From: an uncultured Clostridia bacterium | GTDB taxonomy: Bacteria; Bacillota; Clostridia; TANB77; CAG-508 | Assembly: GCA_963556825.1 (NCBI GenBank) | Contig: CAUWAM010000001.1 | Location: 685-64,684, forward strand | Direction of reading: 5' to 3' | Length of the DNA: 64,000 nucleotides | Shown: positions 1-64,000 of the stretch, one piece after another | How positions within the stretch are numbered: the stretch's first letter is position 1 | Layout of the letters: each line of letters begins with the position of its first letter | Notes under the pieces: generated by a model | Seen by the model: the letters and a program-made list of their open reading frames with translations, nothing else | The model's database searches: none | Told to the model about the DNA's origin: nothing | Translations under genes and position numbers: made by a program

Positions 1-2
1 TT

Positions 3-257
3 CGTTATTGCTATAATACAGGAAATATCACTGGTGGTGGTAGAGGAATAGGCTCTATTGTGGGAGAGTCAAATAATACAAGTGTCGATAATTGCTATTG
101 GATTTCAAATCAACCCTGTTTAGGATATCGTGGAAGTCAAACTAATAGTAGAAAAATGACAATAGATGAATTAAAAGCATATACTAATGAATATTTTAAA
201 ACAGATACAGGTGGAATGATAAATAACGGATTTCCAATATTATACTGGCAAAAATAA
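3..257 (+). CDS. C-terminal fragment of a hypothetical protein (5' end outside window)
   Basis: Frame is open from the window edge to a TAA at 255-257 (..RYCYNTGNITGGGRG..ILYWQK*). No recognisable family. Confidence 0.3.
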   Translation, partial: RYCYNTGNITGGGRGIGSIVGESNNTSVDNCYWISNQPCLGYRGSQTNSRKMTIDELKAYTNEYFKTDTGGMINNGFPILYWQK

Positions 258-294
258 CTAAAAATTTAGAAGTTTATAGTGGGAAATTTTAAAA

Positions 295-327
295 ATAGAA
301 ACAAAATGCAATTGTTTCTATTTTTTT
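295..327 (+). terminator. Rho-independent terminator
   Basis: Hairpin tagaaaca-N9-tgtttcta followed by a T7 run. Confidence 0.45.
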
Positions 328-433
328 AATTAAAATTTTAAAACTTTTTATTCCAAACAACAAATATAAAATAAAATCTAAATTTAAAATGAAAACAAAA
401 AACAAACAAACAACTATAAATAACAAAAATCCT

Positions 434-462
434 CTTGAAAAAAAGCCCGAAACATAGTAAAA
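434..462 (+). promoter_or_regulatory. sigma-A-type promoter upstream of pth
   Basis: TTGAAA, 17 nt spacer, TAAAAT, about 35 nt before the pth RBS. Confidence 0.4.
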
Positions 463-495
463 TAGATAAGTAAAAAATAAAAAGAGGTAACTAAA

Positions 496-1053
496 ATGTA
501 TTTAATAGTAGGATTAGGAAATCCAGAAAATGAATATGCACACACAAGGCATAATATGGGATTTGAAACAATAAACCAAATAGCAAAAAATAATAATATA
601 CAAATAACAAAAAACAAATTCAAAGGAATATTTGAAAATGCAATAATCCAAAATAAAAAAGCAATATTGTTAAAACCACAAACATATATGAATCTAAGTG
701 GAGAATCAGTAAAAGAAGTAGTAGACTTTTATAATATAAGACCAGAAGAAATTATAGTAATATATGATGATATAGATATAGAAAAAGGAAGTATAAAAAT
801 AAGAAAAAAAGGTGGAGCAGGTTCTCATAATGGAATGAAATCAGTCGTAGAAAAATTAAACACAACAGATTTTGCCCGAATAAGAATAGGAATAGGACAA
901 CCAGAATTTAAAAATGACATGATAAATTATGTAATAGGATCTATATCAGAAGAAGAACAAAAAATATTACAAGTTGGAGTAGAAAAAGCAGCAGAGGCAG
1001 TAGAGGAAATATTAAAAAACGGAATAGATATTGCAATGAATAAATTTAATTAA
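496..1053 (+). CDS. pth: peptidyl-tRNA hydrolase
   Basis: N-terminus MYLIVGLGNPENEYAHTRHNMGF is a canonical Pth signature; 185 aa; RBS aaagagg. Confidence 0.9.
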   Translation: MYLIVGLGNPENEYAHTRHNMGFETINQIAKNNNIQITKNKFKGIFENAIIQNKKAILLKPQTYMNLSGESVKEVVDFYNIRPEEIIVIYDDIDIEKGSIKIRKKGGAGSHNGMKSVVEKLNTTDFARIRIGIGQPEFKNDMINYVIGSISEEEQKILQVGVEKAAEAVEEILKNGIDIAMNKFN

Positions 1054-1068
1054 AGAGAGGAAAATAGC

Positions 1069-2253
1069 ATGATAGAAATATTAATAGACAAAAAAGAAAA
1101 TGAAAAAGAAATAGCACTAGTAGAAAATGGTAATTTAATAGAATATTACATAGATGAGAACGAATCAATAAGAAGAGAGGGAAACATTTATGTAGGAATA
1201 GTAAAAGACATAATAAAAGGAATGCAAGCCGCTTTTGTTGATATAGGTACAGAGAAAAATAGTTTTATACACTTAAAAGATTTATTACCAAAAATAGATG
1301 AAACTAAACAAAAAAACGATACAAGTATAAAAATAAATGATGCAGTAAAAAAGGGTCAAAAGATATTAGTTCAAGTAAAAAAAGATAGTAATAATCAAAA
1401 AGGAGCAAGAGTATCAACACATATAAATTTACCAAGTAAATATATAGTATTAATGCCAGATACAGATATAATAACAGTATCACAAAAAGTAGAAAATAAA
1501 AAAGAACAAGAAAGATTAATAAAAATTGTAAAAGAAAATATAACAATGGGAAACGGAGCTATTATAAGAACTTCTGCAATTGGGAAAGAACAAGAAATAA
1601 TTGAAGATATAAAAAATATAGAAAATAAATGGAAAAAAATTAAAGAAAAATTTGAAAAAACAAAAATAGAAACACCACAACTTATAGAAAAAGCTGAAAG
1701 TATTGTTGAAAAAATGATATTAGATTTACCTGAAAAATCAATAGAAAAAATTACAGTAAATGATAAAAATGAATATCAAAGACTTGAAACACTAAAAAAA
1801 GAAAGTACTTATATAAACACAACAAAAATTGAATTTGAAGCAAATAATAATATATTAGATAAATATGATATTAAAAAGCAAATAGAAAAAATTCAAAACA
1901 GAAAAATATGGCTAAAGTGTGGAGGTTTTATAACAATAGATAAAACAGAAGCATTAACAGCAATAGATGTAAATACTGGAAAATATACAGGAAATAAAGA
2001 AATGGAACAAACAGTATATAAAGTTAATGAAGAAGCAACAATCGAAATTGCCAAACAATTAAGATTAAGAGATATTGGTGGAATTATAATAATTGATTAT
2101 ATAGATATGGCAGACCCAAAAGATAAGGAGAAAATCCAAAACTTATTAATAGAAAAATTAAATAATGACAGAACAAAAACACAAGTAGAAGGATTTACAA
2201 AATTAGATTTAATGGAAATGACAAGAAAACACATATGTAGTCATAAAGAATAA
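1069..2253 (+). CDS. RNase E/G family ribonuclease (S1 domain plus catalytic core)
   Basis: An S1-like N-terminus (NIYVGIVKDIIKGMQAAFVDIGTEKNSFIHLKD) matches the Rne/Rng family. Confidence 0.75.
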   Translation: MIEILIDKKENEKEIALVENGNLIEYYIDENESIRREGNIYVGIVKDIIKGMQAAFVDIGTEKNSFIHLKDLLPKIDETKQKNDTSIKINDAVKKGQKILVQVKKDSNNQKGARVSTHINLPSKYIVLMPDTDIITVSQKVENKKEQERLIKIVKENITMGNGAIIRTSAIGKEQEIIEDIKNIENKWKKIKEKFEKTKIETPQLIEKAESIVEKMILDLPEKSIEKITVNDKNEYQRLETLKKESTYINTTKIEFEANNNILDKYDIKKQIEKIQNRKIWLKCGGFITIDKTEALTAIDVNTGKYTGNKEMEQTVYKVNEEATIEIAKQLRLRDIGGIIIIDYIDMADPKDKEKIQNLLIEKLNNDRTKTQVEGFTKLDLMEMTRKHICSHKE

Positions 2254-2275
2254 TAAAAAGTAAAGGAAGTAAAAA

Positions 2276-3643
2276 ATGAATGTTGGATTTATATCACTAG
2301 GATGCAGTAAAAATTTAATAGACACAGAAGTAACAATTGGAAAATTTAAAAAAAATCATTATAAAATAGTAAATAAACCAGAAGATGCAGATATATTAGT
2401 TATAAATACATGTGGATTCATAGAAACAGCCAAAGAAGAAGCTATTAACACAATTCTAGAAATGGCAGAGTATAAAAATCAAAGATGTAAATATCTAATT
2501 GTAATGGGATGTTTGGTACAAAGATATTATGAGGATTTAGTAAAAGCTTTACCAGAAGTAGATTTATTTATAAAAATAGACGAGTATAATAATTTGTGGG
2601 AAAAAGTGGAAGATTTAATAAAAAGAAATATTGTTGAAAAATCAAAAACAAAAACTAGTACAAAAATTTCAGAAATTGGACCACTTCCAATGCCTACATA
2701 TGATGAGTTTTTAAATAGAGTTGTAACAACCGGTAAAAATTACGCTTATTTAAAAATTGGTGAGGGTTGTAGTAATAAATGTACTTATTGTGCAATTCCA
2801 TATATTAGAGGACCATTTGTAAGTAGAAAAATGGAAGATATTTTACAAGAAGCGGAAAAACTTGCAAATGAAGGAATAAAAGAAATAATATTAATAGCAC
2901 AAGATACAACAAAATACGGAGAAGATATTTATGGAAAAAGTAAATTAGCAGAATTATTAAAAGAAATAAGCAAAATAGAAGGAATAAAATGGGTGAGGTT
3001 TTTATATTCATATCCGGAGGGAATTACAGATGAATTAATAAACGTAGTTGCAAATAACTCTAAAATATCAAAATATTTTGATATACCAATTCAACATATA
3101 TCAAACACTGTACTAAAAAAGATGAATAGAAAAACTTCAAAAGAAAAGATAGAAGACTTAATAAAAAAGATTAGAAATAAAATTCCAAATGTTACACTAA
3201 GAACAAGCTTAATAGTAGGTTTTCCAGGAGAAACAGAAGAAGAATTTAGAGAGCTTTTAGAATTTGCAAAAAAATCTAAATTTGATAAATTGGGAACATT
3301 TATGTATTCTAAAGAAGAAGGTACACCAGCAGCGAAACTTCCAGAACAAATACATGGAAATACTAAAAAATCAAGATACAATAAAATAATGAAAGTCCAA
3401 AAACAAATTTCTTTAGAAAAGCAAGAAAATAAAATAGGAAAAACATATAAAGTTTTAGTTGAAAATATATCTTTTGATGGAAAATATTTTATAGGAAGAA
3501 CAATGCAAGACGTACCAGAAGAAGATGGACTAGTATATATAAAAGATGCTTCAAAATATAAACAAGAAGATATAGTAAATCATTTTGTGGAATGCAAAAT
3601 TGAAGAGGCAAGCGAATATGATTTAATAGGAAAAATGGTATAA
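2276..3643 (+). CDS. rimO: ribosomal protein S12 methylthiotransferase RimO (MiaB family radical SAM plus TRAM domain)
   Basis: N-terminus MNVGFISLGCSKNLIDTE is RimO-like; a CxxxCxxC radical SAM cluster (GCSNKCTYCAIP) is present, plus a C-terminal TRAM-like region; 455 aa. Confidence 0.75.
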   Translation: MNVGFISLGCSKNLIDTEVTIGKFKKNHYKIVNKPEDADILVINTCGFIETAKEEAINTILEMAEYKNQRCKYLIVMGCLVQRYYEDLVKALPEVDLFIKIDEYNNLWEKVEDLIKRNIVEKSKTKTSTKISEIGPLPMPTYDEFLNRVVTTGKNYAYLKIGEGCSNKCTYCAIPYIRGPFVSRKMEDILQEAEKLANEGIKEIILIAQDTTKYGEDIYGKSKLAELLKEISKIEGIKWVRFLYSYPEGITDELINVVANNSKISKYFDIPIQHISNTVLKKMNRKTSKEKIEDLIKKIRNKIPNVTLRTSLIVGFPGETEEEFRELLEFAKKSKFDKLGTFMYSKEEGTPAAKLPEQIHGNTKKSRYNKIMKVQKQISLEKQENKIGKTYKVLVENISFDGKYFIGRTMQDVPEEDGLVYIKDASKYKQEDIVNHFVECKIEEASEYDLIGKMV

Positions 3644-3688
3644 AATTTATTAAAATATAATTTTTCAAAAAGAAAGAGGGAATTTAAA

Positions 3689-4129
3689 ATGTTAAAAGAA
3701 AAATTATTAGAAGATTTGAAAGAATCTATGAAAGAAAAAAATCTAATTAGAAAGAACACAATTCAAATGATAAGAGCTGCAATATTACAAGTAGAAAAAG
3801 ACAAAGCGATAGAATTAAATGATGAACAAATAATTGAAATAATAGCGAAAGAATCAAAAAAGAGAAAAGATGCAGCAGCAGACTTTGAAAAAAGTGGAAG
3901 AGAAGATTTGATTAATCAAAATAAAGAAGAATTAAGTATATTAGCAGAATATTTACCAAAACAATTAACAGAAGAAGAAGTACAAAAAATTGTAAAAGAA
4001 ATCGTTGCTGAAACAGGAGCATCTTCAATTAAAGATATGGGAATGGTAATGAAAGTATCTAAAGAAAAAATAGGTGCAGCTGCTGATGGAAAATTAATTA
4101 GTGAAGTTGTAAAGGGAATTTTAGCGTAA
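3689..4129 (+). CDS. GatB/YqeY domain protein
   Basis: 146 aa with typical YqeY helical repeats (..KESKKRKDAAADFEKSGREDL..). Confidence 0.8.
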   Translation: MLKEKLLEDLKESMKEKNLIRKNTIQMIRAAILQVEKDKAIELNDEQIIEIIAKESKKRKDAAADFEKSGREDLINQNKEELSILAEYLPKQLTEEEVQKIVKEIVAETGASSIKDMGMVMKVSKEKIGAAADGKLISEVVKGILA

Positions 4130-4156
4130 ATAATAATTTTGAGCGAAAAATAAAAG

Positions 4157-4185
4157 TTGCAAAACACAGAAAAATATGCTATAAT
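4157..4185 (+). promoter_or_regulatory. near-consensus sigma-A promoter (extended -10)
   Basis: TTGCAA, 17 nt spacer, tgcTATAAT. It is followed by a 5'UTR hairpin GGAGGTtttaaatACCTCC and then the RBS aaggaggt. Confidence 0.55.
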
Positions 4186-4268
4186 TTAGATGTTACACGT
4201 TGTTAAAACCAAAGAGTGATAAAGCTTGGAGGTTTTAAATACCTCCATGTAAATAAAGGAGGTAAAAA

Positions 4269-4637
4269 ATGAACATTTTAGAAACAGAAATTGAAAATTA
4301 TCAAAAACTAAGAGAGAAAGCTGAAGGAATACTATCTGAATGTCAGACTTTAACTGATTTTACAAAGTTAAATAAGATGATAGGATGCAACTTAGGAAAA
4401 GAATATACTGATATTTATATTGCATATAAGGAGTTTAAAAGGTCAGTATTAAAATCAGGGAAAATGTCTGAAAAAGAATATGTATTTAGAGTTGGTATTC
4501 TTGAAGGTAGAATTTCTGAAAGAGTTAAGATGATTCAAATGGCAGCTAATAGAGATGTTATTTTAAAAGGAAAATTGGAGGAATTTCTGCTTGCTAAAAA
4601 TGAAATTACACAATACTTATTAGGTATTATGGATTAA
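4269..4637 (+). CDS. hypothetical protein (122 aa)
   Basis: Strong RBS and promoter. No family recognised. AAG/CTG/CAG codons are noticeably more frequent than in neighbouring genes. Confidence 0.5.
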   Translation: MNILETEIENYQKLREKAEGILSECQTLTDFTKLNKMIGCNLGKEYTDIYIAYKEFKRSVLKSGKMSEKEYVFRVGILEGRISERVKMIQMAANRDVILKGKLEEFLLAKNEITQYLLGIMD

Positions 4638-4640
4638 ACA

Positions 4641-4688
4641 GAAGTCGACTATCATTATATTTGATAGTCGGCTTCTAAATATTTTTTT
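4641..4688. terminator. bidirectional intrinsic terminator
   Basis: 14-bp stem gaagtcgactatca / tgatagtcggcttc, then a T-run. It overlaps the dapA stop. Confidence 0.5.
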
Positions 4689-5539
4689 AAAAGTAATTTT
4701 TTATCTTTGCTTAATTCAATTAAAGGTAATCTAGGAATACCAAAATTAAAACCACAATTATTTAATGCAAATTTTATAGGAATTGGATTCACTTCAGAAA
4801 ATAGTAAATTTATTAAAGGGATAGCTTTTAATTGCTTTTCAATAGCTTTATCAATATTATTTTCAAAAAAGTCAAAAATCATATCATGAGTATATTTAGG
4901 CATAATATTAGATAAAACAGAAATAACACCAATACCACCAAGAGAACAAATAGGAATTGCTTGGTCATCATTACCAGAATAGATATATAAATTATCACCA
5001 CACAAATGAGCAATTTGAGCAACTTGAGAGATATTGCCACTAGCTTCTTTGATAGCAATAATATTATCAACTTTTGACAATTCAAAACAAGTTTTAGGTT
5101 CAATATTTAAACCAGTTCTGCTTGGAACATTATACAAGATGATAGGAATATTTATACTATTAGCAATAGCTTTATAATGAGTAATTAATCCTAATTGAGT
5201 AGTTTTATTGTAATAAGGTGTAACAACTAATACTCCATCTGCACCAAGCTCTTCAGCAATTTTAGACATTCTAATTGCTTCATTTGTATTATTTGAACCA
5301 GTTCCAACAATAACAGGGATTTTTTTATTTGTCACTTCTAAAGCACATTTTATAGCAATAATTTTTTCTTCTTCAGTCATAGTAGAACTTTCACCAGTTG
5401 TGCCACAAACAATTATAGCATCAATATTATTATCAATTTGAAATTGTAAAAATTTCTTAAATTCAGAAACATTAACACCATTTTCATCAAATGGTGTAGG
5501 AACAGCTGAACCTGTACCTTTAAATAAAATTCTTTTCAT
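4655..5539 (-). CDS. dapA: 4-hydroxy-tetrahydrodipicolinate synthase
   Basis: DapA-like sequence (..AIIVCGTTGESSTMTEEEK.., ..GVLVVTPYYNK..). The likely start is the ATG at 5539 (MKRILFKG), with an RBS aaggag 8 nt upstream. The track starts 2 codons earlier at a TTG. Confidence 0.85.
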   Translation of the reverse strand: MKRILFKGTGSAVPTPFDENGVNVSEFKKFLQFQIDNNIDAIIVCGTTGESSTMTEEEKIIAIKCALEVTNKKIPVIVGTGSNNTNEAIRMSKIAEELGADGVLVVTPYYNKTTQLGLITHYKAIANSINIPIILYNVPSRTGLNIEPKTCFELSKVDNIIAIKEASGNISQVAQIAHLCGDNLYIYSGNDDQAIPICSLGGIGVISVLSNIMPKYTHDMIFDFFENNIDKAIEKQLKAIPLINLLFSEVNPIPIKFALNNCGFNFGIPRLPLIELSKDKKLLLKKYLEADYQI

Positions 5540-5680
5540 AGACAAACTCCTTAAAAATAAATTGATATAATAATAATTTTATTTGTAAATATACCAGAAA
5601 ATTCCAAAAAAATATTTGAAATTTATACTGATATATGATATACTTTTGATATAATGTATAAAATGAGAAGAGGTTAAAAA

Positions 5681-6700
5681 ATGAATAAAAAAAGAATATT
5701 AACAGGAGACAGACCAACAGGAAGATTACATATAGGACATTACTTTGGTTCACTAAAAACAAGATTAGAAATGCAAGATAATCCAGAATATGAACCATTT
5801 ATATTAATAGCAGATGTACAAGCATTAACAGACAATTTTAATAATCCGGAAAAAGTAAGAAAAAATGTAAGAGAAGTAGCAATAGATTATTTATCAGTTG
5901 GAATAGATCCTAAAAAGACAACAATATATGTGCAATCAATGATACCAGAAACAGCAGAACTAACAGTATTTTATTCAAACCTAGTTACAATAGCAAGACT
6001 GCAAAGAAATCCAACAGTAAAGACAGAAATAGCACAGAAAAAGGATTTGTTTGGAGAAAGTGTAACATATGGATTTTTAGGATACCCAGTAAGTCAAGCA
6101 GCAGATATAACAACATTTGAAGGAGAATTAGTACCAGTTGGAGAAGATCAATTACCATTAATTGAACAATGTAGAGAAATAGTAAGAAAATTCAATAGCA
6201 TATATGGAGAAGGAGTATTAAAAGAACCAAAAGCAGTATTATCAAATTCAAAAAGAATAAAAGGATTAGATGGAAACGACAAAATGGGTAAATCTTTAGG
6301 AAATGCAATATATTTATCAGATAGTGAAGAAGAAATTACAAAAAAAGTAATGAATGCAGTAACAGATCCTGCAAGAATAAAAAAAGACGACCCAGGCAAT
6401 CCTGATATATGTATGGTAGCATATTATCATAATTTATTTACAAAACCAGAAGAAGTAAAAACGGCATGTGAAGAATGTAAAGCTGGAAAACGTGGATGTG
6501 TAGCATGTAAAAAGCAATTAGCAAAAAATATAAACGAAGAACTAAAACCAATAAGAGAAAAAAGAGATTATTATGAAGCTCATCCGGAAGAAGTAGATAA
6601 AGTTTTAATAGAAGGAACTGAAAAAGCAAGAAAAGTAGCTAAAGAAACAATGAAAAAAGTAAAAAAAGCAATGATGTTAGACTATTTCGAAGAAGATTAA
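5681..6700 (+). CDS. trpS: tryptophan--tRNA ligase
   Basis: Class I HIGH motif (TGDRPTGRLHIGHYFG) and KMSKS motif (KMGKSLGN); 339 aa. Confidence 0.9.
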   Translation: MNKKRILTGDRPTGRLHIGHYFGSLKTRLEMQDNPEYEPFILIADVQALTDNFNNPEKVRKNVREVAIDYLSVGIDPKKTTIYVQSMIPETAELTVFYSNLVTIARLQRNPTVKTEIAQKKDLFGESVTYGFLGYPVSQAADITTFEGELVPVGEDQLPLIEQCREIVRKFNSIYGEGVLKEPKAVLSNSKRIKGLDGNDKMGKSLGNAIYLSDSEEEITKKVMNAVTDPARIKKDDPGNPDICMVAYYHNLFTKPEEVKTACEECKAGKRGCVACKKQLAKNINEELKPIREKRDYYEAHPEEVDKVLIEGTEKARKVAKETMKKVKKAMMLDYFEED

Positions 6701-6703
6701 GCT

Positions 6704-6730
6704 GTCAAAGGGGACGCCCTTTTTTGACAA
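6704..6730 (+). terminator. intrinsic terminator after trpS
   Basis: aaaggg-gacg-cccttt hairpin followed by a T-run. Confidence 0.45.
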
Positions 6731-6765
6731 CAATAAGAGAAAAAAGTGATTATTTAGTAAAATAG

Positions 6766-8049
<1,284 letters not shown>

Positions 8050-8073
8050 GAATATTGAAAAGGAGAAAGAAAA

Positions 8074-9582
8074 ATGAGTGAAAATAATAACCAAAATAAT
8101 AATGAAGTAGAAGAATTAGATATTAATCATCTAATGCAAATAAGAAGAGATAAATTGAAAGAATTACAAGATGAAGGAAAAGACCCATTTGAAATAACAA
8201 AATTTAATAGAACAAATTCAGCAGGAGAAATAAAAACAAATTATGACAAATTTGAACAAAAAGACGTAACAGTAGCAGGAAGAATAATAGCAAAAAGAAT
8301 AATGGGAAAAGCATCATTTTGTACAATTCAAGATAGTGATGAAAAAATTCAAAGTTATGTAAGTATAAATGATTTAGGAGAAGAAAGTTATAAAGCATTT
8401 AAAACATATGATATTGGAGATATAATTGGAATAACAGGATTTGTATTTAAAACAAGAACAGAAGAAATATCAGTGCATGCAAAAGAAGTAACATTACTTT
8501 CTAAATCATTAAGACCATTACCAGAAAAATTCCATGGATTAAAAGATCCTGATTTAAGATATAGACAAAGATATGTGGATTTAATAATGAATCCAGAAGT
8601 GAAAAAAACATTTGAAACAAGAAGTAAAATAATAAGTAATATAAGAAGTATATTAGAAGAAGAAGGATTTTTAGAAGTTGAAACACCAGTATTAAACACA
8701 ATATCAGGTGGAGCAACAGCTAGACCATTTATAACACATCACAATGCTTTAGACATAAGCATGTATTTAAGAATAGCATTAGAATTAAACTTAAAAAGAC
8801 TAATAGTGGGTGGATTTGATAAAGTATATGAAATAGGAAGAGTATTTAGAAATGAAGGTATGGATATTAGACATAATCCAGAATTTACAATGCTTGAACT
8901 ATATGCGTCATATCAAGACTTCCATGATATGATGGATATAACTGAAAAAATATTCTCACAAACAGCACAAAAAGTTTTAGGAACAACAAAAATAACATAT
9001 CAAGGACAAGAAATAGATTTAACACCAGGATGGAAAAGAATTACTATGGTAGATAGCATCAAAGAAGCATGCGGAGTGGACTTCAATAAAATAACAACAG
9101 ATGAAGAAGCTGTTGCTTTAGCTAAAGAAAGAGGTATAGAAATTCCAGACTCAACAAAAGAAACAAGAGGTGATGTAATAAGTTTATTCTTTGATGAATA
9201 TGTAGAAAAAACATTAATACAACCAACATTTATATATGAGTATCCAGTAGAAATATCACCACTTGCAAAAAAATGTCCAGATAATAAAAAAATGACAGAA
9301 AGATTTGAAGTATTTATCGGTGGTAGAGAATACGGAAATGCATTTTCAGAATTAAATGACCCAATCGACCAATATGAAAGATTTAAAAAACAAGTAGAGG
9401 CAAAAGAAGCTGGGGATGAAGAAGCTGGAATGATGGATGAAGATTATATTAATGCATTAGAAATAGGATTACCTCCAACAGGTGGATTAGGAATTGGAAT
9501 TGATAGATTAGTAATGCTATTAACAGATGCAGCTTCAATAAGAGATGTATTATTATTCCCAACAATGAAACCCTTAAATTAA
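8074..9582 (+). CDS. lysS: lysine--tRNA ligase (class II)
   Basis: An OB anticodon-binding N-terminus and a class II core (..[18 protein letters not shown].., [14 protein letters not shown]); 502 aa. Confidence 0.9.
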
Positions 9583-9624
9583 TCGAAATATAAAGGCAAT
9601 AAGGAATTTAGAGAGGAGAATATA

Positions 9625-11067
9625 ATGAATAACGATAATAATGAATTTGTTAAAGAAATTACAAATATAGATGAAGACTTTGCTCAATGGTATACAGACA
9701 TTGTTTTAAAAGCAGAATTAGCAGATTATGCAGATACAAAGGGATGTATTGCCATAAAACCATATGGATATGCAATATGGGAAAATATTCAAAAATATGC
9801 TGATGAAAAATTTAAGAAAACTGGAGTCGAAAATGTGTATTTTCCAGTTTTAATTCCAGAAAGTTTATTACAAAAAGAAAAAGACCATGTAGAAGGATTT
9901 GCACCAGAAGTTGCTTGGGTTACAGAAGCAGGAGGAGAAAAGTTAGATGAAAAATTATGTATTAGGCCAACATCAGAAACAATAATATCTACAATGTATT
10001 CTAAATGGCTAAAATCATGGAGAGATTTACCATTTGTATATAATCAATGGTGTAATGTATTAAGATGGGAAAAAGAAACAAGACCATTTTTAAGATCAAG
10101 AGAATTTTTATGGCAAGAAGGACATACAATACATGAAACAGCAGAAGAGGCTAAAACTAGAACATTACAAATGTTAGATATATATGCTGATATAGCAGAA
10201 AATTTACTTGCAATTCCAGTAATAAAAGGAATTAAAACAGAAAGTGAAAAATTTGCTGGTGCAGAAGCTACATATACAATAGAATGTATGATGCATGATG
10301 GTAGAGCGTTACAATCAGCAACATCACACTATTTTGGACAAAACTTTACACAACCTTTTGATATAAAATTCCAAAATCGTGAAGGGAAAGAAGAAAATGC
10401 ATATCAAACATCTTGGGGAACTAGTACAAGACTAATAGGTGGATTAATTATGGCACATGGTGACAATAGAGGATTAAAATTACCACCAAGAGTTGCGCCT
10501 ATTCAGGTAGTAATAGTTCCAATAGCACAACATAAAGAAGGTGTGTTAGATAAAGTATATGAAGTAAAGGAAAAATTATCTGATAAATTCAGAGTGAAAG
10601 TTGATGATAGAGATAAATATTCACCAGGATATAAATTTAATTATTGGGAAATGAAAGGTGTTCCATTAAGATTGGAAATAGGTCCTAGAGATATAGAAAA
10701 TGGCGAATGTATATTAGTAAGAAGAGATACTTCAGAAAAAATAAAAGTTAAATTAGAAAATATAGATGAAGAAATTAAGGAATTATTAGAAAAAATACAT
10801 ACAAATATGTTTGAAGAATGCAGTAAAAGAATGGAAGAAAAAACAACAATTGCTTTGAATTTAGAAGAATTTAAATATAATATGGATTCAAATCAGGGAT
10901 TTGTAAAAGCAATGTGGTGTGGAGATGAAGAATGTGAAAATAAAATAAGAGAATTAACAGGAGCAAAATCAAGATGTATTCCATTTGAAAAAGAACATCT
11001 TTCTGATAAATGTGTTTGCTGTGGTAAGCCAGCAAAGCATATGGTAATATGGGGAAGACAATATTAA
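9625..11067 (+). CDS. proS: proline--tRNA ligase (archaeal/eukaryotic-type short form)
   Basis: 480 aa class II core with a C-terminal Zn-binding Cys cluster, ending in ..WGRQY as archaeal-type ProRS does. Confidence 0.85.
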
Positions 11068-11097
11068 AAAATAAAAACATTAGAAAAGGAGAATAAT

Positions 11098-11838
11098 ATG
11101 TTTAATTTTTCATTTGATAAAAGGATGATGTATATAATAATTGGAATAATGCTACTATTTTTATTAGTACAATATGTAGCAAATCCAGGACAATTAATAG
11201 GATTATTATTAAGTGCACCTGGAGTGTTAATAGCAATAACATTCCATGAATTTGCACACGGATATGCAGCATATAAATTAGGGGATGATACTGCAAAAAA
11301 TCAAGGAAGACTTAGTTTAAACCCATTTGCACATTTAGATCCAGTAGGAACATTAATGTTATTGGTTGCAGGATTTGGATGGGGAAGACCAGTACAAGTA
11401 AATCCAAGAAATTATACCAGAAAAATTTCAATGGAAAAAGGAGAAGCAATAGTATCAGCTGCTGGTCCAATAATGAATTTAGTACTAGCATTAATATTTG
11501 CTTTAATATATTGTGCAATATATAAATTTGCAAGCACAGCATTTTTAATATCAACAATAGGTCAAATTATATTATTATTAGTATCAAGTACAATTTCAAT
11601 AAATATAGGACTAGGTGTATTTAATTTAATACCATTACCACCACTAGATGGTTCAAAAATTATAATGCCATTTTTACCATATAAAGCTAAAGAATTCTTT
11701 ATGAATAATGAACAAATATTTTATATAGTTTTTGTACTAATTTGGATAACAGGAATTGCTGGAACAATAATAACACCAGCAATTAATTGGGTAAGTAGTG
11801 GAATATTATCACTTGGAAAATTAATATTTGGAATATAA
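11098..11838 (+). CDS. site-2 protease family (peptidase M50) membrane metalloprotease
   Basis: HEFAHGYAAY HExxH motif in TM1, multiple TM segments, and an LDG motif (PLPPLDGSKI). Confidence 0.7.
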   Translation: MFNFSFDKRMMYIIIGIMLLFLLVQYVANPGQLIGLLLSAPGVLIAITFHEFAHGYAAYKLGDDTAKNQGRLSLNPFAHLDPVGTLMLLVAGFGWGRPVQVNPRNYTRKISMEKGEAIVSAAGPIMNLVLALIFALIYCAIYKFASTAFLISTIGQIILLLVSSTISINIGLGVFNLIPLPPLDGSKIIMPFLPYKAKEFFMNNEQIFYIVFVLIWITGIAGTIITPAINWVSSGILSLGKLIFGI

Positions 11839-11871
11839 TTTTAAATTGAAATATAAATAGAAAAGGAAAAA

Positions 11872-12873
11872 GTGACTAAAATGGAGAAAGATATACTAAC
11901 ACTAGGAATTGAATCAAGTTGTGATGAAACCTCAGTAGCAGTAATAAAAAATGGAAGAGAAATATTGTCAAATATTATAGATACACAAATACCAATACAT
12001 GAAAAATATGGTGGTGTAGTACCAGAAATAGCTTCAAGAAATCACATTGAAGCTATTTCAAGAGTTACAAAATTAGCATTAAAAGAAGCAAATGTAACAT
12101 TTGAAGATATAGATGCTATAACACCTACATATGGACCAGGATTAGTTGGAGCATTATTAGTTGGGTTATCTTATGGAAAAGCATTAAGCTTTGCAATAAA
12201 TAAACCATTAGTAGGAGTAAATCACATTCAAGGACATATAGCAGCAAATTATATAACATATAAAGAACTAAAACCGCCATTTTTATGTGTGATGATGTCT
12301 GGTGGAAATACACAGCTTATATATGTGAAAAATTATATCGAATTTGAAGTATTAGGAAAAACTAGAGATGATGCTATTGGTGAAGCATTTGACAAAGTAG
12401 CAAGAGTTGTTGGACTTGGATACCCTGGAGGTCCAAAAGTTGATAAAATTGCCAAAGAAGGAAATTCAGAAGCAATAATACTACCAAAAACGCACTTTGA
12501 TAACCTAGATTTTAGTTTTAGTGGAATAAAAACAGCAGTAATAAACTTACACCATAAAACACCAGATATAAACAAATCAGATTTATGTGCAAGCTTTCAA
12601 AAAACAGTTACTGAAATACTAATAGAAAACACAAAAAAAGCATTAGAACAAATAAATATAAAAACAATAGCTTTAGCAGGTGGAGTCTCAGCAAATAGTT
12701 ATATCAGACGCGAATTTTTAAAATTAAAAGAAATAGGAATAGAAGTATATATGCCTGATTTAAAACTATGTACAGACAATGCAGCAATGATAGCATCAGC
12801 AGGTTATTATAATTTTATTAATGGAAAAAGAGATGAATTAAATTTAAATGCAATTCCAAATTTAAAATTATAA
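11872..12873 (+). CDS. tsaD: tRNA N6-adenosine threonylcarbamoyltransferase
   Basis: Kae1/TsaD signature ([14 protein letters not shown], ..GVNHIQGH..); 333 aa. Confidence 0.9.
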
Positions 12874-12880
12874 AAAATAC

Positions 12881-12908
12881 TTGACAAATTAGAAATATAT
12901 GGTATAAT
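12881..12908 (+). promoter_or_regulatory. sigma-A promoter of the infC-rpmI-rplT operon
   Basis: TTGACA, 16-17 nt spacer, TATAAT. Confidence 0.5.
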
Positions 12909-12909
12909 A

Positions 12910-13047
12910 AATATCGTTACAAGAAGAAGCAATTAACTTCTCACCTTAGTTAAATAAACAAAAGGTTAGAAAATATGAATTTTTACAAATAACATTGTAA
13001 TTATTTTATTAATTGACTTGTAACAAAAGTCAATTTTTTTATTTTAT
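12910..13047 (+). promoter_or_regulatory. L20-type autoregulatory leader with attenuator terminator
   Basis: A ~140-nt leader ends in a perfect 8-bp hairpin aattgact/agtcaatt plus a T7 run, about 15 nt before the infC RBS. The arrangement matches the B. subtilis infC leader attenuation mechanism. Confidence 0.45.
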
Positions 13048-13055
13048 GGAGGTGT

Positions 13056-13571
13056 TTGAACATTAAACAAGAATTATCAATTAATAGTCAAATAAGAGAA
13101 AAAGAAATTCAATTAATAGGAGTAAATGGTGAAAAACTAGGAATAATGTCAACAAAAGAAGCTTTAGAGAAAGCTGAAGAAGAAAACTTAGACTTAGTAT
13201 TAGTAGCACCAAATGCAAAGCCAGCAGTTTGCAAAATAATGAATTATGGAAAATATAAATTTGAGCAAGCTAAAAAAGAAAAAGAAGCAAAGAAAAAACA
13301 AAAAATTTTAGAAGTAAAAGAATTAAGGGTTACTCCAAATATTGAAGAACATGATTTTGAATTTAAATCTAAAAATGCAAGAAAATTCTTAGAAGATGGA
13401 AACAAAGTAAAAATAACAGTAAGATTTAGAGGAAGAGAAGTAAATAATGCTAAATCAGGAGAAAATGTTTTAAACAAATTCATAGAAAAATTAGAGGATG
13501 TTGCTACAGTAGAAAAACAACCAAAATTAGAAGGTAGAAACATGTTTATAATACTAGCTAAAAAAGCATAA
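13056..13571 (+). CDS. infC: translation initiation factor IF-3
   Basis: IF-3 N- and C-domains (..IQLIGVNGEKLGIMSTKEAL.., ..KITVRFRGRE..). The track start is a TTG 3 nt after GGAGG. An ATT at 13062, 9 nt after GGAGG, fits the classical AUU start of infC. Confidence 0.85.
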   Translation: MNIKQELSINSQIREKEIQLIGVNGEKLGIMSTKEALEKAEEENLDLVLVAPNAKPAVCKIMNYGKYKFEQAKKEKEAKKKQKILEVKELRVTPNIEEHDFEFKSKNARKFLEDGNKVKITVRFRGREVNNAKSGENVLNKFIEKLEDVATVEKQPKLEGRNMFIILAKKA

Positions 13572-13612
13572 TAATGCATTTTATATAAAATATTGAAAGG
13601 AGAGAAAAACTC

Positions 13613-13816
13613 ATGGGAAAATTAAAAACAAACAAAGCTGCTAAAAAAAGATATTCATTAACAGCAACAGGAAAAGTAAAAAGAACAAAATCAAACAGAA
13701 GACATTTATTAGCTAACAAAACAAAAAGACAAAAAAAATCAGGAAAAGTTCAAAATGCTTATGCAAGTAAAACTTGTGAAAATACAATTAAAAAATTATT
13801 ACCATATGGTGGTTAA
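13613..13816 (+). CDS. rpmI: 50S ribosomal protein L35
   Basis: 67 aa basic protein MGKLKTNKAAKKR.. Confidence 0.9.
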   Translation: MGKLKTNKAAKKRYSLTATGKVKRTKSNRRHLLANKTKRQKKSGKVQNAYASKTCENTIKKLLPYGG

Positions 13817-13858
13817 TATTATAATTAAAATAAAAGAAATCAAGGAAGGTGAAATAAA

Positions 13859-14209
13859 ATGGCAAGAGTAAAAACAGCAAGAACAACAAGAGCAAGACAT
13901 AAAAAAATATTAAAACAAGCAAAAGGATATTTTGGAGCAAAACACTATAGATTCAGAAATGCAAACCAAGCAGTTATGAAATCATTATCTTATGCATATG
14001 TAGGAAGAAAAGATAAAAAGAGCGATTTCAGAAAATTATGGATAACAAGAATTAATGCAGCTGCAAGAATGAATGGAACAACATATAGTAAAATGATCGC
14101 AGGATTAAAAAAAGCTAATGTTACAATAAACAGAAAAATGTTAGCTGAAATAGCTGTAAGTGATCCAAAAGCATTTGCAGAAGTTGCTGAAATAGCAAAA
14201 AAGGCATAA
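13859..14209 (+). CDS. rplT: 50S ribosomal protein L20
   Basis: 116 aa, [28 protein letters not shown] is a canonical L20 N-terminus. Confidence 0.9.
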
Positions 14210-14237
14210 TTAAATTTAATATAAAAAATAAAAAGAG

Positions 14238-14276
14238 AAGGATTAAATAGCAAAAGCTAATATAATCCTTTTTTTA
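14238..14276. terminator. bidirectional terminator between rplT and spoVAE
   Basis: aaggatta-N17-taatcctt with T7 on the + strand and an A-run on the - strand. Confidence 0.55.
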
Positions 14277-14666
14277 TTGTTTTTTCATTTTGGGTTTAGA
14301 TATTAATGAAGCTAAATAACCAAAGAATACTGCTGCTGCAATTCCTCCAGCAGAAGCCTTAACACCACCAGTAAATGCTCCAATAAGTCCAGACTCTTTT
14401 ACACCTTCAATTGCACCTTTTGCTAGATTATATCCAAAACCAGTAAGTGGAACAGTAGCACCAGCACCAGCAAAATCCACAACATATTGATAAATACCAA
14501 GCCCGCCTAAAATACAGCCAGTAGTTACGAAAACAACTAAAATTCTAGCAGGAGTTAATTTGGTTTTATCAATTAGAAATTGACCAATAACACAAATGAA
14601 GCCACCAACAACGAAACATTTCAAAAGAGACATCCAATTAAAAATACTAGCCCAATCAATACTCAT
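14274..14666 (-). CDS. spoVAE: stage V sporulation protein AE (SpoVAEb-type)
   Basis: 130 aa membrane protein with a Gly-rich SpoVAE signature (..FAGAGATVPLTGFGYNLAKGA..). Confidence 0.8.
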   Translation of the reverse strand: MSIDWASIFNWMSLLKCFVVGGFICVIGQFLIDKTKLTPARILVVFVTTGCILGGLGIYQYVVDFAGAGATVPLTGFGYNLAKGAIEGVKESGLIGAFTGGVKASAGGIAAAVFFGYLASLISKPKMKKQ

Positions 14667-14702
14667 AAAATCATCCTTTCATAATTATATTTATATTTAT
14701 TT

Positions 14703-15704
14703 TTATATTTCAATACTTATAGCATGAGCAACACCAGGGATACTCTCTCCTTGTTGAGAAGAAGTAGAGTTTGTTAAAGCTCCAGTTGCAATTAAAAGCA
14801 ATTTTTTAATCTTTTTCTCCTTTAATTGCTTAAATAGATAACCAGAAAAAACAGTACCACAACAAGCACAACCACTACCACCAGAATGAGTGTCTTGAGT
14901 AGCTTTATCAAAAATTAAAACACCACAGTCATTATAATTAGGTTTAATATTATAACCTTGGGCTTTAACAATATCAATAGCAATACTTTTTCCAATATGG
15001 CCTAAATCACCACTAATAATAGCATCATAATAACTTGGATTTCTACCAGTATCAAGAAAATGAGCGATAAGTGTGTCAGCAAATGCAGGTGCCATAGATG
15101 CACCCATATTATTTGCATCTTTAATTCCCATATCCACAATTTTTCCTGGCGTTATATGAGTAATATAAGGTCCCTGACCGTTTTTGGTAATTATAGTTGC
15201 TCCAGAACCAGTAACAGTCCATTGAGCTGATGGAGGTCTTTGATTTCCTAATTCAAGAGGAAATCTAAATTGTTTTTCTGCACTACAAAAGTGACTAGAA
15301 GTAGCACATAAAACATTTTCGGCAAAACTTTCAACACAAATAGAAGCTAAACAAATAGACTCTACAAATGTAGAACAAGCACCGAATACTCCAAAAAACG
15401 GTAAGTTTATTTCTCTAAGTCCAAAGCTAGAAGAAATACATTGATTTAAAAGATCACCTGCAAAACAACAATCTATTTTATCTGAAGAAATTCCAGATTT
15501 ATGAATTACTGAATTTACAGTTTCTTTTATAATTTTACTTTCAGCTTTTTCCCAAGTTTTTTCACCCCAAAATTCATCTTCTAAAGTTTTATCAAAATAT
15601 TTAGCTAAAGGCCCTTGTGCTTCTTTTGGACCGACAATAGAGGCACATTCTAAAATAGTAGGGGGATTATCAAATTTTATAGTTTGTTTTCCAATCTTTT
15701 GCAA
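14703..15704 (-). CDS. spoVAD: stage V sporulation protein AD
   Basis: 333 aa thiolase/FabH-like fold; N-terminus MQKIGKQTIKFDNPPTILECASIVGPKE is typical of SpoVAD. Confidence 0.85.
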   Translation of the reverse strand: MQKIGKQTIKFDNPPTILECASIVGPKEAQGPLAKYFDKTLEDEFWGEKTWEKAESKIIKETVNSVIHKSGISSDKIDCCFAGDLLNQCISSSFGLREINLPFFGVFGACSTFVESICLASICVESFAENVLCATSSHFCSAEKQFRFPLELGNQRPPSAQWTVTGSGATIITKNGQGPYITHITPGKIVDMGIKDANNMGASMAPAFADTLIAHFLDTGRNPSYYDAIISGDLGHIGKSIAIDIVKAQGYNIKPNYNDCGVLIFDKATQDTHSGGSGCACCGTVFSGYLFKQLKEKKIKKLLLIATGALTNSTSSQQGESIPGVAHAISIEI

Positions 15705-15726
15705 AAAATCAACTCCTTTATTAAAA

Positions 15727-16191
15727 TTATACTAATGTCATAGACTGAGTATTAAAAATCAAATACACAATCCCCACGATTATAGAAGCAGAAATACCAA
15801 AAACTAAAACAGGACCAGCAACAGTAAACATTTTTCCACCAACACCCATAACATAGCCCTCAGATTTATATTCCATAGCAGGAGAAACAATTGAATTTGC
15901 AAAACCTGTAATAGGAACTAAAGAACCAGCACCAGCAAATTTACCAATCTTATTAAAAATATTAAGACCTGTTAAAAATGCAGAAATACCAATTAAAATA
16001 ATAGAAACAATAGTACCAGAAGTAGATTGGTCAAATCCTCGTGCTTTACAAATATTTAAAATAACTTGGCCTATTGTACAAATTAATCCACCAACCCAGA
16101 AAGCATTAAAACAATTTTTCCAAATAGGAGAATTAGGGGATTTTTGATTAACATATTCTTGATAAGTTTGCTTACTTTCAATAGGATTCAT
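15727..16191 (-). CDS. spoVAC: stage V sporulation protein AC
   Basis: 154 aa membrane protein with a SpoVAC signature (..FAGAGSLVPITGFANSIVSPA..). Confidence 0.85.
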   Translation of the reverse strand: MNPIESKQTYQEYVNQKSPNSPIWKNCFNAFWVGGLICTIGQVILNICKARGFDQSTSGTIVSIILIGISAFLTGLNIFNKIGKFAGAGSLVPITGFANSIVSPAMEYKSEGYVMGVGGKMFTVAGPVLVFGISASIIVGIVYLIFNTQSMTLV

Positions 16192-16412
16192 TATCTATCA
16201 TCCTTTCTTTTTAAATCAATAAGAAAACTAATATCTAAATCAACAAAATATTCAGAAATTTTATTTCCATCAATATTTGCTCTTTGTTCTAAAATTTTAA
16301 CACCAGACAAATAATCAATACTTTTTGAAGCTTCAGAAATAGCTTTTACAATGGCATCTTTCCAAGAAACTTCGGAAGAACCAGTAATAATCAAATGTTT
16401 TTCTATATCCAT
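16191..16412 (-). CDS. dodecin-family small protein, first gene of the spoVA operon
   Basis: 73 aa MDIEKHLIITGSSEVSWKDAIVKAISEASKSIDYLSGVKILEQRANIDGNKISEYFVDLDISF aligns with the dodecin pattern (VIEIVGTS..AI..A......L.WFEV......DG.I..FQV...V.F). Perfect RBS aggagg. Its stop TAA overlaps the spoVAC ATG as TAATG. The track's upstream 45 codons are a low-complexity extension. Confidence 0.55.
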   Translation of the reverse strand: MDIEKHLIITGSSEVSWKDAIVKAISEASKSIDYLSGVKILEQRANIDGNKISEYFVDLDISFLIDLKRKDDR

Positions 16413-16439
16413 AAACAACCTCCTAAAATCTTTTAAAAA

Positions 16440-16468
16440 TATTTTTACCGAATTAAGAAAAAATATAC
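16440..16468 (-). promoter_or_regulatory. forespore sigma-F/sigma-G-type promoter for dodecin-spoVA
   Basis: On the - strand, GTATA, 14-15 nt spacer, GGTAAAAATA. This matches GnATA-N15-GGnnAnAnTA. Confidence 0.35.
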
Positions 16469-16531
16469 AAAATATAGAAATTTTATAAAAAAAGAGATAT
16501 AATTTTAAAGAAAAAATAAATGGAGGTAAAG

Positions 16532-17821
16532 ATGATAGATAAAACAAGAGAGATTGCTTTGAAAATATTATATAAAATTAATAAAGAACAAGCGTATTCA
16601 AATATTGCTTTAGATGAAGAAATAAAACAAAACAGGAAAAAATTAAATGATAAAGATATTGGTTTGATATCAGAAATAACATATGGTGTAACAACATGGA
16701 GATTAACTTTGGATGAAATTATTAAAAAATATTCTAAAATAAGATTAAAAAAAATATCACCATGGATTTTAAATATATTAAGAATGGGAATTTATCAAAT
16801 TATATTTTTGGATAAAATACCAAAATCAGCAGCGGTAAATGAAAGTGTTAATTTATCAAAAAGATATGGACATTCATCAAGTTCTAATTTTGTTAATGCA
16901 CTTTTAAGAAAAATAGACAAAAGTGATTATGAAGAATTTTTTCAAATTAAAGATGATTTAGAAAGAATTTCTAAAACTACAGCTATGCCAGAATGGATAG
17001 TAAAAGAGTTGCTAAAAAATAATACTGTAGCAGAGGTAGAAGAAATTTGTAAAAATTCTAATAGTCACCCTAAAATTACAATTAGAATTAATAATTTAAA
17101 AAATTCTAAACAAGAGTTAGAAAATAAATTGAAAGAAAAGAATATTGTGTATGAAGATACTAGATATGAAGATTTTTTAATTTTAAATAAAGTAAAAAAT
17201 ATAGAAAATTTAGATTTATTTAAGCAAGGATTATTTACTATTCAAGATATTTCAGCAGGGCTAGCAGTTAAAATATTGAATCCAAAACCTGGAGAAAAGG
17301 TATTAGATGCTTGTTCTGCTCCTGGAGGAAAAACTACATATATTGCAGAATTAATGCAAAATAAAGGTGATGTCGAAGCATGGGATATTCATGAACATAG
17401 AACTAAATTAGTTATGCAAAATGCAGAAAGATTAAATATAACAATAATTAAAACAAAAGTTAAAGATGCAACAATTTATGATGAAAAGTTAAATGAAAAA
17501 TTTGATAAAATTTTGTTAGATGTTCCATGTTTAGGAATAGGTGTAATAAAAAGAAAACCAGATATAAAATGGCAAAGAAAAATAGAAGATATAGAAGATA
17601 TAACTAAAATACAAAAAAACATTTTAGAATATTGTTCAAAATATTTAAGAAAAGGAGGAGAATTAGTATATTCAACATGTAGTATTTTAAAAAATGAAAA
17701 TGAAGATATTGTAAAAGAGTTTTTAAATAATAACAAAAATTATGAAAAAATGGAAGAAATAAGCATTTTTCCTAATCAAATACAAGATGGATTTTTTATA
17801 TGTAAATTACATAAAAAATAG
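16532..17821 (+). CDS. rsmB: 16S rRNA (cytosine-C5)-methyltransferase RsmB/Sun
   Basis: NusB-like N-terminus, then motifs DACSAPGGKT, DVPCLGIG and a PCxxS-like STCS. The start is the second ATG, after GGAGG. Confidence 0.8.
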   Translation: MIDKTREIALKILYKINKEQAYSNIALDEEIKQNRKKLNDKDIGLISEITYGVTTWRLTLDEIIKKYSKIRLKKISPWILNILRMGIYQIIFLDKIPKSAAVNESVNLSKRYGHSSSSNFVNALLRKIDKSDYEEFFQIKDDLERISKTTAMPEWIVKELLKNNTVAEVEEICKNSNSHPKITIRINNLKNSKQELENKLKEKNIVYEDTRYEDFLILNKVKNIENLDLFKQGLFTIQDISAGLAVKILNPKPGEKVLDACSAPGGKTTYIAELMQNKGDVEAWDIHEHRTKLVMQNAERLNITIIKTKVKDATIYDEKLNEKFDKILLDVPCLGIGVIKRKPDIKWQRKIEDIEDITKIQKNILEYCSKYLRKGGELVYSTCSILKNENEDIVKEFLNNNKNYEKMEEISIFPNQIQDGFFICKLHKK

Positions 17822-17878
17822 AATATTACGCATATATTACAAATATATTACATTTGTATTATATTTAGATTAAAAGTG

Positions 17879-17906
17879 TTGACTTTTTGCTAAAAAACGA
17901 TAGAAT
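17879..17906 (+). promoter_or_regulatory. promoter of the pilus operon
   Basis: TTGACT, 16 nt spacer, TAGAAT, about 100 nt before pilMN. Confidence 0.4.
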
Positions 17907-18007
17907 TAAATAGGATTTAATATCACAAATTGTAAAATAAAACAAGTATGATAATTTTAAAAAAGTAAAAAATAAAAATAAAATACAAAATATTATAAGG
18001 AGAAAAA

Positions 18008-19654
18008 ATGTCTAGTTGCTTAGGAATATATATAGAGAACAATATAATTAAATATGCAAAAGTTTCAAAAGAACGTGAACAGCTAAAAGTTGAATCATAT
18101 GGCGTAAAATTCTATGACAATATAGACCAAACTATTAAGCAAATTGTTGAAGAAACTTACAGTTATAAAACACCAATAAGTATTAATTTATCAGAAGAAA
18201 CTTATAATTATTTTACAATGTTTGCTTTATTAAGTAAAAAAGATTTACCTAAAGCAATAAAAACAGAATTTGAAGCATATTGTGCGGATAAAGGTTATAA
18301 TTCAAATGTTTTTGAAACAAGATATGCTATATCTCCAAATATGCAAGACAAAGAAAAATTAAAAGTAATTCATATTAGTGAAAATAAAATAGAATTAAAT
18401 AAAAAAATTCAAAAATTTAATGGCTATAAATTACAAAGCATTAATCCAATTGGAATGACTATTCCTGATCTAAAAGAATTTGAACCTAAAGAAAATGCTT
18501 TAATAGTTAATATCGAAGAAAAAACAATAATAACTACAATATTAGACCAAAAATTATATGATGTAAAAACATTAGAAGTAGGAAGTCAAGAATTTTTAGA
18601 CAAAATAAATCTTAAAGAAAATTCATATTCAAAAGCATATGAAATTTGTAAACAGACAACAATATATACTTCAGAAGGTAGAGATTTAACAGATGTTGAT
18701 ACAGGATATTTAGAAGATATAATGCCAACATTATATGAGATAGTGGGACAAATAAGAAAAATATTAAATGAAAATGTTAATAAAATCGAAAAAGTATATA
18801 TAACAGGAACAGCAGCATTAATAAACAATATAGATTTGTATTTTGAAGAATATTTAGAAAATGTAAAATGTGAAATTTTAAAACCTAAATTCATAAAAAT
18901 AACACCAGATATAAATATTAAAGATTATGTAGAAGTAAATTCAGCAATTTCATTAGCATTAAGTGGTTTAGGAGAAGGAATAACTGGAATAAACTTCAAA
19001 AAAACAAGTATGTCAGATAGTTTACCAGAATTCTTAAAAATTGAAATAGGTCCAAGCCATAAATATAAAGAAAAATCAAATAAACCAAATCCGTTAAATA
19101 AAATATTTAAAAATAATACATTCACAATGGACTTAAATGTTCCATTAGATAGAGTAGAAAAAGGAATGGTAAGAACAGCAATAGGAATATTAATACTATT
19201 TTTAGTTTATTCTGGATTTTCTATTATGCTAAAAAAACAGATTGACGAAAAAACAGTTGAAGCAAAAACATCAATTGCAAATACAAATTCACAAATACAG
19301 TTAATAGATAATGATAAATCTAAATTACAAGCAAAAACTAGCGAATATACAACTAAAATAAACAACTTACAAAAAGTAAGCGATAAAATAACAGAAATTA
19401 ACAGAACCAAAAAGGCAATACCAAATTTATTAAATAAATTAATGTATATTATGCCTACTGGGGTACAAATTGTATCAATACAGAATACATCAGCTAATCA
19501 TATAGAGATTCAAGCTCAATCGAATAAATATGATCAACTTGGTTTTTTAGTAACTAAAATGCAATTAGAACCAGTTCTTACTAATGTAATTTCTACGGCT
19601 GGTCAAAAATCAAATGGCATTATTACAATAAAGATAGAAGGTGATTTACCATGA
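18008..19654 (+). CDS. pilMN: type IV pilus assembly protein PilM-PilN fusion
   Basis: An actin-like PilM N-domain (~360 aa), then a TM segment (VRTAIGILILFLVYSGF) and a coiled-coil PilN-like C-terminus; 548 aa. PilMN fusions are known in C. difficile-type loci. Confidence 0.75.
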   Translation: MSSCLGIYIENNIIKYAKVSKEREQLKVESYGVKFYDNIDQTIKQIVEETYSYKTPISINLSEETYNYFTMFALLSKKDLPKAIKTEFEAYCADKGYNSNVFETRYAISPNMQDKEKLKVIHISENKIELNKKIQKFNGYKLQSINPIGMTIPDLKEFEPKENALIVNIEEKTIITTILDQKLYDVKTLEVGSQEFLDKINLKENSYSKAYEICKQTTIYTSEGRDLTDVDTGYLEDIMPTLYEIVGQIRKILNENVNKIEKVYITGTAALINNIDLYFEEYLENVKCEILKPKFIKITPDINIKDYVEVNSAISLALSGLGEGITGINFKKTSMSDSLPEFLKIEIGPSHKYKEKSNKPNPLNKIFKNNTFTMDLNVPLDRVEKGMVRTAIGILILFLVYSGFSIMLKKQIDEKTVEAKTSIANTNSQIQLIDNDKSKLQAKTSEYTTKINNLQKVSDKITEINRTKKAIPNLLNKLMYIMPTGVQIVSIQNTSANHIEIQAQSNKYDQLGFLVTKMQLEPVLTNVISTAGQKSNGIITIKIEGDLP

Positions 19655-20334
19655 AAAAAATATTAATAACAACAATTATTATCTTATTAATAATATTAAC
19701 AGGAATTACGATGGTAAAAGGAATAAACGTTGGTAAACTATCTGTTTTAGGAATAAAAGATATAAAAAAAGAAGATGAAAATTTAGATACAACAATTAAA
19801 CAAGCAACAAAATTGGCTAGTACAGACTATAAAAAAAAGATTGATGATTTAAATGACCAAATTAAAAAATTAGAAAATGAAAAACAAGAATATGAAGAAA
19901 TGGTAAATGTAAGTACAGAAACACAAACACAAACAGCAAACCAATTATTAGGTGGTTATAAATTAGAATATTTATATGTAAGAATAGGTTCACATGCAAA
20001 AACTGAAGGTGTAGATATGAATATGGTTGTATCTTTAAGTTCATCAGGAGCACAAGATATGTATAATATAAATTTTACAGTGACAGGAGCATATGCCAGA
20101 ATAGCAGAATTTATAACAGACATTGAAGATGATTCTTCATTAGGATTTAAAATAGAAGATTTCAAAATGATACCAAGTTCATCAACAGATACAAATACAC
20201 TTCAAGCTACATTTGTATGTAAAGATGTTAAAATAGAAGGAATATCTTCAACAACATCTACAATGCAACAAGATACAAATACAACAAATGATAGTGTGGA
20301 TAATACCACAGAAACAACAAATACAACAAAATAA
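19651..20334 (+). CDS. pilO: type IV pilus assembly protein PilO-like
   Basis: N-terminal TM, a coiled coil (DLNDQIKKLENEKQEYEEM) and a C-terminal ferredoxin-like region. Its start overlaps the pilMN stop (ATGA). Confidence 0.6.
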   Translation: MKKILITTIIILLIILTGITMVKGINVGKLSVLGIKDIKKEDENLDTTIKQATKLASTDYKKKIDDLNDQIKKLENEKQEYEEMVNVSTETQTQTANQLLGGYKLEYLYVRIGSHAKTEGVDMNMVVSLSSSGAQDMYNINFTVTGAYARIAEFITDIEDDSSLGFKIEDFKMIPSSSTDTNTLQATFVCKDVKIEGISSTTSTMQQDTNTTNDSVDNTTETTNTTK

Positions 20335-20349
20335 TTTGAAAGGAGAAAA

Positions 20350-20784
20350 ATGATGAAAACAAAGAATATAATAAAAGAAATAATAATTGTTTTATTATTA
20401 ATATTAGCGATTATTTTAATATTAGGTATATTACTATATGAGTATGTACCAAATAACAAAATAATTCCACAACAAGTATCATATACTACTCCTGAAAATG
20501 TAAAAAATGAATTAGCAACAAGTGAAAATATTGATGATTCACAAGTAATAGTAACTTATGAAGTAACTGCGTCAGATTTAACAAATTACAAAAAAACTAA
20601 AGATTATGTTTCAGGAAAGAAAAATCCGTTTGAATCACTTACACAACAAAATTCAACAAATGGAGAAAATAATGAAACAGAAAATAATACAACAACAGGA
20701 ACAACAAATACTAACTCAAGTTCAACAATTAAAAATACAACAGATACTTCAGAAGGATATTTACCAGATAAAGGTACAAAATAA
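20350..20784 (+). CDS. hypothetical single-TM protein with a Thr/Asn-rich tail
   Basis: N-terminal TM IIIVLLLILAIILILGILLY and a low-complexity C-terminus. Possibly an accessory pilus biogenesis protein. Confidence 0.4.
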   Translation: MMKTKNIIKEIIIVLLLILAIILILGILLYEYVPNNKIIPQQVSYTTPENVKNELATSENIDDSQVIVTYEVTASDLTNYKKTKDYVSGKKNPFESLTQQNSTNGENNETENNTTTGTTNTNSSSTIKNTTDTSEGYLPDKGTK

Positions 20785-20864
20785 TTAAGTTATTAACATT
20801 ATATTTATATTATTATAAATATAGAATTTATATATAAAATCAAAAGAAAAGGAGGATGACATTA

Positions 20865-21083
20865 ATGAAAGAACAAAAAGGTATTACTTTAGTAGCATTA
20901 GTTATCACAATCATAATATTATTAATATTAGCTGGTATTTCTATAGCTACATTACAACAAACAAACTTATTTGGACAAGCTCAAAGAGCTGCAAATGAAA
21001 CAAAAAATGCAGCAGCTAATGAAGCTAACGCATTAAACCAATATAGTGATGAAATTAACAAATATTTACCAGAAAACCAATAA
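20865..21083 (+). CDS. pilA: short type IV (pseudo)pilin, probable major subunit (66 aa mature)
   Basis: Class III signal MKEQKG|ITLVALVITIIILLILAGISIATL, then ~40 aa of helix. Strong RBS aaggagg, and its own terminator downstream. Position +5 is Ala, not Glu. Confidence 0.65.
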   Translation: MKEQKGITLVALVITIIILLILAGISIATLQQTNLFGQAQRAANETKNAAANEANALNQYSDEINKYLPENQ

Positions 21084-21104
21084 TAATTTAGGTAAATTTA
21101 ATAA

Positions 21105-21142
21105 AAGGCATATGCATAAAAATATGTATATGCCTATTTTAA
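21105..21142 (+). terminator. intrinsic terminator after the pilin gene
   Basis: 13-bp stem aggcatatgcata / tatgtatatgcct followed by a T-run. Confidence 0.55.
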
Positions 21143-21167
21143 AAATAATAAAACAAAGGAGCATTAA

Positions 21168-21944
21168 ATGAATATATTAAATATATTTTTTTATATAATT
21201 TTATTTGCAATGGGAATAACATTTGGAAGCTTTTATACATTGGCTTTATATAGAATACCAAAAAAACAAGATATAATACATACACATTCATATTGTCCAA
21301 ATTGCAATCATAAATTAGGATTTTTAGACTTAATGCCAGTATTTAGTTATATTTTTTTAGGAGCAAAATGTAGGTACTGTAAACAAAAAATAAGACCAAG
21401 ATATTTCATAGTTGAAATTGTTTCTGGAGCTTTATTTGTACTTTTTGCTTATTTAATAGGATTAAATATATATAATTTAGAAATTTTAAAGATAATAGAA
21501 TATGCTTTCTTTGTATTATATTTCACATTTATTATATTGATTTCAGGTATAGACAAAGAATTTAAAAACATAAATAAACCTGTATTAATGTACGGAGTTA
21601 TTATTTCAATTATTTATATAGTATATCTATACATAATAGATAGTGCTAGTATATATAGATATGTTATATATCTAACAATTTTAGCAATTATATTACTCAT
21701 AGACACAATAATTTTAAAGAAGAAAGCTAAAGATAGTTATTTGTTATCAATCTTGTTTATGTTTATAATTATGGTTATTTTTACAGGAGAATATATAGCT
21801 ATAAATTCGGTAATTATAACATTATTAGCAATAGCATTTTATTTAACTATAAAAAAGATAACAACAACTAAAACATTAAAAAAATACACTGAAAATAATA
21901 AGAATATTCGTTTTGGATTTTATTTGCGGAATTGCCAATATTAG
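21168..21944 (+). CDS. pilD: prepilin peptidase (A24 family)
   Basis: N-terminal tetra-Cys motif CPNCNHKLG..CRYCKQKI, then multiple TM segments; 258 aa. Confidence 0.75.
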   Translation: MNILNIFFYIILFAMGITFGSFYTLALYRIPKKQDIIHTHSYCPNCNHKLGFLDLMPVFSYIFLGAKCRYCKQKIRPRYFIVEIVSGALFVLFAYLIGLNIYNLEILKIIEYAFFVLYFTFIILISGIDKEFKNINKPVLMYGVIISIIYIVYLYIIDSASIYRYVIYLTILAIILLIDTIILKKKAKDSYLLSILFMFIIMVIFTGEYIAINSVIITLLAIAFYLTIKKITTTKTLKKYTENNKNIRFGFYLRNCQY

Positions 21945-22003
21945 TTGGCTAATATCTATACTTTGTTTAATGTTACAATGTAATTAACAGAAAGGAAAAA
22001 TTA

Positions 22004-22438
22004 ATGAATTTTAAAAGTGAAAAGGGGATTACAGGAATTGATATAGTTGCCTCTGTAATAATAGTTACAATATTTATTACAATAATAGCAAATATAATAG
22101 CAAATATTAATTTAAATTCTAAAGATATAGAAAACAAAACAAAAGCAACTTCATATGCTGTTGATGCAATTGAAACAATAAAAGCTGAGGGATATTTAGC
22201 AGATTATCAAGATAAAGGAATAAGTCAAGAAGACATAATTTTAGAAGAAGATATAAAAAATGAAAATGGTGAGTTTACAGGTTATCATAAAAAAATAACA
22301 ATTAAAGATTATGTACTAATAAAAAATGATCAATCAAAACAAGCTAATATTGTAAAAGAACTAACAGTTGAGATTTCTTATATGAATAGAAAAGGAAATC
22401 AAAATGTTAAAATTTCAACTTATATAACGAAGGAGTAA
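22004..22438 (+). CDS. minor pilin / pseudopilin
   Basis: Prepilin leader MNFKSEKG|ITGIDIVASVIIVTIFITI (Asp at +5); 144 aa. Confidence 0.55.
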   Translation: MNFKSEKGITGIDIVASVIIVTIFITIIANIIANINLNSKDIENKTKATSYAVDAIETIKAEGYLADYQDKGISQEDIILEEDIKNENGEFTGYHKKITIKDYVLIKNDQSKQANIVKELTVEISYMNRKGNQNVKISTYITKE

Positions 22439-22441
22439 AAA

Positions 22442-22879
22442 ATGAAAAGTAACAAAGGTATAACATTAACTTCTTTAATAATATATGTAATAGGAATGAT
22501 TATTGTTATGGCATCTATTTCTACATTAACAACGTTTTTTTATAAAAATATAGATACAACAGCTATTAATGATAATACTACAACACAATATACTAAATTT
22601 TTGAGTTCTTTTACAGAAGAAATAAATAATAAAAATAATAGTATTATAGATTGCAAAACAAATTACATTATATTCTCAAGTGGAAATCAATATACGTATA
22701 AGGAAGAAAACAAAGCTATTTATAAAAATAAAGTGAAAATATGTAGTAATGTAGAAAAATGTAAATTCTCCTATAAATATCAAGACTCACAATATACAAT
22801 TAACATTGAATTTAAAGCAGGAAATATAGATAAAACAGGAAATAATAGTATGATATATACGATTAAAAATGGTAAATAA
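22442..22879 (+). CDS. minor pilin / pseudopilin
   Basis: Prepilin leader MKSNKG|ITLTSLIIYVIGMIIVMASI; 145 aa. It sits 4 nt after the previous gene. Confidence 0.55.
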   Translation: MKSNKGITLTSLIIYVIGMIIVMASISTLTTFFYKNIDTTAINDNTTTQYTKFLSSFTEEINNKNNSIIDCKTNYIIFSSGNQYTYKEENKAIYKNKVKICSNVEKCKFSYKYQDSQYTINIEFKAGNIDKTGNNSMIYTIKNGK

Positions 22880-22960
22880 TAGTAAATAGCAAAAATTCAA
22901 CACAACAACCATTTCATGTAGTATAATAAAATGGAGAACAAAAGAAAGGAAAAGTTAGCT

Positions 22961-24598
22961 ATGGATATGAGAAGAAGACAACCTATAGGGGTTGAATTAG
23001 TAAAAAGAGGAGTAGTAACAGAAAATGATATACAAAAAGCATTAGAATATCAAAGAGAACATACAGATATAAAATTAGGAGATATTTTACACATATTGCA
23101 AGTTTGTGACCCACAAGTCTTAATTGAGGCTATAGGAGATATAGTAGGAACAGAAGGCATACTACTTACAGAAACTATTATAAAAATAAAATTAACAGAT
23201 TACTTACCTTTAGACGTAGCTAAAAAAAATCAATGTATACCATTTGACGTAGAAAATGGAGTAATAAAAGTATGTTTTGCAGATAATTTTAATAAATCAA
23301 AAATGGATGCAGTTAAAATTATTTTACTAAATAAAGGTTTAATAATGAAACCTTACATAACTTTTGAACAAACAATAAAAAAAATATTAGATTCACTATA
23401 TACAGACAATTCAAAGACAATAACACAACCATTTGCATCTGGAACAATAGTTGAATTAGTTGACAAGATTATAAGAAATGGTATGGAAAACAGAGCCAGT
23501 GATATTCATATTGAACCACTTATGAATGAAATAAGAGTAAGATACAGAATAGATGGAGAGTTGTTTACACATTTAACAATACCAAAAGAAAAACAACAAC
23601 AAGTAATAGGAAGATTAAAAGCAATATCTAATATGCATCAAGAAAAGCAAGAGGCACAAGATGGTAGAATATTATTATATGATAACTATAATATTCGTGT
23701 ATCTTCACAGCCAAACGTGTGTGGAGAAAAATTTGTTTTAAGATTACTAAAAAAAGATACAGATATTAGAAATATATTTGAATTAGGTTACCCAGGAACA
23801 GAAGCAGATTTAAAAAAGAGTTTTAATAAAAGAAATAGTATAACAATTATTGCTGCACCAACAGGAGAGGGAAAAACAACAACATTATACAGTATTATAG
23901 ATTACTTAAATAGCCCAGAAATAAACATTACAACAATTGAAGATCCAGTTGAAATCAGAATAGATGGATTAAACCAAATTGAAATTGGAAACAAATCAAC
24001 ATTTTCAGGAGCTTTAAGAACAGTTTTAAGACAGGATCCAGACATAATTCTAGTTGGAGAAATACGTGATAAGGAAACTGCAGAAATAGCAATACAAGCT
24101 GGACAAACAGGACATTATGTGTTATCAACAATACATACAATAGATGCAATAGAAGTAATAAATAGAATGAGAAAAATGGGTGTATCAGACTATGATATTT
24201 CAAGTACACTAGCAACATCAGTATCACAAAGATTAGTAAGAAAATTATGCCCAAATTGTAGAAGAGAAAGAGAATTTACAAAAGAGGAAAAAGAAATAAT
24301 ATCAAAAATAGCAGAACAATATGGAGAAACAATTGATTTTAATGGACTAAAAACTTATGATGCAGTGGGATGCAAAAAATGTAATAATTTAGGATATTAT
24401 GGAAGAATAGGACTTTTTGAAATATTAAATATATCAGATGCAATAAGAGAACTTATAGTAAAAGGAGCATCTACAATTGACATTAGAAAAAAAGCAATTG
24501 AAGAAAATTATAGACCTTTAGTAGTAGATGGAATAAATAAAGTATTAAAAGGAGAAACAAGTTTAGAAGAAATAAACAAAAAATTATTAATTTATTAA
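22961..24598 (+). CDS. pilB: type IV pilus assembly ATPase PilB (GspE family)
   Basis: GspE N-domain, Walker A PTGEGKTTTLYS, and a tetra-Cys motif CPNC..CKKC. The track start is at 22931; the ATG at 22961 is more plausible. Confidence 0.85.
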   Translation: MDMRRRQPIGVELVKRGVVTENDIQKALEYQREHTDIKLGDILHILQVCDPQVLIEAIGDIVGTEGILLTETIIKIKLTDYLPLDVAKKNQCIPFDVENGVIKVCFADNFNKSKMDAVKIILLNKGLIMKPYITFEQTIKKILDSLYTDNSKTITQPFASGTIVELVDKIIRNGMENRASDIHIEPLMNEIRVRYRIDGELFTHLTIPKEKQQQVIGRLKAISNMHQEKQEAQDGRILLYDNYNIRVSSQPNVCGEKFVLRLLKKDTDIRNIFELGYPGTEADLKKSFNKRNSITIIAAPTGEGKTTTLYSIIDYLNSPEINITTIEDPVEIRIDGLNQIEIGNKSTFSGALRTVLRQDPDIILVGEIRDKETAEIAIQAGQTGHYVLSTIHTIDAIEVINRMRKMGVSDYDISSTLATSVSQRLVRKLCPNCRREREFTKEEKEIISKIAEQYGETIDFNGLKTYDAVGCKKCNNLGYYGRIGLFEILNISDAIRELIVKGASTIDIRKKAIEENYRPLVVDGINKVLKGETSLEEINKKLLIY

Positions 24599-24620
24599 AC
24601 AAAAGAAAGGGGAATATGCC

Positions 24621-25727
24621 ATGAATATGGACAAAATCTTAGATAAAGCAATAGAAAAGGACGCTTCTGACGTACATTTAATATGTGGTAATAAACCAAT
24701 GCTTAGAATAGCAAGAGATCTAGTTCCAATTGAAGAAATGGAAGTATTAACAATAGATGATATGAATGAGATGTATGATTATTTAGTAAGAGGAAATGTA
24801 GATAAAGATGAATTATTTAATGCTACAAGAAAATTAGATACATCATATGAATATAATGGAATCCGTTTAAGAGTAAACATATCATTATCAGATGATATAC
24901 CACTATGTACATTAAGAATAATAAAAAATACATTACCACCTTATGAATCATTAGGATTACCAGATATAATAAGAAGAATGACATATCAACAACAAGGATT
25001 GATATTAGTAACAGGAAAAACAAACTCTGGTAAAAGTACAACACTAAATGCTTTAATAAATGAAATAAATGAAACACAGAATAAAAAAATATTAACACTA
25101 GAAAACCCAGTTGAGTATAAGCACCATTCAAAGAAATCATTAATAGTACAAAAAGAAATTGGAAAAGGTGGAGATGCCTTAACATTTAGCGATGGTGTAA
25201 AAAACTCACTAAGAGAAGATTGTGATATATTAGTAATAGGAGAAATCAGAGACAAAATTACAATGGAAGCAGCAATAGAGATGGCGGAATCAGGGCACTT
25301 AGTAATAGGAACATTACATACAAAATCTTGTGCAGAAACAATAGACAGAATGATAAACTTTTATGAAGTAAGAGATCAAGCAAGTATAAAATATTTACTT
25401 TCATCTTTATTAAAACTAGTTGTATCACAAAGATTATTAAGAGGAAGAGATGGAAAATTAGTATTAGTACCAGAAGTTATGGTAGTAGATAATATAGTTG
25501 CTGGAATAATAAGAAAAGATAAAATAAGTGTATCAGAAATAGAAGATGCAATACAAAGTAGTTCAGAAAAAGGAAGCATAGGACTAATAAATTCAATAGC
25601 AGATTTATTTGTAAAAGACAAAATTACATTAGACCAAGCAAAATCACAAATAGAAGAGAAAAACATAGAAATACTAAATAGAACAATAATGCAAATGAAA
25701 ATAAGAAAAGATAGCAATAGAAATTAA
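24621..25727 (+). CDS. pilT: type IV pilus retraction ATPase PilT
   Basis: 368 aa with Walker A GKTNSGKSTTLNA and a PilT-like Asp/His box. Confidence 0.85.
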   Translation: MNMDKILDKAIEKDASDVHLICGNKPMLRIARDLVPIEEMEVLTIDDMNEMYDYLVRGNVDKDELFNATRKLDTSYEYNGIRLRVNISLSDDIPLCTLRIIKNTLPPYESLGLPDIIRRMTYQQQGLILVTGKTNSGKSTTLNALINEINETQNKKILTLENPVEYKHHSKKSLIVQKEIGKGGDALTFSDGVKNSLREDCDILVIGEIRDKITMEAAIEMAESGHLVIGTLHTKSCAETIDRMINFYEVRDQASIKYLLSSLLKLVVSQRLLRGRDGKLVLVPEVMVVDNIVAGIIRKDKISVSEIEDAIQSSSEKGSIGLINSIADLFVKDKITLDQAKSQIEEKNIEILNRTIMQMKIRKDSNRN

Positions 25728-25746
25728 AAAAGAGGGAGGTGCAAAG

Positions 25747-27087
25747 ATGCCTACATATACATATAGAGCAGTAACAAGCTCTGGTATGATTGTTAGAAAT
25801 AGAGTAGAAGCAACAAGTAAACAAAGTTTATTAAGAGCTTTAAAAGATAATGAACTAGTTCCAATAACCGTTGAACAAGTTTCATATTCTGCAAGAAAGA
25901 AAAAAACTAAAAAGAAAAATATAAAAGATATAGAAGAAATAATGCAAAATGTAAATACAACACAAATAAACACTAAAAAAACAACGACAACTAAGGAAAA
26001 AATAAGTATGTATTTATCAAAAACAGAAAAAGTAACAAATAGAGATTTAGTAATATTTACACAAAACTTTTATTTATTAAAGAAAGCTAATTTTAATAAT
26101 ATTCATGCATTAAAAACAATAATAGATAGCACAGAAAATCTTACATTTAAAGGAATATTAGAAGATATACTAGCAGGAGTTGAAGCAGGAGAAAATATGT
26201 ATACAACAATGGAATATTATTCAGATACATTTCCGTTTTTATACATAAATATGATCAAAGTAGGAGAATTATCAGGATCTCTTGCAAATGCACTAAAACA
26301 AGCGGTAAACTATTTAGAAACATCAGAATCTTTAAATAAGAGGATCAAATCAATACTATTACCAAACATAATACAATTTGTTTTGATATTAGTAATGTTA
26401 GTAGTAGGAACAATAGTGGCAATACCAGCAATTCAAAATGTATATGAAGAATTAGGTTCAAAAGACAAATTGCCAGCAATAACATTATGGTTTCAAGGAG
26501 TTGTAAATGGATTAATGCACTATTGGTATATACCATTGATAATTATAGGATCAGCAATAGCAGCATTTATATTCTATATAAACACACCAAAAGGGAAATA
26601 TAATTTTGATTATTTTAAATATAAAATGCCAATATTTGGGCAATTAATATTTGCACTAGACTTTTCAAGACTTATGAAAGCGATGTTACTTAACTTAAAA
26701 AACGGAATGAGAATTCAAGACGCAATAGAAGTAAGTAAGAACGTAGTACAAAATTATGTTATGTTATCAATTGTTGAAACATCTATGAACAATATATTAA
26801 TAGGTGACTCATGGATAGAGCCATTTGAAAAATCTGGGCTAACAAAATCTATGGTAACAGAAATGTTGAAAATAGGTATGCAAACAGACTTAGCAGAAAT
26901 GATGGAAAAACTAGTAGAATATATGGAAATAGATATAGACAATATCTTAGAAAAAGTAATGAAAGCATTACCAGAAGTAAGTTATTTAATAGTAGGAATA
27001 GTATTAATATTTTTCGTATTAGTTGTACTTGTTCCATGTATCCAAACTTATATGGGAGGATTCTTATTATCAGCAGCGGGAGTATAG
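25747..27087 (+). CDS. pilC: type IV pilus platform protein PilC (GspF family)
   Basis: 446 aa with duplicated GspF domains and 3 TM segments. Confidence 0.8.
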   Translation: MPTYTYRAVTSSGMIVRNRVEATSKQSLLRALKDNELVPITVEQVSYSARKKKTKKKNIKDIEEIMQNVNTTQINTKKTTTTKEKISMYLSKTEKVTNRDLVIFTQNFYLLKKANFNNIHALKTIIDSTENLTFKGILEDILAGVEAGENMYTTMEYYSDTFPFLYINMIKVGELSGSLANALKQAVNYLETSESLNKRIKSILLPNIIQFVLILVMLVVGTIVAIPAIQNVYEELGSKDKLPAITLWFQGVVNGLMHYWYIPLIIIGSAIAAFIFYINTPKGKYNFDYFKYKMPIFGQLIFALDFSRLMKAMLLNLKNGMRIQDAIEVSKNVVQNYVMLSIVETSMNNILIGDSWIEPFEKSGLTKSMVTEMLKIGMQTDLAEMMEKLVEYMEIDIDNILEKVMKALPEVSYLIVGIVLIFFVLVVLVPCIQTYMGGFLLSAAGV

Positions 27088-27100
27088 AAAGAGAGTAATT

Positions 27101-27991
27101 ATGAAAATTGGTATAGATTTAGGCGGAAGCCATATTGGAATTGGAGTAGTAGATAATAAAAATTTTATAGTAGAAAAGGTTGAAAAAAGACTTTTAGCTA
27201 AAGATAAAAAAGATGTAAAAAATGTAATCGAAAGTTATATAATAAAAAATGTTAAGGAACTTTCTGAAAAATATAAAATTATAGAAATTGGAATAGCTGT
27301 TCCGGGAACTGTTATTGGACAGAAAATTGTAAAGTCAGTAAATTTAGGTGTTAATGAATATGAATTAGTTGAAAATTTGAAAAAAGAAATAGAGATACCA
27401 ATTAAAATAAGAAATGATGCCAAATGTGCAGCTCTTGCAGAAAATGCAATAGGAGCACTAAAAGATTACAAAAGAAGTCTATTTTTGACACTTGGGACAG
27501 GAATTGGTGGAGCAGTTATAATAAACGGTAAATTATTAGATACAGGGAATTTACCAGGATGTGAATTTGGACATACAGTAATAAAAAGAGACGGAATAAA
27601 ATGCAATTGTGGAAAACAAGGATGTTTTGAAAAATATGCTTCAATGAAAGCTTTGAAAACGAATTTAAGACAAAGTTTAGGACTTGATGAAAAAACAAGA
27701 GGACAAGAATTATTAGATATTATAAGAAAAAATCCATCAGATGAAAAAATAAATAAAGTAATAGATGAATATATAGAATATCTAAGTATAGGAATATCAA
27801 ATTTAATAAATATATTTGAGCCAGAAGCAATTGGAATCGGTGGAAGTTTTGTATATTTTTCTGATGTGTTATTAGATAGATTAATAGATAATATAATAAA
27901 AAAGCAATATTTATTTAATAAAAGGGAAAAGTTAATAATAATACCTGCAGCTCTTGGAAATGATGCAGGTATTATAGGAAGCATTATGTAG
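27101..27991 (+). CDS. glcK: ROK family glucokinase
   Basis: MKIGIDLGGSHIGIGVV.. and the ROK Cys motif CNCGKQGCFE. RBS gagag. The track's upstream extension overlaps pilC. Confidence 0.8.
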   Translation: MKIGIDLGGSHIGIGVVDNKNFIVEKVEKRLLAKDKKDVKNVIESYIIKNVKELSEKYKIIEIGIAVPGTVIGQKIVKSVNLGVNEYELVENLKKEIEIPIKIRNDAKCAALAENAIGALKDYKRSLFLTLGTGIGGAVIINGKLLDTGNLPGCEFGHTVIKRDGIKCNCGKQGCFEKYASMKALKTNLRQSLGLDEKTRGQELLDIIRKNPSDEKINKVIDEYIEYLSIGISNLINIFEPEAIGIGGSFVYFSDVLLDRLIDNIIKKQYLFNKREKLIIIPAALGNDAGIIGSIM

Positions 27992-28017
27992 TCAAATTAC
28001 CAAAAGGAGAAAGGATT

Positions 28018-28947
28018 ATGGATATAAACAATAAAAAAGCAACAAGACAAAGTTATGGTGAAGCATTATTAGAGTTAGGAAAAGAAAATTCAAATATAGT
28101 TGTATTAGATGCAGATTTATCAAATGCAACAAAAACAGATATATTTGCAAAAGAATTTCCAAAGAGATTTTTTGACATGGGAATCGCAGAACAAAACTTA
28201 GTATCAACAGCAGCAGGAATGTCAACATGTGGGAAAATACCATATGTAAGTACATTTGCGGTATTTGCAGCAGGCAGAGCATATGACCAAATTAGAAATA
28301 GTGTATGTTATCCTAAACTAAATGTAAAAATATGTGCAACTCATGCAGGGGTAACAGTTGGTGAAGACGGTGCAACACACCAGATGATAGAAGATATATC
28401 ATTAATGAGAACATTACCCAATATGACAGTTATATCAACATCAGATGATATTCAAACAAAATGGGCAGTTAAAGAAATAAGTAAAATAGAAGGTCCAGTA
28501 TATTTGAGACTAGCAAGACTTGCAACACCTATAATATATGATGAAAATCAAAAATTCGAAATAGGAAAAGCAATTCAAATTGGAAATGGAACAGATGGAA
28601 CAGTATTTGCAACAGGAGTAACAGTTTCAGAAGCAATAAAAGCTAAGGAAAATTTAAAGAAAAATGGAATAGATATTAGAGTTGTAGATATTCATACAAT
28701 AAAACCAATAGACAAAGAAATAATTATAAAATGTGCAAAAGAAACAAAAAAATTAATTTCAATAGAAGACCATAATATAATAGGTGGATTAGGGTCTGCA
28801 ATTTCAGAAGTTTTAACAGATGAATATCCAACAAAACTCATTAGACTTGGAATAAAAGACACATTTGGAAAATCAGGTAAAGGAATAGAATTAATGCAAT
28901 ACTTTGGTATTACAGCAAACGATATAGAACAAGTATTAAGAAAATAG
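28018..28947 (+). CDS. transketolase, C-terminal (pyrimidine-binding) subunit
   Basis: 309 aa Transket_pyr/C domains (..GIAEQNLVSTAAGMS..). No N-terminal subunit is in the window. Confidence 0.75.
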   Translation: MDINNKKATRQSYGEALLELGKENSNIVVLDADLSNATKTDIFAKEFPKRFFDMGIAEQNLVSTAAGMSTCGKIPYVSTFAVFAAGRAYDQIRNSVCYPKLNVKICATHAGVTVGEDGATHQMIEDISLMRTLPNMTVISTSDDIQTKWAVKEISKIEGPVYLRLARLATPIIYDENQKFEIGKAIQIGNGTDGTVFATGVTVSEAIKAKENLKKNGIDIRVVDIHTIKPIDKEIIIKCAKETKKLISIEDHNIIGGLGSAISEVLTDEYPTKLIRLGIKDTFGKSGKGIELMQYFGITANDIEQVLRK

Positions 28948-28949
28948 AA

Positions 28950-28978
28950 AATAGTAGCAGATTAGCTACTATTTTTTG
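28950..28978 (+). terminator. intrinsic terminator
   Basis: atagtagc-N6-gctactat followed by T6. Confidence 0.5.
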
Positions 28979-29144
28979 ACCTTAAAACTGTCAAAAATTT
29001 CTAGTGAATTTTTTGTGAAAACTATTGCAAAATTGACATATTATTGGTATGATTTAATGGAGAAAAATAAAAAATAAAATGGAATATTTTAGAAAAAAAT
29101 AATATAATGAGCGAGTAAAACGAGCGAAAGGAAGAAAAATAAAA

Positions 29145-29831
29145 ATGATAGAATTTAGAAACGTATCAAAAATATATGACACAGGAACAAAAGCTGTAAA
29201 AAATGCAAACTTTGTAATAGATAAAGGGGAATTTGCGTTTTTAGTAGGGACATCAGGAAGTGGAAAATCAACACTAATAAAACTAATATTAAAAGAAGAA
29301 GAACCAACATCTGGAAATATAATAATAAATGGAAAAGATACAACATTTTTAAAACAAAGTAGAGTTCCTTATTTAAGAAGAAGTATGGGAGTAGTGTTTC
29401 AAGACTTTAGACTGTTACCAGACAAAACAGTATATGATAATGTAGCATATGCAATGTACATAGTAAGAGCAACGCCAAGACACATAAGAAGACAAGTACC
29501 AATGGTATTATCATTAGTAGGATTAAGTGGAAAAGCAAAAATGTATCCAAACGAATTATCTGGAGGAGAACAACAAAGAGTAGCATTAGCTAGAGCATTA
29601 GTGAATAATCCATCAATGTTAATAGCAGACGAACCTACAGGGAACTTAGACCCAGATACAGCATGGGACATAATGAATTTATTAAACGAAATTAACATGA
29701 GAGGTACAACGGTAGTAGTAGCAACACATGCTAAAGACATAGTAGACAAAATGAAAAAAAGAGTAATACACATAGAAAAAGGCACTATAGTAAGAGATGA
29801 TAAAAAAGGTGGTTATGATTGTGAAATATAA
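29145..29831 (+). CDS. ftsE: cell division ATP-binding protein FtsE
   Basis: ABC ATPase with Walker A GTSGSGKST and the LSGGEQQRVALARAL signature; 228 aa. Confidence 0.9.
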   Translation: MIEFRNVSKIYDTGTKAVKNANFVIDKGEFAFLVGTSGSGKSTLIKLILKEEEPTSGNIIINGKDTTFLKQSRVPYLRRSMGVVFQDFRLLPDKTVYDNVAYAMYIVRATPRHIRRQVPMVLSLVGLSGKAKMYPNELSGGEQQRVALARALVNNPSMLIADEPTGNLDPDTAWDIMNLLNEINMRGTTVVVATHAKDIVDKMKKRVIHIEKGTIVRDDKKGGYDCEI

Positions 29832-30717
29832 TATATTTGGATATTTAATAGGAGAAGGTTTTAGCAATGTATTTAAAAATAAAAAATCTACTGGAGCATC
29901 ATTAATGATAATGTGTGCAACAATGATAATATTTGGAATATTTTTAATGCTTAGCCAAAACATAAATCATTTTATAGATGATATAAAATCAGAACAAGGT
30001 TTTCAAGTTTTTTTAAAAATAGATGCAACAGAAGAAGAAATACAAGAAGTGGGAGATAAAATAAGAGCTTTAGAAGGTGTTAATACCGCAGAATTTAAAG
30101 ATAAAGAATATGCTATGAACTTTATGAAAGAAAAATTTGGAGATAAGGCGGATTTGTTAGATCCATATGGATATGACTTTTATTCAACATCTTATATAGT
30201 AACATTAACAGACTTAAGATTAAGTAAAGATGTTCAAAATCAGATATTAGAATTTGATAATATAAAAAAAATACAAAGTAGTGATGAAACAGTATCAATA
30301 TTATTAAAGTTAGCTAATGGAATTAAAATCGTTACAGGAGTTATATTAGTATTATTAATAATTATATCTATATTTATTATATCAAATACAATAAAATTAA
30401 CAGTTCATGCAAGAAGAAAAGAAATATCAATAATGAAATATGTAGGAGCAACAAATAATTTTATAAGATGGCCTTTTATAGTAGAAGGTATGATAATAGG
30501 AGTATTAGCAAGTGCTATATCAATAGTAATTATAGGAGGAGCTTATAGTATATTTGCCGAACAAGCAGTAAACGTTCCATTTATGAGAACTATAGGAGTA
30601 AGTTTGGTAAGCTTTAAAGATATGATTTCATCAATAATACTAGTATATATATTGTTAGGAATAGGAATTGGAGCTCTTGGAAGTGTAATTTCTATGAGAA
30701 AATACCTTAAAGTTTAA
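29815..30717 (+). CDS. ftsX: cell division permease FtsX
   Basis: It overlaps the ftsE stop. An extracellular loop is followed by 3 C-terminal TM segments; ~300 aa. RBS aaggtgg. Confidence 0.8.
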   Translation: MIVKYNIFGYLIGEGFSNVFKNKKSTGASLMIMCATMIIFGIFLMLSQNINHFIDDIKSEQGFQVFLKIDATEEEIQEVGDKIRALEGVNTAEFKDKEYAMNFMKEKFGDKADLLDPYGYDFYSTSYIVTLTDLRLSKDVQNQILEFDNIKKIQSSDETVSILLKLANGIKIVTGVILVLLIIISIFIISNTIKLTVHARRKEISIMKYVGATNNFIRWPFIVEGMIIGVLASAISIVIIGGAYSIFAEQAVNVPFMRTIGVSLVSFKDMISSIILVYILLGIGIGALGSVISMRKYLKV

Positions 30718-30775
30718 AAAAATCAAAGAATTTTTAGATGACGATGAGCGAACGAAGTGAGCGAAAGGAGAAAAC

Positions 30776-31987
30776 ATGCGTAAAATTTTATGTATTGTTT
30801 TAATCTTACTGGCTTGTTTTACAACATTTACATATACATATGCAGAAAATAAAAATAATACGGCAGATTTACAAACACAAAGAGAAGAATTACAAAATCA
30901 ATTAAATAATACAAACAATGAACTAGAAGAAGTGCAAAGCGATTTGTCTGAAAACCTAAAACAAATAGAAAAATTAGACAAAAGAATAGAAAAGGCGGAG
31001 ACACAATTAGGAGAACAAGAAAGTAAGATTACAGAATTAAAAAATTCAATTAATCAAATAGAATCTGAATTAAATACTGTTTCAGAAAAATATAATAAAC
31101 AAAAAGAATTATTTAAACAAAGATTAGTAGCTATTTATGAAGCAGGAGAAACCCGATATTTAGATATATTATTAAAATCAAGAAGTCTTTCTGATTTTTT
31201 ATCTAGTTATTATATAATAACAGAATTAGCTGAAATAGATAACAATTTAATAAATGAATTAGAAGAAAAGAAAAAAACAATAGATTTATCTAAGCAAAAA
31301 TTAGAAAAAGAAAAAAATGAGTTAGCAACAATAGTTGAAAATCAAACAAGAGTGGCAAGAACTTTACAAAATACAAAAAAAATGAGAGAAAGTTTTATAG
31401 AAAAACTTTCAGACGAAGAAAAACAATTACAAAGTAAAATAGATGAAATAAATACACAATATGAAGAAGTTAATAGACAAATTTTAGCATTAGCACAACA
31501 AGGAATAGACACACAATATATAGGTGGACAATTAGAGTGGCCAGTTCCTGGATATACTAGAATTACATCAAAATATGAAATGAGAGTACATCCAATAACA
31601 GGACAGTATAAATTACATACAGGTGTAGATATTGGTGCACCAGAAGGAGTAAATTTTGTTGCTGCAAATGATGGAATTGTTGTAAAGGCAGGAAAGAATA
31701 TAGCATATGGAAACATGGTTATAATTGATCATGGAGGAGGAATATCAACATTATATGCACACGGATCAGAGATTTTAGTAGAATTAGGACAAAGTGTAAA
31801 AAGAGGAGATACAATATTAAAAGTAGGATCAACAGGATATTCTACAGGGCCACATGCACATTTTGAAGTTAGAATAAATGGAGTAACAACAGATCCGCTA
31901 CCATATATAACAAATGGGCTAGTTCCAGGAGAGGAAAATAGCACAGATGAAAATAATAATAAAAATAGTAATAATAATGTAAATTAA
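30776..31987 (+). CDS. coiled-coil M23 family peptidoglycan endopeptidase (EnvC/PcsB-like)
   Basis: Signal peptide, ~230 aa of coiled coil, and an M23 domain (HTGVDIGAPEG.., HAHGS.., GPHAHFEV). Confidence 0.75.
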   Translation: MRKILCIVLILLACFTTFTYTYAENKNNTADLQTQREELQNQLNNTNNELEEVQSDLSENLKQIEKLDKRIEKAETQLGEQESKITELKNSINQIESELNTVSEKYNKQKELFKQRLVAIYEAGETRYLDILLKSRSLSDFLSSYYIITELAEIDNNLINELEEKKKTIDLSKQKLEKEKNELATIVENQTRVARTLQNTKKMRESFIEKLSDEEKQLQSKIDEINTQYEEVNRQILALAQQGIDTQYIGGQLEWPVPGYTRITSKYEMRVHPITGQYKLHTGVDIGAPEGVNFVAANDGIVVKAGKNIAYGNMVIIDHGGGISTLYAHGSEILVELGQSVKRGDTILKVGSTGYSTGPHAHFEVRINGVTTDPLPYITNGLVPGEENSTDENNNKNSNNNVN

Positions 31988-32003
31988 AAATTAGGAGGAA
32001 CAT

Positions 32004-33227
32004 ATGAAAAAAATATGCCAAAAAATTATAGGAATTATATTAATATTAATTTTACTAAGTATGAATATATCTACTGCTGTTACGCAAGCGGAAATAAATA
32101 ATCAAAAAAATGAACAAACAAAGATAAACAATGAAAAAGCTGAATTAGAAGAAAAGCAAAAACAAGTTGAAGCTAAAAAATCAGAAACAATGAAACAGGT
32201 AGAAAGTATAAGTTCACAAATAGATAGCTATCAATCTCAAATAAATGATTTAGATTCTCAAATAGATGATGCAAATTTAAAAATAAAAGAAGCTGAACAA
32301 AAATTGGCTGAAAATCAAGAAGAATATGAGAAAAAACAAGAAATGTTTAAACAAAGATTAGTTGCTGTTTATGAAGAAGGTGAAACTACATATTTAGATT
32401 TTTTACTAACTTCTCAAAGTTTAACTGACTTTATTTCTAACTATTATTTAGTATCTGAATTAGCAGAAATGGATGCGGAACTAATAGAAAGAATAGAAAA
32501 ACAAAAAGAAGAAATAGAAGCATCTAAAAAGCAAATAGAAGAAAGTAAACAAAAATTAACGACTGCTAAAGCAAGTAAAGAAAGTGTAGCAAATGAATTA
32601 AAAAGTGCTAAATCAGAAAAAGATAAATATGTTACACAATTATCTGTAGAAGAAAAGGAATTAGAAAAAGAAATACAAGAATTAAAACAAGCAAATGATA
32701 GAATAGCAAATGAAATAAGAATTGCTGAGGAAAAATATAAAAAACAATTAGAAGAATTACAAAATAGTTCAAATAATAATGGAAATTCATCAGGTAGTTC
32801 ATCAGGTAGTTCATCTGGATTTTTAGCACATCCAGTTTCAGGTCCAATTACTGCTAAAGCATATTATTCAAGTGGAAAATTTCATGGAGCAATAGATTAT
32901 GGAATTTCAGTAGGAACACCTGTACATGCAGCAGCAGATGGAGTTGTAATGTCAACAGCAAATTTATCAAGTAGTTATGGAACATATGTAGTAATAAGAC
33001 ATGCAAATGGATTACAAACATATTATGCTCATGGTACTTATGGTTCAATTAGTGTATCTCCTGGACAAACAGTAAAAAAAGGACAAAAAATAATGCTAAG
33101 TGGAAATACAGGTAATTCATCAGGACCACACTTACATTTTGAAGTTAGAAAATCACCTTATAGTTATAATGGATATGCAACAGGATATGGACAAGACTCA
33201 AGAGTAAATCCTTTATCATATATGTAA
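32004..33227 (+). CDS. coiled-coil M23 family peptidoglycan endopeptidase (paralogue)
   Basis: Same architecture as 30776-31987, with a SSGSSSGSSSG linker and an M23 domain (HGAIDYGISVGTPV.., GPHLHFEV). Confidence 0.75.
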   Translation: MKKICQKIIGIILILILLSMNISTAVTQAEINNQKNEQTKINNEKAELEEKQKQVEAKKSETMKQVESISSQIDSYQSQINDLDSQIDDANLKIKEAEQKLAENQEEYEKKQEMFKQRLVAVYEEGETTYLDFLLTSQSLTDFISNYYLVSELAEMDAELIERIEKQKEEIEASKKQIEESKQKLTTAKASKESVANELKSAKSEKDKYVTQLSVEEKELEKEIQELKQANDRIANEIRIAEEKYKKQLEELQNSSNNNGNSSGSSSGSSSGFLAHPVSGPITAKAYYSSGKFHGAIDYGISVGTPVHAAADGVVMSTANLSSSYGTYVVIRHANGLQTYYAHGTYGSISVSPGQTVKKGQKIMLSGNTGNSSGPHLHFEVRKSPYSYNGYATGYGQDSRVNPLSYM

Positions 33228-33332
33228 ATTAAATACATATAATAACAAAGAGCGGATAATATCCGCTCAAAATAAATTTAAGGCATATCAAATGAAGGGA
33301 GGCTATATTAGCAATTTGCTAATATAAATAAA

Positions 33333-34544
33333 ATGGATAAAGAAAGAAAAAATAAAATTTATAAAATGATAATGATTGTGACTATTGCTGTATTTGTAAC
33401 ATTTATGACTACATCAATATCATTATACACATACTTTGTAAATAACCCAATATCAATGACTTCCAAAAATTCTTCATCAAGTAGTAGAGATATAGCATCA
33501 ACACTATTAAAATATAAAGAAATAATTGATAAGTATTACTTAGGAGATGTTGATGAAGAAAAATTAAAAGAAGGAGCAATAAAAGGGTATATAGAAGGAT
33601 TAGGAGACCCTTATACAGAATATATTTCAAAAGAAGAAATGGAAGATTACTTAAGTGACACAATGGGAAATTTTGTAGGGATAGGAATTTATATGGTAAA
33701 AAATACTGAAAAAGGTAAAATACAAGTATTAGCACCAATAAAGGGAAGTCCAGCAGAAATAGCAGGAATACAAGCAGGAGACCTTATTTTAACAGTAGAT
33801 GGAGTTAGTTATAGTGCGGATGAAATGACAACAGCATCTAACAAAATTAAAGGTGAAGAAGGAACAACAGTAACCATAGAAATACTAAGAGGAACAGAAA
33901 CAAAAAAATATGAATTAAAAAGAGAAAAAGTAAAAGTAAATCAAGTAGAAGGAAAAGTACTTTCAAACAATATAGGTTACATTTACTTTACATCATTTGA
34001 TGAAACAACAGCAGAAGATTTTAAAGCAAAATTTGAAGAACTAAATAAACAAGGAATAAAATCATTAATTATAGACTTAAGAAACAATGGTGGGGGAATT
34101 GTAGATCAAGCATTACAAATAGCTGATTATATAGTAGATAAAGATTCAATATTATTATATGAAGTAGATAAAAATAATAAAGAAACAGTAAAAAAGGCAC
34201 AAATGGACCCAATTATAAATATGCCTATAATAATATTAACAAATGAAAACACAGCAAGTGCTTCAGAGATACTTGCAGGAGCTTTAAAAGATTTGGGAAA
34301 AGCAAAAATAGTTGGAACAACTACTTATGGAAAAGGTGTAATACAACAAATACTAAAACTTAGTGATGGAAGTGGATTAAAAATTACAATAGAAGAATAT
34401 CAAACACCAAATAGAAATAAGATTCATGAAATAGGAATAAAACCAGATGAGGAAGTAAAATTACCAGATTCTGTAACAAATATATTAAATGTACAAGAGT
34501 CAGAAGATACACAACTACAAAAAGCAATAGAAATGTTAAAATAA
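33333..34544 (+). CDS. ctpA: carboxyl-terminal processing protease (S41) with PDZ domain
   Basis: N-terminal TM, a PDZ region (..GSPAEIAGIQAGDLILTVDG..), and an S41 catalytic region (..TASASEILAGALKD.., GTTTYGKG). Confidence 0.8.
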   Translation: MDKERKNKIYKMIMIVTIAVFVTFMTTSISLYTYFVNNPISMTSKNSSSSSRDIASTLLKYKEIIDKYYLGDVDEEKLKEGAIKGYIEGLGDPYTEYISKEEMEDYLSDTMGNFVGIGIYMVKNTEKGKIQVLAPIKGSPAEIAGIQAGDLILTVDGVSYSADEMTTASNKIKGEEGTTVTIEILRGTETKKYELKREKVKVNQVEGKVLSNNIGYIYFTSFDETTAEDFKAKFEELNKQGIKSLIIDLRNNGGGIVDQALQIADYIVDKDSILLYEVDKNNKETVKKAQMDPIINMPIIILTNENTASASEILAGALKDLGKAKIVGTTTYGKGVIQQILKLSDGSGLKITIEEYQTPNRNKIHEIGIKPDEEVKLPDSVTNILNVQESEDTQLQKAIEMLK

Positions 34545-34559
34545 AGGAGAGAAAACGAG

Positions 34560-35153
34560 ATGAACTTAGCAAATAAATTAACAATTTTTAGAATGATATT
34601 AGTACCAATAATGGTTATAATACCATTTTTGGGAATTGACAATGAAATTTTTGGAATACCATTAAGTTTTATCATAATAGATATAATATTCATAATAGCA
34701 TCAATAACAGACAAATTAGATGGTTATATTGCAAGAAGTAGAAATCAAGTTACAACATTTGGGAAATTTTTAGATCCAATAGCAGACAAAATACTAGTGT
34801 TGGCTGCAATGATAATGTTGGTAGAATTTGGAAAACTACCAGCTTGGATACCAATTATAGTATTAGCAAGAGAATTTGTAGTATCAGGTTACAGATTAAT
34901 AGCAGTAGAAAAAGGTGGGAAAGTAGTTGCAGCATCAATATGGGGAAAATTAAAAACAGTAACGCAAATGGTAGCTATAATATTAGCATTTGTTGATATA
35001 AATGCATTTGGAACATGTTTCAATGGAAGTTTAACAGGATTTGAATTAATTTTAAATGCAATAGTTACAATAATGATGATAGCACAAACTATAGCAACAA
35101 TTTTCTCTGGGTATGAATATTTAAAAGAAGGAAAAGATTTGCTAAAAGATTAA
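34560..35153 (+). CDS. pgsA: CDP-diacylglycerol--glycerol-3-phosphate 3-phosphatidyltransferase
   Basis: CDP-alcohol phosphatidyltransferase motif DKLDGYIARSRNQVTTFGKFLDPIADK; 197 aa. Confidence 0.8.
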   Translation: MNLANKLTIFRMILVPIMVIIPFLGIDNEIFGIPLSFIIIDIIFIIASITDKLDGYIARSRNQVTTFGKFLDPIADKILVLAAMIMLVEFGKLPAWIPIIVLAREFVVSGYRLIAVEKGGKVVAASIWGKLKTVTQMVAIILAFVDINAFGTCFNGSLTGFELILNAIVTIMMIAQTIATIFSGYEYLKEGKDLLKD

Positions 35154-35232
35154 AATATGGTATAAATTACTTGACAAAACAAAAAAACTGCCGTAATATA
35201 TATATCGATACTTAAAAATGGAGGTAAAGAAC

Positions 35233-35709
35233 GTGGAAGAGAAAGACGTAATCCTTACACAAGAAGGATATGATAATTTAGATAAAGAATTAAATTATTT
35301 AAAAACAGAGAAAAGAGCTGAAATAGCAGATAGAATAAAAGTAGCATTAGGATTTGGTGACTTATCAGAAAATTCAGAATATGACGAAGCAAAAACAGCA
35401 CAAGCTGAAAACGAAGTAAAAATAGCTGAATTAGAAAACAAAATAAGACATGCAAAAATCATTGATGAAAGTGAAATTGATACAGATGTAGTCCAAATAG
35501 GAAATACTGTAAAAGTATTAGATATGGAATTCAACGAAGAAATAGAATATACAATAGTAGGTTCTACAGAAGTAGATTTAGCAGAAAACAAAATTTCAAA
35601 CGAATCACCTTTAGGTGTAGCATTATTAGGATCTAAAAAAAATCTTACAGTAGATGTAAATGCACCAGCAGGAATAATGAAATATAAAATTTTAGAAATA
35701 AAAAAATAA
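35233..35709 (+). CDS. greA: transcription elongation factor GreA
   Basis: GreA N-terminal coiled coil and C-terminal FKBP-like domain. The likely start is a GTG 8 nt after GGAGG ([14 protein letters not shown]..). The track starts at an upstream ATG inside the RBS. Confidence 0.85.
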
Positions 35710-35715
35710 AAAAAT

Positions 35716-35762
35716 AAAAGAGATTTTAAGAAAAGTATTCTTAAAATCTCTTTTATTTTTTT
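35716..35762. terminator. bidirectional terminator between greA and deoD
   Basis: 14-bp stem aaagagattttaag / cttaaaatctcttt flanked by A- and T-runs. Confidence 0.55.
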
Positions 35763-36483
35763 ATAACAAAATTGAACTGTCTAAAGCAAGTTTAATCATA
35801 TTATTTAACCCTGTTTGTCTTTCTTCAGCAGTAGCTACTTCAGTAATAAATTTAGAATCTACAACACTCATTAAACAAGAAGCTTTTTTATTTAAAATTT
35901 TTGCATTATAAAACAAAGAAAAAGCTTCCATTTCGGCAGATATAGGATTAAAATCATTAGGAATTCTAGATAGAAAATTATTAACATCAGTCATATAAAC
36001 ATCAAAACAATCAGTACAAACAGTATTACCTTTAAATAATTTTATATCATTATTTTTTGCTGTATTTTCAATAACAGAATTTAATTCATCATTAGAATTG
36101 ATAATATGACAATTGTCGTTATTTAAAGTAAAAGCATAGTTACTTTCAGAAAAAACATTATCACTAAGAATAATATCAAATAATTTTAACTCAGGTAAAT
36201 AAGCACCACAAGAGCCAATTCTAATAATATTTTCTACGTCATAAAATTTAAATAATTCATAACTATAAATACCCATACTAGGCATTCCCATACCAGAAGC
36301 CATTACAGAAATTTCTATACCTTTATATTTTCCAGTGTAAGCAAACATTCCTCTTACAGTATTAACCAATTTGTAATCATTAAAAAAATTCTCTACAATA
36401 TATTTTGCTCTTAAAGGATCACCAGGCATTATAACAGTTTTTGCAATATCACCTTTTTGAGCTGAATTATGTGGTGTTGACAT
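35761..36483 (-). CDS. deoD: purine nucleoside phosphorylase, DeoD type
   Basis: MSTPHNSAQKGDIAKTVIMPGDPLRAKYI..GMGMPS.. closely parallels the DeoD N-terminus; 240 aa. Confidence 0.85.
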   Translation of the reverse strand: MSTPHNSAQKGDIAKTVIMPGDPLRAKYIVENFFNDYKLVNTVRGMFAYTGKYKGIEISVMASGMGMPSMGIYSYELFKFYDVENIIRIGSCGAYLPELKLFDIILSDNVFSESNYAFTLNNDNCHIINSNDELNSVIENTAKNNDIKLFKGNTVCTDCFDVYMTDVNNFLSRIPNDFNPISAEMEAFSLFYNAKILNKKASCLMSVVDSKFITEVATAEERQTGLNNMIKLALDSSILL

Positions 36484-36666
36484 ATAATAAACCTCCTAAA
36501 AATTGTTATTTATAATGTAAATTATATTTCAAAAAATAAAAAAAAACAAGTGGAAAATGTAAATAAAAATTAAAGTAAATACTATTGCAAAAAAGATGAA
36601 CTTATGATATAAAATAAATTGTAAAATTATAAATAAGCTAAACCACAAATGAACAGAGGTGAAAAA

Positions 36667-37401
36667 ATGATAAAAGCTTATGCAAAATCTGACACAGGAA
36701 AAGTCAGAGAAATAAATCAAGACTATTACTACATTTCAAATTCATTAGACGAAGTACAACTATATATACTAGCAGATGGAATGGGTGGATATAATGGAGG
36801 AGAAATAGCAAGTAAAATAGCAGTTGAAACAGCAAAAAATTATATAGAAAACAATTTTAGAGAAATAGAAAAAGATAGAGACAGTATAATCCAACTATTA
36901 GGAAGTAGTATGGAATATGCAAATATGATAGTATATGAAAAATCACAAGAACGTGAAGAACTACATGGAATGGGAACAACACTAGAAATATGTTTAATAT
37001 ATAATAACAAAGTATATATAGGACATATAGGAGATAGTAGAATTTATCGAATAAGAAAAGAATTCATAAGAAAATTAACACAAGACCATAGCTATGTTCA
37101 AAAATTAGTAAAAGAAGGAAAAATAACAAAAGAACAAGCAGAAACTCATCCACAAAAAAATATGTTAACGAGAGCACTAGGATGTAATGCGTTTGTAGAG
37201 CCTGATGTTATGGTAAAAGGATTTCTAAAAGAAGACATTTTAGTTATGTGCTCAGACGGATTAACAAATATGGTAAAAACAGACATAATATATAAAGAAG
37301 CAAGTAAAAATATAGAACAAGCGCCAAAAGAATTAGTAAAAATTGCAAACGAGAATGGCGGAAAAGATAATATAACAGTTGTTATAATAAAAAATATATA
37401 G
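36667..37401 (+). CDS. stp: PP2C-family Ser/Thr phosphatase (Stp/PrpC)
   Basis: MIKAYAKSDTGKVREINQDYY.., ..LADGMGGYNGGEIAS... RBS gaggtg. The track start is 6 codons upstream. Confidence 0.85.
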   Translation: MIKAYAKSDTGKVREINQDYYYISNSLDEVQLYILADGMGGYNGGEIASKIAVETAKNYIENNFREIEKDRDSIIQLLGSSMEYANMIVYEKSQEREELHGMGTTLEICLIYNNKVYIGHIGDSRIYRIRKEFIRKLTQDHSYVQKLVKEGKITKEQAETHPQKNMLTRALGCNAFVEPDVMVKGFLKEDILVMCSDGLTNMVKTDIIYKEASKNIEQAPKELVKIANENGGKDNITVVIIKNI

Positions 37402-37474
37402 CGGTCCACATATAAGACTTATTATTATAAATATAAAAATTTATAATAAAAGAAGCGAAAAGGAGAGATTAAAT

Positions 37475-39457
37475 ATGAATTTAGAAGGTAAAGTATTAGG
37501 TGGCAGATACGAAATAATAAATAAAATCGGAAATGGAGGAATGGCAACAGTATATAGAGCAACTGATTTGGTTTTAAAAAGATATGTTGCTGTAAAAATA
37601 CTTAGGGATGAATTTACAACTGATGAAGAATTTATTAGAAGATTTGAAACAGAAGCACAATCAGCAGCTAGATTAACACATCCTAACATAGTTTCAATAT
37701 ATGATGTCGGAGTAGATAGTGGAGTATATTATATAGTTATGGAACTAATACAAGGAAAAACTTTAAAAGAAATAATAGTAGAAGAAAAAGGTCCATTACC
37801 TTGGAAATGGTCTGTAAATGTAGCTATTCAAATTGGTTCTGCATTAGAAATGGCACACAAAAATAATATTATACATAGAGATATAAAACCACATAACATT
37901 ATAATAACAGAAGATGGAATAGCAAAAGTAACAGATTTTGGAATAGCAAAAGCTGTATCGAATTCAACAATAACAGCATTTGGAACAACAATAGGTTCTG
38001 TACATTATTTCTCACCAGAACATGCAAGAGGTGGATATACAGATGCCAAATCAGATTTATATTCTCTTGGAGTAGTAATGTATGAAATGGTAACAGGAAA
38101 AGTACCATTTGATGCAGATACACCAGTATCAGTAGCATTAAAACATATGCAAGAAGAACCAGTATCACCGATAGAAGAAAATCCAAATTTACCAGAAGCT
38201 GTTAATAAAATAATAATGAAAGCATTAAAAAAAGATCCAATGCTTAGATATCAAACAGCAACAGAAATGTTACAAGATTTAAAAATGGCACTAAAAAATC
38301 CATCAGGAGATTTTGTAGAAGAAGTAGATTATGATGAAACAGCAAGAACACAAAAAATATCAACAAATATGTATGAAAAACAATCAAGAAATACAAGAAA
38401 AAAAGATAATAAATTTGTTGCTTTTATAAAGAGCCACCCAAAACTAAGTGTATTTTTAGGAATTATAATTTTATTCTTCTTAGCATTTGGTGGAACAACA
38501 TTAATACTAAACGTGACAAATCCTAAAGAAGTACAATTGCCAAATGTTGTAGGTTTATCACAAATAGAAGCAAAACAAAAAATAGAAGAAGCAAAATTAA
38601 AATATGAAGTATCATCAGAGGAATATAATACAGAAGTAGAAAAAGACCATATAATCAGCCAAGATCCAACTTATTCAGAAAAATATAATAATGTAAAAGA
38701 AGGCAGTACAGTTAAAGTTATAGTAAGCAAAGGAACAGAAAAAACAAAAGTTCCTAAAGTGGCTGGAATGAAAGAAGAAGAAGCTATAAAGGCATTAGAA
38801 GAAGCTAAACTAAAAGCAGAAGTTATAGAAGAAACAAGTAAAAAAATTGAAGAGGGTTATGTAATTAGTCAAGAAACAGAAGCGAATACAGAAGCAAATG
38901 CTGGAGATACAGTGAAAATACATGTAAGCACAGGAACAGAAAAAGTTACAGTACCATATATTGTTGGTAAAAAACAAGATGAAGCAAAAAAAGAACTAGA
39001 AAATGCTGGATTAACAGTAACAATAACAAATGAAGAAGATAGTTCGAAAGATACAGGAGTTGTATTAAAACAAAGTGTAGATTCTGGAAAAGTAGTTGAT
39101 AAAGGATCAGCAATAACAATAACTGTAAATAGCTTTGAAGCAAGCAAAACGATTTCTATAAATATAGACGTAAAGGCAATAACAGGTGGCTATACAGAAA
39201 ATAAACCAAGTAATGTAGCAAATTCAACAAACACAACAAATGATATTGTAAAAACAGTAAGTATAGAAATAACATCAGAAGGAAAAACATTATGGTCAGA
39301 CTCTGGAGTTGATAAAAATACAACTAATAAAACAGCAACAATAACAGGAAAAGGTTCAATGGTTATAACATTAACAATAAAAGATTCAAATGGTATGAAT
39401 AAAGTGAGAACTAAAACTGTAAACTTTAATAATGATAAAACTGTAAGTTTTAATTAA
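37475..39457 (+). CDS. prkC: Ser/Thr protein kinase PrkC with PASTA repeats
   Basis: Hanks kinase domain (HRDIKPHNII, DFGIAK), a TM segment, three PASTA-like repeats, and an extra ~110-aa C-terminal domain; 660 aa. Confidence 0.85.
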   Translation: MNLEGKVLGGRYEIINKIGNGGMATVYRATDLVLKRYVAVKILRDEFTTDEEFIRRFETEAQSAARLTHPNIVSIYDVGVDSGVYYIVMELIQGKTLKEIIVEEKGPLPWKWSVNVAIQIGSALEMAHKNNIIHRDIKPHNIIITEDGIAKVTDFGIAKAVSNSTITAFGTTIGSVHYFSPEHARGGYTDAKSDLYSLGVVMYEMVTGKVPFDADTPVSVALKHMQEEPVSPIEENPNLPEAVNKIIMKALKKDPMLRYQTATEMLQDLKMALKNPSGDFVEEVDYDETARTQKISTNMYEKQSRNTRKKDNKFVAFIKSHPKLSVFLGIIILFFLAFGGTTLILNVTNPKEVQLPNVVGLSQIEAKQKIEEAKLKYEVSSEEYNTEVEKDHIISQDPTYSEKYNNVKEGSTVKVIVSKGTEKTKVPKVAGMKEEEAIKALEEAKLKAEVIEETSKKIEEGYVISQETEANTEANAGDTVKIHVSTGTEKVTVPYIVGKKQDEAKKELENAGLTVTITNEEDSSKDTGVVLKQSVDSGKVVDKGSAITITVNSFEASKTISINIDVKAITGGYTENKPSNVANSTNTTNDIVKTVSIEITSEGKTLWSDSGVDKNTTNKTATITGKGSMVITLTIKDSNGMNKVRTKTVNFNNDKTVSFN

Positions 39458-39468
39458 TAATACAAAAT

Positions 39469-39497
39469 TTGACAAAGGGAACATAAAGTAGTATAAT
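39469..39497 (+). promoter_or_regulatory. consensus sigma-A promoter
   Basis: TTGACA, exactly 17 nt spacer, TATAAT, immediately after prkC. Confidence 0.55.
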
Positions 39498-39528
39498 GAA
39501 TTTATCACAAATATGGAGGTACATTATA

Positions 39529-39822
39529 ATGGAAAAAGAATCAATTGATTTTTCTAATACTTTATCAAAACGAAAAGTATATCGGAAAAGAACGATAGGT
39601 ATGAGTTTTGAAATACTTTCTGATGTCGCATTGACAAGGAAAGAAATAAGAAAAATTGCTTTTATAATTCGTAATGGAGTTAGGCTTGGATGTTCAGAAA
39701 ATATAATTTCACGAGATATTATAAAAACAATTCAAAAAACTTCAAAAGATGTTGCCGTAGCGACGGTTATGAGTGGTAATGGCAAAAGTTGGATAGTTGA
39801 ATTAGAAAGTGAACGCTATTAA
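39529..39822 (+). CDS. hypothetical protein (97 aa) with its own promoter and terminator
   Basis: ATG 8 nt after GGAGG. No family recognised (MEKESIDFSNTLSKRKVYRKRTIGMSFEIL..). Slightly higher GC than neighbouring genes. Confidence 0.45.
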   Translation: MEKESIDFSNTLSKRKVYRKRTIGMSFEILSDVALTRKEIRKIAFIIRNGVRLGCSENIISRDIIKTIQKTSKDVAVATVMSGNGKSWIVELESERY

Positions 39823-39835
39823 TAACTATTCATAG

Positions 39836-39875
39836 GGAGATTTGCAAAAAAGCAAGTTTCCCATTTTTTATTTTG
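39836..39875 (+). terminator. intrinsic terminator
   Basis: 11-bp stem gggagatttgc / gcaagtttccc (2 G-U pairs) followed by T6. Confidence 0.55.
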
Positions 39876-39928
39876 CATTTATAAAAAAATTATGGTAAAA
39901 TAACTAAAGTTAAATATTTGGAGGGAAA

Positions 39929-40810
39929 ATGCAAGGATTAATAATAGAAAATATATCAAATTTATATAGAATAAAACTGAAAAATAAAATATATGAAGCA
40001 ACACCAAGAGGAAAATTGAAAAAAGAAGAAATATCTCCAGTAGTAGGTGACAAAGTAAAAATAAGTATATTAAACGAAGAAGAAAAAAAGGCAGTAATAG
40101 AACAAATTTTGCCAAGAGAAAATTATATAAAAAGACCTAAAATGAGTAATTTAACACAAATAATACTGGTAATATCTTGTAAAAATCCAAAACCAGATTT
40201 ACTACTATTAGATAAGCAACTTGCATTTGCAGAATTTTTAAAAATAAAACCAGTTATAGTATTAAATAAGTCGGATTTAGATAAAAAGAAAGAATTTGAA
40301 CAAATAAAGGAAGTATATTCAAAAATAGGATATACTGTAATCGAAACAGATGCAAAAAAATCAAAAGGTATAGAATTACTTAAAAATATATTAAAAAACA
40401 ATATAAACGCATTTTCAGGCAATTCCGGAGTAGGTAAATCAACATTAATAAATGCGATTTTTGAAAAAGAGCAAACTCAAGAAGGAGAAATAAGTCAAAG
40501 AAATAAAAGAGGAAAAAATACAACAACATCAATAAAATTATATGAAATAGATGAAAACACATATATAGCAGATACACCTGGATTTTCTACATTTGATATA
40601 TCAGAAATCCAGTATACAGAATTAGATAAAGTTTTTAAAGAATTTAAACAAGAAATTTCAAATTGTGAATTTGTTGGTTGCACACATATCAAAGAACAAA
40701 ATTGCGGAATAAAAAATGCTATAGAAAATAAGAAAATTAATCAATTTAGATATGACAGATATTGCAAAATTTATGAAGAATTAAAAGAAAAGGAGAAGAG
40801 AAAATGGTAG
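39929..40810 (+). CDS. rsgA: ribosome small-subunit-dependent GTPase A
   Basis: OB-fold N-terminus, a circularly permuted GTPase (NKSDL..GNSGVGKSTLIN), and a C-terminal Zn-finger Cys motif; 293 aa. Confidence 0.85.
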   Translation: MQGLIIENISNLYRIKLKNKIYEATPRGKLKKEEISPVVGDKVKISILNEEEKKAVIEQILPRENYIKRPKMSNLTQIILVISCKNPKPDLLLLDKQLAFAEFLKIKPVIVLNKSDLDKKKEFEQIKEVYSKIGYTVIETDAKKSKGIELLKNILKNNINAFSGNSGVGKSTLINAIFEKEQTQEGEISQRNKRGKNTTTSIKLYEIDENTYIADTPGFSTFDISEIQYTELDKVFKEFKQEISNCEFVGCTHIKEQNCGIKNAIENKKINQFRYDRYCKIYEELKEKEKRKW

Positions 40811-41463
40811 AAATTTCAACATCAATACTTTCAGTAAAAAAAGGAGAAGAATCAAAAACGTTTTTTGCACTAGAAAAAGCAAAAACAGATTATTTCCATA
40901 TAGATGTAATGGATGGAAAATTTGTAAAAAAAGATACATATAAAAAAATGCTTGAATATGCATCATATATAAAAAGAATATCTAATCTGCCTCTTGATGT
41001 TCACTTAATGGTAGAAGATATAAATGCTACAATTGAAGATTTTTTACCAGTAGAACCTAACATTATAACATTCCATTATGAGGCATGTAAAAATAAAGAA
41101 GAAGTGATGAAATATATAAAAAAAATAAAAGAGAACAATTGTAAAGTAGGAATAAGTGTAAAACCAGAAACTGATATAGAAGAAATTTATGAATTTTTGC
41201 CATATGTTCATATGTGTTTAGTTATGACAGTTGAACCAGGAAAAGGAGGACAAACACTTTTAACAGATATGGTAAACAAAGTGTCAAAACTAAAAAAATA
41301 TGTAGATGAAAATAATATAGAAATTGATATAGAAGTTGATGGTGGTATTAATTTAAAAACAGCAGATGCAGTAAAAAATGCTGGAGCAAATATTTTAGTT
41401 TCAGGTACAGCAATTTTAATGGCAAGGGATTTTAAAACTATAATTGATGAATTAAAAGGTTAA
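40804..41463 (+). CDS. rpe: ribulose-phosphate 3-epimerase
   Basis: MVEISTSILSVKKGEE..DVMDGKFV..HLMV.. is canonical Rpe; 219 aa. It overlaps the rsgA stop. Confidence 0.85.
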   Translation: MVEISTSILSVKKGEESKTFFALEKAKTDYFHIDVMDGKFVKKDTYKKMLEYASYIKRISNLPLDVHLMVEDINATIEDFLPVEPNIITFHYEACKNKEEVMKYIKKIKENNCKVGISVKPETDIEEIYEFLPYVHMCLVMTVEPGKGGQTLLTDMVNKVSKLKKYVDENNIEIDIEVDGGINLKTADAVKNAGANILVSGTAILMARDFKTIIDELKG

Positions 41464-41496
41464 AATAGGAGTTTGTAATATAAACTCCTATTTTAA
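41464..41496. terminator. bidirectional terminator
   Basis: aataggagttt-N7-aaactcctatt followed by a T-run. Confidence 0.5.
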
Positions 41497-41502
41497 TATG
41501 AA

Positions 41503-42723
41503 TTATTTATTTTCTTTTTTATTAGTTGTTGCTATTTTTTGTTTTTTGTTTTCTTCATTTTTAGAATTTTTAGGAAGTAAAGTCATAACTAAAATTCCTA
41601 AACCTAAAATAGTTATAACAAATGATATAATTGAACCAACAAAAGGTAAAGCTCTTAATACCCAAACTATAATTCCAGTAACAACCAACATTCCAAAAAT
41701 TCCAGAATTTGCATTAATATTCAATTTAGCACAAAGGTAATTATTTGCAGTAATTGTAAATAATGCTTTAGAAATCACAAGTGCTAAAATATATAAAGCA
41801 ATCAATAATAAAGCAACACTACTTGTTAATTGTAAAAGGATTAGCACAATAGAAATAACAGGAATTACAACTAATGTAAGTAAGCCAAAACCTAAAACTT
41901 TCCAAGAAATTTTTCCAACATAATTATTAGTTGATTTTAAGAATTTAGGGGCAATCCATAAGCAAACTAGCCAAATAATTAAGATAAATGCAAGAAATGC
42001 ACCTAAATTTAAAATATAGTTTGCAATAATAGTGCCTACATTCATATTTTTAAGATTTGAATTTATTTCATTAAATTTAACTTCTCCTAAAACAATATCA
42101 TCAGAAATATTAATTTTTTCAGCAGAAGAATATTCTAAATTACCATAAATAACACCTTTTTTGGATTGTTCTGAATCATTATTTTCTGTATTAAAATTAA
42201 TGTCATTAGCGCTTACAAAAGCGTTTCTACCAATAGTACCATTAATATTTAAAGTTTGGCATAAAGTTTTTAAATCTCTATAAACAAATCCATTAGAAAT
42301 ATTCAAATTTTGCGAAAAGGCAAAAACATCATATGCAACACCTTTTATAGTAATAGATTGTGCACAAGTAAAAATATTATTAAAAATATAACCTTCTTTT
42401 TCAATAACAACATCTTTTGCTAAAATAAAAGCATCTCCGCCTATTTGAGAATTGATAGTAACTTTATTAGCTATAATAAAAACATTACCATCAACAATAT
42501 AATCAATATTTACTTCATCTTCGCAAAGATATAAATCAGACTTTTTAAAAGAATCGTTTTTTTGTTCTTCTTGATTAATATTATCAACAACTTGATTTTC
42601 TACAGAATTAGTTTCGTTAGTTATTTCACTATTAGATTCATTGTCAGCTAAAACAAATGAAGATGAAAAAAGTAAAACTAATACAAGAAAAATTGTAAGA
42701 AATTTTGATTTTTTTCTTAACAT
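41503..42723 (-). CDS. membrane protein: signal peptide, bactofilin-like (polymer-forming) beta-helical repeats, C-terminal multi-TM domain
   Basis: Signal peptide MLRKKSKFLTIFLVLVLLFSSSFVLA, an Asn/Glu-rich spacer, repeated (G)xVxIxxxV motifs, then about 5 TM helices and a Lys-rich tail; 406 aa. Confidence 0.45.
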   Translation of the reverse strand: MLRKKSKFLTIFLVLVLLFSSSFVLADNESNSEITNETNSVENQVVDNINQEEQKNDSFKKSDLYLCEDEVNIDYIVDGNVFIIANKVTINSQIGGDAFILAKDVVIEKEGYIFNNIFTCAQSITIKGVAYDVFAFSQNLNISNGFVYRDLKTLCQTLNINGTIGRNAFVSANDINFNTENNDSEQSKKGVIYGNLEYSSAEKINISDDIVLGEVKFNEINSNLKNMNVGTIIANYILNLGAFLAFILIIWLVCLWIAPKFLKSTNNYVGKISWKVLGFGLLTLVVIPVISIVLILLQLTSSVALLLIALYILALVISKALFTITANNYLCAKLNINANSGIFGMLVVTGIIVWVLRALPFVGSIISFVITILGLGILVMTLLPKNSKNEENKKQKIATTNKKENK

Positions 42724-42847
42724 AATAGACCTCCTTAATATTTATTAATATGCTAAAATAATATATCTTTACAGTAATTTTGTCAATCAATTTTTATAAA
42801 AAAGAAATAATTAGGACAGATTAAAATGTATCAAAATTCATTTAAAG

Positions 42848-42876
42848 TTGACAAAAGAATAAATAAACTATATACT
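42848..42876 (+). promoter_or_regulatory. sigma-A promoter of the SCIFF gene
   Basis: TTGACA, 17 nt spacer, TATACT, about 65 nt before the SCIFF start. Confidence 0.5.
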
Positions 42877-42945
42877 TAAAATAAGGCTATAGATTAGTCA
42901 GAAACCAAGAAACCTCAGATCTACAATTGGAGAGGAGGAAAAAAC

Positions 42946-43092
42946 ATGAAGCACATAAGAACTTTATCAGGCAAGCTCCTTAAAGACACTATGAAAAACG
43001 GTGGTTGTGGAGAATGTCAGACTTCATGCCAGTCAGCTTGCAAGACTTCTTGTACGGTTGGCAACCAACATTGCGAAAACAAAAATCAGTAA
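42946..43092 (+). CDS. scfA: SCIFF (six-cysteines-in-forty-five) radical SAM-modified peptide precursor
   Basis: 48 aa MKHIRTLSGKLLKDTMKNGGCGECQTSCQSACKTSCTVGNQHCENKNQ. The GGCGECQTSCQSACKTSCTV core is the hallmark of SCIFF (TIGR03973 type). RBS ggaggagg. The ORF track's 60-aa cutoff excludes it. Confidence 0.8.
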   Translation: MKHIRTLSGKLLKDTMKNGGCGECQTSCQSACKTSCTVGNQHCENKNQ

Positions 43093-43200
43093 TATATGGT
43101 AATTGTTTTTCGAAAAAAGAAGTACTTTGGGACAGTAAAACTGTTTCAAAGTGCTTTTACTATTTATGAATTAAATTATAAAACTATTGTATTCAAAATA

Positions 43201-43227
43201 GAATAAAAAATCTAAAAATTTCTTAAA
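43201..43227 (+). repeat. 27-bp direct repeat, left copy (island boundary)
   Basis: gaataaaaaatctaaaaatttcttaaa is identical to 50024-50050. Confidence 0.6.
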
Positions 43228-43595
43228 TGACATTGTATCATATGTAGTGCTTTCATCTTTAGTTTTTTTAGAAGAAAAATTCATTTATATAAATTTGTTT
43301 AGCACAATGGTTAGCAGGAAAGATAGCAAAAAAATAATTATAAATAATTTCAAATAATATTATGAAAACAAATGATTTCTAAAAACAATAAAAATACTTG
43401 TAAAAGAAATAAAAATATAATATAAAAACATTAGAAAAAGAAAACAAAAGATAAATAAAATTATAGATAAGTTTTATGATACAGTAGAAAAATTCATTTA
43501 AAGAGAGAAGAAAAAGAGAAAAATTGGGATTTGGAAATTTAAATAGTGCAATTTAGGAAAAGAAATGTTATAATGATGTGGTAGGAGGAATCAGG

Positions 43596-44342
43596 ATGAA
43601 ACAAAATATATATGATAATGAGATATTTTCAAATGCATACGACCAAATGAGAAAGATAGATAAGGGGAAAAATGCGAATGACTTGGTTGAAATTCCTAAT
43701 TTTAGAAAGTTGATTCCAAATGTTAAAGGAAAAAAGATTCTTGATTTAGGATGTGGATATGGAGAAAACGATAAGTATTGTAGAGATTTAGGAGCAAAGG
43801 AAATTCTAGGAATTGATATTTCTGAACACATGATAAAAATTGCGAAAGAGAATAATTATGACAAAAATATAAAATATAAAGTAATGGCAATGGAAGACAT
43901 TAGTAAAATTAATGAAAAATTTGATATTGTTATTTCATCATTAGCATTTCATTATGTTAAAGACTATGAAAAATTAATAAATGATATATATAGTTTATTA
44001 AATGATGACGGAATATTAATTTTTTCAATAGACCATCCATTAAGGATAGCAAGCAAGTTTGAAAAATGGATGAAAAAAAATTATACAGAGATAAATGGAA
44101 AGTGGTTTTTACTTGTTTCAGACTATAATCGAGAGGGAGTAAGAGAAAAGGAGTGGAATGGTGTTATGGTGAAAAAGTACCACAGAAATTTTAGTAGTTT
44201 AATAAATGTCCTAGTAAATTCAGGATTTAAAATTGATAAAATTTTAGAGCCAATACCAGATGAAGAAAGTATAAAAATTATTCCAAAATATATCAATCAA
44301 TTTGATAGACCATATTTTTTATTTATAAGAGCTAAAAAGTAG
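43596..44342 (+). CDS. class I SAM-dependent methyltransferase
   Basis: Motif I ILDLGCGYGEN and post-I D(I) acidic residues (Methyltransf_11/25-like). The ATG is 7 nt after GGAGG. The track start is a GTG 6 codons upstream. Confidence 0.7.
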   Translation: MKQNIYDNEIFSNAYDQMRKIDKGKNANDLVEIPNFRKLIPNVKGKKILDLGCGYGENDKYCRDLGAKEILGIDISEHMIKIAKENNYDKNIKYKVMAMEDISKINEKFDIVISSLAFHYVKDYEKLINDIYSLLNDDGILIFSIDHPLRIASKFEKWMKKNYTEINGKWFLLVSDYNREGVREKEWNGVMVKKYHRNFSSLINVLVNSGFKIDKILEPIPDEESIKIIPKYINQFDRPYFLFIRAKK

Positions 44343-44392
44343 CATGGAACAAATATAAATTCCATGCTACTTTTATAGAAAATAGTTATTTT

Positions 44393-44971
44393 CTAATAAT
44401 AAATAGGTTTCAATGCAGTGAGATTGTAGTCAATTTCAAATAATGCTGTGTTTGCAGGTTGCTTAGCATTTTTATATTGAGTTTCATAGATATATTTAAT
44501 GAACTCATTTCTATATTTCAAATAATATGAAATAATACGAAGTGTACCACCATGAGCAACAATTAACACATTTTCATTTTTTGAAAACTGTTCATCAAAA
44601 AAATTTTTGATTCTAAAATAAACATCTTCTGTTGATTCAGCGTTAAAAAAAGAGGGCGTAGAATTATAGAGATCCCATTCTTCTTGCAAAATTTCAGGAA
44701 TAAATCTGCCTTCTAGAGTCCCATAATCAACACTTCTAAGTCGAGAATCTAAAATAACATCTTTTGATAAATACTTATTGATGATTTGCGTAGTTTGAAT
44801 TGCACGGAGCAAATCAGAAGATATTATTTTATCAAAATTGAGCTTTTCTATTTTCGTTCTAGCAATATCAGCTTCTTTCCGTCCGTTTTCATTAATTGGA
44901 ATTGGATTATGTCCCTGTAATTGCTTAGACATATTCCAGTCAGTTTGACCATGTCTTACAATATAAATCAT
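44393..44971 (-). CDS. histidine phosphatase family protein (phosphoglycerate mutase/CobC-like)
   Basis: MIYIVRHGQTDWN.. RHG catalytic motif and a second His in ..LIVAHGGTLR... RBS ggaggt. Confidence 0.7.
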   Translation of the reverse strand: MIYIVRHGQTDWNMSKQLQGHNPIPINENGRKEADIARTKIEKLNFDKIISSDLLRAIQTTQIINKYLSKDVILDSRLRSVDYGTLEGRFIPEILQEEWDLYNSTPSFFNAESTEDVYFRIKNFFDEQFSKNENVLIVAHGGTLRIISYYLKYRNEFIKYIYETQYKNAKQPANTALFEIDYNLTALKPIYY

Positions 44972-45032
44972 ATAATTACCTCCGTTCATATAAAGAAACC
45001 TACTAAAAATAAACTAAATTCATACATTAAAT

Positions 45033-45087
45033 TTTATCACATTATGTAAAATTAGTCAATCATTGACATAAAATAAAAATTGTGATA
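45033..45087. promoter_or_regulatory. nested palindrome (candidate operator) in the divergent promoter region
   Basis: TTATCACA..(13)..GTCAATcATTGAC..(13)..TGTGATAA. The outer 8-bp inverted repeats flank a perfect 6-1-6 palindrome. It overlaps the putative NUDIX promoter (TTGACA-17-TAAATT). Confidence 0.3.
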
Positions 45088-45115
45088 AATTAAAAAAACG
45101 TAGGAGGAAAATGTA

Positions 45116-45661
45116 ATGGAATGCATAATAAAGATAAACGATAAAGATATAGGAGAAGAAATCTATAAAATAAATGAACCAAATATAAGAAAAGCAGTTC
45201 GCACAATTTTATTTAATGAAAAAGGTGAAATAGCAATACTACATAAAAAAAACAAAAATGAATATAAACTTGTTGGGGGCGGCATTGAAGAGAACGAAGA
45301 TATGGAAGAGGCGCTAAGAAGAGAAGTAAACGAAGAAGCAGGATGTGAAATAAAAGATATAGTGGAACTAGGTTATGTAGAGGAATTAAGAACTGTAAAT
45401 AATTTTATGCAAATATCATATGTTTTTATTTCAAAGGTTAAAATAGATAAAAAACAACTGAACTTAACTAAACAAGAACAAGATGAGGGAGCTGAAATAT
45501 GTTGGCTATTACCTGAAATTGCTCTAAAAAGGATAAAAGAATGTTATGATAAATTAAATCCATCTAAATACAGTAACTTATATAATTCAAAAATGGTTAT
45601 AAAAAGAGATGAACTTATATTAGAATATTATTTAAAAAAAAATGAAAGAACCACAATATAA
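45116..45661 (+). CDS. NUDIX hydrolase
   Basis: Perfect Nudix box G-GIEEN-E-DMEEALR-RE-V-N-EE-A-G-C (GX5EX7REUXEEXGU); 181 aa; RBS aggagg. Confidence 0.8.
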   Translation: MECIIKINDKDIGEEIYKINEPNIRKAVRTILFNEKGEIAILHKKNKNEYKLVGGGIEENEDMEEALRREVNEEAGCEIKDIVELGYVEELRTVNNFMQISYVFISKVKIDKKQLNLTKQEQDEGAEICWLLPEIALKRIKECYDKLNPSKYSNLYNSKMVIKRDELILEYYLKKNERTTI

Positions 45662-45694
45662 TGGTTCTTCATTTTTTCGGTAGCAATGATAAAA

Positions 45695-46546
45695 TTAATT
45701 ACAATGATCCTTTTCGTAAATCTCTTTGATATTGAGATTGTCTGTTAACATATTTCCATAATTAACATCCTCTGTTTCAGCTCCAATCATTCTATACAAA
45801 TCTCCATGAGGAGATACCATAAGACGTGTAGCTAATTTTGAAGGCATTCTACCATCAATTTTGAGATTAGGAAACATTTTCTGTAACTGAGCAACCTTAG
45901 CGAAAAATTCTTCATCAGTAATATCAAAGCGATTTTTGTTAGGAACAGCTCCTCTTCCACTTGCGGAATTAAAGCGTCTTAGTTTCCAATGGTCAACTCC
46001 AAGTTCATTTAAGAGTGAACCAAGTTCTTCAAGATAATCGATATTTTCTTTGTGAACACAAGTGTTAATAAGAACACCGATGTTTCCTGCTTTTTTGACC
46101 ATTTTGATACGAGAGATGATGGTGTCACGATGACACTTTGTGCAGCGAATTTTTTCATTCAATTCGTCATTTGCAGATTCAAAAGGAAATGCAATAGAGT
46201 TTAAGTGATTTTTAATTTTTCCAAATGTTTCCTCTGTAAGAAGAATACCATTTGTACTAAGTCGTGTATCAAGACCTCTATTGTATGCATCGATAATCAA
46301 ATCAGGCAAATGGGGAATCAATAATGGCTCGCCACCAATGTAACGCATCTTGGTTAAACCAGTTTCGATTAACTGATTTTGTACCTTGAAGTGTCCTTCT
46401 CTTGTTGTTATTTCACTCCGTTTGTTAGGACTGATGCAGTAACCACATCTTTCCTGACAAGAATGGGTAATAATCCAAGAGATAATTACTTCGCCAACAT
46501 GATTGGGATCTTCGATAGTATAATGCTTTTTTTCATTACTATTCAT
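45695..46546 (-). CDS. radical SAM enzyme, viperin/MoaA-like core, no SPASM domain
   Basis: CxxxCxxC in ITHSCQERCGYCISP, a GGE motif (YIGGEPLL) and STNGILL. Visibly higher GC (~35-38%) than the ~27% background. RBS ggaggtg. Several blocks align with viperin by eye: TRQCNYKCGFC, SGGEPFL, SNGSLI. Confidence 0.7.
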   Translation of the reverse strand: MNSNEKKHYTIEDPNHVGEVIISWIITHSCQERCGYCISPNKRSEITTREGHFKVQNQLIETGLTKMRYIGGEPLLIPHLPDLIIDAYNRGLDTRLSTNGILLTEETFGKIKNHLNSIAFPFESANDELNEKIRCTKCHRDTIISRIKMVKKAGNIGVLINTCVHKENIDYLEELGSLLNELGVDHWKLRRFNSASGRGAVPNKNRFDITDEEFFAKVAQLQKMFPNLKIDGRMPSKLATRLMVSPHGDLYRMIGAETEDVNYGNMLTDNLNIKEIYEKDHCN

Positions 46547-46658
46547 AATTAGCACCTCCATAAAGTCTTATTGATAGGTAAAAAAACATTTATCGTTACC
46601 GAACTAACTATATTATATCAACAAAAAGAAATTATGTCAACAAAACGGTCGAAAACTG

Positions 46659-46687
46659 TTGAAATAATTGGAAAAAAGTTGTATAAT
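46659..46687 (+). promoter_or_regulatory. sigma-A promoter for the oxidoreductase-MTase-phosphatase operon
   Basis: TTGAAA, 17 nt spacer, tgtTATAAT (extended -10). An upstream inverted repeat caacaaaacggtcgaaaactgttg is also present. Confidence 0.5.
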
Positions 46688-46722
46688 TAGAGAGAATTGT
46701 TATAAAAAAATGGAGGATTTCT

Positions 46723-48171
46723 ATGGGAACACCAAATATCATGTTGATTGGGTGCGGACCTCATGCAAAAAGAGTATATGTTCCTAAATTAAAAGAGGTT
46801 GAAAATGAGTTTAGAATAAAACTTAAAGCAGTTGTAGAATTAGAAGAAAAAGAGGAAGATGTAAAAAAATTTATCTCAAATTACTTTGAAAATATTGAAT
46901 ACATTTTTATTGAAAAATTTGAATCTAAATACAGACAAAATTTACCAAAGGAGATTGAAAGTAGATTAGATAATATTGTAAAAAAGGAAAACATTAACTC
47001 TGTTATAATTGCAACAGATCCATTAAATCATATGCAATATGCACTATGGGCTTTAAAAAACAAACTGCATATTTTAATGGATAAGCCTATTTCTACATAC
47101 GATAATATTTCTAATAATGTTGAGCAAGCAGAACAATTAAAAAGAGATTATGAATTATTGGTAAAAAATTATTCAAGTAATCAAGCATTTATTGTAAATG
47201 CTCAAAGGAGATTTTTACCGCAATTTCAAATTGTTCAAGATTTAGTAAATGAAATTGCAAGCAAATATGGAATGCCAATTACATCAATACAAAGTACACA
47301 CAGTGATGGTCAATGGAGATTACCAGATGAGGTTTTAAAGTTAAGGTATCATCCATTATTAGGTTGGGGAAAAGTTTCACATAGTGGATATCATTTTATA
47401 GATATGGCATCAAAAATGGTAAAAGATTCATTTAAAGAAGCGAACAAAACATTTGATGAAATATCAGTGTTTACAAAATTTATTCGACCATCAGGAGTTT
47501 TATTACAACAAAATCAAAAAGATTTGAAAACAATTTTTGGAGAAGAATATTTAAAAATTGATTCTAGGACTGATGATGAACTAATTAAATTATATAAAGA
47601 AAAAAATGAGGCTGAGGTTGATGCAAATTCAATTATTTCATTATCATATGAAGGCATTACTGTTACAAATATTACATTGAATTTAATGCATAATGGTTTT
47701 TCTCGTCGTTCTTGGTTGAATGCCAATATGAAAGACTTATATAAAGGAAATGGTAGAGTAAGACATGAATATCATAATATAGAACAAGGTTGTTTACAAA
47801 ATATTCAAATACATTCATATCAGTCTAAAGATAAACATGGTATTAATAAAGAAAGTGATTTTGAACTAGGTGGAAACAATCATTATGATATATATGTTTT
47901 TAGAAATAGTGGAATAACTGGTGGTGAGACTATAAAAGTAATCAGAGGAATAGATATTGCAGAAAAATATTCATTAGATAAGACAAAAATAATGAATGAA
48001 CTGGCTAGACACGAAGCATTAAAGCAATTTTTAGAGGTTGTGATAGGCAAGAGAAAACCTATGGAGACAAAGTCAAATATTCTAGATCACAAGATGTCTG
48101 TTGAGATAATGTCACTAATTTATAAATCAGGCACAAGTGAAAATGAAATAAAAGAAAAATATCAAGATTAA
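46723..48171 (+). CDS. Gfo/Idh/MocA-like NAD(P)-binding oxidoreductase, unusually long (482 aa)
   Basis: N-terminal Rossmann motif IMLIGCGPHAKRVYVPKL is typical of the Gfo/Idh/MocA family. The C-terminal ~150 aa are unassigned. Confidence 0.55.
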   Translation: MGTPNIMLIGCGPHAKRVYVPKLKEVENEFRIKLKAVVELEEKEEDVKKFISNYFENIEYIFIEKFESKYRQNLPKEIESRLDNIVKKENINSVIIATDPLNHMQYALWALKNKLHILMDKPISTYDNISNNVEQAEQLKRDYELLVKNYSSNQAFIVNAQRRFLPQFQIVQDLVNEIASKYGMPITSIQSTHSDGQWRLPDEVLKLRYHPLLGWGKVSHSGYHFIDMASKMVKDSFKEANKTFDEISVFTKFIRPSGVLLQQNQKDLKTIFGEEYLKIDSRTDDELIKLYKEKNEAEVDANSIISLSYEGITVTNITLNLMHNGFSRRSWLNANMKDLYKGNGRVRHEYHNIEQGCLQNIQIHSYQSKDKHGINKESDFELGGNNHYDIYVFRNSGITGGETIKVIRGIDIAEKYSLDKTKIMNELARHEALKQFLEVVIGKRKPMETKSNILDHKMSVEIMSLIYKSGTSENEIKEKYQD

Positions 48172-48181
48172 TGAGGTATAT

Positions 48182-48856
48182 ATGGAGAATAAAGATAATC
48201 AATGGAATAAATTATATGAAAATTATATAAATAAAGAATTTAAAAATTGGGATGAATATTTTAAAACAAAAATGAAATTAAAAAAGAAATTTTTACATCA
48301 GGTATTAAAATATTATGATGGAAAAAAGCCAGTTTTGGAATGTGGAGCTGGAACAGGTAAATTTTCTGCTTATCTTGCTTCGAAAGGTGTAAAAGCATAT
48401 GCAATGGATTTAGAACAAGCGATGGTTGAACAAACAAGAGAATTATCCAAACAAGTAAGTCCTGAAAATGAGGTTAATGTTTTTCAGGGAGATATTAGAA
48501 ATATACCATTTGAAAATAAATTTTTTTCAGTAACACATAGTAGTGGGGTTATGGAACATTATAGTGATGAAGAAATAGTTGAGATAATAAATGAACAATT
48601 AAGAGTTTCTGACATTTGCATGTTTAGTGTACCAACTCCTTATTTTGAGAAAAAAATGCTTGGAAACGAAAGATTTATGAAACGAAACAAGTGGAGAACA
48701 ATAATAGATAAAAGTAATGCAGAGATAATTAAAGAAACAGGATATCATTATAAAACATTATGGAATAGAGTTATTGACATATGTAAAAAACCATCAAGAA
48801 TATTAAAACCAATAGCATTATATGTGTTTGTATTAAAAGAAAAGGAGGAAAAATAA
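48182..48856 (+). CDS. class I SAM-dependent methyltransferase
   Basis: Motif I VLECGAGTGKFSAYLA, AYAMDLEQ; 224 aa. Confidence 0.7.
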   Translation: MENKDNQWNKLYENYINKEFKNWDEYFKTKMKLKKKFLHQVLKYYDGKKPVLECGAGTGKFSAYLASKGVKAYAMDLEQAMVEQTRELSKQVSPENEVNVFQGDIRNIPFENKFFSVTHSSGVMEHYSDEEIVEIINEQLRVSDICMFSVPTPYFEKKMLGNERFMKRNKWRTIIDKSNAEIIKETGYHYKTLWNRVIDICKKPSRILKPIALYVFVLKEKEEK

Positions 48857-48857
48857 A

Positions 48858-49421
48858 ATGATTTATGTAGTAAGACATGGACAAACAAATTGGAATTTGG
48901 AAGGAAGATTTCAAGGAAGAATTGATATTCCTTTAAATGAAAAAGGAAAAAGCCAAGCAGAAAAAACAAAAGAAAAATTGGAAGATATTAAATTTGACAA
49001 AGTATTTTCAAGCCCATTAACGAGAGCATTAGAAACAGCACAAATTATTACAGATGAGCCAATTGAAATTGATGATAGAATAATCGAAAGATGTAATGGA
49101 CAACTAGAAGGCAAATTAAAAACAGAATGTGAAAATATGGTTGATTTCACAGATGAAAATGAACAAAAACTTGGAATTGAATCTTTACCAGATTTTAGAG
49201 GAAGAATAACTAGTTTCTTTGATGAATTAGGAGAGAAATATGCAGGTAAAGATGTATTAGTAGTAACTCATGCTGGAGTTAGTATTTATGTAAGATGTTA
49301 TTTTGAGGGAGAGCCAAAAGACGGAAATTATAATAATTATAAATTAAAAAATTGTGAAGTTCTTCAATATGATAATTCTAGAAAGGTAAATAAAGCAATA
49401 GAAGATGATTTTGAAAGATAA
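48858..49421 (+). CDS. histidine phosphatase family protein (paralogue of 44393-44971)
   Basis: MIYVVRHGQTNWNLEGRFQG.. and ..LVVTHAGV... It starts 2 nt after the MTase stop, which suggests operon coupling. Confidence 0.7.
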   Translation: MIYVVRHGQTNWNLEGRFQGRIDIPLNEKGKSQAEKTKEKLEDIKFDKVFSSPLTRALETAQIITDEPIEIDDRIIERCNGQLEGKLKTECENMVDFTDENEQKLGIESLPDFRGRITSFFDELGEKYAGKDVLVVTHAGVSIYVRCYFEGEPKDGNYNNYKLKNCEVLQYDNSRKVNKAIEDDFER

Positions 49422-49426
49422 AATAT

Positions 49427-49459
49427 GTAGGGGATTCTTAATTCCCTACATATTTTTTT
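49427..49459. terminator. intrinsic terminator
   Basis: tgtaggggatt-N-aattccctaca followed by T7. Confidence 0.5.
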
Positions 49460-49586
49460 CTAACCATTTATATATATCATCATCAGTAAGTTCGCCGTGT
49501 TTTAATTTTGTAATCTGTTCTTTAGCTTGTTTCTTCCAAGTGTCAAATTCTTGCTTAATTTGTTTATCTCCTTTATTCTTATTCAT
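49447..49586 (-). CDS. possible small ORF (46 aa), uncertain
   Basis: MNKNKGDKQIKQEFDTWKKQAKEQITKLKHGELTDDDIYKWLEKNM. No convincing RBS, and the stop lies inside the terminator stem. Confidence 0.2.
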
Positions 49587-50023
49587 AAAAGTAAATTTTT
49601 GAACATATAGTTTTCTATATTCAGAATATGGTGTTTTTTCTTATAATCTTTTATTGTAAGAAAGTGTAGTTATTTATCTTTGAAAGTTCTTCTAGTATTG
49701 CATAACAAATGCTAGATAAATCATTACTTTTATGAGTATTTACCATTGAAATTATTGTTGTTTTATTTTTTAATTTTTCCAATAGTTCATATTCAGATAC
49801 GTCAAGTAATTCATCATATTTATTTGAGTAACTGCCTGAAATAACAGTATCATTCTTTTATAAGATATACAGCATATCTTTCAGAATGTGTATAAGGTCT
49901 TAATTCTTCAATATCATCTATATTATATATGTAATTTACGGCATCTATCATATAAATGCAGGTTATTCTGAAAAATGATGCAATTCCAAAAGTTGCACAA
50001 GATATTGTTTTACTTAAAATTGG

Positions 50024-50050
50024 GAATAAAAAATCTAAAAATTTCTTAAA
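50024..50050 (+). repeat. 27-bp direct repeat, right copy (island boundary)
   Basis: Identical to 43201-43227. An extended ~35-bp match has 2 mismatches. Confidence 0.6.
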
Positions 50051-50129
50051 AACCTTGTAAAATAAACCCAATTGTGTTAATATAATAAATATATAAAATA
50101 AATCCAATTAAAAAGCAAAGTATATATAT

Positions 50130-50346
50130 TAAATAAAAACAGAGAAAATATCCTAGGCTGAAAGATATTTAAACAATATGTAGAAATTTCACTTTTTAGG
50201 ACTTCTTTTGAACAACAAAAGTAGAAAGAAGCGGTTGAACCGTTAAAACTATAATAAGGTTAGTTAGAAATAATAAACTAATAAATTTAGGTGGTACCAC
50301 GGAAATCCATTTCGTCCTATACAAATAGGATGATGTGGATTTTTTT
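50130..50346 (+). promoter_or_regulatory. T-box riboswitch leader (Phe specifier) for pheS-pheT
   Basis: Stem I AGAGA and distal-loop GCUGA motifs, a candidate specifier UUC-A (aaatTTCac), the T-box sequence AATTTAGGTGGTACCACGG (~50284-50302), then a terminator hairpin plus T7 ending at ~50346. Confidence 0.6.
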
Positions 50347-50480
50347 GAGACAGTTGGGACAGTCCAATTTTGTCTCATAAATTAAATCAAATATTGTCGA
50401 AAAATAAAAATAATAACAAAGTGACAAAAAATAACAAAAATAATGAGACAAAATTGGACTGTCCCAACTGTCTCAAAAGG
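50347..50480 (+). repeat. palindromic intergenic element, copy 1
   Basis: Perfect 31-bp terminal inverted repeats GAGACAGTTGGGACAGTCCAATTTTGTCTCA / TGAGACAAAATTGGACTGTCCCAACTGTCTC flank a ~68-nt A-rich loop with an inner IR TTGTCg..tGACAA. Confidence 0.7.
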
Positions 50481-50489
50481 AGAGAAAAA

Positions 50490-51539
50490 ATGAAAGAACA
50501 AATTTCAAAAATTAAAGAAACTTCAGTAGAAGAAATCAAAAAATCTGAAGATTTAAAAACTTTAAATGACATAAGAGTAAAATACTTAGGAAAAAAAGGT
50601 GAACTTACAGCAGTATTAAGAGGAATGGGAGGATTATCTCCAGAAGAAAGACCAATAATAGGGAGCTTAGTAAATGAAGTAAGAGATGAATTAGAAAAAT
50701 TAATTCAAGTAAAGGAAGAAAAATTTAAAGCAGAAGAATTAAATAAGAAATTAGAAAATGAAAAAATAGATATTACACTTCCAAGTACAAAAATAAAAAG
50801 AGGAAGTTTGCATCCAGTGAATAGAATAATTGAAGATATAGAAGATTTATTTGTATCAATGGGGTATGATGTAGTAACAGGACCAGAATTAGAAAATGAT
50901 GAGTATTGTTTTGAAAGATTAAATCTTCCAAAAGGGCATCCAGCAAGAGATATGCAAGATAGTTTCTATATAACTGATGAATATTTATTAAGAACACAAA
51001 CATCAGCAGTTCAAGCAAGAACAATGATGGCAAACACTGATAAAACACCAATCAGAATGATTACAGCAGGAAAAACATATAGAAGAGAAGATGACGCAAC
51101 ACACTCTCATCAATTTAATCAAATAGAAGGTTTAGTTATAGATAAAAAAGAAAGAAATGTTTCTTTGGCAGACTTAAAAGGAACACTAGAAGTATTTGTT
51201 AGAAAAATAATAGGAGCGAATCTAGATTTAAGATTTAGACCAAGTTATTTTCCATTTACAGAACCATCTTATGAAGTAGATGTTACATGTTTTAAATGTG
51301 GAGGAAAAGGATGTAATCTATGTAAGCAAACGGGATGGATAGAAGTTTTAGGAGCAGGTATAGTTCATCCAAATGTTTTAAAAATGAATGGATATGACCC
51401 AGAAAAATTTGGTGGATTTGCATTTGGAACAGGTATTGATAGACTTGCAATGTTTAGATACGGAATCACAGATATGAGATATTTATATACAAATGATGTC
51501 AGATTTTTAAATCAATTTGACAGAAAAGATGAAGAATGA
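50490..51539 (+). CDS. pheS: phenylalanine--tRNA ligase alpha subunit
   Basis: Class II core (..[12 protein letters not shown].., ..[13 protein letters not shown]..). RBS aaaaggagag. The track N-terminus is a translation of the repeat. Confidence 0.9.
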
Positions 51540-51671
51540 GACAGTTGGGACAGTCCAATTTTGTCTCATGATATACAGAAAATATTGTCGAAAAATAGTG
51601 TTAAATAATAAAAACGACAAAAAACAACAAAAACAATGAGACAAAATTGGACTGTCCCAATTGTCTCAAAG
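51537..51671 (+). repeat. palindromic intergenic element, copy 2
   Basis: Same 31-bp terminal IRs (1 mismatch in the right arm) with a related loop (inner IR TTGTCG..CGACAA). The element begins with the pheS TGA stop. Confidence 0.7.
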
Positions 51672-51683
51672 GAGGAAAGTAAA

Positions 51684-54056
51684 ATGAAATTAAGTTTGAA
51701 TTTTGTAAAAGATTATATAGATTTAGATGAAAATCTAACAGTAGAAGAAATAGCTGAAGCTATGACAAAGGCTGGAAATGAATATGATTCAGCAGAAAAA
51801 TTAGTAAATGCAACAAAATTAGTAATAGGTGAAATAAAAGAATGTGAAATGCATCCAGACTCTGACCATTTACATTTATGCAAAGTAGATATAGGAAGTG
51901 AAGTTTTAGATATAGTATGTGGTGCCCCTAATGCTAGAAAAGGTATAAAAGTAATAGTTGCACAAGTTGGAGCAGAACTTCCAGGAGATTTTAAAATAAA
52001 AAAAGGAATGATAAGAGGTCAAGAATCAAATGGTATGTTATGTGCTTTATATGAAATAGGAATTGATAAAAAATTTTTATCAGAAGAAGATAAAAATGGA
52101 ATACATGAATTGCCATCAGATGCACCAGTTGGAGAAGATCCAATAAAATATATGAAATTGGATGACAGCGTTATAGATTTTGATTTGACAGCTAACAGAG
52201 GAGATTTACTAAGTGTATTAGGTATGGCTTATGAATTGGGAGCAATATATGATAAAAAAGTAAAACCAGTTGAATATGGCTACAAAGAAAACGGAGAAGA
52301 TATAAATAAAGAATTTACTGTAAATGTAGATACAGAAAATTGTACATTATTTTTAGCTAAAAAAGCCAAAAATGTAATAATAAAAGAAAGTCCTGAATTT
52401 ATAAAAAATAGATTGATAGCTTGTGGAATTAGACCAATAAACAATGTTGTAGACATTAGTAATTATGTAATGATAGAATTAGGTCAACCATTACATTTCT
52501 ATGATGCTGATAATTTAGGAAAAGAAATACTTGTAAGAATGGCAGAAGAAGGTGAAAAACTAACAACATTAGATAATATAGAAAGAACTTTATCAAAAGA
52601 TGATATAGTAATTACAAATGGAACAAAAGCAATAGGATTAGCTGGTGTTATGGGTGGATTAGATACAGAAGTAGAAGAAACAACAAAAAATGTAATAATA
52701 GAATCAGCAATATTTGACTCTGTAAAAGTAAGAAAAACATCAAACAAAATATTAAGAAGTGAAGCAAGCAACAGATTTGAAAAAGGATTAGACCCAGCAA
52801 GAACATATATGGCTATGGAAAGAGCTTGTACATTACTTCAAAAATATGCAGATGCAGAAATTGAAACAGGAATTGTAAAATATGACATAACAGAAAATGA
52901 AGAAAAAGTAATTGAAATTTCATATAAAGAAATAAACGATGTATTAGGAACAAACATATCAAAAGAAAATATAGTAGACGTATTTAGAAAATTAGACTTT
53001 AAAACAGAAGCAAAAGAATATACAGTAATAGTTACAGTACCAACAAGAAGAATAGATATATCAATAAGAGCAGATTTAATTGAAGAAGTTGGAAGAATCT
53101 ACGGAGTTGACAATATAGAAGGAAAATTACCAGTGGTTCCAATGAAAATGGGACACTTAGACAAAACAACAAGAAAAATAAGAGCAAAAATGTCAAATAT
53201 GGGACTAAACGAAACATTATCATATATATTAATAAATGATAAAGATGTTCACAAATTCTCAACAGATGAATTTGAAGAAGTTAGAGTATTAGATCCAATA
53301 ACAGAAGAAAGAAACACATTAAGATATAGTATTATACCATCATTATACAAAATTTACGAATACAACAAAGCTCGCGAAAACAAAGATGTTTGTTTGTTCG
53401 AAATTGGAAAAGGTTTCTGGAAAAAAGACGAAAAATATGGGGAAAACCAAAAAATATGTGTATTAATGACAGGAAAATATTATGAAGGAATAGGACTTAG
53501 CAAAAATGTAGACTTTTATGATATTAAAGGAGTTACAGAAGAATTACTTGACTATTTAGGATATGCAGGAAGATATAGTTTTGTATTACCAAAACAAATG
53601 CCAGCAGAATTCCACCCAGGTCAAACAGCAGAAATATCTGTAAATAACGACATAGTAGGAATTATAGGAAGAATTCACCCATCAGTAGAAAAAGAAGCTG
53701 TTTATGTAATGGAAATTAATTTAGATAAATTACTAGCAAAAAGAGTAGGAAAAATGAAATTTAAAGAAATATCAAAATTTCCAGTTGTAAAAAAAGATTT
53801 AGCTTTATTAGTTAACAAAGATATCACTTCAAAAGAAATTGAACTGTTAATCAAGAAAAAAGCTGGAAAATTATTGCTAGATATAAATGTTTTTGATGTC
53901 TACGAAGGTAAAAATATAGATGTAAACAAGAGAAGTATTGCATATTCATTAACATTTGGAACACCAGACAGAACTTTAAATGATGATGAAATAAATAAAA
54001 TTTTAGATGCAATTATAAAAGACTTAGAAAATAAAGGATTTGAAATAAGAAAATAG
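51684..54056 (+). CDS. pheT: phenylalanine--tRNA ligase beta subunit
   Basis: MKLSLNFVKDYIDL.., with tRNA-binding, B3/B4, B5 and FDX-ACB domains; 791 aa. RBS aaaggagg. The track N-terminal extension is a translation of the repeat. Confidence 0.9.
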   Translation: MKLSLNFVKDYIDLDENLTVEEIAEAMTKAGNEYDSAEKLVNATKLVIGEIKECEMHPDSDHLHLCKVDIGSEVLDIVCGAPNARKGIKVIVAQVGAELPGDFKIKKGMIRGQESNGMLCALYEIGIDKKFLSEEDKNGIHELPSDAPVGEDPIKYMKLDDSVIDFDLTANRGDLLSVLGMAYELGAIYDKKVKPVEYGYKENGEDINKEFTVNVDTENCTLFLAKKAKNVIIKESPEFIKNRLIACGIRPINNVVDISNYVMIELGQPLHFYDADNLGKEILVRMAEEGEKLTTLDNIERTLSKDDIVITNGTKAIGLAGVMGGLDTEVEETTKNVIIESAIFDSVKVRKTSNKILRSEASNRFEKGLDPARTYMAMERACTLLQKYADAEIETGIVKYDITENEEKVIEISYKEINDVLGTNISKENIVDVFRKLDFKTEAKEYTVIVTVPTRRIDISIRADLIEEVGRIYGVDNIEGKLPVVPMKMGHLDKTTRKIRAKMSNMGLNETLSYILINDKDVHKFSTDEFEEVRVLDPITEERNTLRYSIIPSLYKIYEYNKARENKDVCLFEIGKGFWKKDEKYGENQKICVLMTGKYYEGIGLSKNVDFYDIKGVTEELLDYLGYAGRYSFVLPKQMPAEFHPGQTAEISVNNDIVGIIGRIHPSVEKEAVYVMEINLDKLLAKRVGKMKFKEISKFPVVKKDLALLVNKDITSKEIELLIKKKAGKLLLDINVFDVYEGKNIDVNKRSIAYSLTFGTPDRTLNDDEINKILDAIIKDLENKGFEIRK

Positions 54057-54079
54057 AATATTATAAAATATGAAATTTC

Positions 54080-54108
54080 TTGACAAATAAAAGTCATATT
54101 GATATTAT
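54080..54108 (+). promoter_or_regulatory. sigma-A promoter upstream of yqeG
   Basis: TTGACA, 17 nt spacer, TATTAT. Confidence 0.45.
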
Positions 54109-54142
54109 ATAAATGTAAAAACAAAAGAAAGAGTGTGAAAAA

Positions 54143-54667
54143 ATGGAAAAAATATATCCAAACTTGTATTACACAAAAGTAGAAGATATAACAATACAAG
54201 AACTAATAAAAAATAAAATTAAATTGCTAATATTAGACGTAGACAACACACTAATAGATTATTACCAAAATCTTTCAGAAAGCATAATACAATGGTCAAA
54301 AGAAATGAAAGGGCAAGGAATAAAATTATATATATTATCAAATACAAACGATGAAGAAAAAGTAAAAAAGGTAGCACAAAAATTAGAAATACCATATAAA
54401 CACTTTGCAATGAAACCACTAAAAAGAGGATTCAAATATATTGAGCAAAAAACAAAAATAAGTGCGAAAAACATAGCAGTAGTAGGAGATCAAATTTTTA
54501 CAGATGTTATAGGTGGAAATAGAAGTGGAATGTTTACAATATTAGTAGAACCAATAGATAATAAAAAAGATTATTGGTATACTGCATGGAAAAGACCAAT
54601 AGAAAATAAGATAAAAAACAAAATAAAAGAAGAAACAAAAGAAGGGGAAAATAAAGATGTATATTAA
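54143..54667 (+). CDS. yqeG: YqeG-family HAD-IIIA phosphatase
   Basis: HAD motif I LILDVDNTL and motif III VVGDQIFTDV; 174 aa. Confidence 0.75.
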   Translation: MEKIYPNLYYTKVEDITIQELIKNKIKLLILDVDNTLIDYYQNLSESIIQWSKEMKGQGIKLYILSNTNDEEKVKKVAQKLEIPYKHFAMKPLKRGFKYIEQKTKISAKNIAVVGDQIFTDVIGGNRSGMFTILVEPIDNKKDYWYTAWKRPIENKIKNKIKEETKEGENKDVY

Positions 54668-55406
54668 TGATACACATATAATATATTATGCAGTAGTTGC
54701 CATATTAGGACTTTTTGTAGGAATGTTTGTAGACTGGATGAATAAAAGATTGCCAGAACACAAAAAAGTATTTACAAAAGAAATAAAAGAATACTTTATA
54801 AATTTTAAACCAAATTATGTGTTAATGTTAGTAACATCATCAATATATGTAGGATTACTATATGTATATGGAATAAAAGAAACGTTTATAGCAAATTTAG
54901 ACTTAATAAAATTTATGATATTAACACCAACATTGCTATCTGCATTTGTAATAGATTATAAATTGCAAATAATACCAAATAGACTAAATCTAACAATGTT
55001 TGAAATAGGATTAGTTATAGCATTTTTATATGGTTTATCAGATGTAGCAATAACAATAAACATGGTACTAGGAATGTTAACTGGAGCAGGAATATTCCTA
55101 GCAATAACCCTAATAGGAGGCCTAGTATATGGAAAAGAAGCAATGGGCTTTGGAGATGTCAAATTAATGGGAGCATTAGGGATTTACTTTGGGCTATCAA
55201 ACATAATAGTAATAACACTATTATCATTTTTAATAGGAGCAATACTTAGCATAGTACTACTAGCAACAAAAATAAAAAAAATGGACGAATACATACCATT
55301 TGGACCATTTATTGTATTAGGAACATTTATAAATATATTTGTGCCATTTCAAATAATAAAAACAACACTAATGCAAATATTTACATTAGGACTATATAAA
55401 GGTTAA
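54657..55406 (+). CDS. A24-family prepilin peptidase-like membrane protease (no N-terminal Zn-finger)
   Basis: About 7 TM segments and a GFGDVKLMGALG catalytic Asp motif; 249 aa. It overlaps the yqeG end. Confidence 0.6.
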   Translation: MYINDTHIIYYAVVAILGLFVGMFVDWMNKRLPEHKKVFTKEIKEYFINFKPNYVLMLVTSSIYVGLLYVYGIKETFIANLDLIKFMILTPTLLSAFVIDYKLQIIPNRLNLTMFEIGLVIAFLYGLSDVAITINMVLGMLTGAGIFLAITLIGGLVYGKEAMGFGDVKLMGALGIYFGLSNIIVITLLSFLIGAILSIVLLATKIKKMDEYIPFGPFIVLGTFINIFVPFQIIKTTLMQIFTLGLYKG

Positions 55407-55453
55407 AACATAATAAAAACTAAAACTTGGGCAAAAGATAGGGGGAAGTTTCT

Positions 55454-56512
55454 ATGAATCCAAAATTACAATGGTTAAGAAACAAAATGTCTAGTTTAGA
55501 TATGCAAGGAATAATAATATCAAATCCAGTAAATATAAAATACCTAACCAATATAGACGCAGAGGGAACATTAATAATAAATCCAAAAGAGAATATATTT
55601 ATAACAGATGGAAGATATATAGAACACGTGCACAGTATATTAACATTATATGATGAAATAATAGTATATAACATAAATGATGTATCAAAAGATGACTATG
55701 AAAACTTTTTTATGTTTTGTGAAAATGTAGGATTTGAAGAATATTATATATCATACGCAAAATACAAAGAGTATATAAGAAAATTTAAAATAAATAATTT
55801 TGTCGAAACAGAATACATAATAGAAAAACAAAGAATGATAAAAGATGATGATGAATTAAGCAATATAATAAAAGCCTGTAATGTAACAGATGATTGTTTT
55901 AAACATATAATAAATTATATAAAACCAGGGATGACAGAAAAACAAATATCAAAAGAAATAGAAAATTATTATACAAAAAATGCAGAAGGACTATCATTTG
56001 ACACAATAGTAGCATCAGGAGAAAATTCATCAAAACCACATGCAGTACCAACAGATAGAAAAATTCAAGAAAATGACATAATAACAATAGACATGGGATG
56101 CAGAGTAAATGGTTATTGTTCAGATATGACAAGAACAATTTTTGTTGGAGAACCGACAGAAGAAATGAAAAAAGTATATAATTTAGTATTAAACAATCAA
56201 AAATTTGCACTAGAACAATACAAAGATGGAGCAAATGCAAGACAAATAACAAAAATGGTAGAAAGTAATTTTAAATTAAATGGTTATGATTTAATTCATA
56301 GTTTAGGACATGGAGTAGGGCTAGAAATACACGAATTACCATTTATGAGTTACAGATATGATACAACACTAAGAGAAAATATGGTAGTAACAGATGAACC
56401 AGGAATTTACATTCCAGGAAAATTCGGAATAAGAATAGAAGATACAATACAAATTACAAAATTTGGTTGTATAAGTTTAACAAATTCTGAGAAAAATTAT
56501 ATTATAATTTAA
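55454..56512 (+). CDS. Xaa-Pro aminopeptidase / M24B family peptidase
   Basis: M24 metal ligands (..GYCSDMTRT.., HSLGHGVGLEIHE, ..IEDTI..); 352 aa. Confidence 0.8.
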   Translation: MNPKLQWLRNKMSSLDMQGIIISNPVNIKYLTNIDAEGTLIINPKENIFITDGRYIEHVHSILTLYDEIIVYNINDVSKDDYENFFMFCENVGFEEYYISYAKYKEYIRKFKINNFVETEYIIEKQRMIKDDDELSNIIKACNVTDDCFKHIINYIKPGMTEKQISKEIENYYTKNAEGLSFDTIVASGENSSKPHAVPTDRKIQENDIITIDMGCRVNGYCSDMTRTIFVGEPTEEMKKVYNLVLNNQKFALEQYKDGANARQITKMVESNFKLNGYDLIHSLGHGVGLEIHELPFMSYRYDTTLRENMVVTDEPGIYIPGKFGIRIEDTIQITKFGCISLTNSEKNYIII

Positions 56513-56679
56513 TATGAAATAAATTAAGGGGTTGATTTTTCCGTAGAATTGTAGTAAAATATAAAAAGTAAAAAAATAAAATTTATGAAGAGCAAAGCAA
56601 TAAGATCTGGCAGACAAAAAATTGAAAAATTTTTTGGATGACGATGAACGAAGCGAAGCAGAATGAAAGGAGAAATAAT

Positions 56680-57246
56680 ATGGCAGGAGTATTCTCAGCA
56701 GGAGATTTTAGAAATGGAACAACTTTTGAAATGGAGGGAAACGTTTTTAGAGTTGTAGAATTCCAACACGTAAAACCAGGAAAAGGATCAGCATTCGTAA
56801 GAACAAAATTAAAAAATGTTATAACAGGTGCAACATTAGAAAAAACATTTAATCCATCAGATAAATACCCAGCAGCAGAAATAGATAAAAAAGCAATGCA
56901 ATATTTATATGCAGACGGAGATTTATATTATTTTATGGACAATGAAACATATGACCAAATGCCTCTAAATAAAGATACATTAGGTGATTGTTTAAAATAT
57001 TTAAAAGAAAATATGGAAGTTACAATACTTTCTTACAAAGGAAATGTATTTGCAGTAGAACCACCAACATTTGTTGAATTAGAAGTTACATATACAGAAC
57101 CAGGATTTGCTGGAAACACAACAACAACATCAGGAAAACCAGCAACATTAGAAACAGGATTAGAATTACAAGTTCCAATGTTTGTTAATATAGGTGATGT
57201 ATTAAAAATTGATACAAGAACATGTGAATACATGGAAAGAGTTTAA
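56680..57246 (+). CDS. efp: elongation factor P
   Basis: [46 protein letters not shown] is canonical EF-P; RBS aaaggag. The track's 14-codon N-terminal extension is a translation of a leader motif. Confidence 0.9.
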
Positions 57247-57274
57247 TTTAAAATCAGAAAGGTTATAAAATTAA

Positions 57275-57628
57275 ATGAGTGATTTAGAAAACAAAATAGA
57301 AAAACTTTTAAAAGAAGTTAAAGAATTAAAAGAAAGTCAAAAAGAAATGACAGAAAAAATGTCAAAAATGCAAAAAGTAATAGATCATATAGAAAGTGAT
57401 ATATATGCAGACGAAGGATTTGATTTTGAGATTGTTTGTCCATACTGTGAACATGAATTTGTTATAGATACAGATGAAAACAAAACAGAAATTGAATGTC
57501 CAGAATGTCAAAATATAATAGAACTAGACTGGTCTGGAAACTTAGAAGAAAATGATGGTTGTTCAGGACATTGTCATGGATGTTCTGGATGTGAAGATGA
57601 TTCTTCAGATGAAGACGATGATATGTAA
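57275..57628 (+). CDS. zinc-ribbon protein with an acidic Cys/His-rich tail (CD1247 N-terminal-domain-like)
   Basis: N-terminal coiled coil, then CPYCEH..CPECQN and GCSGHCHGCSGCEDDSSDEDDDM; 117 aa. Confidence 0.5.
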   Translation: MSDLENKIEKLLKEVKELKESQKEMTEKMSKMQKVIDHIESDIYADEGFDFEIVCPYCEHEFVIDTDENKTEIECPECQNIIELDWSGNLEENDGCSGHCHGCSGCEDDSSDEDDDM

Positions 57629-57644
57629 TTATCGATTTTTATAA

Positions 57645-57685
57645 AAAGTGATTGAGTAAAATATTAAAACTTAATCACTTTTTAA
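57645..57685. terminator. bidirectional terminator
   Basis: aagtgattgag-N13-cttaatcactt followed by T5. Confidence 0.45.
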
Positions 57686-57699
57686 TTTATCTTTACAAA

Positions 57700-58341
57700 T
57701 TAGAAAAAATTCAAAGGATTTTTATATTCTCCATTAATACGAAAACCCAAATGTAAGTGACATCCAGTAGTAGCACCATTTGTAGGCTTACCAGTAGAAT
57801 CAGAATATATATTTCCAGGTACTCCATAAACATATTTAGGGCCAACAAAACCAATAACTTGTCCCTCTTTAACAAAATCACCAACAGAAACAATAAAATT
57901 AGGATCGACATGACAGTAAGAAATTTTAAAAGAATCAAAGGAAAGAGTAATGGTATAACCACCAGCACCTAAAAAAGAACAGAAAGTAATTTCTCCATCA
58001 TTTAAAGCAATTAACTTAGTTCCTTCTGGAGCTGGAATATCAATACCATAATGAAAACTAGAAGCTCCACTTGTTGGAGAAGTTCTTTTGCCAAAAGAAG
58101 AACTAAGGCTGGTATAACCAGGAATGGGCCAAGTAAAACCATCAGGATTAATATTTAAAATTTCTTCGGGAATAGAATTAAAGGAACTTAAATTTTGGCT
58201 TTGAATAATTGGAATAAAAAATATAGAAATAAAAATTATAAATAAAATAATTGAAATTAAGAATTTTGAAAATAAATTTTGAATAAAAACCACACTCCTT
58301 AAAAAATTAACATTGAATAAAGAATATAATATATATAGCAT
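57700..58341 (-). CDS. membrane-anchored M23 family metallopeptidase
   Basis: N-terminal TM, then M23 motifs (HYGIDIPAPEGT.., ..GCHLHLGF); 213 aa. Confidence 0.7.
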   Translation of the reverse strand: MLYILYSLFNVNFLRSVVFIQNLFSKFLISIILFIIFISIFFIPIIQSQNLSSFNSIPEEILNINPDGFTWPIPGYTSLSSSFGKRTSPTSGASSFHYGIDIPAPEGTKLIALNDGEITFCSFLGAGGYTITLSFDSFKISYCHVDPNFIVSVGDFVKEGQVIGFVGPKYVYGVPGNIYSDSTGKPTNGATTGCHLHLGFRINGEYKNPLNFF

Positions 58342-58399
58342 GAATTTTAAATAATTTCAATAAAAAACAAAAATAAATAAAAAAAAATTAAATATAATC

Positions 58400-58428
58400 T
58401 TGCCAAAATAAATAAACTGTGATAATAT
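58400..58428 (+). promoter_or_regulatory. sigma-A promoter for tRNA-Trp
   Basis: TTGCCA, 17 nt spacer, tgaTAATAT (extended -10), about 35 nt before the tRNA. Confidence 0.45.
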
Positions 58429-58462
58429 AATAAATGTCATTAAAACAACTGTATATATAAAT

Positions 58463-58537
58463 AGGGGTATAGTGTCAATGGTAGCACATCGGTCTCCAAA
58501 ACCGCCTGTGAGGGTTCGAATCCTTCTACCCCTGCCA
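58463..58537 (+). tRNA. trnW: tRNA-Trp (anticodon CCA)
   Basis: 75-nt cloverleaf with a 7-bp acceptor AGGGGTA/TACCCCT, a D-arm GTGT/GCAC, an anticodon loop CUCCAAA (U33, CCA, A37), a T-arm GAGGG-TTCGAAT-CCTTC, discriminator G and an encoded CCA. Closely resembles B. subtilis tRNA-Trp. Confidence 0.85.
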
Positions 58538-58574
58538 TAACATTCTAGAAAGACAAATAAATTAATATAATTAC

Positions 58575-58771
58575 GATGAAAAAGAAAAAGTGCAAAAATT
58601 TATTAAAGAGAGCGAATAACAAGCTGAAATATTCGTAATAAAATAAGCATGGGGAGCTTTGGAGTAATATGATAAATTAAGGTGCTTGAAGAAAAACTTC
58701 AAGAATTAGGGTGGAAACGCGGAAATAAACTTTCGTCCCTAGCGATTTAGCTAGAGTGCGGAAGTTTTTTT
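58575..58771 (+). promoter_or_regulatory. T-box riboswitch leader for glyQS
   Basis: Stem I AGAGA and GCUGA motifs, T-box sequence AATTAGGGTGGAAACGCGG (~58706-58724), and a terminator hairpin plus T7 ending at ~58771, just before the glyS RBS aaaggagg. The specifier codon could not be located unambiguously. Confidence 0.55.
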
Positions 58772-58793
58772 GATAGAAAAAGGAGGAAATTTT

Positions 58794-60176
58794 ATGTTAA
58801 AATCAATGGATACACTAGTATCACTATGTAAAAACAGAGGATTTATTTATCCGGGTTCAGAAATTTATGGAGGGTTAGCTAATACTTGGGATTACGGGCC
58901 TTTAGGAAATGAACTAAAAAATAATGTAAAAGCTGCTTGGAGAAAAAAATTTATACAAGAACAACCTAACATAGTAGGATTAGATGCAGCAATATTAATG
59001 AATCCAGAAACTTGGGTAGCTTCAGGACATCTTGGAGGATTTTCAGACCCATTAATAGATTGTAAAGAATGTAAAACAAGACATAGAGCAGATAAATTAA
59101 TTGAAGAATGGGCACATGAACATGGAAAAGATATGATAGCAGATGGTATGACAGATAAAGAATTAATAGACTTTATAAATGAAAATAAAATCCCATGTCC
59201 AACATGTGGAAAAACAAACTTTACAGATATAAGAAAATTTAATTTAATGTTCAAAACATTTCAAGGTGTAACAGAAGATACAACATCAACAGTATATTTA
59301 AGACCAGAAACAGCACAAGGAATATTTGTAGACTTCAAAAATGTACTACGTACATCAAGAAAGAAGATGCCTATGGGTATAGCCCAAATAGGTAAAGCAT
59401 TTAGAAATGAAATAACACCAGGAAACTTTACATTTAGAACAAGAGAATTTGAACAAATGGAACTTGAATTTTTCTGTAAACCAGGAACTGATTTAGAATG
59501 GCATAAATATTGGAAAGATTATTGCGAAAAGTGGCTATTAGATTTAGGTATGAAAAAAGAAAACATTAGATTAAGAGACCACTCAGCAGAAGAATTAGTA
59601 TTTTATAGTAAAGCAACAACAGACATAGAATTTGCATTTCCATTTGGTTGGGGAGAATTATGGGGAATTGCTGATAGAACAGATTATGATTTAACACAAC
59701 ATATGAACCATTCAAAACAAGACTTATCATATCAAGACCCAGAAACAAATGAAAAATATGTACCATATGTAATAGAACCATCATTAGGAGCAGATAGAGT
59801 AGTTTTAGCATTTTTATGTAATGCATATGACGAAGAAGAAATAGAAGAAGGAGACACAAGAGTTGTATTACACTTACACCCAGCATTAGCACCATATAAA
59901 GTTGCAGTACTTCCATTATCTAAAAAATTATCCGAAAAAGCAGAAGAAGTATATAGCAAACTTTCTAAAAAATTTATGTGTGATTATGATGCAGCAGGTT
60001 CAATAGGTAAACGTTATAGGAGAGAAGATGAAATAGGAACACCATATTGTGTTACAGTTGACTTTGACACACTAGAAGATGAAAGTGTAACAATAAGAGA
60101 AAGAGATACAATGGAACAAATTAGAGTAAAAATTGACGAATTAGAAGATTGGATTGCAAAGAAAATTGAATTTTAA
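58794..60176 (+). CDS. glyQS: glycine--tRNA ligase (alpha2 homodimeric type)
   Basis: [34 protein letters not shown] is typical of GlyRS; class II motifs are present; ~460 aa. Confidence 0.9.
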
Positions 60177-60215
60177 AGTACTTTATTATGAAAATAATAA
60201 AAAATAGTTCAAAAA

Positions 60216-60252
60216 TAAAAGCTGGGGATAATTTATCCACAGCTTTTATTAA
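60216..60252. terminator. bidirectional terminator between glyQS and sspH
   Basis: aaagctgggga-N-tccacagcttt followed by T-runs. Confidence 0.45.
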
Positions 60253-60253
60253 T

Positions 60254-60442
60254 TTAATTAAATAAATTTTTTTCATACAAATCATCAATAAAAACATCTC
60301 GTTCTTCAAAATTATCAATAAATCCAACTTTTGCAACATCATTTCTATCATCAATTCCTTGAATCCAAACAGGACGGTCATTATAAAAAACATCACATTT
60401 TTCCTTGTTATTTAAAATAAAATGTATTCTTTGTAAATCCAT
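60254..60442 (-). CDS. sspH: small acid-soluble spore protein, SspH type
   Basis: 62 aa MDLQRIHFILNNKEKCDVFYNDRPVWIQGIDDRNDVAKVGFIDNFEERDVFIDDL follows the SspH pattern (QR..EI......V.YNG.PIYIQ.V.E....ARI.PLDNPE.E..V....L.E). Confidence 0.55.
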   Translation of the reverse strand: MDLQRIHFILNNKEKCDVFYNDRPVWIQGIDDRNDVAKVGFIDNFEERDVFIDDLYEKNLFN

Positions 60443-60582
60443 AAAACCAACTCCAATCAAAATAAATATAATAAAATTATATCCATAAAAAATTTTTATA
60501 TAACCAATGTAACATAAAAAATTATTGACTAATTATAAAAATTAATATAAAATAAATAAGTAATTATAAGGAGGAAAAAAGC

Positions 60583-62226
60583 ATGAAAGTAACATATGAG
60601 AAAAAAGAAATTACAGTAAAAGAAGGAACAACAGTAAAAGAAGCTTTAAAAGAAGAAATTGAGCAAAGTAGATATGAAGTAATTGGATGTAGATACAATA
60701 ACGAGTATTTTAATTTGAATAAAAAAATTGAAGAAGATGCAAACATAAGCCTAATAGATATATCTGACAAAGAAGGAGCAAAAATATATAGAATGACACT
60801 AGTATATATAATGGGTAAAGCATTTGAAAGTTTGTATCCACAAGAAAAGCTAACAGTTGAATATCAATTAGGAAATGCTATGTTTTGCAAATGTGATAAT
60901 ATGGAAATAGAAGAAACATTTATAAAACAATTAAAAGAAAAAATGCAAGAAATAATAGATAAAGACTTAAAGATAGAAAAAAAGGAAATGACAAGAGAAG
61001 AAGCAAAAAAAATTTATGAAAAAACAGATACATCAAAAGGGAGATTGCAATTAGATTTTGAAGAAAACAAAATAATAAATATGTATTTTTGTGAAAATTA
61101 TTTTAACTATTGTTATGATACAATTGCAGATTCAACAGGAAAAGTAAAAATATTTGATGTTGTAAGATATCAAGATGGATTTTTAATTAGATACCCAAGT
61201 TCAAAAACACCAACAGAAATGTCTGAATTTAAAGATACAAAAAAATTAGCATGGGCACTAGAAGAATTCGAAAAAATACATGCTGTCCTAGATGTAATGA
61301 CAGTATATAAATTAAATAAAGCAGTAGAAGAAAATAGAATCAAAGATATAATAATGCTTGCAGAAGCATTACACGAAAAGAAAATTGCAAATATTGCAGA
61401 TGATATTAAAAAAAGAAAAAATATAAAAATGGTATTAATAGCAGGACCATCATCATCAGGAAAAACAACATTTGCACAAAGATTAGGAATTCAACTACGA
61501 TTAAATGGTATAAAACCAGTAACACTATCAGTAGACAATTATTTTGTTGAGAGACAAGACACACCAAGAAATGAAAATGGAGAATACAATTTTGAATGTA
61601 TAGAAGCAATAGATTTAAAACTATTTAATGAACATCTAGTAAAATTATTAAGAGGAGAAGAAATAGAAGTACCAGAATTTGATTTTAGTGTTGGAACAAA
61701 AAGATACAATGGTAAAAAAATGAAATTAGCAGAAGATGAAATTCTTGTAATAGAAGGAATTCATTGTTTAAATGACAAATTAACAAGTCAAATAGAAAAA
61801 GATAAGAAATACAAAATATATATAAGTGCATTAACTGTACTAAATATGGACAGATACAATAGGATTTCTACAACAGACACAAGACTTATAAGAAGAATTG
61901 TTAGAGACTACCAATTTAGAAGTTATTCAGCAATACATACACTAAATACTTGGCATCAAGTAACAGATGGGGAAGAAAAAAATATATTTCCATTCCAAGA
62001 AGATGCAGACAAAATATTTAACACTTCACTTATATATGAATTAGGAGCATTAAAACCAATTGCAATGCCATTATTAAAAGAAATAAAAAAAGATAATATA
62101 GAATATGCAGAAGCACAAAGATTAATAAATATATTAAAATATTTTAGAGAAATACCATCAGAATATGTGCCAGACAATTCATTATTAAAAGAATTTATTG
62201 GAGGAGGAACATTCGGGTTACATTAG
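60583..62226 (+). CDS. TGS-domain / uridine kinase-family fusion protein
   Basis: N-terminal TGS-like (MKVTYEKKEITVKEGTTVKEAL) and ThrRS-second-domain-like region, then a uridine kinase P-loop IAGPSSSGKTTFAQRL; 547 aa. Confidence 0.65.
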   Translation: MKVTYEKKEITVKEGTTVKEALKEEIEQSRYEVIGCRYNNEYFNLNKKIEEDANISLIDISDKEGAKIYRMTLVYIMGKAFESLYPQEKLTVEYQLGNAMFCKCDNMEIEETFIKQLKEKMQEIIDKDLKIEKKEMTREEAKKIYEKTDTSKGRLQLDFEENKIINMYFCENYFNYCYDTIADSTGKVKIFDVVRYQDGFLIRYPSSKTPTEMSEFKDTKKLAWALEEFEKIHAVLDVMTVYKLNKAVEENRIKDIIMLAEALHEKKIANIADDIKKRKNIKMVLIAGPSSSGKTTFAQRLGIQLRLNGIKPVTLSVDNYFVERQDTPRNENGEYNFECIEAIDLKLFNEHLVKLLRGEEIEVPEFDFSVGTKRYNGKKMKLAEDEILVIEGIHCLNDKLTSQIEKDKKYKIYISALTVLNMDRYNRISTTDTRLIRRIVRDYQFRSYSAIHTLNTWHQVTDGEEKNIFPFQEDADKIFNTSLIYELGALKPIAMPLLKEIKKDNIEYAEAQRLINILKYFREIPSEYVPDNSLLKEFIGGGTFGLH

Positions 62227-62273
62227 AATAAAAATTACAAAATAAAATAAGGAACTCGAAATCAAAAACAAAA

Positions 62274-62591
62274 ATGTTAAAAGATAGTAAATTTACAGAA
62301 ATTGATGAAGAATTTATATGTGAAAATTGTGGAAAAAAAGTTCCTAAATTAGGTTATTCTTGCAGAAATCATTGCCCATATTGTTTACATTCTAAACATG
62401 TAGATAAAAATCCGGGAGATAGAGCAGAAAAATGCCATGGAGATTTAGAACCAATTAGTTTAGAAATTAACAGTAAAAAAGGATATGTTATAGTATTTAA
62501 GTGTAAAAAGTGCGGAGAAATAAGAAAAAATAAAGCAGCAAAAGATGATAATATGGATTTGTTGATTAAATTAAGTAGTAAACAAATTTAG
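62274..62591 (+). CDS. RNHCP domain protein
   Basis: CENCGKK..CRNHCPYCLHSKH..CKKCGE zinc-ribbon RNHCP motif; 105 aa. Confidence 0.65.
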   Translation: MLKDSKFTEIDEEFICENCGKKVPKLGYSCRNHCPYCLHSKHVDKNPGDRAEKCHGDLEPISLEINSKKGYVIVFKCKKCGEIRKNKAAKDDNMDLLIKLSSKQI

Positions 62592-62643
62592 AAAATAAAA
62601 TAGCTAGGAAAAATTAAAATTCCTAGCTATTTTTAGCATATAT

Positions 62644-63987
62644 TTAAATTTCTCTATTTAAATTACCATTAGTAAATTCTTTACCTTCAAATCTATTACC
62701 ACTTCTTACGGTATAAATAATATTATTAATTTCATCAATAGTTTCATTAATAATGTCAATTCTATAAACACAAGTATTAGTAAAATCATTAGTGGAAATA
62801 GAAGTTATTTTACTATTATAAATTGTTGTAACAGTTTGAATATTATCTGGTATAATTTCAAAATCTAATCCTAATCTATCTTTTAAATAAAATCTGTTTT
62901 CTAATGAATCAACACAAGAGTTACATTTAATATCACAAGAAGGATAGCATTTATTTGATTTACCAAGTAAGCAATAATTCATATTCATTAAAGGTGTTTT
63001 ACCATAAACAATTAACTCAGAGTTTATACCAGTTTTATAAGAATTAGTTAATTCTAAAATTGAATTCTTATCAAGCTCAGGTGAAATTGTAAATGAATCA
63101 AAACCAAGATATTTAAGTTCTTTAACAGAATAATTATTAAAAATATTAAATGTATAATTTGCAATAAACTTAAAATTCTGTTTATTTAAATCACATTTTT
63201 CAAAAACATTATGTAGTAGCAATAAATTAGAAATGTTAGAAAGAACAAATCCTTTTATATTATAAGTTTTTATTGCAGTTTCAATATTCGTAGACAATAA
63301 ATTATTATAATTTGCTTTTATAATTGTTGGTAAATAAATAAAAAGATCAAATTTCTTACTTAACATTTCTAAAATATTTGAATATTTTTTATTTGCGAAA
63401 TATCTTAAAGGAATATATAAAATATCGATATTTTCAAGAGTTGAATAATCATAATTTTTATTTAAAACATTTAGTAAAACAGAAAATTTATGTTCATTAT
63501 TTAATACTGAATTTTTTTCTGAAATTTCTTTATTATTAAAAATGTCTAAAGTATTGTTACAATTTCTCAAAATATTACTAATTGCAAAATTTTTAACATT
63601 TTCTAAAGCTGTTCTTCTAAGCTCATTTAAAGAACTTATTTTAGGCAAAAATAAATTATCATCCAAATTAATTCTTATATCTTTAAAATTAAAAGGAGTA
63701 GAGTTTGTTTTGTTAATTTGAGAAATAATATCATCTTTAGATAAAGGTCTACTTTTTGCTTCAATAGGGAAAATATCTAATTTACAAGAAATATTCAAAT
63801 TTTTATAAATATCCAAATTATTAGCAGAAGTAATTTTAATTTCTAAAGGTTGATTTTCTTTTACAGTAACATCACAATTTAAAGCAATTTTTCTATTTTC
63901 AAATCTTAAACTATCATTAGCAGAAAGATTTAAAGATTTAGAAGACATTTTAAAAATTTTATCACCTAATTTAATATTTCCTTTCAT
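62644..63987 (-). CDS. divergent peptidase U32-like protein (start near the window edge)
   Basis: 447 aa. A weak match to the U32 motif E.FVHGALC.AYSG.CLLS (ELIVYGKTPLMNMNYCLLGK) and a C-terminal Cys cluster. Confidence 0.35.
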   Translation of the reverse strand: MKGNIKLGDKIFKMSSKSLNLSANDSLRFENRKIALNCDVTVKENQPLEIKITSANNLDIYKNLNISCKLDIFPIEAKSRPLSKDDIISQINKTNSTPFNFKDIRINLDDNLFLPKISSLNELRRTALENVKNFAISNILRNCNNTLDIFNNKEISEKNSVLNNEHKFSVLLNVLNKNYDYSTLENIDILYIPLRYFANKKYSNILEMLSKKFDLFIYLPTIIKANYNNLLSTNIETAIKTYNIKGFVLSNISNLLLLHNVFEKCDLNKQNFKFIANYTFNIFNNYSVKELKYLGFDSFTISPELDKNSILELTNSYKTGINSELIVYGKTPLMNMNYCLLGKSNKCYPSCDIKCNSCVDSLENRFYLKDRLGLDFEIIPDNIQTVTTIYNSKITSISTNDFTNTCVYRIDIINETIDEINNIIYTVRSGNRFEGKEFTNGNLNREI

Positions 63988-64000
63988 TCTACCGATAGTT

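Follow-up and report, generated by a model that had tools for sequence, protein, structure and literature searches.

A stand-alone scfA gene for the SCIFF ranthipeptide precursor in a clade of low-GC gut Clostridia

We describe a clade of uncultured Clostridia of ~26–29% GC, many of them from gut metagenomes (several human), in which scfA, the gene for the SCIFF ranthipeptide precursor, stands alone: in at least 10 related species it is never followed by scfB, which encodes the radical SAM/SPASM maturase. The loci of this clade are not canonical scfAB cassettes and represent a variant organisation of a known system. The peptide itself is well preserved, and we consider it probable, from sequence comparison, that scfA encodes a functional precursor that is matured in trans by an ScfB-type enzyme encoded elsewhere.

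SCIFF peptides are nearly universal in Clostridia, and links to quorum sensing and sporulation have been reported in solventogenic clostridia. To place the locus, we compared it with the best 80 SCIFF loci of species-representative genomes, among which scfB lies directly 3′ of scfA in 79 (74 cases are clean, in 4 the stop-to-stop ORFs overlap, and 1 is truncated by a contig end). The statement of a first-pass annotation of this DNA that scfB almost always follows scfA is therefore correct, and it agrees with the published description of the SCIFF system as 'pure', every ScfA being accompanied by ScfB and all 234 of the 234 radical SAM genes located at most 500 bp from a SCIFF gene being ScfB (Haft & Haft, PMC5300114). 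The lone exception among the 80 is L019, a metagenome-assembled genome (MAG) of an uncultured Clostridia with 28% GC. Its nucleotide identity to our sequence of 78–86% over two housekeeping genes marks L019 as a relative of the organism studied here. The unnamed members of the SCIFF 90% cluster were considered as sister species and rejected, as they are Lachnospira-type peptides.

The scfA gene, its expression signals and its conservation

The DNA analysed, referred to as the window, is a 64,000-nucleotide stretch from an uncultured Clostridia bacterium. The features of the scfA region are as follows.

41503..42723, minus strand: 406-aa DUF8173 membrane protein, the divergent neighbour of scfA (Pfam PF26514)
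42848..42876, plus strand: predicted scfA promoter, −35 box TTGACA, 17-nt spacer, −10 box TATACT (11 of 12 consensus matches; boxes conserved)
42929..42938, plus strand: ribosome-binding site (RBS) GGAGAGGAGG, 7 nt 5′ of the ATG (read from the sequence; conserved in sister species)
42946..43092, plus strand: scfA, 48-aa SCIFF ranthipeptide precursor with leader (residues 1–20) and six-Cys core (residues 21–43), identified by HMM matches
43118..43158, plus strand: predicted intrinsic terminator hairpin with T-run (scan; 19 pairs; 1 found versus 0.1 expected in shuffles)

The translation of the 48 codons at 42946–43092(+) agrees exactly with the peptide given in the first-pass annotation, which had called it a textbook SCIFF with its own promoter and RBS; the profile scores and the conserved signals described below bear this out. 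Membership of the SCIFF family is assigned by a score over the curated HMM cutoff, and the peptide matches both TIGR03973 (85.8 bits; cutoff 50) and PF13165 (88.3 bits; cutoff 27) over the full length of the models. Its cysteines, C21, C24, C28, C32, C36 and C43, have the family spacing CxxCxxxCxxxCxxxC. The family occurs in the class Clostridia, to which the organism belongs: its relatives L019 and L123 are each designated Clostridia bacterium, and the gene content includes the spore genes SspH and SleB-like. No second SCIFF-like motif was found in the window besides scfA.

Because promoter-like hexamers are frequent in this AT-rich DNA (27% GC; 13 promoter-like sites found in the window versus 6.6 expected), a promoter scan alone proves little. 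Better evidence for the predicted promoter comes from conservation across species: four clade species, when aligned, show no change in either promoter box, in the RBS or in the start codon, while the intergenic DNA around these elements diverges. A hairpin equivalent to that at 43118–43158 is present 3′ of scfA in L019, L092 and L121. Given this terminator, scfA is predicted to be monocistronic, a self-contained unit of sigma-70-type promoter, strong RBS, 48 codons and intrinsic terminator, and we infer that it is expressed.

An exact 15-mer, AAAATTCATTTAAAG, occurs at 42833–42847, directly 5′ of the scfA −35 box, and at 43489–43503, so that the two copies bracket scfA; a copy with one mismatch lies at 47423–47437. 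These three matches compare with 0.18 expected, and 0/100 shuffles reached 3. The first copy falls inside a 44-bp stretch that is missing from relatives, and the second lies ~93 nt 5′ of the first gene of a 6.8-kb segment described below. Possible explanations of the repeat are a shared operator and a scar left by recombination.

We examined selection on scfA by pairwise Nei–Gojobori comparison of clade species. Over core codons 19–43, 10–15 of ~16 synonymous sites differ, which amounts to saturation, as against 0–2 of ~59 nonsynonymous sites, giving a core dN/dS of ~0.01–0.03 across the clade; the leader, at 0.16–0.7, is much more relaxed. All 11 SCIFF variants of the clade have an intact core, and that of the window is identical to the commonest scfB-linked SCIFF cores except at the variable position 42 (H here). 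Relaxed as the leader is, 7 clade species keep every one of the positions that hardly vary among the 79 scfB-linked SCIFFs (M1, K2, H3, I/V4, K/R5, T6, L/I7, L12, T/S15, G19 and G20). In CteA and Tte1186a, the cross-link is reported to join C32 with T34 or T37 (PMC8326336), and C32, T34 and T37 are all present in the window's peptide. By these estimates, the scfA peptide is under very strong purifying selection.

Absence of scfB from the window and its relatives

To search for the maturase, we built an ScfB profile from 42 ScfB proteins adjoining SCIFF genes in other species; one member, checked against TIGR03974, scored 679 bits (cutoff 425). A six-frame hmmsearch of the window with this profile, filters off, found no ScfB. 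The sole signal, of 21 bits, came from the generic radical SAM core of a 288-aa enzyme at 45695–46561(−). Likewise, no scfB pseudogene remnant was found in the ~500 bp 3′ of scfA, in the 49.4–50.0 kb stretch or in the rest of the window, and no ScfB-like gene in the adjoining 10 kb on the left and 9 kb on the right. The search thus spans ~84 kb of a genome that is probably larger than 1.5 Mb. A scan of all six frames of the window for CxxxCxxC returned five ORFs, namely RimO, a U32 peptidase fragment, an RNHCP protein, a protein of no family and the 288-aa enzyme, which has the radical SAM core only; RimO and the 288-aa enzyme are the only radical SAM proteins in the window. The six-frame profile search and the family searches thus confirm the earlier statement that no SPASM radical SAM is present in the window. 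The canonical cassette, in which a TIGR03974 ScfB lies within ~500 bp of scfA, does not occur here.

The layout is not an artefact of assembly or of the window's edge, since nine independent metagenome contigs carry the exact SCIFF peptide with the same neighbours, and the window itself lies within a 201,454-bp contig (ENA ERZ1764580 NODE_25).

The 288-aa enzyme was examined separately.

45695..46561, minus strand: 288-aa viperin-like radical SAM protein, core domain only (pVip models, Pfam)

It matches prokaryotic viperin (pVip) models at 108–111 bits over nearly the full model length. In this it resembles the prokaryotic viperins, from which it differs in falling below the equivalog cutoff (101 bits against NF038283; cutoff 180). 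PF04055 is its only Pfam domain; it has 7 Cys, and neither a SPASM motif nor an RRE was found in it. An ScfB-type enzyme combines RRE, radical SAM and SPASM domains and scores at least 425 bits against TIGR03974, whereas this protein reaches only the 21 bits noted above with our ScfB profile. The first-pass annotation had judged it viperin-like and an unlikely thioether synthase, and the pVip scores and the lack of SPASM and RRE support that judgement.

We then used the DUF8173 neighbour as a probe to find the clade in metagenome contigs and in a protein collection; DUF8173 identities across the clade run from 99% down to ~52%. The gene orders found around scfA are listed below.

L092, L099, L111 and L112 (sister lineage type B): rpe–DUF8173, scfA, then pta fragment, Flg_new and pta–ackA
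L121: DUF8173, scfA, 93-aa ORF, MITE-like inverted repeat, then T-box–pheST–HAD–A24–M24–EFP
L125–L127: DUF8173, scfA (L125/L127); scfA, then pheS after 460 bp (L126)
L128/L129: rpe–DUF8173, scfA
L124: DUF8173, scfA, then a U32 peptidase region
L122: DUF8173, scfA, then a sigma/anti-sigma region
L101/L109: DUF8173, scfA, then the contig end ~300–390 bp on
L019/L115/L116: NUDIX, scfA, then biotin/lipoate (BPL) ligase

Housekeeping proteins of sister type B are ~90% identical to those of the window, and L126 is of the same species as L125. The gene order of L121 is that of the window minus the 6.8-kb segment. Across 50 clade loci, which total 549 kb with some redundancy, the ScfB profile found no ScfB, and no radical SAM gene was found near scfA in the clade contexts examined. 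We also searched a 5.8-billion-protein collection with an ScfB alignment as query. All 120 matches listed, out of at least 8000 candidates, have a predicted GC content of at least 35% (predicted from protein composition; r = −0.87, 58 calibrators), so that none of these 120 comes from this low-GC clade.

Thus scfB is naturally missing at the locus in relatives, an outcome that the first-pass annotation, which had asked whether relatives have the order scfA–scfB–pheS, had itself named as speaking against its reading. Judged from these gene orders, the missing scfB is a trait of the clade and not an event in this genome, and the predicted basic layout of the clade is rsgA–rpe–DUF8173 (minus strand), scfA (plus strand), T-box–pheST. 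Older hints come from other Clostridia: six loci have genes for PP2C and a PASTA kinase upstream of scfAB, and in L024 and L056 pheST is found 2–7 kb downstream of scfB. We infer from these that scfB may have been part of this neighbourhood in a far more remote ancestor.

In some relatives scfA is missing at the locus: in sister type A (L090, L091, L096, L097 and L106), DUF8173 adjoins pgk–tpi–gpmI, and in L123 (GCA_017410505.1) it is followed by a 115-aa ORF and pheST. In these genomes scfA may have moved elsewhere or been lost; the peptide could be dispensable. The sister lineage, with 93–97% nucleotide identity on the DUF8173 side, has two configurations, scfA–pta–ackA or pgk–tpi–gpmI without scfA, whose breakpoints coincide exactly with the ends of the scfA unit. 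These breakpoints, together with the lack of scfA in L123, suggest that the scfA unit sits at a rearrangement hot spot. In L128, a large serine recombinase (Resolvase/Recombinase/Zn_ribbon_recom) and a 422-aa gene without a name are inserted upstream of rsgA (393–2048), further evidence of an insertion-prone neighbourhood. In L121, scfA is followed by a small conserved ORF (93–115 aa, beginning with M..K..KC.EYYFDSKKY), which in L123 stands in place of scfA. The MITE-like inverted repeat of L121, ~450 bp and nearly perfect, separates the 93-aa ORF from the pheS promoter (~8700–9300, minus strand).

The repeat-bounded 6.8-kb segment and the pheST side

Downstream of scfA, the window contains a segment bounded by direct repeats, followed by pheST.

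43201..43227, plus strand: left copy of a perfect 27-nt direct repeat, GAATAAAAAATCTAAAAATTTCTTAAA (0/100 shuffles gave any match)
43228..50023, no strand assigned: species-specific 6.8-kb segment (gene families; synteny)
50024..50050, plus strand: right copy of the 27-nt direct repeat, directly before the pheS promoter and leader
50098..50322, plus strand: T-box leader of pheST (Rfam RF00230, 100 bits; synteny with L121, L123 and L126)

The first-pass annotation had proposed that a direct repeat bounds an island at this place, as the two perfect 27-nt copies establish. The segment encodes a methyltransferase, a His-phosphatase, a NUDIX protein, the pVip-like radical SAM protein, a GFO/IDH/MocA oxidoreductase, a second methyltransferase and a second His-phosphatase, and it contains a decayed ORF. 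It is missing at this site in L121, L123, L126, L092 and L111, and T-box–pheST directly follows scfA or the small ORF in relatives. L121 is homologous to the window as far as the end of scfA and again from ~50048, after the second repeat copy, indicating that the 6.8 kb are an insertion or replacement specific to the window's species. It had also been proposed that the insertion displaced or deleted scfB. This is contradicted by the relatives, since those without the segment are without scfB as well and the insertion must have hit a site that was already free of it. The comparison of gene orders thus shows the sequence of events: the site was scfB-free first, and the segment, a cassette with the scfA terminator on one side and the pheS leader on the other, would have been inserted later.

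No recombinase gene was found in the segment by family searches. The GC content is slightly raised over its radical SAM gene (0.33–0.35), and the gene set looks like a nucleotide-analogue or antiviral small-molecule cassette. At its right end, 49446–50020(−), short frameshifted ORF fragments resemble a decayed gene of ~190 aa; we considered a recombinase or an scfB remnant and rejected both, as there is no family match, Pfam included.

A 30-nt element, GAGACAGTTGGGACAGTCCAATTTTGTCTC, occurs on the pheST side in four copies, which form two inverted pairs (0 expected). One pair (50347–50376/50445–50474) follows the T-box and precedes the pheS start; the second (51538–51567/51638–51667) is located between pheS and pheT. 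L123 has a similar inverted pair before pheS, and the scfA terminator resembles GAGACAGTTGGGACAGTCCAATTTTGTCTC over 21 nt. The element may be REP/MITE-like or a regulatory hairpin.

Maturation of the SCIFF peptide and relation to known systems

The leader of a RiPP precursor serves for recognition by the maturase, in ScfB-type enzymes via the RRE domain. Since the leader is kept and the core is selected, the peptide is likely still a substrate of an ScfB-type enzyme, which is why we prefer maturation in trans, one of the two options raised in the first-pass annotation. In the scheme that we favour, scfA is a genuine, functional and monocistronic SCIFF precursor gene that became uncoupled from scfB in this clade of gut Clostridia. 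A radical SAM/SPASM enzyme of the ScfB type, with its gene at another place in the genome, would still recognise the leader and would cross-link the core in trans by a thioether from Cys to the C-gamma of Thr, as in CteA/CteB.

An alternative that we regard as unlikely, if still worth serious attention, is that scfB was lost throughout the genome and the clade and that SCIFF was kept for a role in which ScfB has no part, whether as a cysteine-rich peptide that stays unmodified or as a substrate for another enzyme unrelated to ScfB. It would account for scfB never being near scfA in the at least 10 species and 549 kb of clade DNA and for the behaviour of scfA as a separate module that has a promoter and a terminator to itself; the literature, moreover, has every ScfA with an ScfB, unlinked pairs being undocumented (PMC5300114). 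Such a loss is hard to reconcile with a peptide that keeps all the leader positions of scfB-linked SCIFFs, and a core identical to theirs and selected as strictly as this one is difficult to explain without a maturase. The observed absence, moreover, covers a small fraction of any one genome. Slightly less probable still, in our estimation, is that a clade devoid of ScfB keeps SCIFF, leader included, under extreme purifying selection, with its own strong promoter and beside DUF8173, for a function independent of the cross-link or with a new partner. That scfA is a decaying, functionless relic of scfB loss is very improbable: its absence from the locus in L123 and the sister type A contigs could be read in this way, but saturated synonymous sites in a core with 0–2 amino-acid changes across the clade, the conserved promoter, RBS and terminator, and 11 variants without a frameshifted or Cys-mutated allele among them are not what decay leaves behind.

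We give equally little credence to the idea that this genome once had an ancestral scfA–scfB–pheS order whose scfB was displaced or deleted by the 6.8-kb island. The segment is a real species-specific insertion with perfect repeats, and both pheST and the PP2C/PASTA kinase genes do occur near scfAB elsewhere; yet no scfB lies between scfA and pheS in the segment-free L121 and L126, none follows scfA in L092, L111, L124 or L019, a search with filters off detected no ScfB remnant in the segment or on either side of it, and direct repeats flanking an insertion imply addition rather than deletion. Least probable of all is maturation by the 288-aa enzyme, 2.6 kb away. Although it is the only non-housekeeping radical SAM protein in the window, its best matches are prokaryotic viperins, it lacks both the SPASM auxiliary-cluster cysteines and an RRE leader-binding domain, and its gene is part of the species-specific segment, with no relative having it close to scfA. 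We rejected it as the SCIFF maturase on its domain content and its lack of linkage to scfA in relatives.

The peptide belongs to the same family as those of the canonical scfA–scfB pairs (CteA/CteB of C. thermocellum; Tte1186a/Tte1186), with which it has in common the core CGECQTSCQSACKTSCTVGNQxCE and the leader MKH[IV]KT..L..GG. The window's scfA differs from them in having no scfB within 500 bp or ~84 kb and in having its own terminator, an arrangement that extends across the clade. Trans maturation of scfA would resemble the prochlorosins, whose ProcA precursor peptides, with their conserved leaders, are encoded away from the maturase ProcM. Those peptides belong to a different RiPP class with a different enzyme, and there many diverse precursors share one enzyme, in contrast to the single ultra-conserved scfA. 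A mirror image of the lone scfA is NF040492 ('not_ScfB'), an ScfB-related radical SAM/SPASM orphan maturase with no adjacent precursor. NF040492 is a family of enzymes, not of peptides, and its existence shows that curators are aware of uncoupling among the enzymes; the window and the clade loci yielded no member.

Annotation pipelines and RiPP miners rely on the adjacency of scfA and scfB, a rule to which this clade is an exception. In such clades, mining anchored on radical SAM genes would miss the precursor, and mining anchored on the peptide would call scfA an orphan. If ScfB is absent genome-wide, the clade is a natural experiment on SCIFF without the cross-link; if ScfB is merely elsewhere, the point is a modest one, concerning operon break-up and the separate regulation of precursor and enzyme.

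A further feature of the clade is the neighbour on the other side of scfA. DUF8173 adjoins scfA in the window, L092/L099/L111, L101, L109, L121, L122, L124, L125/L127 and L128/L129, and no DUF8173 homologue was found near SCIFF in the loci of the 80 other species. The divergent pair, with a promoter region of ~170–220 bp in common, is kept in about nine clade species and persists while the genes downstream of scfA keep changing. This pairing could reflect a functional link, perhaps in export or sensing, or just synteny.

What the first reader, a model, noticed from the sequence alone, without database searches (positions are those of the whole stretch)
43201..50050. A ~6.8 kb compositionally atypical island bounded by a perfect 27-bp direct repeat, carrying a putative nucleotide-modification cassette
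The sequence gaataaaaaatctaaaaatttcttaaa occurs exactly at 43201-43227 and at 50024-50050, and an extended ~35-bp match has 2 mismatches. A chance 27-mer match in 64 kb is negligible even at 73% AT. Between the copies lie seven genes with no neighbours from core metabolism: a SAM methyltransferase, a histidine phosphatase (-), a NUDIX hydrolase, a viperin/MoaA-like radical SAM (-), a Gfo/Idh/MocA-like oxidoreductase, a second SAM methyltransferase and a second histidine phosphatase. The right end (49.6-50.0 kb) is a degenerate gene remnant. At least the radical SAM gene is clearly GC-richer than its surroundings. The island sits between a SCIFF peptide gene that lacks its usual maturase and the pheST T-box leader. 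The enzyme set reads as a pathway acting on a nucleotide, nucleoside or dinucleotide: radical SAM chemistry on a sugar or base, pyrophosphate cleavage, dephosphorylation, redox and two methylations. I do not recognise it as a described system. It could produce a modified nucleoside (antiviral ddh-nucleotide-like, or a small natural product), or it could be a defence cassette. No integrase or transposase is present, so the direct repeats may be att remnants of an older insertion or a target duplication.
Basis: partly seen in the sequence, partly recalled or inferred. Interest (0 to 1): 0.85.

Follow-up and report, generated by a model that had tools for sequence, protein, structure and literature searches.

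The report
Mobile viperin-like nucleotide-tailoring gene cassette
A seven-gene enzyme cassette built around a distant relative of the antiviral enzyme viperin sits between two identical 27-base repeats in an uncultured gut Clostridium; the same cassette has moved between gut Firmicutes, and its product, probably a modified nucleoside, is unknown.

Summary
The 27-mer occurs exactly twice (43201-43227, 50024-50050; none expected by chance). It brackets seven intact genes (two class-I methyltransferases, two histidine phosphatases, a Nudix hydrolase, a radical SAM enzyme and a 482-aa Gfo/Idh/MocA oxidoreductase) plus a frameshifted gene remnant.

The "atypical composition" claim is only partly right. 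Bulk GC matches the flanks, but third-codon-position GC (GC3) is raised in three genes, most of all the radical SAM gene.

No empty site was found. However, four sibling species carry the cassette (83-92% nt identity) in four unrelated contexts, with homology ending at its first and last genes. Three distant lineages also have it flanked by direct repeats, and those repeats are copies of local flanking sequence. So it is a mobile cassette without mobility genes. Here the right repeat copy sits at the pheST promoter.

Gfo::Nudix fusions and a thymidylate-kinase-like neighbour elsewhere point to a nucleotide substrate. Function is inferred, not shown, and no description was found in the literature.

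The parts
42946..43092 (+). SCIFF six-cysteine peptide gene (left neighbour, not part of the cassette); no maturase gene in the window
   Evidence: PF13165 88.3 bits and TIGR03973 85.8 bits. The two other CxxxCxxC-motif ORFs of at least 150 aa in the window are a MiaB/RimO-type enzyme and a collagenase-like protein.
43118..43158 (+). Terminator-like hairpin after SCIFF. Homology to the sister species ends at 43112.
   Evidence: 19-pair stem; blastn end points.
43201..43227 (+). Left copy of the perfect 27-bp direct repeat
43228..43592 (.). AT-rich non-coding spacer inside the repeat-bounded segment. It has no homologue in other cassette loci and no Rfam match.
43593..44342 (+). MT1: class-I SAM methyltransferase (249 aa). 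Accessory: close orthologues (82-92% aa) occur only in close relatives; a second methyltransferase sits in distant loci (L054 is a weak MT1 match, 33% over 100 aa).
   Evidence: PF08241 75 bits; distribution
44393..44989 (-). HP1: histidine phosphatase branch 1 (RHG motif IVRHGQTDWN). Accessory: present in some lineages.
   Evidence: PF00300 133 bits; distribution
45031..45091 (.). Divergent promoter-like sites for HP1 and Nudix, embedded in a 28-nt imperfect palindrome (45033-45089)
   Evidence: inverted repeat I16; sequence
45116..45661 (+). Nudix hydrolase (181 aa) with an intact Nudix box (GGIEENEDMEEALRREVNEEAGC). Present in most distant cassette loci but lost in close relatives L015-L017. 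Fused to the Gfo-like protein in L056 and L030.
   Evidence: PF00293 59 bits; fusion
45646..45670 (.). Bidirectional terminator-like hairpin between Nudix and the radical SAM gene
45695..46546 (-). Viperin-like radical SAM enzyme (283 aa from the ATG at 46546; an upstream ATG at 46561 gives 288 aa). CQERCGYC cluster motif. Core gene.
46612..46687 (.). Back-to-back promoters: 12/12 consensus with TG extension for the radical SAM gene (minus strand), 11/12 for the Gfo-MT2-HP2 operon (plus strand)
46723..48171 (+). Large Gfo/Idh/MocA-type NAD(P) oxidoreductase (482 aa; GCGPHA Rossmann motif, DKP motif). Core gene.
   Evidence: PF01408 38.7 bits; AF2 pLDDT 89.5; Foldseek hits to sugar and cyclitol dehydrogenases
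48182..48856 (+). MT2: class-I SAM methyltransferase (224 aa). Core gene.
   Evidence: PF13649 59.8 bits; 62-92% identical in nearly all cassette loci
48858..49421 (+). HP2: histidine phosphatase branch 1 (VVRHGQTNWN). Core gene.
   Evidence: PF00300 156 bits; distribution
49430..49447 (+). Terminator-like hairpin after HP2. Homology to other cassette loci ends at 49426.
49449..49951 (-). Frameshifted remnant of an unidentified gene (about 168 codons over three frames). No Pfam or PHROG match, and no homologue in any fetched locus.
50024..50050 (+). Right copy of the 27-bp direct repeat, immediately upstream of the pheST promoter -35 box
50054..50322 (+). pheST promoter (TTGTAA-N17-TAATAT, conserved in relatives) and T-box leader (50098-50322). 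Right neighbour, not part of the cassette.
   Evidence: Rfam RF00230 100 bits; comparison with L060 and L062

Best explanation
The repeat-bounded segment is a self-contained metabolic cassette that moves between genomes. It lies between the SCIFF terminator and the pheST promoter.

Insertion (inferred): the 27-bp repeat is most simply a duplication of the sequence just upstream of the pheST -35 box, made when the segment went in. It is not the att site of a dedicated recombinase.

Gene set (shown): the core is a viperin-like radical SAM enzyme, a large Gfo/Idh/MocA oxidoreductase, a methyltransferase and a histidine phosphatase, with a Nudix hydrolase in most lineages. A second methyltransferase, a second phosphatase and, in some lineages, a thymidylate-kinase-like kinase are accessory.

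Mechanism (inferred):
1. The radical SAM enzyme abstracts a ribose hydrogen from a phosphorylated nucleotide (an NTP, NDP or NDP-linked compound) and rearranges or dehydrates the sugar, as viperin does.
2. Nudix cuts the pyrophosphate and the histidine phosphatases remove the remaining phosphate(s).
3. The Gfo-type enzyme oxidises or reduces a ring hydroxyl, and the methyltransferases cap the product.

The end product would be a free, methylated, sugar-modified nucleoside (or the released sugar), not a triphosphate.

What is shown versus inferred: gene identities, fold, conservation, fusions, mobility and repeats are shown. The substrate, the order of steps and the product are inferred.
For: Cassette and mobility:
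- The same seven genes occur at 86.6% nt identity in another gut species in a different context. Homology covers only 43593-49426.
- Window, L001, L015 and L017 share no flank homology.
- Only 18 of 185,579 species genomes carry the radical SAM gene. All are uncultured MAGs: 17 are labelled Clostridia/Clostridium, Bacilli, Mollicutes/Tenericutes, Coprobacillus or unclassified, and one Woesebacteria. Several come from gut samples.
- The module of radical SAM, MT2, HP2 and a Gfo-like gene, usually with Nudix, recurs in all of them.
- Flanking direct repeats also occur in L026 (about 335 nt, 83%; copy of the promoter and 5' end of the right-hand gene), L030 (105 nt, 89%; copy of the 3' end of the left-hand ORF) and L029 (108 nt, 87%). 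They are unrelated in sequence to each other and to the 27-mer.
- The right 27-mer abuts the conserved pheST promoter, and homology to relatives' pheS leaders starts at 50048-50155.

Function:
- The best NCBIfam and PADLOC models are viperin and pVip.
- The Gfo-like and Nudix proteins are fused in L056 and L030.
- A thymidylate-kinase-like P-loop kinase lies between the radical SAM gene and MT2 in L024 and L026.
- The Gfo model matches sugar-ring dehydrogenases.
- The Nudix box and the RHG motifs are intact (read directly from the sequence).
Against: - No empty site was seen, and the island is fixed in all 14 same-species contigs read (9 arrangements shown).
- Cassette divergence equals housekeeping divergence, so vertical descent with local rearrangement is not excluded for the window species.
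- No mobility gene is present, and 27 bp is long for a transposase-type target duplication.
- The radical SAM enzyme scores below every viperin cutoff (101 against 180; 38.6 against 450).
- Four of the seven positions I recall as triphosphate contacts in mouse viperin are changed: N77S, H79I, K220L, R245H. The residue list is from memory, not from a paper read here.
- The nearest family members outside the clade are lone genes with no cassette.
- Nothing here identifies the substrate.
Confidence: 0.45

Rival explanations
1. Anti-phage defence. The radical SAM enzyme is a divergent prokaryotic viperin that makes a ddh-NTP chain terminator. The Nudix, phosphatases, oxidoreductase and methyltransferases protect the host or recycle the product.
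For: - PADLOC pVip models are the best hits (111 and 108 bits).
- The fold is viperin-like.
- A kinase neighbour occurs in L024 and L026, with a weak match to the PADLOC model named VakA. Known pVips are often kinase-associated.
- The cassette is mobile and patchily distributed.
Against: - It scores below the NCBIfam viperin cutoffs.
- K220, R245, H79 and N77 equivalents are changed.
- Five conserved partner enzymes that strip phosphates would inactivate a triphosphate terminator.
- Neighbours are housekeeping genes (rpe, pheST, fab, Sua5, pcrA, polC), not defence islands.
- It is fixed within the species.
- It is absent from IMG/VR, phage and plasmid collections.
Confidence: 0.12
2. Not an island. 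This would be an ordinary, vertically inherited metabolic operon of this genus that has been shuffled by local rearrangements. The 27-mer would be a stray duplicated piece of the pheST promoter upstream region with no link to insertion.
For: - Cassette nt identity to relatives (84-87%) matches housekeeping identity (82-88%).
- Bulk GC is host-like.
- There are no mobility genes.
- It is present in every same-species contig that extends past SCIFF.
- The region next to SCIFF is a rearrangement hot spot in relatives anyway.
Against: - There are four different contexts in four sibling species, with homology ending at the cassette's first and last genes.
- Only 18 species in GTDB carry it, spread over Clostridia and Bacilli-type MAGs at 60-70% aa identity.
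- Flanking repeats recur in three more lineages.
- GC3 of the radical SAM gene is raised in the whole clade.
- The repeat copies sit within 0-90 nt of both synteny break points.
Confidence: 0.15
3. Sugar or cyclitol pathway. The radical SAM enzyme acts on the sugar of an NDP-sugar (or on an inositol phosphate). Nudix releases the sugar phosphate, a phosphatase frees it, Gfo-type redox and two O-methylations follow, and the product goes to a surface glycan or osmolyte.
For: - The nearest Gfo structures are sugar and inositol dehydrogenases.
- Nudix enzymes cut NDP-X compounds, and weak Nudix hits include diphosphoinositol polyphosphate phosphohydrolase.
- DesII and BlsE, radical SAM enzymes acting on sugar moieties, are among the structural neighbours.
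- Loss of the K220 and R245 equivalents could fit a diphosphate-linked substrate (inference).
- Glycosyltransferases lie near the cassette in L026.
Against: - No glycosyltransferase or nucleotidyltransferase is conserved with the cassette.
- The kinase neighbour is thymidylate-kinase-like, not a sugar kinase.
Confidence: 0.15
4. Salvage or breakdown of an external nucleoside or cofactor, as with radical SAM queuine lyase in gut Clostridia. The aim would be to recover a base, sugar or cofactor precursor for these small-genome auxotrophs.
For: - Hosts appear to be uncultured small-genome gut MAGs (inference from the record titles; genome sizes not checked).
- Neighbours in some loci are nucleotide-handling genes: Q_salvage, NADAR-DHH, HD_3/YfbR-like, CYTH and cytidylate kinase.
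- The phosphatases' best model is alpha-ribazole phosphatase CobC, below its cutoff.
Against: - Two methyltransferases fit biosynthesis better than breakdown.
- No transporter is conserved with the cassette.
Confidence: 0.1

Closest known systems
Viperin / prokaryotic viperins (pVip; NCBIfam NF038283, TIGR04278; SAM-dependent nucleotide dehydratase)
   Same: - CxxxCxxC radical SAM core and about 280-aa size.
- K120, N222 and K247 equivalents are kept.
- There is an occasional nucleotide-kinase neighbour.
   Different: - About 20% identity, and scores are 101 against 180 and 38.6 against 450 for the family cutoffs.
- N77, H79, K220 and R245 equivalents are replaced by S, I, L and H.
- It is always linked to Gfo, methyltransferase and histidine phosphatase genes, and usually to Nudix, which are not described for pVips.
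- Neighbours are housekeeping genes.
- The family collapses to one 50%-identity cluster among 1.84 billion representatives, and the next full-length relatives are at 36-39% identity.
MoaA (GTP 3',8-cyclase)
   Different: - HMM score is 58.7 against 284.
- Only two further invariant cysteines (C163, C282), so no three-Cys auxiliary cluster site.
- No Moco genes are nearby.
Nucleoside natural-product gene clusters that pair a sugar-modifying step with phosphohydrolases and tailoring enzymes (for example tubercidin with its Nudix TubG, cordycepin Cns1-3, blasticidin BlsE). Recalled from memory, not checked here.
   Same: The logic is the same: a nucleotide-level modification, then phosphate removal, redox and methylation to give a free nucleoside.
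   Different: - Those clusters are from actinomycetes or fungi and have no viperin-like enzyme in this combination.
- No sequence-level orthology was found.
- Here the hosts are gut Firmicutes, and the cassette has no transporter, regulator or resistance gene.
Genomic islands / integrative elements bounded by att direct repeats
   Same: A discrete segment bounded by a perfect direct repeat, in a different location in each relative, with partly atypical codon composition.
   Different: - No integrase, transposase or tRNA target in the window.
- In other lineages the flanking repeats are 105-335-nt copies of neighbouring genes and unrelated in sequence. That fits duplication of the target, or single-crossover integration of a circle, rather than a fixed att core.

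Membership tests
Viperin / pVip | Radical SAM CxxxCxxC motif and SAM-binding core | tested here: met
   CQERCGYC at residues 30-37, invariant in the family; PF04055 68.6 bits.
Viperin / pVip | Score at or above the curated family cutoff (NF038283 180 bits; TIGR04278 450 bits) | tested here: not met
   101 bits and 38.6 bits. The nearest out-group relatives are also below cutoff, at 62-166 bits.
Viperin / pVip | Viperin fold including the C-terminal extension | tested here: met
Viperin / pVip | Conserved NTP triphosphate-contact residues (mouse N77, H79, K120, R194, K220, N222, R245, K247; list recalled from the structural literature, not re-read here) | tested here: inconclusive
   HMMER and hhalign alignments give K120=K66, N222=N161 and K247=K188 kept. 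N77=S23, H79=I25, K220=L159 and R245=H186 are changed. R194 falls in an indel. The C-terminal residues could not be aligned by sequence.
Viperin / pVip | Makes 3'-deoxy-3',4'-didehydro-NTP and protects against viruses | not testable with these tools
   Needs enzyme assays and phage challenge.
MoaA | Family HMM cutoff and a C-terminal three-Cys auxiliary 4Fe-4S site | tested here: not met
   TIGR02666 58.7 against 284. Only C163 and C282 are invariant besides the SAM-cluster cysteines.
Gfo/Idh/MocA oxidoreductases | N-terminal Rossmann fold with GxGxxG/A and the (E/D)KP motif; two-domain fold | tested here: met
   PF01408 38.7 bits, above the 24 cutoff. G10-C11-G12 and K121-P122 are invariant. 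Foldseek TM to targets is 0.69-0.75. It is about 120 residues larger than solved members.
Nudix hydrolases | Nudix box Gx5Ex7REUxEExGU | tested here: met
   GGIEENEDMEEALRREVNEEAGC read in the translation; PF00293 59.1 bits.
Histidine phosphatase superfamily, branch 1 | N-terminal RHG catalytic motif | tested here: met
   IVRHGQTDWN (HP1) and VVRHGQTNWN (HP2); PF00300 133 and 156 bits. Both are below the CobC equivalog cutoff, at 110-112 against 163.
Integrative genomic island | Integrase or other recombinase, often next to a tRNA gene | tested here: not met
   No such ORF lies between the repeats. The only tRNA in the window is tRNA-Trp at 58463. Only L026 has an integrase and tRNA-Leu, about 1.9 kb from its cassette.
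Integrative genomic island | Flanking direct repeats and variable location or presence among relatives | tested here: met
   27-bp repeat; four contexts in four sibling species; repeats in L026, L029 and L030. An empty site was looked for and not found.
Integrative genomic island | Composition unlike the host | tested here: inconclusive
   GC is host-like. GC3 is raised in 3 of 7 genes, with z of 4-7. Divergence from relatives equals that of housekeeping genes.

The most novel reading that the evidence does not exclude
Uncultured gut Firmicutes share a small mobile cassette in which a new viperin-like radical SAM clade, together with Nudix, histidine phosphatases, a large Gfo-type oxidoreductase and methyltransferases, converts a common nucleotide into a free, methylated, sugar-modified (ddh-like or deoxy) nucleoside. 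The compound would be released into the gut as an antimetabolite, antiviral or signal. The cassette would spread by an integrase-free route that duplicates tens to hundreds of bases of the target.
Probability: 0.25. Interest if true: 0.85.

Novelty: new variant of a known kind. Interest (0 to 1): 0.62.

Why it matters
- Viperin chemistry is so far known as a one-enzyme antiviral trick. A conserved cassette that couples a viperin-like enzyme to five or six tailoring enzymes would mean the same radical step is used as the entry point of a small-molecule pathway in gut commensals.
- The product could be a new nucleoside analogue made inside the human gut.
- The family is a clean, compact target: 283 aa, a high-confidence model, and 7 genes in under 6 kb. 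It suits heterologous expression.
- Separately, target-derived direct repeats of 27 to about 335 nt recur around the same cassette in unrelated genomes, with no recombinase in three of the four loci. This is a tractable case for how gene cassettes move in AT-rich Firmicutes.

Tried and rejected
- **Empty-site search.** The exact-SCIFF look-up gave only same-species contigs, all with the island. The metagenome scan with the DUF8173 neighbour gave sister species in which SCIFF is followed by pta-ackA or is absent. PheS relatives have rpsO-pnp or sortase-region genes upstream. None is a true empty site.
- **Extended repeat.** The flanks of the 27-mer are not significantly alike.
- **Riboswitch or leader in the 365-nt spacer.** Rfam found none at E up to 1.
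- **Pseudogene identity.** There is no Pfam or PHROG hit, and no homologue in the 63 fetched loci.
- **Phage or plasmid carriage.** No relative of the radical SAM protein was found in IMG/VR or in PLSDB plasmids, and the island DNA has no match in the phage collection.
- **Exact radical SAM protein.** It is not on record.
- **Literature.** Four full-text searches for viperin-like clusters with Nudix, phosphatase, methyltransferase or gene-neighbourhood terms found nothing relevant.
- **Viperin contact residues.** I could not find the viperin-CTP structural paper in the library, so the residue list is from memory.
- **AFDB50 fold library.** It was unavailable.
- **Moco, queuosine, cobamide and PQQ readings.** Rejected because all equivalog scores are far below cutoff.
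- **SCIFF maturase elsewhere in the window.** The two other ORFs of at least 150 aa with a CxxxCxxC motif are a MiaB/RimO-type enzyme and a collagenase-like protein.
- **Nearest out-group radical SAM (P0122).** It is a lone gene between ybeY and yqfD, so its context gives no clue.

Full report
**1. The observation**

The 27-mer GAATAAAAAATCTAAAAATTTCTTAAA occurs exactly twice in the window, at 43201-43227 and 50024-50050, both on the + strand. There is no third copy at up to 3 mismatches and none in 100 shuffles. The repeat has sharp edges. Ungapped, nothing matches beyond it, and the 40 nt on each side are no more alike than shuffled sequence.

Seven ORFs lie between the copies, and Pfam confirms each of them:
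- MT1, 43593-44342 (+)
- HP1, 44393-44989 (-)
- Nudix, 45116-45661 (+)
- radical SAM, 45695-46546 (-)
- a 482-aa Gfo/Idh/MocA protein, 46723-48171 (+)
- MT2, 48182-48856 (+)
- HP2, 48858-49421 (+)

The catalytic motifs (CxxxCxxC, the Nudix box, RHG twice, GxGxxA and DKP) are intact in the translations. A gene remnant on the minus strand (about 49449-49951) can be read only across three frames. It matches nothing in Pfam, PHROGs or any fetched locus.

The promoter and terminator scan suggests five transcription units. It finds a 12/12 consensus promoter for the radical SAM gene back-to-back with an 11/12 promoter for Gfo-MT2-HP2. It also finds terminator-like hairpins after SCIFF, between Nudix and the radical SAM gene, and after HP2. 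The T-box is at 50098-50322. No known RNA family lies in the 365-nt spacer upstream of MT1.

**2. Composition**

Windowed GC across the island is 0.25-0.30, the same as the flanks, except 0.33-0.36 over the radical SAM gene.

Per gene, background GC3 in the window is 0.119+-0.021:

| Gene | GC3 | z |
|---|---|---|
| MT1 | 0.208 | 4.2 |
| HP1 | 0.206 | 4.1 |
| radical SAM | 0.268 | 7.0 |
| Nudix, Gfo, MT2 | about 0.157 | 1.8 |
| HP2 | 0.101 | -0.9 |

The raised GC3 of the radical SAM gene is shared by the close relatives L001 and L015 (0.261 each) but not by distant lineages. 'Compositionally atypical' is therefore true for three genes at synonymous sites, not for the island as a whole.

**3. 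Is it an island?**

Fourteen metagenome contigs that encode the identical SCIFF peptide were read (9 distinct arrangements shown). They are 99.8-100% identical to the window, and each carries the same arrangement as far as it extends. Both 27-mers are present wherever the contig spans them. The island is fixed in this species.

In a sister species of the human gut (PrkC, rsgA and rpe 82-88% nt identical), homology ends at 43112, 20 nt after the SCIFF stop. There SCIFF is followed by pta-ackA and polysaccharide genes, and in other contigs SCIFF itself is missing.

On the other side, relatives with 88-93% identical PheS keep the downstream synteny but have rpsO-pnp or other genes upstream. Their homology to the window starts at 50048-50155, right after the right-hand 27-mer. 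The pheST promoter (TTGTAA-N17-TAATAT) is conserved immediately downstream of that copy.

So both repeat copies sit within 0-90 nt of the two synteny break points. However, no genome with SCIFF next to pheS was found.

**4. The cassette elsewhere**

The same seven genes occur at 86.6% nt identity in another gut species, between TetR/MMPL and Sua5/fab genes. The homologous block is 43593-49426 only, from the first start codon to the last stop codon.

Two further GTDB species (uncultured Clostridium sp. UMGS1423 and UMGS1754) have a five-gene version without HP1 and Nudix. The window, L001, L015 and L017 share no flank homology at all. That makes four sibling species with four different contexts.

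Because cassette divergence (84-87%) equals housekeeping divergence (82-88%), I cannot tell movement within the clade from transfer between its members. Either way the unit that moves is the cassette itself.

**5. Flanking repeats recur**

A local-alignment test compared 800 nt outside each end of the cassette in 20 loci:

| Locus | z |
|---|---|
| window | 8.7 |
| L026 | 108 |
| L030 | 41 |
| L029 | 36 |
| L001 | 4.8 (weak) |
| L024 | 4.2 (weak) |

- In L026 the repeat is about 335 nt at 83% identity. It is a copy of the promoter, a terminator-like hairpin and the first ~40 codons of the TPR gene to the right. An integrase and tRNA-Leu lie about 1.9 kb to the left.
- In L030 the repeat is 105 nt at 89% identity and is the 3' end of the ORF to the left.
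- In L029 the repeat is 108 nt at 87% identity and ends in a stop codon.
- The repeats are unrelated in sequence between lineages.

They are therefore copies of the local target, not ends of the element.

This pattern would fit insertion that duplicates the target. It would also fit single-crossover integration of a circular copy that carries a short stretch of the target. It does not fit a fixed att core or a fixed-length transposase duplication. This is inference, and I could not test the mechanism.

The radical SAM protein has no relative in IMG/VR or in PLSDB plasmids, and the island DNA has no match in the phage collection.

**6. The radical SAM family**

A search of 5.8 billion proteins found 330 relatives. 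The 120 best listed are all at 57% identity or more and about 280 aa for the full-length ones.

Among 1.84 billion 50%-identity representatives, the family is a single cluster. The next full-length relatives have 36-39% identity, and only 8 proteins reach E<=1e-30. The ten out-group relatives scanned also score below the viperin cutoff (62-166 against 180 bits). The closest of them is a lone gene between ybeY and yqfD.

In GTDB, 18 of 185,579 species genomes carry the family. All are uncultured MAGs: Clostridium sp., Clostridia, Bacilli, Bacillales, Mollicutes/Tenericutes, Coprobacillus, one unclassified bacterium and one bin labelled Woesebacteria.

Family matches:
- NCBIfam: viperin_w_prok, 101 bits against a cutoff of 180.
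- PADLOC: pVip, 111 bits.
- PDB profile search: viperin 5vsl/6q2p at E 4e-15, then viperin-like enzymes, then MoaA.

The HMMER and hhalign alignments let me compare positions I recall as triphosphate contacts in mouse viperin. This list is my memory of the viperin-CTP structure, not re-read here.
- Kept: K120, N222 and K247 (K66, N161, K188).
- Changed: N77, H79, K220 and R245 become S23, I25, L159 and H186.
- The family has its own invariant basic residues: R134, R190, R198, R206, R233 and R241, with K204 nearly invariant.

My reading is that the fold and probably the type of chemistry are viperin-like and that the pocket still binds an anionic substrate, but not necessarily a plain NTP.

**7. 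The partners**

The Gfo-like protein models well (pLDDT 89.5). It matches sugar and cyclitol ring dehydrogenases generically, including NAD-dependent glycoside hydrolase, DgpA, glucuronide 3-dehydrogenase and scyllo-inositol dehydrogenases. At sequence level it is almost unrelated to solved structures.

Across the 18 genomes and further metagenome loci, the radical SAM gene, MT2 and HP2 are found together with a Gfo-like gene in nearly every locus, and with Nudix in most distant loci. HP1 occurs in some. Close MT1 orthologues occur only in close relatives, although distant loci have their own second methyltransferase.

Three context clues bear on function:
- The Gfo-like and Nudix proteins are fused into one 656-aa ORF in L056 and L030.
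- A 215-235-aa P-loop kinase sits between the radical SAM gene and MT2 in L024 and L026. It aligns end-to-end with thymidylate kinase, although below cutoff at 22-25 against 27 bits.
- In Bacilli-type MAGs an acetate-kinase-family gene always directly precedes the Gfo-like gene.

None of the seven proteins reaches an NCBIfam cutoff. Full-text searches found no description of such a cluster.

**8. Most likely mechanism**

Shown: gene identities, fold, conservation, fusions, mobility and repeats.

Inferred: the radical SAM enzyme starts the pathway on the ribose of a phosphorylated nucleotide. Nudix and the histidine phosphatases then remove the pyrophosphate and phosphate. The Gfo-type enzyme changes the oxidation state of a ring hydroxyl, and the methyltransferases finish the molecule. 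The product would be a free modified nucleoside or its sugar.

A conserved set of phosphate-removing enzymes argues against a triphosphate chain terminator as the end product, and so against a classical pVip defence role. The housekeeping neighbours and the fixation within the species point the same way.

The main rivals are a sugar-nucleotide or cyclitol pathway, a salvage pathway, a defence system, and an ordinary operon with a coincidental repeat. Their confidences are listed separately.

**9. Verdict**

The repeat and the gene set are real. The segment is a mobile cassette rather than a classical integrase-borne island, and the 27-mer is best read as a duplication of the target at the pheST promoter.

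The enzyme set is a previously undescribed combination built on a new, isolated viperin-like clade from uncultured MAGs, mostly gut Firmicutes. I rate it a new variant of a known kind (viperin-type nucleotide chemistry) with an unknown product. It is worth an experiment.

Noticed in passing
window 50343-50478 and 51537-51667: There are two copies of a ~130-nt palindromic, MITE-like element with 31-nt terminal inverted repeats (GAGACAGTTGGGACAGTCCAATTTTGTCTCA; 4 arms, 0-1 mismatch, none expected by chance). One lies between the T-box terminator and the pheS start, the other between pheS and pheT. The closest PheS relative (L060) lacks them at these places.
   Followed up: partly
window 42946-43092; L035 8897-9040; L042 6313-6456: The SCIFF peptide gene has no radical SAM/SPASM maturase next to it in the window, and none was found anywhere in the window. 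The same holds in the sister species, where pta-ackA follow SCIFF. The orphan SCIFF is a lineage trait, not a result of the island.
   Followed up: partly
L026 6679-7012 and 13122-13443; L030 5295-5422 and 10846-10977; L029 6531-6638 and 11513-11620: The cassette is flanked by target-derived direct repeats of about 335, 105-128 and 108 nt (83-89% identity) in three unrelated MAG lineages. The repeats are partial copies of the neighbouring genes and are unrelated in sequence to each other and to the 27-mer.
   Followed up: yes
L056 4825-6795; L030 6814-8784: The Gfo/Idh/MocA-like and Nudix proteins are fused into a single 656-aa ORF in two lineages. This gene fusion links the two functions.
   Followed up: yes
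L026 10376-11083; L024 10791-11438: A thymidylate-kinase-like P-loop kinase (Walker A EGMDLAGKS) is inserted between the radical SAM and MT2 genes in some lineages. The Pfam match is full-length but just below cutoff. There is also a weak match to the PADLOC model named VakA.
   Followed up: partly
L020, L022, L023, L028, L030, L032, L054, L056: An acetate-kinase-family gene (about 40% identical to clostridial AckA) directly precedes the divergent Gfo-like gene in all eight Bacilli-type loci. In L056 and L030 it sits inside the cassette. I did not resolve whether it is the housekeeping ackA or a pathway kinase.
   Followed up: partly
L026 3789-5537: tRNA-Gly and tRNA-Leu are followed by a 471-aa phage-type integrase, about 1.9 kb to the left of the cassette. 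This is the only cassette locus seen with a recombinase nearby.
   Followed up: partly
window 45033-45089: A 28-nt imperfect palindrome (TTTATCACA...TGTGATAAA) spans the divergent HP1 and Nudix promoter-like sites. It may be an operator. No regulator gene is in the cassette.
   Followed up: no
window 45695-46546 versus L015, L001: The radical SAM protein is far better conserved than its neighbours (95% aa identity against 84% for Gfo in L015). It keeps GC3 of about 0.26 in three sibling species whose background is 0.12-0.19.
   Followed up: partly
L058 8001-10869: A 54%-identical member of the large Gfo-like family sits in a different cluster, next to a TPP-enzyme-like gene and several unknowns, with no radical SAM gene. 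The Gfo-like family (1223 hits) is wider than the radical SAM family (330 hits).
   Followed up: no
L015 11993-12172: There are seven tandem copies of an 18-nt unit inside a minus-strand ORF next to the cassette in uncultured Clostridium sp. UMGS1423.
   Followed up: no

Follow-up and report, generated by a model that had tools for sequence, protein, structure and literature searches.

A viperin-like radical SAM enzyme whose substrate pocket is rebuilt, and its conserved set of partner genes in uncultured gut bacteria: a probable radical step of a nucleoside-tailoring pathway

Viperin (RSAD2) and the prokaryotic viperins (pVips) make ddhNTP chain terminators, a rare case in which bacteria and humans use the same small molecule in immunity, and these products are leads in the search for antiviral nucleoside drugs. 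The genes around viperins have been broadly surveyed, with only kinases and a few domain fusions reported, and the known partner of viperin, CMPK2, belongs to the same NMP-kinase superfamily as the thymidylate-kinase-like kinases. Among other radical SAM enzymes, MoaA, the GTP 3',8-cyclase, has a three-cysteine C-terminal auxiliary [4Fe-4S] cluster. In apramycin biosynthesis the radical SAM diol dehydratase AprD4, whose substrate is an aminoglycoside pseudodisaccharide, is paired with the NAD(P)H reductase AprD3. The tunicamycin cluster encodes a radical SAM enzyme (TunB), a NUDIX enzyme (TunN), a phosphatase (TunG) and a methyltransferase (TunM), the NUDIX pyrophosphatase and the phosphatase taking a nucleotide to a nucleoside.

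Here we analyse a radical SAM (rSAM) gene related to viperin in a stretch of 64,000 nucleotides, hereafter the window, from an uncultured Clostridia bacterium. Comparison of its sequence, predicted fold and gene neighbourhoods suggests that this viperin-fold enzyme probably carries out the radical step in a conserved pathway of four to seven genes and is not a stand-alone antiviral ddhNTP synthase. Our full-text literature searches returned no description of a viperin-like gene accompanied by Gfo/Idh/MocA-type oxidoreductase, NUDIX, methyltransferase and histidine phosphatase partners, and what is new here is probably the recruitment of a viperin-like enzyme into a multi-enzyme tailoring pathway.

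The longest open reading frame of the rSAM gene covers 45695-46561 on the minus strand (288 aa). Since a GGAGG Shine-Dalgarno sequence lies 7 nt upstream of the second ATG (46546) and most homologs are 283 aa long, the real product is likely the 283-aa protein encoded at 45695-46546 (-), which is the frame that a previous sequence-only reading of this DNA had chosen. The protein carries the cluster motif ITHSCQERCGYCISP (ITHSC-QER-C-GY-C). Its cysteines are C30, C34 and C37, which form the cluster motif, and C135, C138, C163 and C282, the last being the sole cysteine beyond residue 200. In Pfam it matches PF04055 alone, with 68.6 bits against a cutoff of 29.5, and has no match to the SPASM/twitch models PF13186 or PF13353. 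Because no further C-terminal cysteines, and thus no C-terminal cysteine cluster, are present, we place it in the set of radical SAM proteins without SPASM or twitch domains, and the earlier description of a single N-terminal CxxxCxxC with no SPASM or twitch cysteines stands. In an alignment of the family the cluster cysteines are invariant and the GGE motif (G71-G72-E73) is found in 13 of 14 sequences. Further family-invariant motifs are SWIITH, GGEP, STNG, PFES and NTCVH, together with HWKLR-F-S-SGRGA, IDGR-PSKL-TRLM-SP and a C-terminal D-x-C-N. Judged by its cluster and GGE motifs, the protein belongs to the radical SAM superfamily (PF04055).

Within that superfamily, viperin is its nearest known family by HMM, PDB sequence and fold. 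The NCBIfam model viperin_w_prok (NF038283) matches the protein with 101 bits, the match spanning positions 2-245 of the 281 in the profile, as compared with 70 bits for PqqE and 59 for MoaA, and the PADLOC pVip models give 108-111 bits (E 1e-32). The nine best matches in a PDB sequence search are all viperins, and a profile of the family places 5vsl and 6q2p on top (E ~1e-14). Structural comparison likewise gives viperin as best match, followed by SkfB and then SuiB, and the fold is of the viperin type, namely a partial (beta/alpha)6 barrel that carries a C-terminal extension and lacks an auxiliary cluster. The six blocks that had been matched to viperin by eye are all aligned identically by HMMER against mouse viperin 5vsl, and the viperin kinship proposed there is supported over MoaA, NirJ or PFL-AE.

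Could the protein nevertheless be an enzyme of cofactor biosynthesis, MoaA-like or otherwise, or a radical SAM enzyme that modifies peptides (RiPPs)? The generic CxxxCxxC, GGEP and TNG motifs are common to MoaA, and in structure SkfB and SuiB rank directly behind viperin. The protein and MoaA have in common the N-terminal cluster and the SAM motifs, and Arg241, at the position of Tyr302 in viperin, aligns with an Arg of the C-terminal N-R-x-R of MoaA, whereas in place of the three cysteines that hold the auxiliary cluster of MoaA it has only C282. MoaA models reach just 48-59 bits against cutoffs of 284-325 (TIGR02666, 58.7 against 284). Besides the auxiliary-cluster cysteines and a SPASM/twitch domain, the protein lacks an RRE domain, and no precursor peptide, peptidase, exporter or MoaC/MoaB gene lies near it. 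We therefore regard this explanation as highly improbable.

Kinship with viperin does not make the protein a canonical prokaryotic viperin, and by its model scores it is not one. The curated equivalog cutoff of NF038283 is 180 bits, well above the 101 bits obtained here and the 93.8 bits of a family representative (P0064). The canonical pVips P0263 and P0241, found in the same search and each sharing about 32% identity with mouse viperin along the whole protein, reach 245.6 and 255.2 bits. Thus of the sequence-only reading's proposal of a viperin-like enzyme, the kinship holds while membership in the canonical pVips (101 bits against a cutoff of 180, with true pVips at 246-255) does not.

Moreover, the family appears as a distinct, compact and tightly conserved clade in both profile search and tree. 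An exhaustive profile search of 1.84 billion representatives gathers the whole family into one cluster at 50% identity, with 488 bits; full-length matches then drop to 212 and next to 159 bits before a continuum begins. In a neighbour-joining tree with MoaA as outgroup, a rough one that is distance-based and carries no support values, the family groups with three sister proteins (P0122, P0125 and P0126), separately from mouse viperin and the two canonical pVips. The sister proteins score 99 (P0122), below about 70 (P0125) and 77 bits (P0126) on the viperin model. The gene of P0125 lies 2 kb from a Cas9 locus. All carriers of the family are metagenome-assembled genomes of uncultured gut Clostridia, Bacilli or Mollicutes, or human-gut contigs, with no cultured organism among them. 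A phage or plasmid origin was considered and rejected, since tblastn searches of INPHARED and PLSDB gave only partial moaA/pqqE-like matches at about 29% identity and the family is absent from both collections.

The clade also differs from viperin in its substrate pocket. As reference we used nine positions at which mouse viperin and the two canonical pVips carry the same residue, namely N77, H79, K120, R194, K220, N222, R245, K247 and Y302. The mouse sequence used fits in its length and in all published landmark residues, and its residues 68-286 match the PDB alignment; the list of viperin contact residues is a working one that draws on the residues shared by mouse viperin and the pVips and on a docking description. 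Three of the nine are kept in the family, in an assignment that depends on the alignment: K120, N222 and K247 correspond to K66, N161 and K188. The other six, equally alignment-dependent, are replaced (N77 by S23, H79 by I25, R194 by G or C135, K220 by L159, R245 by H186 and Y302 by R241), and with the exception of position 135 the replacements are invariant or nearly so within the family. The sister proteins P0122, P0125 and P0126 still keep a Tyr at the position of Y302. The C-terminal P-loop segment, which includes R347 in mouse viperin, is missing from the family. Conversely, the family has extra invariant residues (R68, R134, R190, C163 and C282), of which C163, within NTCVH, shares its strand face with N161, and the invariant Cys163 and Cys282 set it apart from viperin and the pVips. 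In the beta-8 loop an invariant Met253 aligns with the nucleobase position and an Asn or Asp with Lys319, although this loop aligns poorly and these assignments are unreliable. The nucleobase-recognising residue of that loop is an Asn in most prokaryotic viperins, with Cys314/Lys319 in mouse (bioRxiv 10.1101/2023.09.13.557418); the family, as far as the same uncertain loop alignment goes, is without that Asn.

These alignments indicate a pocket that has been rebuilt and yet is under selection. Arg, Lys and His are conserved in large number at the strand ends, which would speak for a substrate that is still polyanionic. Since six of nine viperin contact positions differ, a substrate other than an NTP is possible, and since the C-terminal P-loop is missing as well, plain ddhNTP production cannot safely be inferred, so that the product named in the sequence-only reading is not upheld. 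That reading had staked its viperin assignment partly on the C-terminal NTP-binding and pocket residues, and with six of the nine replaced it survives on this point only in part.

We now turn to the company the gene keeps. The local order is MT1(+), HP1(-), NUDIX(+), rSAM(-), GFO(+), MT2(+), HP2(+). MT1 (43596-44342, +) is a second class I methyltransferase whose homologs are 248 aa long, and HP1 (44393-44971, -) is a second histidine phosphatase, likely starting at MIYIVRHG. The NUDIX hydrolase (45116-45661, +; 181 aa) has an intact NUDIX box, GGGIEENEDMEEALRREVNEEAG. On the other side of the rSAM gene, and divergent from it, lies the gene of a Gfo/Idh/MocA-fold NAD(P) oxidoreductase (GFO; 46723-48171, +; 482 aa) with a GCGPHA Rossmann motif, followed by the class I SAM-dependent methyltransferase MT2 (48182-48856, +; 224 aa) and the branch 1 histidine phosphatase HP2 (48858-49421, +; 187 aa), which like HP1 carries an RHG motif. 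The NUDIX hydrolase, the two His_Phos_1 genes and the two class I methyltransferase genes had been recognised before, but the 482-aa Gfo/Idh/MocA-like gene had been missed. Upstream the cassette is flanked by prkC, rsgA and rpe, and downstream by a T-box leader, pheS and pheT.

The signals around these genes were identified by sequence scanning and consensus matching. The rSAM gene does converge on the NUDIX gene, as had been noted; the gap of 33 bp holds a bidirectional terminator-like hairpin (45645-45670). The 176-bp spacer between the start codons of rSAM and GFO holds back-to-back near-consensus promoter-like sites. One, at 46612-46640 (-), faces rSAM and consists of TTGACA, a 17-nt spacing and TATAAT with an extended TG (12/12 matches, by consensus only); the other, at 46659-46687 (+), faces the GFO-MT2-HP2 unit (11/12, again a consensus match only). 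A second terminator-like hairpin follows HP2 at 49430-49447 (+). An Rfam gathering scan of the whole window and an E-value scan of 42500-50500, read for riboswitches and leaders, returned only the pheS T-box and a tRNA and no element connected with the cassette. The cassette genes of the window occupy both strands and make up at least four transcription units, a layout from which co-regulation does not follow.

Conservation across loci argues strongly that these genes belong together. Our census comprises 27 loci with at least 3 kb on both sides of rSAM, partners being counted within 6 kb; not all of these loci are independent, as four (L001-L004) are near-identical and two others (L021 and L044) are one contig. 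An ortholog of HP2 is present in 27/27 loci and MT2 in 26/27, as is a GFO gene of either of two types, and these three we regard as core partners. NUDIX is a frequent partner (15/27), while HP1 (9/27) and MT1 (8/27) are peripheral. Partner genes are also fused to one another. GFO is joined to NUDIX in four loci (L006, L022, L042 and L046) and NUDIX to MT2 in one (L037), and in a further locus (L019) GFO, NUDIX and MT2 form a single protein of 876 aa, confirmed with Pfam. This near-obligate linkage, taken together with the fusions, suggests that the partner enzymes form one pathway. NUDIX is not obligatory, since it is missing from close relatives (L007-L009) at 93-95% identity. Accordingly the proposal that NUDIX, phosphatase and methyltransferase are functional partners gains strongly from conservation and fusions, with the reservation that NUDIX occurs in about half of the loci.

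While the content of the cassette is constant, its flanks vary, from rpe and pheST in the window to TetR/MMPL and Sua5/acc in L001-L004 and TIM and LeuRS in L005. Both ackA and HelD, which adjoin variant cassettes, obtain the scores of true housekeeping genes, and we set them aside as cassette members on the grounds that their position is probably synteny. The closest relatives of rSAM outside the family are solo genes, which implies that the cassette is specific to the rSAM clade. Distant GFO-like homologs (~50% identity) belong to unrelated clusters that contain a TPP enzyme, a hydrolase and an aldehyde dehydrogenase but no rSAM, and they give no pointer to the substrate. A divergent P-loop NMP kinase of the thymidylate-kinase-like kind comes after rSAM in five loci, all of which lack NUDIX. 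As this kinase is of the superfamily of CMPK2, its position next to rSAM points to a nucleotide substrate.

How far, then, could the gene still encode an ordinary pVip, one that counters phage with a chain terminator (ddhCTP, ddhUTP or ddhGTP) and whose neighbours are unrelated or only recycle or detoxify the product? The PADLOC scores and the rank of viperin as best family, sequence and fold match are what this account would lead us to expect, as is the NMP kinase, the classic viperin partner, that adjoins rSAM in some loci. The patchy distribution across Clostridia, Bacilli and Mollicutes with varied flanks is also that of an accessory gene, and the sister gene near Cas9 fits as well. However, the family stays under the NCBIfam cutoff that canonical pVips pass easily, and the replaced pocket residues include K220 and Y302, in addition to the loss of the P-loop. 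Nor is the genomic setting that of a viperin, which is typically solo or accompanied by a nucleotide kinase, and often part of a defence island. Here GFO, MT2 and HP2 accompany the gene in 26-27 of 27 loci and the kinase in five, and their near-obligate linkage and fusions favour one pathway; no defence genes were found in the annotated flanks of the family, and the family is missing from the phage and plasmid collections. We consider an ordinary pVip unlikely.

A previously undescribed modified nucleoside is instead the probable product, given the kinship with viperin, the rebuilt pocket and the near-constant oxidoreductase, methyltransferase and phosphatase neighbours. From motifs and fold we would expect a [4Fe-4S] cluster on C30, C34 and C37 to cleave SAM to the 5'-deoxyadenosyl radical. 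By homology with viperin, this radical would take a hydrogen from the ribose of a phosphorylated nucleotide, with loss of the adjacent hydroxyl. The Gfo/Idh/MocA enzyme, to go by its fold neighbours, would oxidise or reduce the altered sugar ring at a secondary alcohol or ketone, and MT2 would methylate the intermediate. NUDIX, where present, would remove pyrophosphate and HP2 the last phosphate. The steps are given here in no implied order. Released at the end would be a free nucleoside analogue that is methylated and either deoxygenated or didehydro, and that could act as an antiviral or an antimetabolite.

The partner proteins match no specific characterised subfamily in NCBIfam or among PDB sequences, and because the PDB matches are generic no substrate can be assigned from them. 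Alternatively, rSAM might act on something other than a nucleotide ribose, for example an NDP-sugar, sugar phosphate or inositol phosphate, and the cassette would then make or degrade a methylated deoxy-sugar or cyclitol. The structural neighbours of the GFO-like protein all act on hexose, inositol or NDP-hexose rings, and in NCBIfam it matches inositol 2-dehydrogenase, levoglucosan dehydrogenase and UDP-GlcNAc 3-dehydrogenase. Compounds of the NDP-X type are substrates of NUDIX enzymes, the NUDIX protein here weakly matches diphosphoinositol polyphosphate phosphohydrolase, and the NTP pocket of viperin is largely replaced. Against this, viperin is still the nearest family, K120, N222 and K247 are retained, a TMPK-like nucleotide kinase stands beside rSAM in five loci, and the cassette has no glycosyltransferase, nucleotidyltransferase or transporter gene. 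On balance we think a non-nucleotide substrate quite improbable.

Two described systems offer parallels to the proposed nucleoside-tailoring pathway. A radical SAM dehydratase working with a nicotinamide reductase would be reminiscent of AprD4 and AprD3, although AprD4 is a much more distant structural match to the rSAM protein than viperin is. The tunicamycin cluster has a similar combination of radical SAM, NUDIX, phosphatase and methyltransferase genes, whereas its glycosyltransferase, acyltransferase and epimerase genes are absent from the rSAM cassette. In a more specific and tentative form of the nucleoside pathway, which we hold to be possible but would not bet on, the retooled viperin-like enzyme and the Gfo/Idh/MocA reductase would together bring about a net radical deoxygenation on the sugar ring of a nucleotide, after which methylation and dephosphorylation would leave a free nucleoside analogue, either the prodrug of an antiviral chain terminator or a secreted antimetabolite. 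The product may for example be a 3'-deoxy or didehydro O-methyl nucleoside, and Cys163 and Cys282 might serve as hydrogen or electron donors.

Such a pathway would extend viperin chemistry from a single dehydrated NTP to a tailored nucleoside, and its producers would be common but uncultured bacteria of the human gut. Since the PADLOC pVip models match the gene, HMM-based defence annotation would probably label it a solo viperin and miss the pathway.

Finally, the rSAM gene stands out in base composition. With a GC content of 34.9% it exceeds the 26.9% of the window and ranks in the top 0.16% of equally sized windows, and its GC3 of 0.27 compares with 0.13-0.16 in its neighbours. The gene is thus far above background, as the sequence-only reading had noticed, the value being at the low edge of the ~35-38% given there. 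That reading took the high GC as a sign of horizontal acquisition, which we reject, at least as a recent event. The GC of rSAM exceeds that of its own cassette partners in the window, which are at background, and the same offset is seen in most orthologous loci. Amino-acid identity to close relatives is 92-95%, the highest in the cassette, while synonymous-codon identity (0.64-0.71) is equal to or lower than that of the neighbours (0.62-0.79). Top amino-acid identity with neighbour-like synonymous divergence suggests that rSAM has diverged along with the cassette and is the gene under the strongest purifying selection in it. The high GC is therefore a property of the rSAM gene itself, probably reflecting constraint, and not a mark of recent separate transfer.

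The architecture of the cassette varies among the homologous loci. Directly downstream of the radical SAM (rSAM) gene at L016 (10791-11438), L018 (10376-11083), L017, L036 and L049 lies a gene for a divergent thymidylate-kinase-like P-loop protein, which carries the motif EGMDLAGKS and scores under the Pfam and NCBIfam cutoffs. We find this gene only in the NUDIX-less cassette architecture, and thus the NUDIX and thymidylate-kinase-like genes appear to be mutually exclusive among cassettes. The peripheral methyltransferase MT1 varies as well: at L004 (10208-10973) it is broken into two ORFs of 90 and 115 aa while the cassette is otherwise identical, which suggests that MT1 is dispensable.

In most genomes the rSAM gene (window 45695-46546 and its orthologs) exceeds its cassette partners in both GC and GC3. 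Despite this higher GC and GC3, its synonymous divergence is comparable to theirs.

In a different conserved cluster (L028-L030), homologs that share about 50% identity with the GFO-like protein occur alongside a TPP-dependent enzyme, Abhydrolase_11 and an aldehyde dehydrogenase or HMGL-like gene. The rSAM gene is absent from this cluster, and two of its three contigs (L029 and L030, not L028) also carry type IV secretion genes. Elsewhere, at L006, L012, L014, L020, L022 and other loci, the start of a second-type GFO-like gene is overlapped by a few bases by an acetate kinase gene, the latter bona fide by its match to TIGR00016 (401 bits). The overlap may reflect translational coupling, or it may be merely lineage synteny.

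The RNA polymerase recycling motor HelD (NF041464, 452 bits) is encoded in the cassette neighbourhood at L006, L012, L013, L015, L020, L024 and L038, and directly adjoins the rSAM gene in L006, L012, L013 and L020. This adjacency would be intriguing if the cassette product stalls RNA polymerase; the placement of HelD beside the cassette may, however, be a matter of synteny. Just upstream of the cassette in L020 (6662-7939) we also find a NADAR + DHH fusion protein of 425 aa.

A complete cassette is present in a MAG labelled Candidatus Woesebacteria (L017, DAONDY010000003.1, and P0359), which means either that a CPR bacterium acquired the cassette by transfer or that the MAG is misbinned or mislabelled. 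P0125, a protein of the sister clade, is encoded by a solo gene (L031/L032, 7001-7867), with a type II CRISPR-Cas9 locus roughly 2 kb away.

Within the window, MT1 is separated from the membrane-protein gene by roughly 850 bp (42724-43577) that contain no ORF of at least 60 aa and give no match in Rfam; inside this stretch lies a terminator-like hairpin (43118-43158) whose stem is 19 bp long. On the plus strand at 50098-50322, upstream of pheS/pheT, there is a T-box leader that scores 100 bits, above its gathering threshold of 93; it is part of the downstream housekeeping operon, not of the cassette.

Follow-up and report, generated by a model that had tools for sequence, protein, structure and literature searches.

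The two inverted-repeat elements that sit in the pheS-pheT (pheST) operon of this DNA are probably non-autonomous, REPIN-like doublets of a repeat that is dispersed among gut Clostridia and is of the TIRYT/RAYT kind. On that reading they represent the known REP/REPIN kind in a Gram-positive host, as opposed to a new RNA regulator. The preliminary description of the sequence had called them a MITE- or REP-like mobile repeat, and we retain the REP/REPIN side of that description over the MITE side because the family is dispersed, occurs as single arms as well as doublets, leaves no target-site duplication (TSD), and has arms that flank a RAYT-like Y1 gene in related genomes.

The Two pheST Elements

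The window, by which we mean the whole 64-kb stretch that was analysed, has a GC content of 26.9% and contains the 31-mer GAGACAGTTGGGACAGTCCAATTTTGTCTCA four times, as two inverted pairs (50347-50377, +; 50444-50474, -; 51538-51568, +; and 51637-51667, -, with one mismatch), where none is expected by chance and no shuffled sequence yielded a match. The pair of inverted-repeat elements reported from this operon is thus real, and a search of the window with a profile of the family (nhmmer) found no units beyond these four.

Copy 1 (50346..50475, +; 130 bp, including a constant flanking T and A) lies between the terminator of a T-box leader and the SD of pheS. The leader (50098..50322, +) matches Rfam RF00230 with 100 bits, against a gathering score of 93, and its terminator (50312..50343, +), identified by a terminator scan and by folding, comprises a hairpin at 50312-50333 followed by the T run of the U-tract, just 5' of copy 1. 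The left 32-nt arm (TGAGACAGTTGGGACAGTCCAATTTTGTCTCA; 50346..50377, +) is imperfectly palindromic in its own right and has a GGGACAG core. It is followed by an inner box, TTGTCGAAAA (the reverse complement of TTCGACAA; 50394..50403, +), which includes the Spo0A-like TGTCGAA, and then by the phased boxes GTGACAAAAAA-TAACAAAAATAA (50421..50443, +), which were recognised from position counts over 67 distinct units and run into the right arm, where the third box is GAGACAAAA. The right arm (50444..50475, -) ends 3 nt 5' of the pheS SD, GGAG (50479-50482), and pheS itself (50490..51539, +; 349 aa, with Pfam PF01409/PF02912 in its homologues) starts at the ATG at 50490.

Copy 2 (51537..51668, +; 132 bp, again including the constant T and A) lies between pheS and pheT and repeats this arrangement, with a left arm at 51537..51568 (+), the inner box TTGTCGAAAA at 51585..51594 (+), the phased boxes CGACAAAAAA-CAACAAAAACAA at 51615..51636 (+) and a right arm at 51637..51668 (-) that carries one C-to-T change from the consensus and ends 1 nt 5' of the pheT SD, AGGAGG (51670-51675). 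The TGA stop codon of pheS (51537-51539) is formed by the first three bases of copy 2, just as had been claimed. Downstream, pheT (51684..54056, +; 790 aa) starts at the ATG at 51684. The mechanical ORF (51636-54056) begins 48 nt early, at an ATG within the right arm of copy 2, and so acquires the N-terminus MRQNWTVP... The preliminary description had ascribed such spurious N-termini to both genes; this holds for pheT but not for pheS, whose ORF extension (from a TTG at 50370) is in a different frame.

Compared with one another, the two copies share 63 of 64 arm bases and have loops that are 77% identical. The loops measure 66 and 68 nt, a small correction to the ~68 nt and ~80% identity first given for them, and TGTCGAA is present in both, at 50395 and 51586, as had been stated, with two more occurrences elsewhere in the window. 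The repeats had also been described as 31-bp perfect inverted repeats; this is correct for copy 1, but the arms of copy 2 match at 30 of 31 positions as DNA, the exception being a G.U pair in the + strand RNA. A compensatory change had been read from the inner hairpin, but the change is one-sided (C to T, turning G-C into G.U) and no double change is present. The argument for selection on structure that had been built on it is unsupported as stated because only one side of the pair has changed.

Folding of the elements as RNA, a check that had been proposed at the outset, gave highly stable long stems for both copies (-65.0 kcal/mol, z = -15.6, for copy 1; -62.7 kcal/mol, z = -13.3, for copy 2), each forming one stem of 33-36 bp. 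The stem of copy 1 reaches 36 bp when the flanking U-tract and A-run are included, with T 50343-50346 pairing with the A-run 3' of the copy; position 50346 is the constant T of the element. As ssDNA, the whole elements fold at -42 kcal/mol (copy 1) and -38 kcal/mol (copy 2), and a single arm folds on its own at -7.2 kcal/mol (z = -3.2).

A Compact Unit Found Singly and in Doublets

Position counts over the 67 distinct units define a unit of ~55-60 nt, in which two phased (T)CGACAAAA boxes precede a 32-nt arm, an imperfect palindrome whose core is GGGACAG. The arm has the consensus TGAGACA-N18-TGTCTCA with an invariant centre, GGGAC.GTCC, and neither of its ends carries a GTAG or CGTC tag. The (T)CGACAAAA boxes lie inward of the arm, ~10-11 nt apart, and the GAGACAAAA of the arm keeps the same phase. 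A doublet consists of two such units placed head to head, with a variable A/T-rich centre between them, and single units retain the TTCGACAAAA box that adjoins the arm. Reverse-complementing the inner box gives TGTCGAA, the 'Spo0A box', which is kept in most copies. It is probably incidental, being better explained as a piece of the phased (T)CGACAAAA box that every unit carries, the units that flank the transposase gene included.

An exact scan of species-representative genomes with a 22-mer core returned 20 loci, several per MAG, all of them in gut MAGs (human, mouse and chicken) that bear the label uncultured Clostridia or Clostridium, and a slightly degenerate scan of metagenomes added 89 more stretches. 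Genome and metagenome loci together hold 38 doublets (112-147 bp) and 83 single arms. Copy number can be given as lower bounds: a single low-coverage sample has at least 24 units, spread over 14 contigs, and one MAG has at least 14. The relatives have sporulation genes (spoVA, spoIIM, spoVT), and we describe the host group as a genus-level set of uncultured, low-GC, spore-forming gut Clostridia. The genes 3' of the elements are functionally unrelated and include pheS, pheT, a radical SAM gene, ABC-F, dprA, spoVAD, ileS, an SDR gene and others. The dispersal over many MAGs and metagenomes answers the question, raised at the outset, of whether copies exist elsewhere, and on this ground we rejected a one-off local duplication. 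A phage origin was likewise rejected, as no viral or phage contig matched the 22-mer. Nor do the elements belong to a known RNA family: no Rfam 15 model matched at or above its gathering score, and sub-threshold matches to plant miRNA precursors reflect generic long hairpins. One locus (L036), in which a doublet abuts the SDs of two divergent genes at both ends and hints at an internal promoter, was left unused on account of its ~2x coverage, frameshifts and a possible chimeric join at the repeat.

Insertion Without Target-Site Duplication

Every copy is bounded as T/GAGACAG...CTGTCTC/A (slashes mark the junctions) and lies within A-rich tracts. The window itself provides an empty allele at the spoVAC-spoVAD junction (15700..15740, -), where at least seven relatives hold a doublet at the same site, so that the insertion point is defined. 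Deleting GAGACAG...CTGTCTC from the filled spoVAD alleles gives ...AAT/AAAGGAG, which matches the window; the alleles thus differ by the element alone, with no TSD at the filled site. The flanks of 20 doublet copies, taken from the genome loci and the window, also show no TSD. Inspection of target sites, another check named earlier, therefore found no duplication at any site examined, the filled/empty pair included.

The closest pheST orthologues, with PheS proteins 85-93% identical, are without this element, which is therefore not a conserved pheST regulator. In some close relatives, pheS and pheT overlap, and in others, unrelated palindromic repeats or hairpins occupy exactly these two spacers. 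Locus L065 has a doublet at the pheS-pheT junction, where the TGA of the arm is again the stop codon. Taken together, the repeats of other relatives in these two spacers and the L065 doublet mark the pheST spacers as recurrent landing sites. No empty site that matches the two pheST insertions to the nucleotide was found, as the nearest PheS relatives (93% identical) carry other sequence there. The pheS stop would best be explained by insertion into T/AA ahead of AGGAGG, with ...GAAGAA-T/AA-AGGAGG as the likely ancestral arrangement.

An HUH/Y1 Gene Bracketed by the Arms

In one relative (locus L072), two inverted arms 936 bp apart enclose a single gene (2737-3483), which encodes a 248-aa protein that matches Pfam Y1_Tnp with 28.2 bits, above the cut-off of 23. 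Among NCBIfam models it matches REP_Tyr_transpos best, at 58.5 bits and below the cut-off of 80. A C-terminal HTH is indicated by weak HTH_7/HTH_8 matches at residues 226-248 and by the HTH Pfam families precomputed for many homologues. The AlphaFold model (pLDDT 88.6) has an all-helical C-terminal half, and in a fold search its best match is 4ER8, the E. coli REP-associated transposase (E = 1.3e-6), above the TnpA proteins of IS608 and ISDra2. A family profile built from 34 members likewise finds 4ER8 as its best PDB match (E = 7.6e-4), with an alignment that spans the HUH motif and the catalytic Tyr; the single Y1 sequence, searched against the PDB with phmmer, gave spurious CD8 matches only. 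Across the alignment of 34 homologues, NHAH and YIHMNPV are invariant.

Inverted arms surround the Y1 gene in five relatives (L072, L123, L126, L128 and L130). Orthologues at 80, 77 and 75% identity have inverted arms with inner GTCGAA/TTCGAC boxes, as in L072, and the 52% orthologue (L130) shares the synteny but has diverged flanking arms with the cores GGGGACAC and GGGGGACAG. The gene order common to all is recD2 (YrrC), the Y1 gene, comFC or a comFC-like gene, and a KAP NTPase, and the recD2-gene-comFC synteny is unchanged from 99% down to 52% protein identity. Some arms lie inside the called recD2 and comFC ORFs, at gene 3' ends or in spacers without an SD. More than 1000 homologues of the protein exist, many on contigs of ~1-2 kb, as is expected for a repeat-bracketed gene.

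Among the loci fetched, the Y1 protein is the sole product of an arm-bounded gene, and no DDE transposase with these inverted repeats was present there. By tblastn, the 64-kb window has no Y1 homologue, and recD2 and comFC likewise lie outside it; for this genome, the link to the transposase is therefore inferred from relatives. An IS200 TnpA gene adjoining pheS in another locus (L024, 183-689) was considered as the mobiliser and rejected, as it belongs to an ordinary IS200 with its own ends, which are unrelated to the arms, and is missing from the window.

Relation to Known Repeat Systems

Within the REP/REPIN-RAYT kind, the family fits most closely the TIRtron/TIRYT variant, which has a GGGGWSAS core and no GTAG tag. 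TIRYT/TIRtron elements, with the GGGGWSAS motif and with TIR singlets and dimers, were described by Di Nocera, De Gregorio and Rocco (2013; PMC3733652), and their equivalent, the Y1+HTH proteins, form subclass 2.1 of TnpA-REP (Quentin et al. 2018; PMC6006769); RAYT Group 1 has been reported in Clostridia (PMC5581495). As in those elements, the protein is a RAYT-like HUH/Y1 enzyme (~248-250 aa here) that is longer than RAYTs and has an extra C-terminal HTH, and inverted repeats stand on either side of its gene, at fixed distances and overlapping the ORFs next to it. The GGGGWSAS core corresponds to TGGGACAG in the family studied here (7/8) and to GGGGACAC in L130 (8/8), where GGGGGACAG also occurs. 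The arms are partly self-complementary, and singles and dimers recur elsewhere in the genome in moderate numbers. The family differs in its host range, as the 26 examples in PMC3733652 include no Clostridia or Firmicutes (neither word appears in the text), and in its repeats, which number tens of copies here; PMC6006769 found no REP-like repeats near subclass 2.1 genes. It also differs in having defined doublets with phased GACAAAA boxes and a marked adjacency to SDs and stop codons.

The broader REP/REPIN-RAYT systems (Bertels and Rainey 2011, PMC3116915; structure 4ER8) share with this family a short, imperfect, extragenic and dispersed palindrome, inverted doublets that form long hairpins, a repeat-flanked Y1 transposase at a single locus (here probably inherited vertically), the lack of a TSD and the retention of repeats at orthologous sites. 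Unlike those systems, the family has no GTAG/CGTC tag, a longer arm (32 nt), copies in tens and not hundreds, a protein that carries an HTH and scores below the NCBIfam RAYT cut-off, and a Gram-positive, anaerobic host, and its units lie mostly 5' of genes at the SD and not at gene 3' ends. Such systems are also reportedly treated by Nunvar (2010) and Ton-Hoang (2012).

IS200/IS605 elements and PATEs have in common with the family the HUH/Y1 chemistry, the recognition of ssDNA hairpins and the absence of a TSD. They differ in having distinct left and right hairpins, where here we find inverted copies of one arm, and in having a TnpA of ~130-170 aa without an HTH on a multi-copy, mobile IS, where here the gene stays at one syntenic locus; both the fold and the profile matches prefer 4ER8 to the TnpA of IS608 or ISDra2. 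The Correia elements (CREE/NEMIS) of Neisseria resemble the doublets in size (~100-150 bp) and in their ~26-bp inverted repeats. They differ in their TA target duplication, promoter and IHF sites and in lacking a Y1 transposase; neither the duplication nor the promoter and IHF sites were seen here. According to passages in PMC2649163, Correia elements are co-transcribed with neighbouring genes, and the long hairpins of their RNA are bound or cleaved by RNase III. They offer the best functional analogy for a possible effect on pheST mRNA.

Constraint on the Arms and Placement at SDs and Stop Codons

Among the seven genomes compared at the orthologous spoVAD site, all 21 pairs agree at each of the 64 arm bases (100% identity), whereas the loop is 75.6% identical and the spoVAD CDS, over its first 300 nt, 87.3%. 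The arms are thus under constraint and are more conserved than the adjoining coding sequence at orthologous sites. The arms within a doublet are more alike than arms taken from different doublets, and the covariation check that had been suggested for the family shows that doublet arms do covary: two-sided changes were counted in 18 cells, where shuffles gave 6.5 and none of 500 shuffles reached the observed value. Changes on both sides fall in six of the 30 arm pairs, well above shuffles and above slid controls. Subfamily propagation, instead of selection on pairing, could be the source of this covariation.

An SD, a start codon and an ORF follow directly after 20 of the 67 distinct arm flanks, against 1.7% at random non-coding positions (p = 7.5e-20), and several arms provide the stop codon (TGA) of the upstream gene, as in pheS and recD2. 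In part, the SD bias is a consequence of the A-rich T/A insertion sites and of very short operon spacers. Arms that abut the SD, an arm TGA that serves as the upstream stop, and arms more conserved than the neighbouring CDS are the features that are new here. Combined with the conservation of the arms above the CDS, the SD adjacency could reflect host selection for an RNA or DNA function, making the doublets more than mere transposed repeats.

A promoter within the element was considered and rejected, as a sigma-70 scan of the element found fewer sites than expected by chance and none reading into pheS or pheT, and the half-elements, inspected by eye, have no good -35/-10 pair. A terminator function was also rejected. 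No U-tract follows the long stems on either strand, so the stems should not terminate transcription; the terminator pattern is matched only by a short single-arm hairpin on the minus strand, antisense to pheST.

Proposed Model and Alternatives

In the model we favour, a single chromosomal tyrosine transposase, of the HUH/Y1 class and the RAYT/TIRYT type and with an HTH at its C-terminus, would mobilise the units in trans. Its gene, in relatives, has recD2 and comFC as neighbours and sits inside a 'giant' copy of the element. Like TnpA-REP and the enzymes of IS200/IS605, the putative transposase would recognise the arm as an ssDNA hairpin, and its HTH may bind the GACAAAA boxes. Copy 1 would have inserted 3' of the U-tract of the T-box terminator and 5' of the pheS SD, and copy 2 at or in the pheS stop codon, just 5' of the pheT SD, so that pheS now ends at the TGA of the arm. 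Read-through pheST transcripts are predicted to carry two hairpins of 33-36 bp that end 1-3 nt 5' of each SD. Going by Correia and REP elements, these hairpins may be tolerated or may be mildly useful as RNase III or stability elements, and processing by RNase III would free the T-box leader and part the two cistrons. Given how stable the stems are, RNase III cleavage or stabilisation of the pheST mRNA is physically plausible, and helices of this kind should make ideal substrates for the enzyme, as Correia elements do in Neisseria.

A different account would make the doublets primarily host-selected, cis-acting RNA modules 5' of the SD, with their repeat nature secondary (exaptation), acting in RNase III processing of a polycistronic or T-box-led transcript, in protecting the downstream cistron from 5' decay or in insulating its translation. 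The SD, start and ORF that follow 20 of 67 arm flanks against 1.7% (p = 7.5e-20), the highly stable stems, the conservation of the arms above coding DNA at orthologous sites and the covariation of their paired positions all speak for such a role, as do the Neisseria Correia elements, which passages in PMC2649163 describe as bound by RNase III and cut or protected. We nevertheless consider it unlikely, as the same arms are also found as single copies, at the 3' ends of genes, within the ORFs called for recD2 and comFC and in spacers that lack an SD, the downstream genes are functionally unrelated, and close pheST orthologues (PheS 85-93%) do without the element or have unrelated hairpins at the same spots. 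The SD adjacency, moreover, comes partly from A-rich T/A insertion and very short operon spacers.

Two further readings are far less probable. A classical MITE, that is, a deletion derivative of a DDE-transposase IS moving by cut-and-paste through 31-bp terminal inverted repeats, would account for the long terminal inverted repeats with their TG start and CA end, the small size and the dispersal over the genome, but it is very unlikely given the absence of a TSD at any examined site, the filled/empty pair included, the excess of single arms over doublets and an arm-bounded gene that, as the sole one found, is of the Y1/HUH type in fixed synteny and not a DDE transposase. It is also highly improbable that the elements are DNA operators at which the arms and TGTCGAA boxes bind a transcription factor, Spo0A or some other HTH protein, and so control the genes next to them. 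In favour, TGTCGAA matches the 0A box perfectly and is kept in most copies, the arm is a nested palindrome typical of dimer-bound sites, and the hosts sporulate (spoVA, spoIIM, spoVT). The box, however, belongs to a phased GACAAAA repeat, which runs on into the arm and is retained beside the transposase gene, and the elements lie downstream of promoters, in transcribed leaders and operon spacers (after the T-box terminator, after the stop codon), where an operator would find little to control; sporulation is not a theme that the neighbouring genes have in common, and the element has no promoter-like site above chance.

Significance

To our knowledge, nearly all work on REP/REPIN-RAYT systems has been done in Proteobacteria. 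Relatives of the TIRYT type have been catalogued before, with few or no repeat families attached and none from Clostridia. The family described here is a clean Gram-positive case: the unit is compact, singlets and doublets are clear, the transposase keeps its syntenic position through deep divergence, and filled as well as empty alleles exist. For annotation it is also a warning, since stop codons (pheS, recD2) and N-termini, whether false or real (pheT, comFC), come from the arms; metagenome assemblies break at the arms as well, and the arms put long hairpins into essential operons directly after a riboswitch-like T-box.

The one unexplained feature of this REPIN-like family is its precise placement at SDs and stop codons. 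A bolder reading, which we regard as rather unlikely, is a Gram-positive partnership of the REPIN-RAYT type in which the doublets have been co-opted. They would then be kept above CDS constraint, be positioned to the exact nucleotide between a stop codon (or a terminator) and the SD that follows, act as RNase III, stability or translation-insulator modules, and be maintained by an HTH transposase that reads the phased GACAAAA boxes. If the SD-adjacent placement does reflect function, the family would be a tractable model of how selfish hairpin repeats are recruited into mRNA processing.

Repeat DNA in the genes flanking Y1

In relatives of the window organism, the Y1 gene (a RAYT/TIRYT-type HUH transposase gene between recD2 and comFC) is flanked by inverted arms, the 32-nt imperfect palindromes of the repeat family, which overlap the neighbouring genes (2593-2624 and 3539-3592 in locus L072; likewise in L123, L126, and L128). 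The left arm encodes the end of recD2, comprising its last seven codons and stop (..EFKMRQLGQS*). The ComFC-like gene has a single available start, which precedes both the TTCGACAAAA box and the right arm, MTKFDKIMRQIKTVPNVSK.... On this reading of the sequence, the real termini of the RecD2 and ComFC-like proteins thus appear to be encoded by repeat DNA. Most homologues of the Y1 protein (P0121-P0240) are found on contigs of just 1-2 kb, a pattern suggesting that assembly of short metagenome reads routinely breaks off at the repeats flanking this gene.

Decay and possible rearrangement of doublets

Doublets, which consist of two inverted arms, are converted into singlets by the loss of one arm, as shown by the sequence of the spoVAD site on metagenome contig L067 (10860-10960), where the SD-proximal arm is missing and its box and the distal arm are retained in the order aactccttt-TTTTCGACAAAATTA-arm. 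A doublet is present upstream of a small RNHCP-type zinc-ribbon gene in L013, L019, and L048; the same site in the window (62222-62270) is a spacer of 48 nt that contains a weak SD and the string CTCGAAATCAAAAACAAAAA, which may be what decay has left of the element's boxes.

In L036, a doublet (983-1112) directly adjoins an SD at each of its ends. The two SDs belong to divergently oriented genes, one for a TrmH-like methyltransferase and the other for an LD-carboxypeptidase-like protein, and no room is left for promoters. In L101, the latter gene comes after a single arm and another gene of the same direction. The L036 layout either arose when recombination between repeats inverted a segment or comes from a chimeric assembly with low coverage.

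The window also contains a perfect AT-rich palindrome of 27 bp with a 5-nt loop and flanking A and T runs (35706-35764). This palindrome, which has no relation to the repeat family, looks like a bidirectional intrinsic terminator.

Other palindromes at the pheST spacers

Relatives whose PheS is 91-93% identical carry other, unrelated palindromic repeat families at both pheST spacers, between the T-box terminator and the pheS SD and between pheS and pheT. Such palindromes occur in L024 (2880-3000) and L025, L032 (~700-965 and 2016-2189), and L030 (4057-4195), and upstream of pheS in L028 and L065. The L024 palindrome has a stem of ~27 bp with arms built on AAGGGGACGTTTAC, and a third arm of this type lies upstream of the T-box; in L032, a repeat of ~115 nt is present at both spacers.

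At a distance of 2.3 kb upstream of pheS, L024, from a close relative, also encodes an ordinary IS200-type TnpA of 168 aa (183-689; Pfam Y1_Tnp), which has hairpin ends of its own. We ruled it out as a partner of the arms, to which it is unrelated; it is also absent from the window.

Since several of the pheST-spacer families in relatives share a GGGAC(A/G) core, they may be members of paralogous Y1 systems.
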